64,000 nucleotides of DNA, from the NCBI GenBank assembly GCA_904063045.1, contig CAJFCJ010000004.1, forward strand, positions 861,713 to 925,712. The letters are read 5' to 3'. Origin of the DNA: Dimorphilus gyrociliatus (taxonomy: Eukaryota; Animalia; Annelida). Shown piece by piece: positions 1-64,000 of the stretch. Under the pieces are notes generated by a model, which worked only from the letters and a program-made list of their open reading frames with translations, made no database searches and was not told the DNA's origin. Position 1 is the stretch's first letter. Every line of letters starts with the position of its first letter. The translations under genes were made by a program, and so were the position numbers.

Positions 1-204
1 CCAAGGGTTTACAACTTTTAAGATATAAACTTGACACTCTCTAATTGTATTCAAACTTGAGCTCTTTAGACTATCTTTTTGTAAGATTCGCTTGAATCTC
101 GGTTTTAAGACGTTATCAAAATTCATAGGGTACAAAAAAAATTAGCTAATTGTGTTTTCAATAACAGCCGAAAACATCGAGGAGATGGGTAACTAGTTCA
201 AATA

Positions 205-3200
205 TCACAATATCCAATTTTGTAAGAGATCGATAAGTCTACCCTGATCTCTCTCTCCTATTGAAAATTTCTTCCTCCAATCCCAATAATATGCGCTCAT
301 CATCGCAAAAGAATAAGTAGATCCGATAGTTATTAAGCTGAGTATGGATAACAATGATAATCCACTTAAACCATGCCCCATTGTACATCCGCCGGCTATT
401 CTTGCCCCCAAAAAGAGAAATATACCACCAATGAACGCGTCAGATGCCTTTACACCTTTCACAATTTGAAATGAGTTTGATAAAGATGCTGAGTAGTAAG
501 ATCCTCCCGCAATGAAAATTGTGAAAACAATCTGTAAAAAAATTGAAATTGCTAAATCAACTAACTAGTAATTTAATATTTTAAGCCACAGGAACAGCCC
601 GAATCTGTCCTAGAAAGAAGACGTTTAGAGTATTGATTTGCCTTGCACTTTTACAAAATGCTATTATAGATTTTCTAACAGGTCAGATTGTTTTTGGACA
701 ACACCAAAGTTAACAGATAATGGCAAATCACTTAAAGAAATATTTCCTGCTTTGAAAAAAGATTTCCCATTTGAAATTTTTTTGTATGTTGTTTTCTTTA
801 CATACCTTGTTGTTGAAGGTGGAGGTAGGGGGAAAAGACATTGAATTTGATAACATAATGGTTCTGGATACAACTCTATAATAGTCAATATTTGTAGAAT
901 TTTGTACGATTGCGACAATTTGGTTTCTCAAAATTTGCATAAAAATGACTATTTGTAATCAGTTTACTATTATTTAGTCCATTTATTCGTGGAAAATTTG
1001 TCGAATCTAGCTAAAGAGTGCGCTTATTTACTAACTTTTCACTTAAATATGTGATCATGAAACAAATAACAGAAAGATTGCCTAGCCCCTTTGTCAACTA
1101 TTGCAATGTTAGGATTAATTCGATGAACCAAATTTACCTTTAATCTGGTTAAACAATTACTAATTTTATACCTGGATATGTTAAAGAGTTTTTAATTGCT
1201 ATGAATATCTTTCGAAACAAATAATTATTAAAGGATGGAAGCTTGATAAATTTCAAAGTAAATCTCTCAGTTCGTTTTTCATACAAAAAACAATGAATAC
1301 TAACAAAAAAGGTTGTAAAAAACACTATCCTTTTACAATAAGTACAAATGGATATGCTAAATTCATAAGTGTAAAAATAGCTGGATTTTACAATGATAAA
1401 CCTGTGAAAAAGTATGGATTATTTACTCGTTTTAAACTAGTAAGCGATCAAGACGATTAAAATCAAGAGGCAAATCTAGGCTACTGATATACGTAAGTAG
1501 AATTCAATCTTTGAAACAAAAAACATTACTGTTAAATAAAAGAAGAAATAGAATAAATTTAATTTGGAAAATTAATAAGAAAGAAAACATTTGAGATAAC
1601 TGTGTTTTATTTGACATGCACACGATTTTAGATCAATAAAATGCTTTGAAGCCAATGAAATTTTATATTGATTGATATGCCTGTACTCAGATTATCTTTT
1701 TGAATCCTTTTTTTGGTATAAGAGTCTCTTTTTCGCTTCTATTTCAGAAGTCGATTTATATAGCTCGAAATATACAGAAAAATGTAACAAATATTATAAC
1801 TTAATTCACATTAATGTTTTTTAATTTAACATTTTCTGAAGCTGTAATAATTAAATTTCCTAGTGTTTTGTACTTAATATTCCACTCTCCAGCAGATAAA
1901 ACCCCATCCTTTCCTCTCAATCCCTTCTATTCTTATATTAAAGCATGCAATCGGTATTTATACTTACAGGCCACACTGCATCAAACCAAGTATTAAATCG
2001 TTGACGTTCTTGGCAAAGTTTTCCCAAAGGTGTTTTACGAAGAAGTTTCGAGCAAATTATGGTAAGATTCTTCGAACAACCCATTAAGGTATCCACAGAA
2101 AACATATGCAAAACCTAAAAAGGATATTTTTAAAAAATAACGTTTTTCAAGTTTTCAATTAAAATAATAGAAAAAAAACTTATTCAAACACCTGAAAAAC
2201 ACCAACACAAACGCCAGCAGCGTATGGTGGCCAGGCCCTCATATGAAAGACAGTTGGAGCTCTCGTGTTCCTTGCCTTGTATACCTAAAATGAAAAATCA
2301 AAATAAAGCATAAAAATCTCCAAACGATTAATTCTGTATTACGCTTAATTCTTGTCGCCAAGAACTTAACATTTCAAAAGCAACAACCAACATCCCAAAC
2401 ATAACAGCAAGTGGTAAGCTTAGTCCAGCATAATTTCCAGATTTATACCTATTCCAAAATATGTCAATAAATACCCTACATCATATACACAAAGTAAAAG
2501 TATTAAAAATCATGAAACAGGTTATACACGTGCGCAAGATATTTAAGGTTGTCAACTTTCATGAAAACATTACCTTTATTACAACTTTAAAGGTAGATCA
2601 AATGTATTAAAACTAATATACTGTATATATATATATATATATATATATACTGTATATACAGTATATTATATCACATGAAGTATAAATTAATGCATTATTA
2701 AGGATATATATATAGCATTTAAAAAAAATAACTTAATTAAACTATTTATATTAATAACAACTGTTGAATTTGAAAGAGTTAAATGGGCTTATATATAATT
2801 TGTTAGTCAACTATAAAAATTTCTTATACTGTATATACTATATTCCAAATATAATTCTATAGTTATTGTTTACGTTCGAACTATTACTTACATTTGTTTA
2901 TGTTTAAAAATTCAATAAAGATCGGTTATTATTTGTTTTCATATATATCTTTAATTACACTTTCTGGCTTGCAATTTATTATCATGCTTGATCTTTCTGC
3001 TAAAAGTTTAGCCACTCAATATCAATAATCTCGTTGGTGAATTGCAAAAATTGGATTTATTATTTAATGTTACTATTGTCTTTCCAAAATATTAATTGTC
3101 GTTTTAGTTTTAAAGACTATAAGAAAGCATATAACAAACTTCGAAAAAAAATTCTCTTTTGCCTCATATTACATGTTTTACTATTGTGCTAAAAATGTTC

Positions 3201-4502
3201 AATGACCTTTAAATTGGAGAGTACTTTTACCTCTTTTTAATCATAAAACTTCAATTATCATGTCTACGATGCACAAAGCTGTCAACTACGACTCAATACC
3301 ATACTTTTTTTTGCTTAATAAAAACTCAGGCTAGTGACCTTTAATGAATTTAATATGATCCTTTAAATGTAGATGTCTATCACTTCTATACTCACGGGTT
3401 GGTTGGCGACGATTCACTTGTTTCCAAGTGCTTCCGCAGGGGAGTGATGAGACAGTAGATTAAAGTTCCAACACAAGCACCATACACAACAAACACTAAT
3501 AAGAATTGAATTGTTAATAGATACCAAAATAAGTTCAACACTCTCTTACTTGAATTAGGAACCATTGCTCCCACTTGAGACCATATTGTCATTGGGCAAG
3601 AACCGGAAAGAGAAAATCCAATACCCATCAGCATACCACCAAAAATAGAAGAAATAATACCTAATCTCGCAACTTGTAAATCTCGGAAATAGTTCGAAGT
3701 CACTCGTAAAAATGCTCCATTTGAACCGGAAATAAATGTGGATAAACTTAGAAAGAACATTCCTGAAATAGTAAATATTTTAGAGAGAATTTGAAATTAT
3801 CTTATTTCATTCAAACCAGATGCAATTCCAGAACAGGTAAATTTCAGAATTGAGCTTGTTTTTAACAGCATCTGATGACGAATTAATTTCGGTTCGTGCA
3901 CTGTCGAAATAAAATATATTAAATACATTTTTACACAAAAATAATCATTAAAAATATATGTAAGAAAGATATGTAGTATTAACAATGCTAAAATATACTA
4001 TAACATACACTTTACAGATAGTGTATGTATTTCATCAGACAAGTATCTTAATAAATAGATACTTTTATGATATAACAAGAATTTAGCATAAAGAAACAGT
4101 ATAAATTCAATACAATGAAAGAAAAGTGTTCGATTTAAACAGGATATTTCTTTATGTTAAGCAAAAGTGTAACCAAGTAAACGACTAAAAATTCACGTTC
4201 TATTTACACGATCTAAATTATGCATAAAATTTTGTAAAGGACAATTGTTTAACATTAAATAAAGATTAAAGGAAATAAAAATGAAAAAGGCAAAGTATAA
4301 TGTTCTATTCAAGAAATATTGAATTTAGAAAGTTCCACAAAAAATGTTGATTTTTTCCTTCTTATTTATATACACAATTCAATATTTTTTACACCGTCCC
4401 CTGTAAAAAAGAGTGTTGATTACCTCGACATTTTTCAATAACAAATCCGAGTACAAAACCAGATAAAATAATGATAAATGTTTTACAAATGGAGCGAATC
4501 AT
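205..4502 (-). CDS. YeeE/YedE-family (Sulf_transp, TsuA-like) sulfur/thiosulfate transporter, ~382 aa, 8 coding exons
   Basis: Exons 4502-4424, 3900-3817, 3762-3550, 3495-3396, 2448-2343, 2284-2192, 2114-1968, 531-205. All introns are GT-AG and phase-compatible; total 1149 nt with no internal stop. Translation shows family motifs: SGFVLGFVIEKCRVHEPKLIRHQM, GGMLMGIGFSLSGSCPMT, AWPPYAAGVCVGVFQ, GGIFLFLGARIAGGCTMGHGLSG, and many TM segments. Family assignment is from motif recognition, not a database search. Confidence 0.9.
2624..2649. repeat. (TA)n microsatellite
   Basis: About 13 TA units seen directly. Confidence 0.9.
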
Positions 4503-6672
4503 CTTGGAAAAACTTATATTATCGCCCGTTATTAGAATTTTCCGTTTTGAATTATTTTGTCATTCCTCTGCACGATCGTCAGTTCGCTCCGATTAACTTT
4601 ATCGATTGATTAATCAAAAGATTAAATAATTTGCGAGATTTGCATAATCGACTGACTACCCATAAAGAAGTATTCTGGCAATCAGAGCTCTGTTAACTTT
4701 ATTAAATATTTTTTTATAATTTTTAAAAATTCAATATATATTTTTATATATAATTTTATGTGATTAACGAAGACAATTTTAATCATTAATAATATTTTTT
4801 TTAGAAATTTGCGATTATGTGATGTGATTGCTGATTCACTGGATTTATAACAAAAATTTATTGTATCGCCAGAGCTGATTGGTTGGTAGGAAATTCCACA
4901 GAAAATGCTCTCACAGTCTACGCTTAGAATTGCATGTGGAAGTTTATTGAATAAAATGTTCCAGCAAGAAATTCAAGTCAATTAATTTGAAATCGATTAC
5001 AATTTTAGAGGGACTTGATTATATAATTATCAATCCTCTCTTTTGCTGATTTATTTGGTAAGTAAAATCTTTAATAATGGATTAATGGGCGTAATCGTCG
5101 ACGCTATGATAATTCGATTATAGACCTTAAAACGTTCCACGTGGTAAAACCTCAATTTATAATCTTTCAATAAATGTGTTATGTGTCAACTGACAAAATC
5201 TTGAACATGGACTACCATAATGTACAATTTCTGAAAAAATGGAGCTAGGGCTGATATTGTCTCAAGCAGGTTCTAGCAAGTTTTTGTTGGATTACTGCAT
5301 ATTTTATATATAAAAAGAAGTGGATCTGGATAATCTTTTCTGATTTATGATTATAGCTTCAAATCCATGCTTTATCGTCTTTTAAATTTCTAACCGATTT
5401 TGTTGGAATTTATAAATTATTATAGTATTCGATTACAGCCATCGATCTTCATTGATGGAGCTTCACCGTTCCTTGTTTTATTCTTTAGGCTTTGGTCATA
5501 ATATATAGTTAGCGATATATTACACATTAATAGATACTTTATGTATCAGGACAACACGAACTCATGTACTGCGATAAAACGTAAATACATCAGCCTCAGA
5601 CTAATTAATATATGCCACTGGAAATATTACCAATTTAATTTAATCGATTTGTTACAGTCTATATAAAATATTTTTTAATACTACATATAGTGGTGACAGA
5701 TTTTCCCCATCCTTATTATCATTTTATCCGCCTATTTCCAAAGTCTAACTTATTCAACACAGTTGTATACTAGAATCGATACGGGAATTATCTATCAAAT
5801 CTATAATGTGAGTTATCAGACTCTTATCATTTAAAAAAAATTATTGAGATGTAATGATGGTTAATATTAAAATTAGTTATATGTGCTTTATTCGGTTTAT
5901 ATATTTTTTGTAGATTATATGAATAACATTGTATTGATGACCATGAAGTATAATTCATTTAATTCAAGTGGCCTTATCCATTGAGCTGCCTATTTGTATT
6001 TTCGCTACAAAAGTCTGCCTTAGACGATGTTAGACAAAGATTTCCAGACCATTCTGAATTCACTGCTTCAAAAGGATATATTTGGGTGATATATTCAAGA
6101 TTACGCTTACTTTTAAATTGGTGACCATAGTTGAGTCTTTTCAGTATTGTGTTTGTTATGACAGGCCTATCTTAGATAGTCATATGAAATGGCTGAAATA
6201 TTCACCTAACAATAATATGGCTTTTATGTATTTTTTTGGGTGCTTGTACCTAAAATTTATTGCGCTGCTATAATATGTTTATTTAAATTAAGTGAGACTT
6301 TGAAACAATAGTCCATCTTCAAAGATGAAGTTCGTTGAACTTATCGGCCTGAATTTGATAATGTTTGATATTCATTATAGCAAAAAAACTGACATACTTT
6401 TAAAAAAATTTACAAGAATAGGTTAAATTGTTGTCCTATAAAACAAACAGCAAAACTAATTAAGGATATCAGAGAAAGTGAGTGAGATGTATAAGTAGAA
6501 AGTAATGATAAGAATTCAATAATTTTATACATCTTTTTATCTAGCAATCTTTTCCCGGGGTCTTAATGCAGAAATTGCTTTCTAATTGAAATATTACAGT
6601 ACATGCATTTACATATCGTATGTCAATTTATTAAACGTAAGATCCATGTTACCTAGAATATATGAGCCAGAT

Positions 6673-6725
6673 TATCACGTCATGTGATATCAGTACATTC
6701 GTCGCTGATTGACTGCGGTCAATCA
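6673..6725. promoter_or_regulatory. Putative ERR proximal promoter palindromes
   Basis: TATCACGTCATGTGATA (6673-6689, CRE/E-box-like imperfect palindrome) and the inverted repeat TGATTGAC-tgcg-GTCAATCA (6706-6725), about 300 bp upstream of the ERR ATG. Confidence 0.4.
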
Positions 6726-6925
6726 ACGTCTATAACAACTGATAAATAACCTTAAAAAAGTGAAAAATCTCCAGAATATGTCTCTTATCTTAGTAGTTAG
6801 ACTTCAAACTTATAAATTGATAAAGAACGCATTTTAAACCCGACTTTGACAAAAGAATAGTAGCAGGTGTACCTGATTAATTACGTCCGTTAAGAGTAAT
6901 AGAATAAGTGGTGGATCGATTATAG

Positions 6926-15579
<8,654 letters not shown>

Positions 15580-18500
15580 TAATGACTTGTGTAAAAAAAA
15601 TTTATTTGTGTCCTTTGTTGGTTTTTTTCTGTTAGGAGACTTCCTCTATCTCACCTATTTGTTCTCTTGTGCTTTTTGTTTTTTGAGTAGAGTTTTTTAC
15701 CTGCAGATGTAGAAGCACGATGTTGTTTGATAGGAAGATTTGTATGCGTGAGTCCTATTTTATATAAGTTTTTTGCAAATATTGTTGATTTTTTTGGTTG
15801 TAATACATCTGTACAGAACTGAACAATAATTAACGTTCAGAACGTTGATTGGATATTAGTAAATCGAATGTCTTTAAAAAAGGTCATCAATTGATAAGGT
15901 AAAGGATAATCAACAATTGATTTTAGTCCAGAATATTTTGTAAAAAGTGTACATTTAACATATTATTTGCAACGTCCTGTAATTATATATTTCCTTTCAG
16001 TACAACCAGTATCTAATGCACATATTTCTTCAAAATGAGCAAATAAATAATACTTTTTTATAATTAAATTTACATTTTATATTTTTTAAATGATTTCTTC
16101 AACTAGCCGAATCTCTTTCTATTCAGTTAGAGAAATGAAGAGGGTTGTATTTACAATCGAATCCCTTTGAATACATAATAAAAAGTGAGAAAAAGGGGAA
16201 AAGAAAACGTTCTACTTTCTCCTCTAGTAAAGTTTTATTAATTCTGTTGAAAATGTGAAAGGGTTGATGCCTCTTACACAAAATTATACGCTTCGTTCCC
16301 TCAATTTCATCAATTAAAGTGAAAAATTGTACTTTTCCCTAGTCAATTCAATAAGACTGACAGCATTTCATGTATAAAGACTGACGATATTTTATCTATA
16401 AAAGAAAAAACATATAATTAACTGAAGCGTGAAAGAAACATAGAAAGATGAGAAGAGAGAGAAGATACATATATTTCTGTATTATTCATTTATGTTGTAC
16501 CTAATTGAACTTTAATAATTTTTATTATACCTATACGCATAATTCTAGGTTAGCTACATTTAGTTTTACGCATTTTTCGTAATACAAAAGAGTGCAGAAA
16601 ATGTAAAAGTACAATTATCCATAAAAGAATAAGAAAAGATTGCAAATGCAAAAAAAAATCTATTCTTTTGCTTACAAAAAAGGATAATCTATTTAAAGAG
16701 AAGCTTAATTATTTCAACAATAATTCCTTTATTTTCCGATAAAAAAGTGTAACGGAGGAAAGAATAACCCGAGTGTTTAGGTACGTAATTTTACACATTG
16801 AATAAATATAGTTTATTTTATACAATGATTTACATCAAAAGGCCGGCTTTTGACAATGTTATAGTTTTATTTAAAAATTTTCACCTATCTTTTAGTCAAT
16901 TCTCTCTTCAATGTTATCTTTCTTTTATATAATTAATCTTTTAAAAGAATCTTTTAAAAGAGAAATTGCATAAAAACAGCATTCCTTATTTAACGAAAAG
17001 CTAATATGATTATATTAAGAGAGAGTTTTTTATATTATAAATTCCAACAGTTGTGTTCTGGTTACGGATAAATTTTTCATGAGAGTTTGATTTAAACAGT
17101 AGGGTCAGTTTGGGGTAAGATCGTCAAAAACAGAGGTAACCTTTTTAACTTGAGAAATTTAACATTTTCAAATAGATTATCTTCCCAAGTTTTATAATAG
17201 GAGTTCTACAATTACCTGAAATTCTGCTCTAGTTTAATATCTCAAGGGATGTTTTTCTATCTCCATTTTTATAAAAGATCTTTTTATTATTCTATTTTCT
17301 TTCTTTCTTTTTCTTTTTTTTTAATTCTTTAGAAACATTTTATAAAGAAAAAATCGCCTTTTTCGCATAACAGTAATACAATATGGAGTCTATACATCGA
17401 TAATGTATTGGAACGAAGAACAACAAGAAGAGGAAGAGAAAAAAGAGGGAGAAGAATAAGAGAAAAGAAGCAAAGCTTTTCTCTCTATTCAATGTTATTA
17501 CAATGCTACAAATAGTTTAGAATTTAACGTATTAATACAATAAATCAATAGAAATAATTCTAGTTTTCTAGAAAAATAGCTGGAAGAAATTATAAAAAGT
17601 CGGATTTTAATTCGATAAATATACACATAGTCATTTTTTTTTTAATTAAATAACAAAAACTAAGACTTATTAGCTCTTCGCTAGTTTTCCTTCTAGTTCT
17701 AGGGAAATACGTTGGACTATATTACAAAAAATGTATATATTATACGTAATATATAGAGTAGAATATTATAAAACTTTATTTAGTTATTTCCTTAATAGCC
17801 TGTGAGAAACCCTTCAACGTTATGAAATCTTGTAGAAAGTATATTAATTTTTGGATCACATTATTTTCCTTTAGAAAGCTTTCATCTGTTTGATTAGAAA
17901 TGAATATTGAAAGGATTATTTACTTATTAAAAATATTCTACCCTTCCTCTAATCTCTTATCAAAATATATATTAATTATATTTAATGAGAGGCTATATTT
18001 TATATAAAATCTATAGAAAAATCGTGTAATCACCTATCTTTGTCTTATTTCGCTTCATTGGAATAAACTATATAGCAAATATTTATACAGAAACTAATCG
18101 AAAACCCACTTCACTCGTCTGTCTTTTGACAAACTACGAAGACTTCAGATGAGGGAGAGAGAGAGAGGGAAAGCGGAAAAGGAGAAAAAGTAAACGAGCA
18201 AGAGAGTGACGGAGGGAGTAAGTGAATAAAAAGAAAATGAAGAAAAAAAAAGAAAGCCACTTTTGCAGTTCATCTTCCACTGTCATATTTGTTTGTCTAT
18301 ATGTTTTGACGAAAAATACTATGCATGTAATAAAGTTCTGCATTTGACAAAACTGTATTACTGCAAGATTAGTAATTCTTTTGTTCTCTTTAAATTGATT
18401 GTTAAAAGATATTTGCTTTTTATAAATATTTGATTGTGAATGTAAATAATGAGTTAATTGTATATACGTATGAAAAAATTAACGACTGCCTCATTATATA

Positions 18501-19368
18501 TTGATAATTCATTATGATAAAATGAATAGGCTTTTAAGAAATGACAAGAGAAAGAGTAGCAAGGATACAGAAATTGAGAGTGAGAGAGAGAGAAAGAAAG
18601 AAGGACAGAGATACAGAGACAGAGAAAGACAGATATAGATAGAACGGAACAGCCGAACGGTATTAAGTAGTGGCAGAAAGATTACATTAAATGTCATACT
18701 ATGTACGAGAAATTTTCTAGTGTTTCTAACCATGTGCATGACATCTACATAAACGGTTAGAAAGGTTGGATAAAGTGGTGTATATTTCACCGCAGACTAC
18801 GGAATATTTATATAACAAAGAAACGGGTATTTCTAAAAAAATAGATAATATTTGTTACATTTATTCGACATAAGTAAATTATTCTTAATATTTTTATATA
18901 TGAATAATCTACTAAATTTTTTATACCCTTACTATAAATCGCTAAATAAGTCAAAATCGCTCATTGACTGGGTTTGTGTTCATTCATAAATCTATTTTAT
19001 GGATAAAGGATTTTCTCTTTTTTTAAGTATATCCCCGTTCAATAAATACTTTAAATGAATATTTCCATTATCCTTGTCGATTATATTTAATCTTAGCCTT
19101 TGTATACAATAAACCGATTCAGTAGTATAATCCGTAAGAACGACTGTAAATTCGAAATTTTTTATCCTTGGTGAACAAGATTCGTCTAGTGTTTGTCTAA
19201 TACTATTAAGAAGATATTCCTAATCAGATAACGGACTGTAAAGTGAAAGAATATGAATTGCATATCTTTAAGTATTGTTACAATGTGAAAGTTCTTGTAA
19301 TTTTAAATAAAGTTGAACAAAAATTTATTAGCCCCGCTAAAGTTTTTACATTTTTCACTTTCAGTCAG

Positions 19369-19993
19369 TTATGGTTTAGGCAGTACGTAGTCAGAAGGAA
19401 GTTGGGTTTTAGTTCTCTTTCCAAAGAAGGCGTAGAGAACCTCAGCCGCAGCAGAAATCGTGGTAAATTGGTCTCGTTGAGAGCCAAGATCAGGGTTTAT
19501 TTCGACTAAGTCAATTCCAGTAACTTTATTTGTTAACGCGATTTCCTCCACAAGAAACATACCTGTTGGAAGAGAGGAAAATATAGAAAAAGGTTAAAGA
19601 TTTTAATTAGAGAGTAAATCATCTTTTGCACGTAGCTGGAGTAATCTCTACGAATAAGGAAAGCCTTTAAAATAATGAATGCATTGACTTAATTTAGAAG
19701 GTAAATAGAAAGAGAATGAGAAACGAATAGGATTATTTATAAGGTTATTAATACTTTAACATTTTACCGTTTAGTAGCCCCAATTACTAATACTAAACGT
19801 TTATGTTCTCTTAAGAAAAACCATAGAAATAGCAACTACCCTTTCTAGCTTGATCGTTCTATTTTACAGAACAGAGAGATACGACGGTCTACCAATGGAA
19901 CGATTATTATTTGCATTTACCTAGAAAGTAAATAATCGTAAAAAGACAATAATACTCTATATGATAAAAATAATCAATTTTCTCTTCTGTGTT

Positions 19994-20024
<31 letters not shown>

Positions 20025-22677
20025 TCTACATAAATCTACTTCAAAATGACCCTTATTTTTCAATAAAATTCATTAATTTGCATGAATTCACTTATTAGCA
20101 GTTTTTAGTCAACTTTATATATATTTAACAGATAAATGTCTATTGCATGACATTTTCTAAAATTAACATGCTTAAATAAAGAAGGTCAAGGCTTTTAATA
20201 CACTTTTTTTATCAGGCATAAAAGTGTGATTCAAGGTCTTGTGAGACTTAAAAAAAGAGAGATAGTATTTTAGATCGATTAGAGGATAGAAATCCGTACG
20301 ATAGCTTTTCTATCTGTAAAAGGATTTCTATATAAAACATACTCTATTCTGTTTGTATCCTTGAGGGCATTTAAGAAAAATGAATGATATTTTAAAAAAA
20401 AAGAGAAAAAAAATATAATGTTATAAACCTTCGCGAAGACTCAGTCCATAGGGTACTGGTGTTCCAGTACTTGGAGCAAATGCAGGATCAAGTGAATCAA
20501 TATCAAAACTCATATGAATTTTCTTATTCAGCGTTGGATTTATTGCTTCTATGGTTCTTTCTAGAACGCATTCCATACCGAGTTTGTCAATATCTCGCAT
20601 AGTAAACGTAGTAATATTGTATTTGTCGATAATGTATCTTTCAGCTTTATCAATGTCTCTCACTCCTACAAAGAAAAAGGTCCATTATTTTCATATGCTT
20701 TCTCTTTATACAATACTTAATAATTCCTTCCTATCCAAAGAGAGAAACCTCATTTATAATTTGTTATAATCAACACGAAAAAAAAAAGAAACGCTAAGCA
20801 TTGCAAACTCTATCAATGTATTTATGAATTCATTTGATATAATTAGAGAAAGATGAGCCGAAATAATAGTAAAAGAATCATTAAATTAGATAAATTCTTA
20901 GACATTTAATTGAGTTCATGAGATATATTTTAGTGACTATCATAGTACAGTCATGTGTGAAATAGTAAATGAGAACACATGTCTGATAAGATTAAGGAAG
21001 ACTAAAGTACTTTTCGACTAAAATAAATTAATTAATTATTAATATAGGGATTTACCCTAAATTATGAGAGGAAGAAAATGCGATTGTCTTGAATAAATAT
21101 TGAATTTCTATCATTTCGTATTCAATAAAATAACTAAAAATTTCCGGTGTATGTCATTAACAAACCTATAAAAGCGATGTCCTTTACGCTTATGCATGGT
21201 TTTAACCACTCAAAACCCGGTAATTTTGGTACGTATGGTTGAAGCTCCTTAGTTAGAAAAGATAGTGGCATGCCATGAATATTCCCACTAGCAGATGTTA
21301 AAGGAGTATTGATATCTGGATGTGCATCAATCCAAATAATAGCTAAATCATTTTCGACCTTCGCGTGGCCATGTATTGTAGCAACAGACATACTATGATC
21401 CCCTCCTAAAGTGACTACAGTTTGACCACATCTTAATATTTCTTCAACTTTATCGGATATCTGTACCAATGTCATGAAAATATTTTTAGTTAATTAAAGC
21501 TTGTAGACCCTATTTTCAGGCTTATCATCTCAACCGTAAATTGACCCTACAATAAGACTACTAATTAAATATGTCAAAACCTATCTGGCCAACAGTTTAG
21601 AGTCTATTTCTTTTTATTTTTATGTCTTGAAATGAAAGAAGACAATATACTCGAAAAGGCACTTTCCTAAATTCGAATCTGCGCAATGCGAAAGTTAATT
21701 GAATTTGAAGTTTTTTCTCTACCTGTTTTGCAGCTTTTCCAATTGTCCTAGGTGTTTGTATATTGTAGATTGCTGTATCATTGGGTACAGCTTCAAATTT
21801 TAGATCGCCATGGTCAATAACTTCGTGACCCATTAATGACAAGTTCTTTATGAGATTCACATTTCTCAAAGCTTCTGGAGCATACTTAACTCCTGGTCTT
21901 GGCTGAAAATGTACTCTATTTAATTCTAATAGCTTGTATTTCATTAATAATAGATTAGGGGAATTTATTAGTCACACTAAGCGTTCTTTTTCTCCAGGTT
22001 AGAACAGTATAATTTAATTGGAAGATTTTCAAGAAAATAGAAAGTTAGAAAGAAAGTGAAAAGTTCGTTATAGCCTAATTTAAGTACAATTTAAAATTGC
22101 AACAGTATAAATAAGAACTCTCTCTTCCAGTTCAATAGTGAATAGTTCAAAATGAAAGTGTTATATAAGAATATACTTTTGTATTGAATAAGTAACAAAC
22201 TGTAGTAAAAGAAAGAAGGGTGCTTTTTATATAAATAAAACTCACAGCACAACATAATAAAAATATAAGATTCATTAAGATAATAATCAATTTTTATCAA
22301 AATTTTATTCTCTGTTTTTAAAATTATCGTTAGATTACATAATGAGTTATTGCGAAATTCTCTTCGATATAAAAACAACTATATATCGTTACCTGTTTAC
22401 TATAATAAAATTTATCACTTTCTTTAGTACTTACCAAAATATTTTCGACTCTTATTTGTGTTTTGTAATATCAAATATTTAAGATAATCTACCAAGCAAT
22501 TTATAGAAAATAAACAACAAATAATATCAATTTTTAATAATGCGCCATAAAAAAACTGAATATACTCACTTGACCTTTATTAAAAGGGGCACCGAATACA
22601 CCAATGGGTCGATTTGTTGAATAGTATCTTCTACATATATTTATGAATCTTATATTTCTTGAATTAAATAGAAACAT
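19369..22677 (-). CDS. ARG: Arginase (binuclear Mn ureohydrolase) with probable mitochondrial presequence, ~337 aa, 5 exons
   Basis: Exons 22677-22570, 21902-21723, 21460-21166, 20665-20429, 19562-19369 (1014 nt), all GT-AG and in phase. Metal and catalytic motifs are intact: GGDHS, DAHPD, SGNIHGMP, SFDIDSLDP, VEINP. The N-terminus MFLFNSRNIRFINICRRYYS is Arg-rich with no acidic residues. Confidence 0.95.
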
Positions 22678-23632
22678 TCTTATAATCTTCAAGTTTTTAA
22701 ATATTTACTCGTCCGGAAAGGATACAACTGATTTCGAATACGTAGGAAGAATGGCGCTGGTGTGCCCTTGATAATGTAAGCATAGCAGCCTACAAGAAAC
22801 TATTTTTAAAATTTCCGACTATCAACATAAATTGTGTTCCCTGTCTTATCATAGATAGTTTAATAATTGATTCTCTGTAATTATTCAACATGAAAATTGA
22901 TTAAAAGTCTCTAAAAGAGGAGAATTTTAGTTCTCTAAACTATCTATATAGTTGTTTTCACCAAAGCAGTATAAAATCGATATGGTCTTGTTCGTCTTAT
23001 AGTCAGTCAGCCGTAAGACATCGATTTCGCTTATTTTTGTTTTTTTCTGGTAAATTTCATCAGTCTTTCTATTTTTATATTAAACTGATAATATTTAAAA
23101 GGGTCGCCACGCTTTTGTCTTTTATCTATGACATTCTAGAAATATCAATATTCTGACTAATAAAGTAAAATTTAATGATAAATGATGAAATAGAGTTTTG
23201 ATGGTTAAATCAATAAACTATAGAAGGAAGAGTATATATATTTATATATATATAGACGTGTATTAAACATAGTTAAGAAGTGATAACTATTTGTGAAAGA
23301 GCATCTTGATTGACTTCAATTTTGATTAAAGCTATTCTTTTTTATAAATAAATTCAAGCTCTCTCTTTCTCTCTCTCTATTCTGTAAAAAAACATTCTTT
23401 TCTTGTTGATTATTTCAACTATTTATCATTGATAAGATTAAAACATATACGTCAACCTTCTCTATTCTATTGTCAACTTATTTTTGGAAATAGTAAAGAT
23501 TAATTTAAATATTAAGAAACTCAGGAAATAGGAAGGAAATTTTTAATAAGAGTCTTTTATTAATGAATGAAAATTTCAAGTTCCAGAAATGGAGTTTAAA
23601 AAATAATTATTGTTTTCTATGATTGTGTACTC

Positions 23633-25025
23633 TTAGATTTTTGCTACTATAAGAACAGCCGAGGGAATGAGCCCCAATTGTGTTAGTGGCTTTTCCATAT
23701 CTTCATCAGTGAAAACTTTCTTTGGAAAAGTTGTCATAAGTGAAAAAGGACCTTCACCATCAGTCCTATTAATCTCAACGAATAGCCTCACGGCTGCTAA
23801 ACTCTCAGTAGCTTTGAAAGTGTGAGTGAGAGCTGAACCATTAGTAAGGCGAATTTGCAGACGACATTCGGCATACTCCTTCTTCTCTGGGGGTTCTACC
23901 ACAACTGGTTTAGCCGTTACGGAGTTTGAATCAGCGGAAGCAGAGAAATCTTCTTTTTTAGCTTTCGCTGCTCTAGCTTTCTTATCTTGTTCAATTAAAT
24001 CCTTTACTCTCTGTCTGGCTCTCTTATCTTCCTCCCGTTCCCGACGTTTCTGATCTGCTATTCTTTTCATTTCATCTTCTTCGAATTTTTGTTTAGCCTT
24101 TAGTAAATCTTGTCCCTGATGTCGACGTGATTTTTCCTTATTTTTCCTCTCCTGTTCTTCCTTTTCATCGCGCTCTTTTCTTCTGGAAACTAATCTTTCC
24201 TTTTCGAGTAGAAACAGTTGTTTAATTGTAATGTTATAAAATAACATTAAAGTAGAATAATTGTCATTATGAAAATACAAGTTATTTTCATAAGAAAGAA
24301 ATGTTCATATTTTGATGAATTTTGATTCTTTTTTCTGAATAACAGTGGTTCGTACCTAGTTACTTATATGAAATATTTCAAGTATATTAAGAGAATTAAA
24401 CTACTTTTGCCTAACATATTACAGTTTTTTCCATTTCAAATATCTTTCATTCTTTACATTAGATATGAGATGAAAGACTTTTGAAAAAAAAAATTTTAAA
24501 CCATCTTTTAAAGGAAGTCTTTTTAGATCTTAGGAATATATCGTTGAATAAAAGATATGAATAATTATCATATCTGTTACCAACGTATATACTGTATATA
24601 AGGAAGACCTACTTGTATTCTTGCCAATTGCGCTTCTTTTTCTTCTTTCGTCAAAGGTCTAACCTCTTCGGTTGATTCACTAAAGTTAGCATGTTTTGTT
24701 CTGATGGCATGAGCTTCGGCATCGCTTGGTGAACGAAAACTTTTACCGCAATCGTCGCATGTGAGAGATTTTGCTGACGCATCTGCGCCTTCCTTTTCTA
24801 TACTACTTGCTTCTGTTTCTTCAGTTTTATCATCGTCTTCTTCACCATGCTCCAAAATCCAATCCATAGCAGCTTGTACACCTCCATTGTTCGTCTTTAA
24901 GAGGGCTTTTCGGCTGAAATAAAACGGTTCGTCTTTAAAGAACACAGCGAAAATTTGCACATAGTTACTTACGCCTTCTTCTCAGGAAAGCCCATATCAA
25001 TCAAAGTTTCTAAGTCGTTAGGCAT
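23633..25025 (-). CDS. UBXN1: UBX domain-containing protein 1 (UBA, C2H2-like Zn finger, coiled coil, UBX), ~306 aa
   Basis: Exons 25025-24973, 24913-24613, 24199-23633 (921 nt). UBA: LETLIDMGFPEKKARKAL...AAMDWILEH. Zn finger: CDDCGKSF...AHAIRTKH. Charged coiled coil. UBX: CRLQIRLTNG...LMTTFPKKVF...LGLIPSAVLIV. The exon 3 acceptor is weak but in frame. Confidence 0.92.
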
Positions 25026-26094
25026 AATTAAATTGACTAAATTTGAAGGTTAAATAGGTTTTGTAGAATTTATTAAAAACTAAAAATATATCTGGAACTA
25101 ATAAATATTTTTTCAGCGAGAAATATTCTACAGCGATACCAGTTTGGTTTTTAAGCAAAAATAAAATTTTCCAAGATCCGCTACTTTTTTCAATCTTGAT
25201 ATTTTGACACATATTGTAGGATCTTGAGATATCATATTATCAAAATTCAATTAGAAACAGTAAATTGCAATTACGTTGAGCAGTTTAGAGTATTCTTCAG
25301 AATACGAACAAACTTCTCGCTAGAGTAGAATATTTAATCAAATTTTGATGTAGGATATAGAGGAATTCCTCTAGACGAGTCTGAGAGTATGCTGGAGGAA
25401 TTTTCTTTTCTATTTTTCATCACAATGCCAGAGGGGGGTCAACTCTGAAATAGAAAGATGTCAAGCAAAATTGAATTCACAACGTTCGATCAATTCTATT
25501 ATCGAATACGGCGAGTTTTTTCCATCGAATTATTTGTGATTTCCTTTTGTTTTGACAAAAAGTATTAGAAATAATAAAACAAGCCAAGTTCTTTTAGCTA
25601 CTCTCCCGGGGGGAGCTCTACTTACTCATTTTAAGTTTTATGTTATCCACATTTTAACTTGTCTGCAAATCCTAGAGAATGGTCTAAAAAACCACAAATT
25701 ACGATATATAGTACAAAAATCTGTTACCAATACAGTTCCTACAGACGGAATAGTTAGCATGTGTTTGATAAGAGAGAGAGTGATACGTGCGTTATTCCTC
25801 GATTTATCGAGAAAAGAAGAGGCCGTTAAAAGTTTAAGTTGAAAAGATAAAGATGAGAAAGACTTTCTACATAAGTATGTTTTAACATAAAATATTTAAC
25901 TGTATATTTTTTACTTATTCCCCTCTGTTTGATAGTTTGTTATTTTATACTAACAACATGTCACTAAATAAATTCCCAGGGAATAATCGTATCTAATGGC
26001 ATAATTTAGACTTATTTTCCAAATTAAACAACATCAGCCTATCAATTCAATTTCATATTACAATTATAAATGTTACTGTTTTAAGTAGAATATA

Positions 26095-26118
26095 TAATAA
26101 TAATAATAATAATAATAA
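26095..26118. repeat. (TAA)n microsatellite
   Basis: 8 TAA units seen directly. Confidence 0.9.
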
Positions 26119-26788
26119 GGAAAACAAACTAATAATTGACGAATAACAAAAAAGAAACAGAAAAGAAAATGCTTTTATTTTAATTTAGTATGCACACAAA
26201 CTGGCTATTTGTATTCAAGTTATCTCCATAACAATTTTCTTTAAATAATAAAAGCAATTAAATGTAAATTATCGAATTTTTGTAAAAACTGTTCATATTT
26301 ATGATTAATTGGTGTGGGGAGGAGGGGGTAGGGAGCTTGATAGGGAGAGAGAAAGAGAGAGAGATGGGAGGTATTAAAAGGAAGCAACATAGGAGGAGCA
26401 AAGATCCTAAATCATTTATTATGAAGTTGACTTTCAAAAAATTACATTCGTTTAGACAAATCATCTATTCCACTACTAACATTGGATGAATAATCGACTT
26501 TGAATTATCAACTTCTGCCTTTATATCAGGCATTTATAGCATAATATTATTCTCCATAATCTATAGCTGCTGTGATATTCTTTTTAAAGAGGCATCGGGA
26601 TTTCTGATTTATAATAAAAATTAATTGTTTTTAGCTTCTTATGAAGAAGAGATAGGATTGATATAACCTGTAGGATTTAATGTTTAAGAAAATATTAGCT
26701 ATTATTGTAATTATACATAAATGTATACATAATATTATACTTACGTATATATGGTTATTGTATATTAATTGAATATTATCCGTTATAT

Positions 26789-29700
26789 TTAATCAACGCC
26801 GTCAAATCCTTCAGAGTTTTCAATGGCAATAAGTAACTTCTTTCTAAGTTCATCGTAGGTGGTGTAGGCTGGTAAATCAAGTCGATTGAAACAAGTATGA
26901 GCTCTTGGCAGGTCAGTTGGTAGACCCCAGTGCTCTATGGTGAATAATTGAGGACCGTTACTACCATATAGTTCTTTGAAGCCATTCATGGGCACTCTAG
27001 AAGTTCCGGTAACAAATTGTAGCAATTTGGATCTAGTTTCATTATTAAATGAATATACAGTTTTCCAAAAGTTTATTATCACTGGATGATTAGCGTTATA
27101 ATCTCTCCTATACTGACTATGACTCTTCCAGTCTTGAACATCAATATCTTGCAATCCTGCCAACAGTAATTCTATTTCGTTAGCGTCGAAAATTTGCAAA
27201 TTAGTGTTAGGTATAATTTCATTAAAACCAGTTAAAAAACTGCTCATTTGTTCTTTAACTCTACTAGAAAATCTCCAGTTTATGACATTTTTTATATAAT
27301 CCAATTTATTATCTTCTGAAACTGGAATATCTTTACCACCCGGTATTAGCTCAGTTTCTTCTGTTTGACCAAAAACCTCTTCAACGATAGAAAAACTTAA
27401 AACTAAACATTCAGGATCGTTCTCCTCAATCCATTTTAAAGAATTATAATATTCAGAATCTACAGATTCCATATCATCCAAAGTAATTGACTTTCCAAGC
27501 ATCATTTTATAGAAAGGCCTAATAAAATAACCATCTATCAGTTTGCCATGGAAAACTGCCATGCCACAGACACGACCAATGAATTTAAAATACGATAAAT
27601 GTTCTGGATTTGCAACTCCTGATTTGGGATTAATCTGCAGTGTATAATCATCAATAGCCGAATACTCAAATAGACCATAATATGGATTGAACATTTCTTT
27701 AGAAAGTAAATAAAACCATTCTCTTGATACCCCGCCATAATCTAAACCTTGTTCATCATCAAACTCTATCCATAATCTTGTTTTTAGTAGATCGGTTCGT
27801 TTTACACTCATTATGCATCTAAAAGAATCTTCTAAAATACTTTTTCTTTTAACCTTAATATCAAATTTATTGGGCACATTGGTTGGTTTTCGTAATTTAG
27901 CCCTAAAGTTATCATATTTTTGCTTATAACTTGATGAGTATTGCAGTGAAGGGCCATTTAGTAATTTTAATCGAGGGTCTTCCCACGTTGTTTTTTTAGT
28001 GTTGTGATCTATGAAGAAACTTCTACCATCTGTATGAATACGTTCTTCCCAACCTTCCGGAAGTTGACCAAGACGCTGAGTTAAATCCATGTCTTTACTC
28101 GCTCCCATAGTAATTGATCTTGCCCGGTTTTGTCGTCGAGGGTCTTCCCAACTTGTCATTCTCATATTGTGATCAACATAAAAAACCTTTCCGTTTGGAG
28201 CCTGGCTTTTAGTCCAACCGACAGGAAGGGGTCCATCATCATCTTCAATAGCTATATTATCAACACTGTTGCCGAGCGTATGCAGTCTCTGTATTGGTCC
28301 AGCAGCTGCTGCTAGAGCATTATCATCAGTTCCTGATATAGACAATGTATCTTCATGACTGACACATCGCCGTTGCCTGAAATTATCTGCCGCCTGCCTT
28401 CTTTCTTCATCTGCCGTTTGAGCAGTTGAATCAGCTGAAGGTCTTTGCCAAGTAGTAATTCTATTTGCATGATCAACATAGTAGGTTCTACCAATATTAT
28501 CAACTTTTGATTCCCATCCAGGTGGTAGAGGTTCACTATCATTTTCAGTGGGTAACTGCCAGTGAGTTGATCTTGTTGTGTGGTTAATATAAAAGCGTCT
28601 TCCTCTACCATCAATACGACATTCCCAATTAGGAGGTAGTGGATAGTCTGTTCTAGGTGGTTGTTGAGCTGAAGAATCTTCGCCATTATTTGATTCATTC
28701 TGATTTTGAGGGAATGAATCTTGCATTTCTTGTCTTACAGAATCGCTTCTAACTATCTCCCAATCTCTGGAATCCTCTTCAAAATCTCTAGTAGCTTCAG
28801 GGACGTCATCATCGTCTTCTATATAAGCTAAAATAGAGAAGGTTTGTATAGCTCTATTTAAATTTCGATTTAAAGTATCAATAAGAAAAATAGGAAAAAA
28901 CTTAAAATATGCAGTTTATATATAAATATACTGCATGTGAATGTTTATCGGTTCTTATACATATTTAGTTAGAAAAGAATGCGAGAAAAATCATTTTTAT
29001 TAAGCATCTGTCCATCTATCTGCTTGAGATTATTATCAAAAATAAAAAAAAGTTATAAAAACAAACTGCAGTTGTGTTGTTCTATGAAAATTAACATTAT
29101 CAAAAATATTCCATACCTAAATATAACTCTAAGTTGCCTTTAACTCTTGATTTAGATGTTCTTGGTCTTAACAGATACTGCCTTGACGGTTGAATGTTTT
29201 CACTATCCTCTGATTGTATACAAGCTGTAGACAATTCTATTTCAACAAGACCCAGAAAATCATCTCTTGTAATTCTATTTTCATCAAACACCTGAAATGA
29301 TTAAGTATAAATAACAATATCTAATTTATTTAAAGTAGCATTACAGACAAAATTATTGTATTTTTTTATCAAATATATATTAATGTATACTCTCTATATA
29401 AGGTACATTTGTTAATAATCCGTGTTATTCTGAGCATATGGTTCAGAAATTTTTTAACTATTATCTATTAATTAATATTTTATATTATATATATACTTTA
29501 TATATATAATTCGTATTCAGCCTTACTTCATGGCGCCATACGTAACTTTATATCGAATTTATTTTATACTAATATATATATATATACTTTATATAGAACA
29601 TACATAATGTATAATACGTAATAAGACATCCCAATAAAATATTAAAATAATACATTTTTATTAGAAAACATTATGGGTTTCTTTTTCGAAAATTAACTTT

Positions 29701-31139
29701 GTTATAAATATTATATAATTTACATTTTTATATAAAAAACCAAATTTATCACCTAGATATTTTAATAATTAAACATAAAACTATTTACAAAGCTCTTATT
29801 TTTTCACTATAATATCATATATAGTAGCAAATAAGTGTGATATATTCTTATAACTATTCAAGACAGTAGCCTTTAGTCTATACTACAGTATATGTAGTAT
29901 TTATCTAAATGTCAGCATTTATAACACTGCTTTCGTTTAAATACATTACTATCTATTTCTTTGTAAATATTACTGAGTATACACTATACGACTATTGTAA
30001 TATTAGCATATAAAAAAAATATACTATATTTATGAGCCAGTGAACCATTTTTAATAGATTATTGTTCATTCTCTAATAGACAGTTGTGACTAAAGCAACG
30101 GATGAAAATTTTATACTGTTCAAAAAGTATTAATCCTATTTCTAAGCGTTTAATTAACTTAGACGAATTTTAAATGACAGAATATTTTAACAACAATAAA
30201 ACTGATAGAGTTTAATCTATTCTACTATAATATTTTTAAAGTAAAAACATTTATTTTTATCAATAAAATCTTCTATTAGTATGAAAAGAAAGCTATAAAT
30301 TTTAATTAGTTTACATTAGCACCTATTAAAATAAATGATTGAATTGATCCAAATTTAATATATGAGAAATATGCAAAAAAATAAAAAAGAATAGCAACTA
30401 ATACATAAGATTACAAAAAGGAAAAAAAGCTAAAGGTGGTATTAACGAAATAACAATAATATAAACTTTTAGTTGCTTTTCTAGTCTAAATTACTTAAAG
30501 GTTTTGTACACAAAATATTTATTGTATATACCAGTTTTGTTAGGTATACAAATTAACCTATATTATTTATAAATTTATAAATGACTGTTGATTTGAATTC
30601 ATGTGTTATATAATTAGTGAAACTGTCTACAAAAAAATGATTCATCCTTTTACTCCGTGTTACAAAAAAATTTCTGAACAGAATGGAAAATTTACAATTT
30701 AAAGTGATAAAAAAAAAGAGCTAGAATATTAATGATTATTTGACCACAAAAAAAGGAATTTCCTAATAGTATATTAGCAGACGATTCTTTCAACTTCTCT
30801 TTTATAAAGGATTGTCAATTAACTAAGATCCTAGTTTTTGTATTTTATTAAATTTAAATCCTTAATTTATACCTCAAATAACAGCGTATTATTCCTGGGA
30901 ACTATTCTAAATATGAATTCCTCATTCCAGACTGGATTCAAATTTTTTCTTATTGTTTTTGTTTGGGCACATTCGATTACAGATGAGTTTCTACCACCTT
31001 CATAAAGACTTATTCGAACATAGGGATCACTTGCACCAAAAATGTCTTTTTTAGCTAATTTTACACCACAAATAACTTTGACACGTAGCTTTCTTGTTTC
31101 AACTCCCTCGCTTGGCCTGACACCACAAATGGTTGCCAT
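26789..31139 (-). CDS. NEDD4: NEDD4-type HECT E3 ubiquitin ligase (C2, 4 WW, HECT), ~826 aa, 3 coding exons
   Basis: Exons 31139-30873, 29291-29117, 28827-26789 (2481 nt). C2: [14 protein letters not shown]...NPVWNEEF...[16 protein letters not shown]. Four WW repeats. HECT with catalytic [13 protein letters not shown] and C-terminal GFDGVD. Confidence 0.96.
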
Positions 31140-32010
31140 ACTTAGTTATTGTTAAAACCTAAATGACTCCGATTTTCCTTGTTTATTTCAGAATTGCGTC
31201 CATCAATAAACCAGGGCGTATGATTAATAAAATCGTCTGCTACAATTGCTATTTTCGTATCTTAAAGAGAAAATTGATAGCTTTTAAAGATTATTTCATC
31301 GTTGAATGACGTACTTTGAGCAGAAAATCATTAACTTTTTTTTTATTTCTCTTCAATGTTTTAAAAGCGAGCAAATTACAAAAAGAAACCTTTAATGAAT
31401 TCTACTCAAAATAACTCTGCTATTGCTATATCTAAATAAAAGAAACAAAAAGAAAAGTGGAATACAAACCACTTTTTTCACCTCAACTTAGCGAATAAGT
31501 CTCTGGAATAACAGATTCGTTAAATTAGATTAAGATTACCATTATCAATTCCTATCTTAATGAAGCTGATATAAAAATTTTTATAACGAATTTACCAATG
31601 ATACAAATGACTTTGTTGATTCAAATAGTTTTATCTTGATTGAAATACTTTATTATAATATTTAACGAAATTATTATTACACACTATTTTCAATTTATTA
31701 CACTAAATTATTTATCTATTACGTCTTCTATAAAATTTATTTTCAATATTTAGAATTTATACTCCTCTGTGAAGAAATTATTAAAAAATATCAGACAGGA
31801 ACGCCATCTAGTTGTTTATATTTAAACTATTATAAATGATAATTCTGTAAGCATTCGCAGTTAACTTCTATGCTAATTTTCTCTTCTCCTTTCTTTTTTT
31901 TATATAATTTACGTACTCAAACAAGTAACAAGGGAATATGAAAGTTGTTTTATTATAATCTACAAATATAACAAATTATTTAAGAATAAAAGTACTATGG
32001 AATGTAATTA

Positions 32011-35000
32011 TTATAATTCAGTATGTATTAAGATTGGTCCTGCTCGTCCGTTAAGCATTGAAGGAACCTGAAAAAATAATGAGCTTTATGCAGAATATTT
32101 GATAAAATATTCATATTGAAAGCTTACTGCTGTCCATTTGCCTTCATCCTCGCTATAACATTCTACTATATTCGAATAGTGCCCATCGTATCCACCAACG
32201 ACGAAGATTTCGTCAACAATTGCGCAAATCCCTACAGCATCTCTTGGCGTACTTAAGTTTGCTATTATTGTCCATGAGTCAAATTTAGGGTCATAACGCT
32301 CTACTAGATCAACTACTGATGGCGAGGCATCGTTTGTACAAGATACATGTCCTCCAACGGCGTACATAAAGCCATTCAAGCTAGTCGCACCTACTCCTCC
32401 TCTTCTCTTACTCATTGGTGCACATGCTGACCATCTATTAGTATTCGGGTCAAAACTCTCAACTGATTTTAAACAGCACGTTCCATCTCTTCCTCCAACT
32501 GCGTAAATCCTATTCTCGGAATTAATTAAAATACCAAATATAAATCCTTTGGCGTTATATTAGAAAATAAAGAGATATACTTATGGCCTAATGCTGTAAC
32601 GCCAACCGAACTTCTTGCAGTCATCATCGGATTTACAAAGTTCCACGATTGGGAAATAGGGTCCCATCTTTCTGTCGTATTCAAATAAGACCATCCATCG
32701 TGCCCTAATTAAAAGAAATTATTCACCGCAATCGGTAAATCTTAATAATAATGAATATTATTATAATACCTCCTACAGCATAGATTGGTCCGTCAAGAAC
32801 AGCTACTCCTAATCCGTGTCTTGGAGTAGACATAGGAGGAATTGTGCCCCATACTTTTGTCTGAACATCAAAGCAATCAACAGTATTCAGAGTCTTTAAA
32901 CCATCTCTTCCACCAATTACATATATCTTATTCGATAGTATAGCAACTGCAAATTGGGCTTTTCTTCCTCCCATAGAACCAATAGTTGTCCAATTTTCTT
33001 TCCTCGGATCGTATTTTTCTATGGCTAACAAATTTTTTTTATTATATATAATAAATCTACATAAAAATAAATAAGATAATAAATTGAAAGAAAACCAGCT
33101 TTTACTTTTGTTGTTATCATTCCCACCAAGCGCAATCAAACTGCCTATAGTAGATTTTCTTGGTTTCGTTCTATGATTCTATTTTATAAGCGTAAAAAGA
33201 AACTAATTAATTTGAAACCAAATTTTTTGTCAAATAGTCTTTAAGTAATTACTTGAAAAGATTTTCTCCGATCTGGGAGAGCGTGATACTTTAAAGCCTC
33301 CATAATTAATTTAGTGCATTCTGTAGAATCTTTCAATAAGACATGGTTCTCTACTTTATCCGCTAAATAACTAGCAGACATTAGCGGAAGTTTAATAAAT
33401 TGCAATAAATAGTCAATGTAACATTTCCTATTTTCAAGATCGTACTCAACCCAGCCCAACATCGCTTGAAAAACTTCTTTCTCCGTAGGAACATTTATAT
33501 AATTTGAATTTAAAAGTTTACCAACTTCTTCCTTAGACAGTGATAAATATTCCTGCTGTTTAGATACTTCAAGGAAATTGTCCTAGAAATTGGAAAAATG
33601 AAAAGAAAAAACATTACTTCCAGTTTATCTACTGCAAATAGACAGTAATATATAAGATGAAAACGGAGATTTAAATGAACTGTAAAAACCGAGTAATTTT
33701 TATTGTGTGCTGAAGTATTAAAAATCTATTTTTATGTGTTTTTCTACTTTTTCGACATGATTTGCTGTTGCATTTTGCAGTTGGTTTTATGAAATTCGAG
33801 TAAAGGATAATTGTATTCTCTTGCTCATTTAAACGGGAAAATTTCCTTTTGTAATTTTAGTTTCTATAAAAATTCCCTATAGTAATTTTTAAATAAAGGA
33901 CCTTTACAATTTTTGCACATATTTTATTTAATTTAGATGATAAAGGATTCTTTTTTTGTTTAAAAGAGGCGAGAGGTGGCGTGCGTTATATCGTTTGGTA
34001 GGTGGGTTGGAGAGGACAATAAGGAATGGAAAGAAAACGATAGAGAAAAAAAGAAAGAAAGAGACAGGAGAAAGACAGAAAGAAAAGATAGGAAAAGGGG
34101 AAAATGGGGAACGGGATAGTAGTATGGGCGAAAGAGTATTTCTTCTTCTTCCAGAGGAAGTTACTATTCAACCTATTAAACTAGACAGGTAAAAAAAATG
34201 CAAGACATTTTTAAGCTTATTTATCTATTTATACCTAAAAGGAAAAAGAATAGGAAATTGGTTTTGACGCCTTTTCTAGCCAAAAAATGGGGATAAAAAA
34301 GGCTGAACTAGATGGTAAATTGGATGAGAAAAAGAATTGATCTCGTCGCCTATCTCACGCTATTTACCTATTTATTTCCCTAGTAGTTGACACAATTCAT
34401 GAACTTACCATGACAAATTGATTAGATGCTTTATATAAGACGTCACATCCGTATGTGGACGCAAAACTTCTTATTCCTAAACAATTCGATAGATGAAGTT
34501 GTTTAATTAAGAATGAACAGCAGGAGTCTTGGATAGAATGGATTTGAAGCATACTGGATGTAGCTAAGAGAGTTTCGACGTTATCCTCTTTAATTTCAAT
34601 ATTACCTGGTGATAAATAGGATTTTAATAAGTTAATTAATCGATTGCCAATAACAACGTATATATTTTGTATATATATATAAATATAAAGAAAGGTTAAA
34701 TATTTGATCATTATTATTCGAAAATGTTCGGAAAAATCTCCATTTTTAGTTTCCTTTTTATGACATAACTATAATAAACACTGTCAAAAAAGACAAAAAG
34801 CTTGAATACAACTCTAACAAACAAGAATAAGCACGATTTCCAAGTCAGACTAATCAAATATTTGATTCAATGCATAAATTATTTTTATAAGATACAAGTT
34901 ATCTATTCAGACTCTGTAATATTTCAATTTAAAACATTAAAAAGCTTAAATTTTAATTATCTTTATGCTTATTCTAATTCTCTCCGTTCTATTCACCTAT

Positions 35001-36466
35001 CTTTCTGTGCATATACTCTACCTCTCTTATCTGTATCTAAAAGCTTTTTACCTATGTTTTTTAGTAGTTGTTATTATTTATCTTTTTTAAAGTATCCTTT
35101 AATGTGTAAACATATTTTATACCTTCTTTTTATTCCATAAACGTAATAAGGAGTATAACGGACTAACAAACGGTCCTAATTATTGTTTTATTAACTACGT
35201 CAGAAAATATCAGTGAAAAAGAGAGATTGTATTATGCATATAAGAAGATTGAATTGAGTTACTTTGATAACATTAAAATGAAAAAGAAGTAAAAGAAGAA
35301 GATGTTGAAAAAGAGGAAAGTATCAAGAAGAGTGCAAAAGATAAAAACAAGACTATATATATATATATATATTTAGATAAACAGTGAGAAAGTTTATAAT
35401 TAGTCGATTTTTTTTATATAAATAAAGTGAAAAAGTTTTGTTAGATAAATGAAAATGAAAATGTTAAAAACAAATAACGGAAATGGTATAATTGAAATTT
35501 ATTGAACTAAAAAGTCTAATTAAAAACTTTTCCACTACTTTTTTATATATAAATATAGAATGAATACAGTTATTTTCTTGTTTTTTTTTTAAATAAAACA
35601 AAAAGTTAGAGAACTATTAGTCTATTCTATTTTCTTACTTTCTAAGCATTTAATAATAGTGCACATTCCTCAAATAGCGTGTTAATGCATTTATTATGTA
35701 ATTAACTTACCAGTATAGATAAAGTTGATTAATAATTGCATTGCTTTACTATCCATCTGTTCCATAATTACCTATACGAAAAGTATGAGGTGATTTTATT
35801 CATTGGGATATTAATTGATAATTTCATGGTTGAATTAACCTCGTAGGAATGAGCTTCTTGCATATTTCCGGTAAACATAGCGGCAAAATAGTCACTAGCC
35901 GCTGACAATATTAACTTATGAGCTGGAATTTTTTTATCACCCACTATAAGCATTACGTCGCACAGTTTATCTAAATGAACAAATTCTTGAATCTTTTTCA
36001 TCATAGCTACAGAATGCTTTGTTTGGGTTTCTTTATCATTTTCATAAACTTGACCGGAAGTTAGCAAATATCTGTTATAATGAAAAAAAGATAAAATATA
36101 AATACATATTTTAAAGGGAGAATAGTTTGTAATGATTTATAAGTGTTTTTTATATATGAATTATTGCATACGAGAGTATATTTAGAGCTGTAAAAAATAT
36201 GCAATATTTTTCCAGGTTGGCAAAAATTAATACCTTTTCCATTGCGGTAGGCTGGTTTATTTGTTATTGCAGAAAAACTGATTATATCTTTAATTATTAA
36301 TATTTTCAATTGACAGTAATAAAGTACTGTACATTTATGATGAATTAAAAAGTACAATAGGGCCTTGTTAGTTTTTATTTTTCCCTAAAAATGTAATATT
36401 ATGTAATATATACAATTTATATTTTAATATAATGATTTTCTGCTATTTTCTAGTAAAGATTGCTAG

Positions 36467-36507
<41 letters not shown>

Positions 36508-36996
36508 TTCAATTCTTATCATTCTTTCGTCTGCTACTAATAGTTTATATATTTGTTTAAGTATACGTCTGATACGAAAAGGAAAAAAAAATATGATTAT
36601 TTATAAATAAATAAGTAGAGAAAAGATGTTACTCTTCCTAGATTCAGTTACAGATGCTTATCTTTTTCTGTGTTCTTTTACTTACAATCTTAATTTTTCA
36701 ATAGATTTCCATTTCCATTTATCCATTGTTGGACACTTTTCATTGGGAATTTCTTTAGTTTGTAATTGACTATCCTTCGATATCATTTTATTTAAATACG
36801 AGCATTTTTTAAGAACATTTTCAGCCCTTTTTAATACTTGATAGCTCCTCCTAACAGCTGGGATATTTGAAAGTTCATCAAATTCGTTAGTCTTCTCCTG
36901 CTGTTCATCGTCTTTGGTGTACTTTTCGAGCAAATTATTAAGAATCTTATCCTGATTCGATTCGAAAACTTTTCTCTCTTTTAATCTTTTATGCAT
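32011..36996 (-). CDS. KLHL5: Kelch-like protein of the KLHL1/4/5 group (BTB, BACK, 6 Kelch), ~673 aa using the proximal first exon
   Basis: Exons 36996-36686 (uncertain first exon), 36071-35840, 35771-35711, 34605-34409, 33582-33253, 33178-33106, 33024-32770, 32704-32581, 32509-32128, 32067-32011, all phase-compatible. Motifs: [71 protein letters not shown]. It is likely a co-ortholog of vertebrate KLHL1/4/5. Confidence 0.9.
36472..36510. repeat. (TC)n microsatellite, slightly interrupted
   Basis: Seen directly, in Kelch intron 1. Confidence 0.85.
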
Positions 36997-37030
36997 CTTA
37001 GAGAATAGATGATATTGTTTATATTTTACT

Positions 37031-37760
37031 TTTGCCGAAATGTCCTAATTTCTTAATTTCCCAGATGTATTAATAAAACCAACTGTTGAGCAAGCAATAA
37101 GCATAGGCCAAAGGAAATACAATCAATAAGGTGTCTTCTATAAAGTATATCAATAATTTCTCAGATGCAGTTAATCTTGTCAAGAAGGTTAAGAGGATTT
37201 ATTATTATCCCTTGGGAGATTCTGATAATAAATGAATTATTAAGTTAAGTATATAACTCCAAACACATACTGAACGTATATAGTCTAGCAAATATGTATA
37301 GCGGCGAATAATCACTTTCTAGCATATACACCCGCATTTAAGACGACGACCCTTCAATATCTAAAGCAGCAAGAACAAGAAAGTTCTTAAGCCTATAAAA
37401 ACAACAAAATCACTCTACAGGTATAAAAGCATATATAACATAAAAAGTTTGACACATAATTCAGAATAATAAATATAGCAAATTTATGCTCAGTTTCCTT
37501 TTACTATGTTTGTTTTATAAATAATACCTTCTTTAAAGCGTATGCACGTTGATTGCTTGCTCCAATGTTAGTTTATTTTCCCGTAGAAGTAGTGTTGATA
37601 TTTATATCAATTGATCAATTGCATTCCAGATGTTTGCTAATTAGTCTTTCTTTAATAATTCAATTTTAATTCAATTTTTGCCTTATTAATGAGCGAATTG
37701 TTGACTCTTTAGATGTATTTATAGTTTATACACTTTTTCCTTTTGTTAATGTTCTTTTCA
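37031..37760 (-). mobile_element. Possible heavily decayed Ty3/Gypsy-type gag remnant
   Basis: Frameshifted, stop-ridden fragments lie in the order expected for Gypsy gag: IKERLI (37656-37639), LLLRENKLTLEQAIN (37592-37548), RRHLIDCISFGLC (37139-37101), KKLGHFGK (37054-37031). No LTRs, pol or TSD seen. Confidence 0.33.
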
Positions 37761-38082
37761 TTTCATTATTCTTTTCTTTAAAGCTTTTTCGATTAAACGA
37801 TACTTTCAAGATGATATGTTACAGCTGTTTATCGTATCTACGTATTATTGTACTTTTGCTTCTCTTTCCACAGTTAACATTCCTTATACTTGTGCGATTT
37901 GTACAATTTTCAAATATTTTATGCAAATTATATTAAGATATTGACAATTTATATCATTATATACAATTTATATTGATTAAACCATATTAATTTCCTAAAT
38001 TTATTACGCAACATCTGTATTTCAATCACGAACGCAATAATATTTCAACAAGGTTGTATTGTTATAATTTTTCTCTTTTACT

Positions 38083-38142
38083 TTCTCTCACTCTCACTCT
38101 CACTCACTCTCTCTCTCTCTCTCTCTTTCTCTCTTTCTCTCT
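38083..38142. repeat. Compound (CTCTCA)/(CT)n repeat
   Basis: Seen directly. Confidence 0.85.
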
Positions 38143-38676
38143 ATTCCTCTCTTTATTATATTATTTATGTAATAGTTTTAATTCATTTAAAAAAAATACT
38201 GTAATCTATAAACTACTATTATATTCTATATAATAAATTATATATATTCTCTATATATATCAAACTATTCATCAATTAGTATAAAGTTTCTATAAATAAC
38301 TCGTAAATTATGATATTTACTTATTTTTGGTTTCTTCTCTTTCCAGTTTCTTTAAAGTTCATTTACAATGTTGTTTTTTTTTAATTAAAAATTGAGTATT
38401 AGCTTTCTTAATTAGAGACGGGAATATAAAGAGAAAGCAATTAATTCGTTTTTTATAGTATATTCAAGCCTTGAATAAAAATTTTATAGGTGAATATTTG
38501 ACTAAATTCTTAAAGTTTAATTGGTAAATAGATTATTGAATGGAGAAAATCGCTAATCCTTAAAAAAATCCGACATGTTTTTTATTACTTTTTTTTTTAA
38601 TTCCTCTTCTTTCTCCTCTAGCGGAATCATTTGGGAATGCCTTAAATAACTTTGGAAATATCAATAAGTTCCGTTG

Positions 38677-38946
38677 ATGTTTAGGGCGAGAAATGAAAAA
38701 GGAGAAAAATTTGAGGAATATCAGAAAGAAGATAAATCATGCAATTTTCCGTACGATTTGACCTTTCCAATGACCTTTGAGATAGATAAGGGTGTGGCAC
38801 GACAAACACGCTCTATATCAAATCTATGGTTTATAATTGCAACACTCGTAGTACTTGTACTAGAGAGATGCAATAGTACTATCTGTTATATCTCCCCTTT
38901 GCTGTTTTTTCTTTCTATCATTCTTATTATAAAAGATTCATATTGA
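38677..38946 (+). CDS. Possible small ORF (~89 aa) with hydrophobic C-terminal half; unassigned
   Basis: ATG at 38677, stop at 38946. Charged N-terminus followed by two hydrophobic stretches. A strong acceptor-like tract ends at 38621. No family recognised; may be chance. Confidence 0.25.
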   Translation: MFRARNEKGEKFEEYQKEDKSCNFPYDLTFPMTFEIDKGVARQTRSISNLWFIIATLVVLVLERCNSTICYISPLLFFLSIILIIKDSY

Positions 38947-41270
38947 TTGTCAACGGAGAGACGTATAGACTTTGCTGAAAGACTTCGTACAGTTTCAAAT
39001 GTCAAAAGCAAAAAAAAAAGAAAATTTTTTTTTTATGAATTAGGCTAAAAGGAGAAATATAAAAAAAAGATTGAAAAGAAAATAAGCTTTTCAATAAAAA
39101 GAAAAGAAAATAAAATAATTTTTTTGGTTTTTTTTTTTTAATAAAAAAAATTTTTTTTGAAATGTTGACAAAAAATTTTCAATCAATTAATTATTGACTT
39201 TTTTCAAAATGGTCCTAACAATAGTCAATGTTTTAAGAGTCGTTAAGTATTGACGAGGTGAGATTGACTATTCTTAAACGCATTATGACTATTTAAAGAA
39301 GCGTAAGCGAATCGAATATTTACTATTGTTTGCTGTAGTAATTTGACTGTTTGATACCTTTGATCTTGATTGAATTTTGTGATGTTTTGACCAGGAAATT
39401 ATTAATAATAATCAATTATTATGGTTATAAATTAGCTTATTAGCACTAACTAAGATATAAAGTTTTATATAGAAAATTAGTTTAAAATCTATAATTTCTT
39501 GCAGTTTTCACGTTTAAACTGCAAGTATAACAAAACTAAAAAAGAAAACAGAAAGCAGATGTTCTAGTGAAAGAAGTTATCCGGTTTATTCAACCGTAGT
39601 TTGACATCTACAAAATGAACTTTCTTCCGCAATATTGTTTATTTTTTTCGTATTTTTTTTCACTAATTGGCGAACTAATCTTTTTCAAATTAATCTAGTA
39701 AAGAAACAAGACGAATAGGCTTATTTACTGCAAACCTGTACGACGAATAAACGACATTTAAAAAGCTGATAATGAAAAGACAAACGTTTAAATTGTTACT
39801 AATGAACCAATTGTTTGTCAGGTCACGTTTTCAATTAAATAAAATAAAAGATTGAAGGTGTTACCAGAATTTTAATACAATTTTGAAACGATAGTTTTTT
39901 TTTTATACAAACAAAAAAAAACTTAAGGTTGAAGAAAAGAGATAAAAATATTAAATTGATTTCATATCAAAAACATTTACAAAGGTCGATACGAAATTGT
40001 TTGTAGACCAATCAACGCTGTTACAAACTTTGTTTGCATGACTGCAATTTTGCAGTATATTGTAAGTAGTTTGATTGGCAGGTGGAAGTTGATCAACAGT
40101 ACTCTATTAAAATATTTGAAATCTACCGAAGAAGAAACAGTTTTACATAAAAGTCTTGTAGTAATTTCTTTTTAAGTTTGTTCTCTCTTGCAGTGAAATT
40201 ACCTTAAGCTTTTCTAAGCCAAGTATATAACCATAAATAGCGGGAAATTTTCATCAAAGATAAGTAGATGCTCTACCGCTTTTTATGTAATAAAATTAAA
40301 AATAAAAACAGCAATAAACAAATAAAAAAAATCAAGTAGAGTAGCATCAGTAAACAATCATGAATAAATCATAAATAAACACGATCAGACGTTGATCGTG
40401 ACCGCATAACAGGGTTCGTGTCACTTCACTGCATAATTTCATGCATGAATAATAATTTTATATGCAGACATAAGAGAATAAAGTTCGCCCTACGAATCTA
40501 TTTATCGTTTACACGTTCCGCAATTTTATTATTATTTCCGTTCTCTTCCTTTTCTTTTTTTCCACGCTCTACACAATTACTTTTTACTTTTTCTTTATCT
40601 CATTTTTATAATATCGATAGAGGAGATAGCGCATTACCATTATTACTATTATTGACGTTATTTTACCCGTTCAAGACTTAATACTTTTATTAAGTTTCTG
40701 CTATGTATCAAAAGGAGTACTTGAGCTGAGTTTAAATGGCTAAATAGGTAAAAGGGACAGTACTGAATTTGCATAAACAAAAGAAAGTTACTAATGGAGT
40801 AATTTCACTAAAGATAATGTCATTATTCACAATGAGACGAAATAATGCATTCTCTTCAATTTAGATTATTCCCTACTTAATGTTTATCTTTATTTAGAAG
40901 ATGCAAGAAAGAAAGAATATCATTGTCAGAGAAACTATACAATTCTATTCCTAGAAAGATAAGGGACCCTTTTTCTTTTAGGTTTATTAATAACGTTTAA
41001 AATTAAATGAAGTATAGTTAATTAAACGAGATGATTGGATAAGGATTTTTGATAGAAACTGGTTGGATAAAAGAGTAACTAACTATTTACTATAATAAAT
41101 ATTCATATACACCGAACGCCAAACTAGCACCGACAACCTAATCCATTTCAAATAAGCGTCAATTTACAAAGCAATACTTCTACCAGATTTCTACAGGCAA
41201 ATACACTTTTCTTTACTAGTTTGTCACTGTTTGCCCGAACTAAATACAAGCCAAATCTGCATATATTTAC

Positions 41271-41702
41271 CTCTCATTCTCAGTATTACCAGAACAAGAC
41301 CTCTTCCATTCATCCCCGTATTGATTATACCATGCAATTGTACCTCCGACCTTCTCTTTTATACATTTTTTCTTCTTTAATCTAAAGCTAGGTTTAAACT
41401 TTTCCTGCAGAGTGTTTTTTGTATTTTCATTTTGAATGGCTATTCCTGCCGCCTCTTCTAGTTTTCTTACTCCATTCTGAACGCGATTTTTAAAATTTTC
41501 TATTTCAGCCACTTTTTCCATCTTCTTCTTATAAATACAAACCGGTTTGAGCAGCGATGACAAACTAATGCTCTTCAACATGGACCGATCACGTGATCCT
41601 GCCGCCGTGGTTGGTTTGTACGAACTGGCGCCGCTCTCTTCGCCTTCGGAATGATAAACTGTTCTAAATCGAGATAAAATAGTGGCGCTTTGAAATTTTC
41701 TC
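41271..41702 (-). CDS. Orphan 432-nt coding-type exon, probably an alternative N-terminal exon of the Kelch-like gene
   Basis: Acceptor ttatttag| at 41703 and donor AG|GTAAAT at 41270. Open for 144 codons, phase 2 to 2, and in frame with the Kelch acceptor at 36071. GC-richer than its flanks. The upstream exon was not located; an internal in-frame ATG lies at 41581. Confidence 0.55.
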
Positions 41703-42481
41703 CTAAATAACAAAAAAGAAACCTAAATAAATGAATGTTAATAAAATAATCTATAATTAAATAGTTAAATATCTATTGTAAAAGAAAAATTTATGATTCT
41801 CTTCCCCTATCCGAAAAAGAATATAAAAAAAGACTCCTTTTGATTGTGTTTTATTGGATTTATGGAAGAAGAGTTTTTCTCTCTACTGACGGTTATAAAG
41901 TTTGATGGTTAAATGCAATGTGAAGATAGGCTTAAGATTTTCTCGAAGATTTGCTTTCAAAAAAAATTTATACTGGAAACATAATGTATAAAGAAAAAAT
42001 AAAACAGCAGACTTTTTTTTTAAAAAAACAAAAAGAAAAGAAATTATTAAATCGTCCAAGTTTTTTTTGTATCCTCATTTGAGGTGTATTAAAAAAAAAG
42101 GGGGGGAGGGAGATAAGAATGGAAATAAAGTCTTTTTTATTATGTACTCTTATTTAAGGGAAATTTCAGCTTTTCAACAAAAATTTCCATTACTAAGAGG
42201 CAATCTAAACTCTTCTACTGACAGCTATCGGAGAAAAAGATAAGTTCAAAACTTTTTTAAGACTCATTTGTGAAAAGATTGATCTAGTTATCCTCTTTAG
42301 AGAAAGAAAAAATTTCCATACGACCGTGTTTTTAAGGTTCATTCTTTGTTGCGTTGCCTAGTTCCTAGTTATCTTTTATGAAGAAAAATACAAGTTTTAT
42401 ATTCAATGAAACACGAGTATTAAACAATAATTAACATTTTTAAATTAGTTTTAATTGAACGGATAACTAATATATTATAGT

Positions 42482-42495
42482 TCAGTAGATGGCAG
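42482..42495 (+). promoter_or_regulatory. CTCF-like motif
   Basis: TCAGTAGATGGCAG matches the CTCF core at 13/14 positions. It lies about 1.4 kb upstream of the receptor ATG. Confidence 0.45.
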
Positions 42496-43934
42496 CATCT
42501 ATCAACTCTTTTCGATCAGGGGATAATTTATATACATGGAAGATCATTTGTTAGATAAGGAAGAGATAAAATAGTTTCATTTCCCTATTGACTTAAAGTA
42601 ATATAATAAACCTAGATCATTAAAACTTTCAACTTTGTCCGTCAATTACTAAAAATCCGATTTTTTACAAGCCAACAATAACAATTACTTAGGCTACAAA
42701 TAAAAATATTCTTAGATTCATCTCTTTGCAGATATTTAATAATATATTCATATTCTTCTTATCATTTAGCAGAAACATTTTATTTACGACGCTTTTATCT
42801 TATATTATTCTGCAGCTCCATCTGTTACATGAAGTGGAATTTATGACCAAAATAATCCTTCACTACCAAGAAATCCCCTCCTGAATTAGGCAGTGTTAAT
42901 TTCTAGCTATTTTTAGAGATTCATTTATCTTAAACTTAAGGTATAGTAGTATTCTAATTATTTATTTAAATGTAAATCTCTAAATAATTGTATTTTTTTT
43001 ACATATTCTGTCTTCTTCTCCTCCTCCTCCTCCTCCTCCAACTCTCCCTCCTCCTTTTTCTTTTTCATTATAAGTTAAATTTAGTTCAATGTCATGTAAA
43101 TTAATCAATTTTTTTATGAGGCCATAGTTGAGTATGGCTGAATATCCATTGGCAAAAAGATTTCAGTATAGTTTATATACCAAAAAGCAGAAGCATAAGT
43201 ACGGATTATTCATTCTAAACTATATCTCATTAGTAGTAAGCGCCCCCCTCCCTTAGTTGAAGCTTAAGTCTTTTTTTCCTACAAAAAATAACCCTTACTA
43301 GAGAGAGAAAGATAGAACATGTGTGTATGTTGAAAGAGAGGGTGAGGTTTTGAATGAGAAAGAATAGAGAAAGAAAAGAGAAATATATTTCTTCAACAAT
43401 TGATAGTTTTGAAAGAATTTTCTCAATTTACATTCTATTTTTTGTTGTCAATTTCATTACTTTTATCATTTATGCAAGTAAACTTGTTTTAAAGAAACCA
43501 TAAATTATATAGAATAGAATACAATATATATATTGGCATTACCATAATGGTCAACTTGTAATAAATAACATTATTATTTAGTTTATATTAATATTTACTA
43601 AATTAATACAAAATACAAATTGATTCTTTGTTATTGTCATTCAAATGTATACAACGTATGAGAAATGCTTGTGTACTATTAGCAATTTTATAGTATATAC
43701 AATATAAATTTATTCATTCTTCTATTTTTAGTTAGAAAACCTTTTACAAATGATTTTCTGTAATTAATCTATTTTTATCATTTATTCATTATATAAATAT
43801 TTATTAAAATAATTTACACTCAATATATATAAAGGAAGGAAATTACCTGAAATAGTTTTATATGGCCTGCTGGACAAATTGCTTTTATTTAACTACTTTT
43901 AATATATTTGCTATTAAGAATTCAGTTTTATCTT

Positions 43935-46073
43935 ATGAAAGCTCTACTATTCGTTTTCTATAATTTTTTACTGTACCACTGTAGCTTTGAAGGTAAAATT
44001 GTAAAAGTTTATTAAAATATTTAATGCATTAATGCAGAAAATTATATTTCTTAGATGAGAATTGTTTACAGCCGGCTTTCAAATTTTATCAAAGTTTAGC
44101 AACTGTCTTGAATGCTAGTCTGGCTAAAAGAATTCTATTATTTAATGAAGATAACTTTGAAATAAATGAATTTATTGACGAATTATCTAAAAATGGACAA
44201 ACTGTTGAGAAGTATACATGGAATTCTGAACCTTATGTAAATTTAGACCATTATATTCATTATTATTCTGGCAATCTTAACGATACAAAAAAAGCACTGG
44301 AAAGGGTAAATAATATATTATATTTTATATCAAATAAATTAGGATTATAGATAATTCTAATTTAATTCAGATTAAGGATTATAAGATTATAGGACCTTTG
44401 TATAAATGGATATTCTATGTTAATAATTCAGACTATGCCAATGTTTATCAAATGTTTAAAAAGTCCTTAAATCCTGGAGATAATGTTTTATGGCTTTTTC
44501 ACTCTGGTAATAAGATTTTAATTAAACAATGGAAAAATATATACTTTAGCCAAATTGGATATTGTACGAATAGAGAAGTAAGATAAGTTTCCCTCTTAAA
44601 CATATGATAAGTCTCTTTCGTTATAAACAAATAAACAAACAAATAAAAGATATATTTGACAAGTTCGCTATTTCTACCATTTACGGGTTTTTATGGAAAA
44701 GAATTTACTGTTGCCCTTATGGAGGTTAATTAATTAATTAATATTTTTGTTTGAATAATAATATTTTAAAATTTAGTTTGAATATTTTCAAGTACGAAAA
44801 GAATTTGGTGGCAGGGTATTGTATTTTGGTATTTTCATTGATATACTTACTCTATTAGCGGAGCGTTTAAAGTTTAAATTTAAAATTATTGAACCTAAAG
44901 GACCAAATAATAATATGTCAATTGATGATATGATGCAATATATAAGCCAAAGAGTTAGTATACTTTTTAAAAAAATTTGAACTTTAAACCACTTATTCTA
45001 ATCCTTAGAAAGCTGATCTTTCTATTGGACCATATAGAGTATCAGATGATGGAATGAAAATTGTTGATTTTCTTACAACGTTTCACCTAGAAAGTTCCGG
45101 TTTACTTTTAAGAAAGCCTAATGCCTTTCAATCCTTCTACTTAACCAAACCATTTAAACAAGAAGTTTGGTTTTGTTTCGTCTGTTTCATAGTCTTTTCA
45201 GCTTTAGTCCTATTCCTATTTTCGCGTATAGAATGTCAGGGGAATATAAAGTTTAATTCTATTTTTAATATTCAGGCATTTAATACGTTTAGATTTTATC
45301 TATGGTACACTGTTGGAGCTTCATTAAATCAAGGAGGCAAAATACTTCACGATAATAAACCTTGGGTTAAAATAGTTATTTCCTTTATGTGGCTTTCAAT
45401 TGTAATACTTTTAGCTGTATTTTTTGGTAATTTAATGGCTTTTCTAGGGGTGAAAAATTTTAAATTACCCATAAATTCTTTAGAAGATGCTTTAAACAAT
45501 GAAAATTTTGAACTAGTAACATTTGAAACTAGTGACTATACATTATTATTTAGAACATCAAAATTAAGCCTGTTTAAGAGAGTTTGGGAAAAACTAACAA
45601 AGAATAGAAAAAAGTATATACTGCCTAGTATTAGAACATCAATAAGTAGTTTAGAAGAAGGTAAAAATGCTTTAATGAATGATAGAAGCGTATTAACTTT
45701 TATGGAAAATGTCGATTGTTCTCTAACAACAACTCCAAAAAAGAATGATTTCGCATATTTCCCAACATCTTTTATGGTCCCAAAAAATTCACCATATCAA
45801 CGAGTCTTGGGAAGTTCTTTACTTGAAGTTTGCCTAGATTTCGGATTTAAAATTGCCATCTTTAAAAACTATAATATAGTACCGAAACCTACGAAATGTG
45901 ATGTAACAAAGTCTCTCTCATCAATAAGCTTAGACATGATTCGACCGGCAATATATCTATATGTGAGCGGTGTTGCGCTATCAATTGGTATCTTTTTAGC
46001 AGAGAGATTAGTACAGTTTTTGAAGACGGAGAGAAAGAATAGTGTATATCCTTCATCAGTAGAGGGAAATTGA
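43935..46073 (+). CDS. Divergent ionotropic receptor (variant iGluR, candidate chemoreceptor), ~610 aa, 6 exons
   Basis: Exons 43935-43992 (signal peptide), 44055-44305, 44371-44577, 44650-44724, 44777-44953, 45009-46073 (1833 nt); introns 52-72 nt. Segments: S1 ADLSIGPY...IVDF...LLLRKP, M1 PFKQEVWFCF, pore WYTVGASLNQG, M3 AVFFGNLMAFL, LPINSLEDAL, M4. Short N-terminal region. The acceptor at 44649 is the least certain. Confidence 0.88.
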
Positions 46074-46312
46074 ATTATATCAATTGCTAAATTAATTATT
46101 AACTTAATGTTGTAACTCTGAGTCATAGAACTATTGATATATTTGCTTGTTCCTTTTCTTTCTCATTCACTAATTGGTTTCTGTTTGTATAAATTACTGT
46201 GTTACTTTATGTTACACAACTGCTATTTGGAAAAATTATCATAAATAACAATATGCTCTATTTGTAGATGTGTTGGAGAAAATTTTAAAAACTAAATTAA
46301 TTAGTTTACTTA

Positions 46313-46326
46313 CCGCTAGATGGCAG
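46313..46326 (+). promoter_or_regulatory. CTCF-like motif
   Basis: CCGCTAGATGGCAG closely matches the CTCF core CCASYAGRKGGCRS. It lies 240 bp downstream of the receptor stop. Confidence 0.5.
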
Positions 46327-49139
46327 TAGACGTATCTTAGATAGACAGATATAGGGGAATCCATGTATATATTATAAAAGATATACAGTTTAAGCGTTTA
46401 TAGATACTATTTACATAAATACATATTTTTTTTGCTATCCCATCTGAATTTGAAATCAAATAGGGGAGATAAGAATATTACAGTTGAATTCTATTATGAT
46501 TAGTTTTGCAATTTCTTTCTGACTAATACAGCATTTAGTAAACTCGTTTCACGAAAGATGGCGTGATATGATGCTAGGTAAAAGGAGGAATTGCTAAAAA
46601 TTTAGCTAAAACAACTTTATTACTGAAGATTATGTACTTAAAGATAAATATACTCTATTGTTTTAAAGTTTTTACCTTCAAAGAAGGATTTTATAGGTTA
46701 TAACCTGATAGAAAATCTTTCGAGTACTGCAAAATTGACTAAGTGAAATGAAGAATAGAAAATCTGTATAATGTTTCTTCCACTTCGATTTCTTGCCTTA
46801 GTTTCCATATTTGTAAGCTTTGGAAATATTTTTTTACGCCTCACATCATAAAACTGCACCGAACCGCAAAACGTGGTTACAAAAAAGTTGTACAGTTGCA
46901 CTAAGACGGGAATACATGCGAAGATAACTAGGGCAGTCGACAATGCTAAAAATGCGTCCGATTAGAAGCGTCTCTTTTTCGTCGCCTTGTCGAGCATAAT
47001 GAACGACTCCACAGAGGCGTCGCTTCATCTGAATGTCCCAAATGCGAAGACGTCTGGCAGCCGTCGCTGGAGAGTATGCATAGTAGTACGAAATAACAGT
47101 CCTAGACTTTCTCAGACGCCCCGGAAATGAGTGGATTTGACAAGATATTAGAGCTTTGAAAATAGTCTTATATGAATTTTTTCTGCGTCATTTCACCGAA
47201 AAATTGAGCGGCTCTTTTGTTGTTTAAAGGCCTACTTAGATAAAAGTAACGCCCTTCCGATGGGAATTGATTGGTTGATATGGCGTAAACAGCGTCGTTT
47301 TAGACGCTTTTGGGTGGTAAGAGATAGTAAAGAAAAGGAGAGGATTACTGTCGAAGCTTATATTTAGAATTATTTATGGCCCTGAAATAAATAAAACAAC
47401 ATGAGTCATTTGCATTTTTAGTGATACCCTAAAACTTGTTAACATAATATAATCAAAAGAAAACATTTTTCAATAAATAAGATTTCTTATTGAAATTAAT
47501 ATCGGCCATAAGTATTGTAATAAGATTATTTACGTCAACCGTATAAATGCTTAGGCTTAAGCGAGTGACGCTTTTGGAATGCACAAGATAATGGAAGCCG
47601 GTAAGAAGAGTGCATCGATCAAGCGAAATTAATGAATATTGGTATATTCCGAAAACGACATTCTCTGAGTCATCGTAGCGTACGAGACTGTTATATGTAC
47701 TATATATAAAGATAATATAATAAGCAAATTTACAAAGAAATTATCGGAGGATGCAAATAGAAGAAAAGCGATTTATCTCATAAGGAAAAGAAACTAAATA
47801 TATATATTTATAACACGTTAATGAATAGTTTTGAAGCTTTCCAAGTAGTGGATCAATTTAGTTAATAGGCGTATCTTTCAACTCGCCTTAGAGCGTCATT
47901 GTAAATTGCGTAACCTTCATTTTGCAGTTGATTACGCAGAGAAAACGAGCTAGAATCGCTTGCATTCCTCTGAAGGTTATACAAAGATAAACGAAGAAGA
48001 GTACTAAGAGACTAATCAAGCTTATAGAAGAGAATTATTAATGAACAGAGAAAGATCATGGCACCATCAAATTATCTAATGAATCATTTCATAACAATGT
48101 TTCTGATTCATTAGAAGACGAAAAAAATATTAAATAAATTATTAATTTTTCACAAAAGGGCGCAAAGAGAAGAAAAAGAATTTTTTCTTATTAATAAAAG
48201 AGACGCTCTCGGGCAGAACAATCAAAGAAACGCCCAATTTGATACTTATATTACGTTATTCTTTTCACTATAAGGATAAGAAAGGAGGGGAAGTGGGATA
48301 AGCCAGAACCTTTTACCCATCTTAATCTACTAATATATGCTTCATTCATAACTGCTTTAAGGGACTAATAATTTCATATAACCGTTAATTGTATAATGAA
48401 ATCACCTCTACGTAACTCATCTAATTATCGCGTTCAGCTATTTTGACAGGAACGGGAAATGACTGCATGACGTCTTCTCGTTAGCCTTTGATGTGATTTT
48501 CTCCTCTTTCTCTCAGTTCTTCTCTTTGACATTTATACATGAACTATTAACGTTCTGGAAGGTTAGTTAGCGATCTTGTTGGTTGTTAAAATGCTTTACG
48601 GTATGTCTAATTGTTAAATGTTAAAATTGTCACAGTCATTATAACATCAATAGTCGTTTTCATCGGTTTAAACAAATGTACCAAACCGTAAAATTTCACT
48701 CAGCAAAAAGAAGGGAGGGGGCGGAAAGACAAAAAAATTGTCCTCATAAATAAATTCTATTCAAATAAGGAGTTTTGTTGAAATTTTAAAGCAAAATGAA
48801 TAAGAAGAGGAAGAACAAGAGGAAGAAGAAGAGAAGGTAATGGAAAAATTTTTTTAAATATAAAGTACCATATTTATAGTCAAATGCAGTTTTCGGCTTA
48901 AGCTTCTAATTCTTGTTCGGCCGATAAAAAACGAATATACGACCGCTTGTTAATGGAACATAATTCAAGCTGTGAAGGGCCGATCAATGTCGAAAAAAGC
49001 GGTAGCGTCTCTTTCTTTTATCACATGAATATAGTCAACGAAACCTATATTTTGATCTTATAACATAGCAATAGTTAAAATTGACATGCCAGGTGTTTAT
49101 GGGTGAGATATTACTGTTTTGCAGTTGTTACTTGTCACG

Positions 49140-49200
49140 CACGTCAATTAAACTAGATCACGTGACCTAAAAATTTCCCCACTTGATCGCGCATGCGCAA
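49140..49200 (+). promoter_or_regulatory. Promoter with E-box and NRF1-type palindrome
   Basis: TCACGTGA at 49158-49165 and GCGCATGCGC at 49189-49198, CpG-rich, about 300 bp upstream of the signal-peptide exon at 49490. Confidence 0.6.
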
Positions 49201-49489
49201 ACGATATCGAGGAACGGCAGTCGATCGCCAGCTGCCCGTTGGTGAGGTACTGAGAAAAACTGAAGTAGAAAAAAACAGTCTATAGAAGAAGAAGAAGAAG
49301 AAGAGAAAAAGCCACCAGATCTACATAAGAGAAAACTAGTTCTTCACATAGTTACTTTTATGAAAAGGATTTTTTTTTCAACTATTGAACTATTGAATAA
49401 TTGAATAAAAGGGAAATTTTTACATCGAACTCTGTTTAAGGAGACTTTTTTCATCTATTTGCTCTTGATGTAATAAGGAGAGAAACGTT

Positions 49490-52400
49490 ATGGTTTATAT
49501 GTTATCTCTTATCCACCTTTGTGCTCTGCTTGTTTTTGCAACTGGAACGAGTAAGTCTTTTGTTTATTTACATTCGAAATAAGTGAGTTTATTCTACTCT
49601 TTTTATATAAAAATCGCCTTCTTTGTCGGTAGACGATTGATGGTTGAGATATAGAGACTTTCGTTTTTGAAATTTGACAAGGGTGTTTTTCTTATATTTT
49701 CAATTTTAGTCTTAAGATAAAATCTAAAATATTGGCCTTCTACTTCCCATTAATATCATTCTATTATCACTTTATCTATATAAAAACTTATTATTGCCAA
49801 AATAATTAGTTAATTATTCAATATAATTAAATTTATTCAATTTCGTCTCCTTTTTCTTCTCCCTTCCTATCTATTTTTCTCTCCTTTTTCTCCCAAATTA
49901 AATAATTAATTAATAAAGTAAAAAAAACCCTTTAAATAAATAAAAAACTTTGGTCAAAGTATATTTTTCTCTCTCTCATTTGAGTTACTCGATTTCTTGT
50001 CTATTACGTATCTAATTATGGTAGAGATGCTGACAATAACTTTTGAGTACCAGCACCTAAGTAATTGTGAAATTAATAATTAGCATTTTTTTTTCTTAAA
50101 GAACAAAAACACAAATTACTCTTTCCTTTTCCTCTATTGTTCTTCATGCCTAATTAAATGTAATTACTATAAACTACTGCAAGAGTTATATGACAGAAAA
50201 TTATACACGAAAGTCATGTAAATATAGGGCAATTTTATCTATTATTGTATTGATCAGTACCCCATGCCTTATTAAGCTGTTGAAAATGTATAAATATCTG
50301 TCTATGAGGAATTATACTCACCCTGTATTCTCACAAAGCAAGGTGCACGTTTGCAAAATATGCAAATGTATGTTTGCATTCAGTCATGGGGGTTTCTTTT
50401 TTGAACATTGTTAAATAATTTTATTAATATTTGCATAAAGTTGCAGAAGGTTGACCTTCTTATAAAAAATTGCTGAAAGGAGTTTTTTCTCTCTATTTTT
50501 CTTTTTAAATATAAAATATTTCCCCTTTTCTGATCGATACTAAAGCAATTTTAATACAAATTATCTCTAAAGTTACCTATTCAATTAATTATTCAACCTT
50601 TTATTTACAACTTGTTTATTATAGTCGTCATCCATTAATTAACTAATCTATATTCATTTTCTTAATCAGAAGATTACCTCAACGATATACGATATTATCC
50701 GTAAATCTGCCCAATTTACCATCATTAAAGACTATTTCGCACACGCGCCTATCACGTGACTATATGACCCGCGACAACCCATTAATTAGTTGGTGGAAAG
50801 GAAGTTCAATGTTTTTCAAACAATAAAAAGGGACGGATAGGGACAAAGAAAGTTGTACAGATTCAAGTACTCTTTCCCCATATTTTTTGCTAGTATTAAA
50901 CTTGCCCTTCAAATCCAAAGAGGGTCGTTCGTAACTAGGAATTTTTGCAGAAAAATTGCCCGACTGGAAAAAAAATCCGTTAGCAAATAAGGGTTCCCTG
51001 TGTCAATGGGGGATTTTTTTGCGCAACGACGTTGTTACATGATTAAACGAGGCGCCAGGTGCGTTCCAATTCTTTGAAAACAAAGAAGAGTATTTTTTCA
51101 CTGGTAATTCTTCCTTTTAAAAAAAATATTATTAATTATGATAGACAAGGTGCGGCTATTTCAATTAAATATATAGATATATATATTAATATGTACAAAT
51201 GTATTCTGTTGCTCTGTCTATATATATATACAGTATGTGTATACATGTGCGTGAGCGTATAAAGAGGTATTATCTTCTTTAGCGACCCCTATTGGAGAAG
51301 ATCTTGTTCTTGAACGGACGTTTTTTTTTTTTGGCATAGTTGAAATCTTTACTTTATATAAAAAAGAAAGATAGGAGAAAATAATAGACAAGAAGAAGAA
51401 AGCAATGAATGATTAAGAAGGAATGAATGAGTAAAAGAGAGGGAGAAATAGTAGAAATTTTTTTAAAAAGAAAATAGATGAAAACAGACGACATATCGGA
51501 TTCACTTTTTTTTATTATATATGATCGAATACTTTGATTATTTCCTTAAATTCCAGATAAAATCTAATCAGAGCTAGGCGTTATATTTCACATTGAAATC
51601 TTCAAGAATCTATACAAGTTCTATTGTTAACAAAATAAGTTTCTGAAACAATTTTGTCGTGTAAAACGACAAGTGAAATGTATAAAAAGAGAAGAGCTAC
51701 TCTTTTTTTCTATTGAATGATTGATGAAGAATTAGATCTATATGGCATTAGGGCTATAACCACGAAAGAATGGGCTATTCTCTGTTATTACCCAGGTAAT
51801 TTAAGATTATAAGGATATTGGAATAACCTTCATTAGGGAGATCACCAAGACGGCAGAAAAAGGCCCTGAGGAATTTTTGAGTAGGTTATAAAAGGTCATA
51901 AATTATCTTTCAAGGCAGAGATCATTGGGAGGTGTTAATCTGGTGGATCAGAAGCTTATTCTAATCGGCTTGGGGCATTATTGATTATCCAAACTATTTC
52001 TCTCTGCATAATCTCTTTTTATCGTCTCCTTTAAAGATACCATAAATTCTGGATAATCAGTAAGAATAGGAAGACACTGTCGGCAAGTTAATTCCCCACT
52101 ACAAAAACTGTTAGACAAGAGACGAGGCGTCATTTGCAAGGCGTCACTTCACAATTTATAAGGTCGTCTGCCAGGGACGTTTCCAATTAGATATTGAGAT
52201 GAACTTGTTTGTTTTCTATTTTTGTACAGCAGTTAAAATTTATGAGTAATGATTCTATAGTAAATTCAACATCAAATTTTATCGGAAGAATTACCATAAT
52301 CCGTTTTTAAAGAGATATAAAAAACTTCAAAGGGAGCAAGAGCATGGTGTACAAGTTTTAATGAGTATGATGCGTTGGGCGCTAAATCCTATCGAACGAC

Positions 52401-52519
52401 GTATTAGAGCGTATACATTGTTAATATATGCAAAAATGAAGAATTTCGAGTAGGATTTTTTCTTTGGATGATTGATTACTGTGCTTCAAAAGGTGAAAGA
52501 TTGAAAATTTGAAAATCGG

Positions 52520-52559
<40 letters not shown>

Positions 52560-55500
52560 CGAGGGAAGAAGAGATATTTTTAACCGTTAAGTTCGTATCA
52601 CGAATTCTTAAATCATAGTAATTATTATTTTGCTCTCCTCCGTCAAGTTTTAGGTTAAAGACAAAAATATCATATTTATCCTATGCTTTAAGCGTATAAC
52701 ATTACAAACGAGAATTTTATCATCTCAGAGAAACATGCAATAGATTACATAGTATTACAGTGCATCTTCACCTTTTTACTAGTGCACAAATTGCATTAGG
52801 AACAACTGACCAAATCGTATAAGATGGGGTTAATTCTTAGGGTGGCACACTACCTTCACTCTAGCGGAATAAATGGACGGCTGTCCAACTTCAAGTCGAT
52901 TTTATCCCTATAAATCTTTAGAAAGTAGTAGAAACTCCCAGTGACAGGCAGTAATTAATCAAGTATTGAAGTCACCGCCGTATGAATTATTCCCCAACAA
53001 GAATGAATTTGTATAATCGCTATCGCCGCAGGGTGTTACAACCGACTTGACAGCTGGCAGTTAGCTAATTTCTAAACAGCTTTGTAGCAAAAAAACGCGA
53101 AAATCATGAGGCGTGAAGCGGAGCTGAAAGGTGATCGTCAAATACAATAGGCTTAAAGGAGGTGAAGTTTGACGGGTGTTTGAATTTATATGTATACGTG
53201 AATTGTTGAGTGGTATTCGATAACCTTTGATAATTATTTAGAGATGCTAATTGATAGTTTACCACCAGTTGATATTCCAGGTTGATTAATCAGCTTTGAT
53301 TCCGTTGTTGGTGACTTTTTTTTTCTTCCAATGTTTACCTTTTTAATAAAGCCGTTAAAGGACTAAAAGTAGGATTTGATACGCTTCAATTTGCTTGAAT
53401 CCCACTTACGAGCCATATCACTCCCTTTCAACACTAAGAGTATATCAAAGATATAATGGGATATCTTTTTTAAGTGAAGTATTCATTTCAATTAATTATT
53501 TAAATTAAGTAATAAATTTATTATTATTAAACAGAAAATAATGGAAATTATCTATTAATTCTCTTATTTTCTTTATCCGTCCTCTTCTTTTTCTTCTTCT
53601 TCTTATCCTTCTTCGTCTGTTTTTTCTTTTTTTTACACTTATTTAGTTAAGAACAACATTACCACAAAAAAAAACAATCATTCAATGTTCAGTAAATAAA
53701 CTATATTGTATACAGGTGTCGTTCATAGTATTTTATATAGAATTTCATTATATATATATATATATGTAAGAACATATATTTATATATTAGAAGATTGAAT
53801 AGAAACTTTCCAAACGTTACTCATCCTTGACAAAGTTACGCAATTTCCTTTTATCATTCTCTACGAATTTTCGTGCTTAAATTTCCGTTAAAAAGAACAC
53901 GACAAGATAATTGTACATTTTATACAAAACAATTTGCGTGACTTGTAGAATAAATTAGAAGGGGTAAAAAAAAAATAGAAGTAAAAATAAGTGAAAGAAC
54001 AAGAGAAAGAGAAAGAGAGAGAGAGAGGGAAAAGATAAAACCACTGTCTTTTTTTCGTAGACCTAAAATTATGACTTTTCCATTATCTTAACTTTTTTTT
54101 TCTTTGGCCTCTTCCAAACCTCTTCGTTCTGTTCTTTCTCTTTATTCTTCTCCCTTTTTTCCCCTTTAAATATCTTTTCTGTTAGCTCTATAGCGTTTTC
54201 TTGCATATGAATCTTTTTTTTTTATTTGGTAAAAAAACAACGAAGAGGGCAAGCTTTATATTTAAAGGTTAAAAAACTACAATATTGCAGTATCGATTCG
54301 TAACAACTGTAGATGTTTAGACGATCAAAGGCGCGTGCTATTCGAGTACATCTGTCTATATACGTGTGTAACTCGATATGTATGTATTGCTAGGTTAATA
54401 ATGTATATGAAGATCGATTTTTGGAAATTAATATATATATATAGCATCAGTTTCTATACGGATGGAGGAATTTTAATAAAGGAATTCCTTAGAGAATTAC
54501 TTTCACTTTTTTCAATTGAATTTGTAGGTGAGGAGAATTTAATGCTTCATGGGAATCTCCATATGGGTAAAAGAGTAGAAAAGTACCCCTGCGAGTCTAG
54601 TACCTCGTAGATAGTTGTATACAACTTTCCAATATTTATCAAGGACTTTCAAAACGAATACGTCATACAGTCAAGTTAATTATCTAACAATATCAAGCTC
54701 TTAGGTATTTAATGAAATATAAAAAATACATATAAATAGGACTAATTTTCGTACTTTCTAAAGAGTATAAAAATAGACATTTAGAATTGATAAAGCTTAG
54801 GTTGGTTATTGGCAAAGAAAGATATCTAGAGATGGAAAGAGGGAAGAGAGGGAGGAAAGACAGAGAGAGAGAGAGTGAGAGAGGGGAGAAAAGCAAAGGA
54901 AAATAAAGCCATTACTAATGGCCTTTCTCGCATGCAAAGTACAACTTTCTTTCATAATTCATTCTGAATTTTTATGCCCCGGCTTCCTTGGTGTAATCAC
55001 AACAGGCGTCTAGCTTCCATCACGTAGACGCGTAACGCGAATTTTCGCTTAGTAGACAACGTTAGCGGCTTCCTGTTCGACGCCATCTGCTCAGCGACGC
55101 TTGCTCGATTAAATCTTCGATGAGACGTAATCGAAAAAACAATGTCGAAGTAAATGCTGACGGAAAATCGGTTTTAGATGTCCATCTGTTCAATCTTCTT
55201 TTTTATACAGAGATACATAGATACGCTTAATGACCAATATTCACATTCCACTGTCTCTATAATCCCATAGTAATTAGGAGGTTCCAACCCTTAATCCTTA
55301 TCCGATTTTCATTTTTTGTGGTCGATTATGGTGGCTTAAATTTATAATTAGGGTTTTAGGGTCAGAAAATTTGGTTTTTCAAAGATTAAATTTCTTTATA
55401 TAGAGCCAAATTACTCTACAGTTTTTCTTGTTGAAAAATATACAAAAGTAACTACCAAGTAAACAAGACTATTTTGTCAAGCTTCTATTATTATTCACAT

Positions 55501-58500
55501 GAACTGAGTAGGATGTGGGAGTTTTCTTTAAACTTAGTTATTTGGTTGTAAAAAAAGAAATTATGTTCTTTCTTTCCATTAGACCTACATCGAAGCTGAT
55601 AATTTGTTTTTCATAGTCAGTATTCAAAGTATTTTTATGAGATTAGCAGATTATTAAATGTTTCGAAACATTCTTTTTTTTTGACCAATCCTTCTACTGT
55701 ACGGAATAGTCTGTCTAGCAGATCAGAAAACCTCTATGACTGGAAAATTTTCCCTCAAATCAAGCGAGATTCGATCAAGCGCAGTTTTACAGTCGACTGG
55801 AAACTAGTAAAAAATTTTTGTGGATTTGTGCAGTAATTTTACACAAAGCCAGTTCGATTTCTATATTTTTGACAAATTGCCTTAAAAAGGGAGAGGAGAG
55901 ATTAAATTCACTGGTAATAGGCCAAAGGAAATCTAGGTGTTACATAATGAACGTTATATTGGTAATAGGCCAATGTAGGTCAATAAAAATCTGATGAAAA
56001 ATTCAGAGTGTAGTAGCAAGCGTGATTGAACTAAAGATCTTGCAGGGTAACTTTATTTATTATACCATTTTTGAGTAATCAAGAGATTTCTTAATTATTT
56101 CGTGAATCAAAACTGTGACAAATATAGTAAATGTAGTAGCTTAGCTATTAGTCATCCTCTAAACTAAAGTACTTTACTGTCTTGTCCCATGGTTACCGAC
56201 GAACTGTAATTAATTTTCATGCTGCAACTGAATACAGAGAATATTATATATGATGTTTATATAGCTTATACAGTGTATACAGAATGTATGCGTATTATAG
56301 ACAAATCCCGTATGCTTCATGTCTCTACACTGTCGTATTCCCTTTACTTTATAAATATGAATTAATAATTAATTACTACTCTATAGAACCTTAATAAGAT
56401 ATCGTTGATTGAATCCTTCAAATCAGTAGAAGTTATCCCAAGAGCAATGAGGGCAAAATTGAAAAAAGAACGGAAGCAAGGAAAGAAAAGAGAGAAACTT
56501 TCTCGTTGCCTAAATCGATTCAAATCTTTTCTCTCTCTCCCCCCTCGCTCTCCACCCTTTTGCTCTCTCTCTCTCTCTCTCTCTCTGTTTATTTCTTATG
56601 GTTAAGAACGCGAATAGATAACTATACAGCGCAAGGGAATTCGCTTTTTTTTCCGAATCTATCTATTCAATAGTTTGTTGAAAAGGAAATAATGAAATCT
56701 CTTCATTTTCCTATAAATAAACATTTGGAATTTATCCAAGTCATAAAAGAAAAAATTGATAAAATAAAAGAGCAAACAAAAAGTCAGATTTAAAAAAAAA
56801 TTGAAAATGCCAAACACGTAATGGCGTAAAGATAGCTGTTATTTGCTAAGGGAATTTGGGAGTGACGGAGGGACAAAGTCTAAAACAACGATTTTGTAGT
56901 CTGTTGCAGTAGCTATTAATGTTCTATATGCAGTAAAAAAAAGTGACGCCTGCAGTCGTATTTCGCTTGAATTATTTATAATCGTAGTTTGTTCAAGAAA
57001 AAAAAAATCTAACTCAAAAGTAGTAGAATTAGCTTGATCAATAATGACGGCAGCTTTTTTAGAAAATTGATGAAGCGTCGCGTCAATGTATACACGTTTG
57101 CTGTCAAAATAATGAAACGTGCGGGTTCTTTCATCAAATTTGAATAGTTTCTGCAATGTATACTCTATTATTGCCGTACTTGTCGCTCAGGTGTTAATTT
57201 TTTCTTATCTTTTAATAGTTCGTTTACAATTTGATATAAACATGGAAATTTTTGTCAATGCCATATTGGAATTTTATCCGAGTCGACAACTGCAATACCG
57301 CAATGAAATGTACACTGTATTTTCTTGTAGAAGGGAAGGAGTTCAATAAATCTCAAATTACAACTACGATACTGGGGAAAATCACGCAGACGTATTAAAT
57401 AGTATAATATTTTTCATCGCTTTATACATTTTATTTATTATTTAATACTACTGTAGTGTTTTTTATTAACTAGTACAAAGTGTATAATTATTAATAATCT
57501 TTTAAAATGAACTAGTAAATGGGGGATAAAGTAAATAGAGGAATAGGAGAGAAAACTATTAAGAACAAACTGTGAAGTTTTAATATAATAATGGAAAGAT
57601 TAAGAAAATATCTAAACAATAAATATTAGGGGACCACATAAAAGACAATATTTATATAATATTATATCCGTAAAGTATTTTCTTTCGTACGCTTTTGTTA
57701 TTCTTAGTGATTCTCGCCTGAGGCTGAAAATGTTACTTTATAACATACCAACGGAAAATTTTGCTGTTAAATTTTAGTATATTAATATTCTTAGGCCAAA
57801 GACAAACAAAAGAGAATGTAATTTAATTATTATTTATGCTGGAAGGGGTAATAATACAGTTTGCCATACGAAAAGAGGTTAAGATATTGCTCACGCCTTG
57901 TTGGAACTAAAAAAAAAATTCCGTTAGTTTGGATCAATATGGCCTTTTGTTCAACGTCGATCATCATACTGAAAAAAAAGAGTTCTGCAATACTCGTCAA
58001 GACCTTTTCTTTTTATCTAACTCTTTTTCCACTTTTCGATCAAGGCAAAAGAAAAATTTAAAAACTATTTAGTTAAAAGTCGAGTAGTTCTCTAGTGAAG
58101 TTTTCCTTGATGGAATGCACTCATTTAGCAATCAATATTCGATTTATTGCATTATCACTCAAGTAAATTTTCTGCTGAAGACAATCGGAAATTGGGAAGA
58201 CTAAGGAATAAAGAGAGAGAGAGAGAGATAGAGAGAAATCACTAACTAGACATTTAGTTTACTGAGAGAGAGTGAAAAATCTCTTAAAGTGTATAGGTAG
58301 TGTATCTATGTGTGTGTGTGTATGTGCGTGTTTTCGTTTGATGGAACGCTCAGGGCAAATATCTAGGCAGTTCGCTTTCTTCCCTTTTACTCCTCTCTTT
58401 GTTTTCGATTACATAATCTTCTTGAAGATTTTCTTTAAAGGGTTTCGAAGCAAAGTAACGCTCAAGGTTATTTTTTAAAAGTATAGATAAGAAGGTAAGA

Positions 58501-61500
58501 AAGCTTATTCTTCAACTGAAAAATTTATAGCCAACCTCTCTTTAAATGTAAATAGATAGCTTTTTGCCTGTTATTCGAATAAATATAAATTTCTATATCC
58601 TGTTTACGTTCAAGTCACCATTCAAGGGGTTAATGAAAAAAAATAAAGAACTAACTATTCAAAATTAACTTAATAACCCTTTACTTATGCAGTATATATT
58701 TTTAATTCTTAAAGAGTATACCTTTTTCTTTCCCTTCCCTCATACCTTTCCTTTTTTTTCCGATTCGTGACTAATTTCAATTTTCGAAGGAAATTTAAAA
58801 TGAAAGAAAATTCAATCATACGTAAAACTGTAAAATGAGGTATTGAAAGTCTGACATTTGCCATAAAATTTCTTTTCCAAAGCTCTTTTTTTTCTGGATA
58901 AAATAAGGAGGGAAAAGGAAAAAAATTCACACACAGATATATATATATATATATATACAGTATATTAGTAGTACAATTATTTATAGTTAACTTATTTAAA
59001 CTATTCAAGATTTGTTACAGTTTTTTTTAAAAAAAAAAAATAACGAAAAGAAAGTTATGCTTAAAAAAAAAATTGACGCAGTCCCTTCTGTAGTTTTCTT
59101 AAATCTGCTTTTATTTAATTACGGTACAACAAAATCAATTTGTAAACAAGCACGCGAATCTATAAACACTTTTGACCGACAAATGAAACATTCTTGCAAT
59201 AGGGAAGAGAAAGATAAATAAAGGAATATATTTGTTTATTGGTCAAGTATCCTTTATTATGAATGAAAATTTATCTGCAAATTGTTTATTAGAGTATAAA
59301 AAGTTTATTAGTAAAACCATTACGGTTAACTAATCTACTCGTTTATCAGTGTAAAGTTAGTAGGAATTTTTTCTCAGCATGGATTCCCCATTTCTTATCA
59401 TTATTAACAATATGTTATCTGATGGGAATAGGGTACCGGATTAAGATCGTTATCGTTGTATCGTTATTTCTCCAATTTTCCAGCCTATCTTTCGAAATCG
59501 AAACCGGTTTTCTGTTTCATTTATCTGACCTATTGGACTCGCGTTTTCTAATTAAAATAAACACCGGGATTTAATTAACTTTACTCTTGTTCATTGAGGT
59601 CAGAAAATACTTCTAAGGCTTGAAAAAGTATTCCACATCTAATTAAAAATTTACCATATTTCACAATCGTCGAAAATAGATAAAATACCATTTTTTGCGT
59701 TGTACAAACAATTTTACCATATTTATTCTGACGTTTAAATTGCTTAATATTGATAAATAACTACCGTTTTTTTTCTTTCTTTGTCAACAGAGCAAAATTT
59801 TGTAGCCAATAATTGCAAAATTGGGAAAGAATTGCACGGAATATGGTACGATGTTCAAAAAATGCAATACTTTTCAATCAATCAAATAAACTGGTCGAAA
59901 AAGGAAGAATGCATTGCAGAAGAAAGGAGATCGTCCGATAGCGTTAAATATTATATTAAAACTAAAGAGTAAGTGTATTTTTATCCTTTTCTTTTGCTTT
60001 TGAGAAACGAAACTTACAAGGACTCTTTCGTCGTCCAACTGAGGATAAAAAAATTCCCATCCTATAAATCTAATGAACGTTACTCGATTGATGCTCATTT
60101 TATAGGAATAATTGGTTAGTTCCGCATCCTCTTTGTCCACCTTATTTTACGCAGGCCAAAAAATTTATTTTCTAAATGAATAGAAAAGATATATTAGGCC
60201 TACATTGTAAGTTAGAAGAATTGGTATTCGTTAGTTTTCCATTGATAGCATAGTCTAAGAGATAAATTAATTTATGATGAATGTTGCGAAAACGAAAATT
60301 GATAAATGATGTTGCAAAGGGAAAAAGTAACTAGCATAGAAGAGATACTAACAAAATGGGAGGAGAAAAAGAGGTTTGAGGAAGGACACACACTTAAAAT
60401 AGAGAAATGTTGAAATAGAATAGTACCTAGAAGAGTATTTAAAGAGTTATCCTAAAAAGCATTATTGTAATAACACAACAATTTACCATGTATGCACTCT
60501 TTACTAGGCTTAGTAATATTAAAATTTCATACTTTTAACAGCGTGTTTGCCTTTGATGTTTTTACGATTATTGTTTATCTTTTGAAAGGAAACTGCTATA
60601 GTATTGTGTTAATTGGAGGCTTTTTGTAGGATTATTATTAATAATTTCATGATTTTATTGAAGTTAGAAATATCGTTATAAATGTATATTTCGAGAAATA
60701 TCTTCCCCAATAATAATGAAAGAGAAAAGCTGCTAGATGTATTTAAATAGTTAATAAAGATTTTTGATAAATTCACTTATAAAATCTTTGATTTAAGCAA
60801 TAATTTAATATAATGGCCTTTTGTAAATAGGCACAGTCTGATTAAATATTTTTAGTGTCGCCTTTCGTTAAATGAATTTATAAGAAATGTATATTTTATT
60901 TTCAGATTTTATAATAAAGGAAATATTTTCTCTTTAATTAATTAAATTTAATAAAAGTGTACGAAATTAGAAACTTCTATTTGCATAAATAATTGAATTT
61001 TACATGGTAATTATTATCAAATAGCGTTTTAATTATGTACAAAGCTTACTTAATAAACATTTTGTTTCTTTTCTAGCTGAATATCAATATATAATAGCTT
61101 ATTCTTATTCTTTTATATTTATATATAGATATATGTTTATAAATGTAGTAGTACATATATAAATATACTTTATATGTATATTATATATGTAAACAGTTCT
61201 ATAAAGTTGACTATATGCTCTAATCGCATCAATGTCAAAGCACCTGCCACAATGGTCAGGAAAAATCTATTTTCCATTGAAAATAATCCAGTTTACGTAG
61301 CATTCGTTGACGTACCGATGATTGCGTAATCGAATAAATGCTTGAAAAGTATTATAATAAAGGAGACGTATAACGAAACGACCGAATGATAAATTAGTTA
61401 AAATTGCTTTATTGCATGACAAACAAATATTTATAAACAAAAGGCTAAAAAGAAAAGAACTGTAATGGGTAGTGCGCTATTATACCAGTTTGCTAATTGC

Positions 61501-64000
61501 TCCCTTTTTTTCACGTTTGCCTATACATGAAAGAGTTCGTCTACATTGTCTTTGATTTTCATAATTTTCCTTTTATTTCTTATTCTATTTTATTACTGTT
61601 ATCTTCCCTTACAGTTTTGAAGACAATCCTGCCGTGCAGGTGAAGCTAATTTTAGAAGTTCATAAGAACGTCTTCTTTTACAAAGAGAGCAACTTCTATC
61701 CCGATTTAAACATAGAAGTTTCTAAATATTCGGCCAGACATATTGAATTTGGCCACATATTTATGGCAGTAAGAAGTAAGTAACGAAATCCTTTTGATAT
61801 ATTCGATTGAGTGATTCAATATGGTAATAGATAGGATGGAGAAAATATAGTAAAATCAATTGGAAACTAGGGTTGTACTATTTTTATCTTGGAAACTTTT
61901 TTCTCTTGTTTATATTTACAAAGATCCAACAACGAAATAAGTTGGGTGAATAATGACGTAGTTCCCCTTTATAATATAGTTTTCGGTTTCGTAAAGTGGC
62001 TACCCTGGGAAATTAGTGTTATTATTCATAAACCCCAAAATACCGTATCTGTCTTGTGTCAACTTTAAAAGCAAAGGCCAGTTAGGATGCGCATTATTTC
62101 ATTTATTCGTTTATGTAAACGCCACCCGCCCCTAATTCGGCTATAGCTCATACCTAATGCGTAGAAAAGGTCAAGATAAGGTTAGGAGCTGTTTTCCTTT
62201 GTTTTATAATAACATTTAATGAAAATTCCATCAGTTTGTTACCTTCTAATTAGTTTTTTAGTACCAAATTGCTCAGCTTGTGAGAAAAAATCCATTCCAT
62301 GAATCGTTTATTTTAATTTTCCTGTTACGAAATGAATAAATTAACGCACAGTAGGACACTTAAATTCCATATGTGCGTACGCGCGTGTATGTACAAGGTT
62401 TTTTTCTCCTTTTATCATTACGATTGATATATATCCAACAGAGAGCTGTCTATTTTTTTTTTATAAGAGAGGTTTTTTGTAACTTTCTCTTTATTTTTTA
62501 CGATTTTCATCTTACCTTCAACCCTCCCTCATCCTAAAAAAAAAGCGTAGTACAAAGAATGTTTTCCCCTTCATTTCCCTTTTTTCTAATGAAAAATTCT
62601 CTATCCTTCTGTCTGCCTGTCTATCTCTCAGCCTATATTGTTTTTCTCAATCTTTAAAGAAAGTATTGTTTGTTTTTTCTTTTTTGAAGTAAGATTCGGA
62701 AAGAAAAATATAGGCAATCGTTTCACTCCGTCGTTTTGCAGATGGGATAAGCTTTAAAGTTGTAATATTTGATCAATAGCACTCTCTACTTTTTATAGTT
62801 CTTATCTATAATTAGAATATTAGAAAAGTCAAGATTTTTGTTATCCCTTCGACATTTAAAGATGTGATTTAGTATTGATATATCATACATATTTTAACCT
62901 TGATAGCTTTCGTAATTTCCCAGTAAACTCTTGGGAATTAGATGGCTGTCTTGGCCACAATCTGTACGATAATCGATTTATAACTATTAGGCTAAAGGAG
63001 ATTTTCCTTTTGATTTTTGCTTAAAAACTTCAATACTTATTTTTATGTATCCTTAAATAGATGAAACTGAAATGGAACCATACAAAAAAAATCTATGCCC
63101 TATCGATAAAAATTACAAAGCAAACCTCAATTTAATTGAGTTTCCAGAAGAATGTCCGAATTCACGAGTTTATCAATGTGCTAACGGAAAAGAGTTAAAA
63201 ATTCAACAATCTTGTATGAAGAAGAGTAAGTAGAAAGAGTAAAATAGGTCTATTTGATTAATACCAGTCAGATTTAATAAAATACTTATTTCATATGCTC
63301 TTTCAATGCCATGATTGCTTACAGAATCCCTTCAACTATATTGCTTGGGCTGGTGGAAGAAACCAGGTTCTAATAAGAAAATTGGGGTTGTAAGACATGG
63401 GGATACAAAACCACCAAATTATAAGTGCTTCGTTAGTAACATTTTAATAGAGCTTTTATCATGCCAATCGTACTTATCATTATAATCCAATAGCATGCAT
63501 CGAGATCTGATAACGTAGAAACGTTGGTAACATTCAATCAAGGTATTCATATGGATTTGTGCGAGGCGGAACCAAGGGATTATTATAGTAGAGACGTCTA
63601 CACTTTTAGGAAGTTGGATGATTCAACTTGGAGTAAGATGATTTGTCGATTTCCCTCTTGGTTCGAGAGGCGGAAGTGGGTAGACATGTTGGGTAGATAT
63701 CGGTACGAGACTTGGAATACCGATAAGGAATTAAGAGAGAAATTGATTGATGGTGACGGAACGAGGACATTTAGATGTGTGGGAATTCGCTCTGATGACG
63801 ATCATTTTATAATCCATAGTGCAACATCCTCTTCATGGTCAGTTTATGTTTTTTCTGTCTATTATGTAATTACATTTCCTAGACGTCCCTAAACCTAATT
63901 GTAAAGCTTCGTACAACTGCAATTTCATAATGAATCGCGGGAATATTTAAAAATCAGTCTGCGAATTGTTATAGGCTTGATATTTATCATTCATTCATCA
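49490..64000 (+). CDS. Secreted or cell-surface Cys/Trp-repeat protein (resembles the invertebrate DUF7042/7043/7044 repeat family); 3'-truncated by the window
   Basis: Exons 49490-49550 (signal peptide, A|GTAAGT), 59791-59968, 61615-61775, 63061-63225, 63325-63431, 63494-63837, 63907->64000. All are phase-compatible and stop-free. Repeated motifs: CKIGKELHGIWY, LEVHKNVFFYKES, LCPI, LYCLGWW...YKCF, CRFPSWF...W, FRCVG. The family name is from recall and needs an HMM check; the last exon is tentative. Confidence 0.75.
52526..52554. repeat. (GA)n microsatellite
   Basis: About 14 GA units seen directly. Confidence 0.9.
56563..56586. repeat. (CT)n microsatellite
   Basis: 12 CT units seen directly. 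Confidence 0.9.

Follow-up and report, generated by a model that had tools for sequence, protein, structure and literature searches.

A spliced YeeE/YedE-family gene in the annelid Dimorphilus gyrociliatus and its putative role in sulfur-anion transport

The minus-strand gene at 4502..205 raises the question of whether a YeeE/YedE-type sulfur transporter truly belongs to the Dimorphilus gyrociliatus genome, how the animal came by it, and what the protein would carry. The window refers here to the whole 64,000-nucleotide stretch of DNA that was analyzed. The earlier note described an intact gene of eight exons and about 382 residues with introns of 54-1436 nt, and the gene model and transcripts bear this out. 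The coding sequence specifies 382 aa (1149 nt including the stop), and all seven introns (523, 54, 54, 947, 58, 77, and 1436 nt) are of the GT-AG type. Spliced contigs from two public runs, X1 and X2, together confirm every one of the seven junctions, with CT..AC ends on the plus strand; four are present in X1 and six in X2, three of them common to both runs. X1 is RNA from a coral metatranscriptome, and the library kind of X2 is not on record. An in-frame stop is located upstream of the initiator ATG at about 4560, with no earlier ATG. The neighboring genes are metazoan, as had been claimed, and encode a nuclear receptor, an arginase, a UBX protein, and a WW-HECT ligase. The WW-HECT open reading frame in the window is 645 aa long. 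The GC content of the transporter gene is about 30%, like that of the rest of the window. The spliced introns and metazoan flanks confirm that this is not bacterial contamination, but a genuine, intron-bearing, expressed animal gene of the YeeE/YedE family. Its features are listed in Table 1.

Table 1. Coordinates of the YeeE/YedE-family gene in the window
Feature	Position	Strand	Length	Remarks
Exon 1	4424..4502	-	79 nt	ATG 4502-4500; encodes TM1 and loop LA (EKCRV); junction 3900/4424 in X1 RNA contig
Unusual Cys25 codon (exon 1)	4430-4428	-		Loop LA
Exon 2	3817..3900	-	84 nt	Phase 1; encodes HEPKLIRHQM onward; junctions 3900/4424 (X1) and 3761/3816 (X2)
Exon 3	3550..3762	-	213 nt	Loop LB, SGSCP; junctions in X1 and X2
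Cys110 codon (exon 3)	3598-3596	-		Equivalent of StYeeE Cys91, by loop alignment and alignment to PDB 6LEO
Exon 4	3396..3495	-	100 nt	Junctions 3495/3550 and 2446/3394 in both X1 and X2
Exon 5	2343..2448	-	106 nt	Central hydrophobic helix LSLPLAVMFGMLVVAFEML; junctions in both runs
Exon 6	2192..2284	-	93 nt	AWPPY motif
Exon 7	1968..2114	-	147 nt	Loop LC, DTLMGCSKN; junctions in X2
Unusual Cys238 codon (exon 7)	2078-2076	-		Loop LC
Exon 8	205..531	-	327 nt	Includes TGA stop 207-205; loop LD, AGGCTMGHG; junction 531/1968 in X2
Cys323 codon (exon 8)	387-385	-		Equivalent of StYeeE Cys293
3' untranslated region	101..204	-		X2 contig of 1406 nt, gapless over 101-531, runs past the edge of the stretch

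The assignment to the Sulf_transp family made in the earlier note holds as well. Pfam PF04143 matches exon 8 with 40.2 bits (profile positions 233-302; cut-off 27) and exon 3 with 26 bits (profile positions 44-84), and the two matches are colinear; these Pfam scores, like the NCBIfam scores given below, refer to exon pieces and not to the whole 382-aa protein. Both Gly-Cys loop motifs that the note reported are present, as SGSCP (Cys110) and AGGCT (Cys323). The protein thus displays the features of YeeE/YedE membership, with a family HMM match in both halves and both central Gly-Cys cysteines. All full-length relatives carry a precomputed PF04143 match, and a eukaryote profile (A1) matches both halves of Spirochaeta thermophila YeeE (StYeeE, 6LEO) with E=1.6e-12. 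An ESM Atlas feature search with exon 8 returned short bacterial Sulf_transp clusters only. P0155, the full-length relative closest to the window protein (38% identity), has an AlphaFold model with a pLDDT of 88.7 and a pTM of 0.86, for which Foldseek identifies only YeeE structures at E values up to 0.001 (probability 1.0, TM 0.71-0.74 depending on the target). By this proxy, the window protein is predicted to adopt the YeeE fold, with two homologous halves and re-entrant loops.

Membership in TsuA in the strict sense is a different matter. Exon pieces score 14.6-27.5 bits against the NCBIfam TsuA models NF041049 and NF052577, whose cut-offs are 645 and 400, though pieces cannot reach a cut-off set for the whole protein. 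Strict TsuA proteins have three conserved cysteines, the first of which lies on the cytoplasmic side, and its column, that of StYeeE Cys22 (Cys25 in E. coli), is occupied by His in the window protein and by Phe in most relatives and the eukaryote consensus. Identity to StYeeE is only about 16% (at the structure level, via the proxy P0155), and the protein falls in a separate clade; it is therefore unlikely to be a strict TsuA equivalog.

The two Gly-Cys cysteines align with those conserved in the clade and in 6LEO, and the loop alignment indicates that both are kept across eukaryotic members. Their StYeeE equivalents, Cys91 and Cys293, are essential, while C22A is tolerated in that protein and Cys25 is required in E. 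coli (PMC7449682). Loops LA and LC deviate from the family pattern: LA reads EKCRVHEP where most relatives have EK[GS]RVFEP, and LC reads TLMGCSKN where most have TLGGSSSY. Each of the four pore loops of the window protein contains a cysteine (Cys25, Cys110, Cys238, and Cys323). The LA and LC substitutions are unique; from alphaproteobacteria to animals, these two loops otherwise hardly vary.

Judging from the bacterial structures, the window protein would be polytopic, with two homologous halves whose re-entrant loops meet mid-membrane. Cys110 and Cys323 would line a narrow pathway for a small anion that contains sulfur. Our best candidate for the substrate is thiosulfate, with sulfane sulfur, sulfite, and selenium species as possible alternatives. 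The physiological role, which we infer together with the transport direction and the membrane location, may be, for example, the handling of thiosulfate from sulfide detoxification. Sulfur-anion transport is thus proposed by analogy, and we consider it very probable that this eukaryotic YeeE/YedE-family gene, one of two paralogs, was inherited vertically and encodes a protein that likely passes such an anion. It is quite unlikely that the protein carries selenium species or zero-valent (sulfane) sulfur and not thiosulfate, as proposed for YedE/PmpAB-like members. Exon 8 weakly matches the YedE/FdhT selenium model (18.8 bits), the clade keeps only the equivalents of Cys91 and Cys293, like PmpAB (PMC11582611), and, again as in PmpAB, the halves are encoded by separate genes in the closest bacterial relatives found. 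However, all such model scores are far below the curated cut-offs, and the window sequence does not discriminate between substrates. Furthermore, at about 180-210 aa the bacterial halves exceed PmpA and PmpB (about 130 aa) in length and thus cannot clearly be classed as PmpAB.

Sulfide is detoxified largely to thiosulfate in marine invertebrates. The literature searched contains no paper that identifies a membrane carrier for thiosulfate in an animal and, in line with the earlier note, which knew of no characterization in animals, no functional study of an animal or eukaryotic YeeE-like protein; a conserved eukaryotic protein of this family is therefore a reasonable candidate for the thiosulfate carrier. 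A small annelid with two diverged copies makes this role testable.

Homologs are widespread. At least seven animal phyla have RefSeq entries named "thiosulfate transporter TsuA-like" or "YeeE-like", with homologs in brachiopods, annelids, molluscs, echinoderms, a hemichordate, a priapulid, and sponges, and further members occur in choanoflagellates, fungi (chytrids), and protists. The fused protein of the EK[GS]RVFEP type was detected in animals and choanoflagellates, in chytrids, and also in a cryptophyte, an amoebozoan, a heterolobosean, and a jakobid; the homolog matches found include none from vertebrates, arthropods, or nematodes. Capitella CAPTEDRAFT_222237, Apostichopus XP_071834399.1 (annotated as "thiosulfate transporter TsuA-like"), Asterias XP_033630966.1 ("UPF0394 inner membrane protein YeeE-like"), and Lingula LOC106173630 belong to the same eukaryotic clade and share the architecture of the window protein, with full-length identities to it of 31-41%. 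Compared with these invertebrate homologs, the LA, LC, and LD motifs of the window protein are altered.

The joined 382-aa model was compared locally with the fetched homolog set using phmmer, blastp, MAFFT, and IQ-TREE. The careful tree places the window gene as sister to the Capitella gene (95/84) within an annelid clade (100/99), and resolves two bilaterian paralog groups and the holozoans (99/94). On this topology, the window gene is classed as the annelid "group A" ortholog of CAPTEDRAFT_222237. In a larger quick tree, the fungi stand apart from the holozoans and two long branches meet, and we therefore do not assert that opisthokonts are monophyletic, nor do we name a firm sister group among prokaryotes.

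The genome encodes a second family member, DgyrCDS12685 (P0157, 427 aa, six exons), which is only 31% identical to the window protein and groups with Lingula_b and oysters in the second of the two bilaterian paralog groups. Unlike the window protein, it retains canonical loops (EKSRVFEP and TMGGSSSY). One could propose that the window copy is decaying or has changed function, with loss of the ancestral substrate, while DgyrCDS12685 keeps the original role. The window gene is indeed the most divergent member sampled, with a terminal branch of 1.52 where the median is 0.4 (the Capitella ortholog has 0.29, the Dimorphilus paralog 0.49), and its unique substitutions introduce two extra cysteines into the near-invariant LA and LC loops. 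Nevertheless, the reading frame is intact, the transcripts are spliced, both essential-type cysteines are retained, and loop LA also varies in other members of the annelid clade (P0004, P0178, and P0179). Exon 8 has a dN/dS of 0.17-0.24 relative to a contig from a related species (L086), in which the splice acceptor is kept. The gene is expressed with correct splicing and evolves under purifying selection, and we regard its decay or loss of the ancestral substrate as improbable. Within the preferred reading of a conserved sulfur-anion carrier, the long branch and the divergent LA and LC loops suggest that the substrate may differ from that of the orthologs.

The intron positions bear on the origin of the gene. 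For six of its seven introns, position and phase match those of introns in Capitella, Lingula, Asterias, and the Dimorphilus paralog, the agreement being exact for four and within 2-5 alignment columns for the other two, and two are common to the choanoflagellate Salpingoeca. Lingula and the paralog have both of the introns that flank exon 2, at the same positions and in the same phase. DgyrCDS12685 and the window gene agree in the position and phase of their first two introns, and two more lie within a few alignment columns, in phase. Among the six genes compared, only the window gene has the intron after exon 6 (after residue 225, phase 0); relative to the invertebrate homologs, two ancestral introns are missing from it and one intron is private to it. 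The tree and the common intron positions place the gene inside the eukaryotic YeeE-like clade.

The earlier note had offered either an old horizontal acquisition or a patchily retained eukaryotic lineage. Retention fits the tree and the spread of homologs, whereas a horizontal acquisition in animals or close to them does not, and the interpretation given in the note is thus supported in part. By the yardstick set in the note itself, named homologs across at least seven phyla, a broadly vertical, species-like tree, and intron positions common as far as a choanoflagellate remove the horizontal transfer and novelty angle of the note. Bacterial contamination, or recent horizontal transfer from bacteria into D. 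gyrociliatus or annelids, is extremely improbable, for although the YeeE family is best known from bacteria and alphaproteobacterial gene pairs reach about 40% identity to a eukaryotic query in their best segment, the seven spliceosomal introns all appear in spliced contigs, base composition and flanks are those of the host, intron positions are shared as described, the tree broadly tracks animal relationships, and the bacterial relatives consist of two separate half-size genes arranged in the opposite order. As a genome finding, the vertically inherited gene is ordinary: relatives are automatically annotated in many invertebrate genomes, and the presence of YeeE-like proteins in eukaryotes is published, as a one-line mention (PMC11073785). 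More tentatively, the fused EK[GS]RVFEP YeeE could be an ancient eukaryote-wide channel, maybe derived from the mitochondrial endosymbiosis, given that its nearest prokaryotic relatives found are the alphaproteobacterial split pairs, and could carry thiosulfate or sulfane sulfur in sulfide detoxification; the four-cysteine Dimorphilus copy could then have changed its chemistry. We hold this possible, though rather unlikely.

The alphaproteobacterial gene pairs are the nearest prokaryotic relatives found, their best segment being about 40% identical to P0004, a eukaryotic query. Open reading frames in these GC-rich bacterial loci were picked by HMM guidance. The pairs share the EK[GS]RVFEP and GCTSGHG motifs with the eukaryotic clade, and each half matches Sulf_transp. 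They consist of two half-size genes with the C-terminal half first (eg, Rhodoplanes L006, 3037-3585 and 3619-4239) and have no introns, whereas the window gene encodes one fused protein. In the strict sense, TsuA/YeeE is expected to have an essential TusA-like partner, YeeD/TsuB, encoded adjacent to it; no such partner is known for the window protein. No YeeD/TusA-like partner occurs among the flanking open reading frames scanned at six alphaproteobacterial loci, whose products include a pseudouridine synthase, a histidine kinase, SOD, YajC, a Rieske oxygenase, ABC transporters, and a photolyase. These neighborhoods are variable and unrelated to sulfur, and with no sulfur-related or conserved neighbor they give no functional lead; to our knowledge, the eukaryotic genes are not arranged in operons.

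Other characterized systems differ in organization. SoxT1 and SoxT2, the YeeE-like sulfur importers of sulfur oxidizers, also belong to the family as full-length proteins and depend on cysteines for their function (PMC11582611), but they are bacterial, have three conserved cysteines, and reside in sox/shdr clusters, a context that the window gene does not have. PmpA and PmpB are two separate proteins with four helices each, whereas the window gene encodes both halves and a central helix in one chain. A PmpA/PmpB-type split transporter was considered for the window gene and is ruled out by the single fused chain, only the bacterial relatives being split. YeeE (TsuA) of S. thermophila and E. coli (PDB 6LEO, 6LEP, 8J4C, and 8K1R) belongs to the same Pfam family and likewise has two homologous halves. 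The window gene differs in being eukaryotic and intron-bearing and in its His at the Cys22 position, but the Gly-Cys loops of both proteins hold the Cys91 and Cys293 equivalents and, by the proxy model, their folds appear alike.

The minus-strand YeeE/YedE-family gene was modeled by reading both strands, translating all minus-strand frames and joining exons on splice-site motifs. Its 1149-nt coding sequence encodes 382 residues, and the seven introns (523, 54, 54, 947, 58, 77 and 1436 nt) all have GT-AG ends, which reproduces the eight exons, protein length and intron range given in the earlier note. A run search with the gene matched two public sequencing runs, X1 (an RNA library labelled coral metagenome) and X2 (library kind not on record). 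When their contigs are placed on 101-4700, all seven predicted introns appear as contig joints with CT..AC ends on the plus strand, so that the splicing proposed earlier is seen at every junction. X1 contributes four joints, that between exons 1 and 2 among them, and X2 six, five of them within a single 752-nt contig; three are common to both. These contigs indicate presence and give no expression level. The gene itself is genuine, expressed and conserved.

Coordinates of the features (window positions except where a locus is named)
Feature	Coordinates	Strand	Basis
YeeE/YedE-family gene, exons 1-8	4502-4424, 3900-3817, 3762-3550, 3495-3396, 2448-2343, 2284-2192, 2114-1968, 531-205	-	splice-site model
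Intron of suggested minor form	3339-3395	-	X2 contig
(TA)n run	2614-2661		
Nuclear receptor (zf-C4 + ligand-binding domains)	7001-15579	+	
Arginase	21134-21944	-	
UBX-domain protein	23633-24960	-	
Four-WW HECT ubiquitin ligase, single 645-aa ORF	26789-28726	-	
Example bacterial half-size gene pair, locus L006	3037-3585 and 3619-4239		

An X2 contig on 2784-3338 carries a 14-letter loose end matching the end of exon 4, which suggests a minor form that uses the exon 4 donor with an acceptor at 3338 and removes a 57-nt GT..AG intron. The frame of this form ends after three codons (SLA*), and its contig depth is 29.8 versus 496 for the main form. Intron 4 also contains the (TA)n run, flanked by inverted copies ctgtatata / tatacagtatat; as a repeat, this run was passed over in the comparison with sequencing reads. 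As for X1, a 2024 library, its spliced transcripts lie on 1706-4506, with two of three contigs at 99% or more identity and the third at 95-99%; the coral sample or aquarium probably harbored this worm or one very closely related to it.

Pfam and NCBIfam profiles were searched exon by exon. Exon 8 matches Pfam Sulf_transp (PF04143) with 40.2 bits (cut-off 27, profile 233-302) and exon 3 with 26 bits (profile 44-84); the two matches are colinear, in keeping with the proposed family assignment. The NCBIfam TsuA and YedE models match the exon pieces weakly (14.6-27.5 bits; cut-offs 350-645). Both Gly-Cys loops described previously are found, SGSCP in loop LB (Cys110) and AGGCT in loop LD (Cys323).

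A HMMER search with exon 8 yields 611 matches, with which the joined 382-residue model was compared locally to obtain full-length relatives of 360-420 residues; these were named through cluster look-up and a profile word search. They comprise brachiopods (Lingula, two copies), annelids (Capitella, Lamellibrachia and DgyrCDS12685 of Dimorphilus gyrociliatus itself), molluscs (oysters, Lottia, Dreissena, unionids, Littorina, Pecten), echinoderms (Asterias, Apostichopus, Amphiura, Antedon, Lytechinus), the hemichordate Glandiceps, Priapulus and the sponges Corticium and Halichondria. Outside animals there are the choanoflagellates Salpingoeca and Monosiga, chytrids, two ascomycetes and, among protists, a cryptophyte, Pharyngomonas, Dracoamoeba and Stygiella. 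Several already bear the names "thiosulfate transporter TsuA-like" or "UPF0394 inner membrane protein YeeE-like". The novelty suggested by the earlier note is thus lost: the family is known, its eukaryotic branch is already annotated, and the gene adds a divergent new member to that branch. The top matches are 38-41% identical (Capitella 39% by blastp; the best, at 41%, is an unnamed contig protein). With an identity of only 31%, DgyrCDS12685 (six exons over a 2255-letter span at L081) is a paralog.

Several database entries call for comment. The 28-residue segment of exon 2 (VFEP..IR.QM..), present in every other homolog, is missing from the annotated Capitella (P0187; L082, KB307500.1) and Lamellibrachia (P0189) proteins, whose gene models probably skip an exon. 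The Salpingoeca rosetta protein (P0186, L085) breaks off within the last conserved loop, directly behind GGCTS, and continues into two tiny exons; its 3' end is probably mis-modelled. P0202 of the chytrid Siphonaria sp. JEL0065 (683 aa, marked UNVERIFIED_CONTAM by its source) fuses a cyclic-nucleotide-binding domain (PF00027) to Sulf_transp and, if real, is possibly a ligand-gated member; P0213 combines PF20398 with Sulf_transp. P0002 (1294 aa), in which 13 separate stretches match exon 8 at 24% identity, is probably no relative; a membrane protein that is repetitive or rich in leucine and serine is the likely explanation.

In a 62-row IQ-TREE phylogeny (ultrafast bootstrap/SH-aLRT), the window gene and its Capitella counterpart are sisters (95/84) within an annelid clade (100/99) that nests in a protostome group with Priapulus, one Lingula copy and molluscs (93/88). 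DgyrCDS12685, the other Lingula copy and molluscs form a second group (100/100), whose sister is an ambulacrarian group (98/97). Branching outside the bilaterians are choanoflagellates, a sponge and a protist; holozoan support is 99/94. The branch of the window gene is long (1.52 versus a median of 0.4). A larger quick tree does not join fungi to holozoans.

For intron positions, exon maps of five homologs were rebuilt exactly from genomic loci and placed on the alignment. Introns 1, 2, 3 and 7 have counterparts at the same column and in the same phase in Lingula, Asterias, Capitella and/or the Dimorphilus paralog, and introns 1 and 7 are also common to Salpingoeca. Introns 4 and 5 agree in phase and lie 2-5 columns off in a poorly aligned stretch; for intron 4 the match to Capitella is exact. 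Intron 6 occurs only in the window gene among those compared, and two widely shared introns are absent from it. These shared positions and phases are strong evidence that inheritance was old and vertical. Of the two origins entertained in the earlier note, the retained eukaryotic lineage fits, given the pairing with Capitella, the shared introns and the wide range of relatives; horizontal acquisition in or near animals is not supported, as the animal introns are shared, two of them with Salpingoeca, and the gene falls among annelids. Bacterial contamination is excluded by the even GC content (~30% throughout the window) and by the ordinary metazoan genes nearby; the note had argued against it from intron sizes. 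The DNA-binding domain of the neighboring nuclear receptor is divided between two exons ~4 kb apart, and an exact-sequence look-up of the WW-HECT ORF in the protein collection gave no identical record.

Constraint is seen in L086, a contig from a related species with 77% nucleotide identity including intron sequence. The ortholog of exon 8 lies on it, and its acceptor site is conserved; dN/dS over the exon is 0.17-0.24, and conservation is lowest at third codon positions.

Bacterial and archaeal genomes were scanned with patterns derived from the eukaryote alignment, returning mainly Alphaproteobacteria and a few Betaproteobacteria (L001-L080). The bacterial relative consists of two adjacent half-size genes (~180-210 aa each), the C-half first and then the N-half, each with a Sulf_transp match, and the pairs share the eukaryotic motifs EK[GS]RVFEP and GCTSGHG. 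Adjoining genes in the scanned loci are variable, with none sulfur-related or conserved. As the scan is biased by its patterns, calling these pairs the closest prokaryotic relatives is provisional.

YeeE-like proteins have been noted in eukaryotes (PMC11073785), and the family review within PMC11582611 covers prokaryotes only. Our literature search found no functional work on any eukaryotic member, which agrees with the earlier statement for animals. The window protein begins at the start of its first transmembrane helix, and inspection of the sequence by eye shows nothing that would suggest a cleavable mitochondrial presequence. The eukaryote profile aligns with Spirochaeta thermophila YeeE (StYeeE, PDB 6LEO) in both halves (E=1.6e-12), and in a structure search the confident model of P0155, the closest full-length relative, matches YeeE structures only. 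In StYeeE, thiosulfate passes three loop cysteines, two of which, Cys91 and Cys293, are indispensable; StYeeE tolerates the loss of Cys22, but E. coli requires the equivalent residue (PMC7449682). Because of the profile and model matches and the retained equivalents of Cys91 and Cys293, it is reasonable to infer putative transport of thiosulfate or a related sulfur/selenium anion. The Cys22 column holds His in the window protein, which has cysteines of its own in loops LA (EKCRV) and LC (LMGCS); in most relatives, alphaproteobacteria through animals, these loops read EK[GS]RVFEP and TLGGSSSY.
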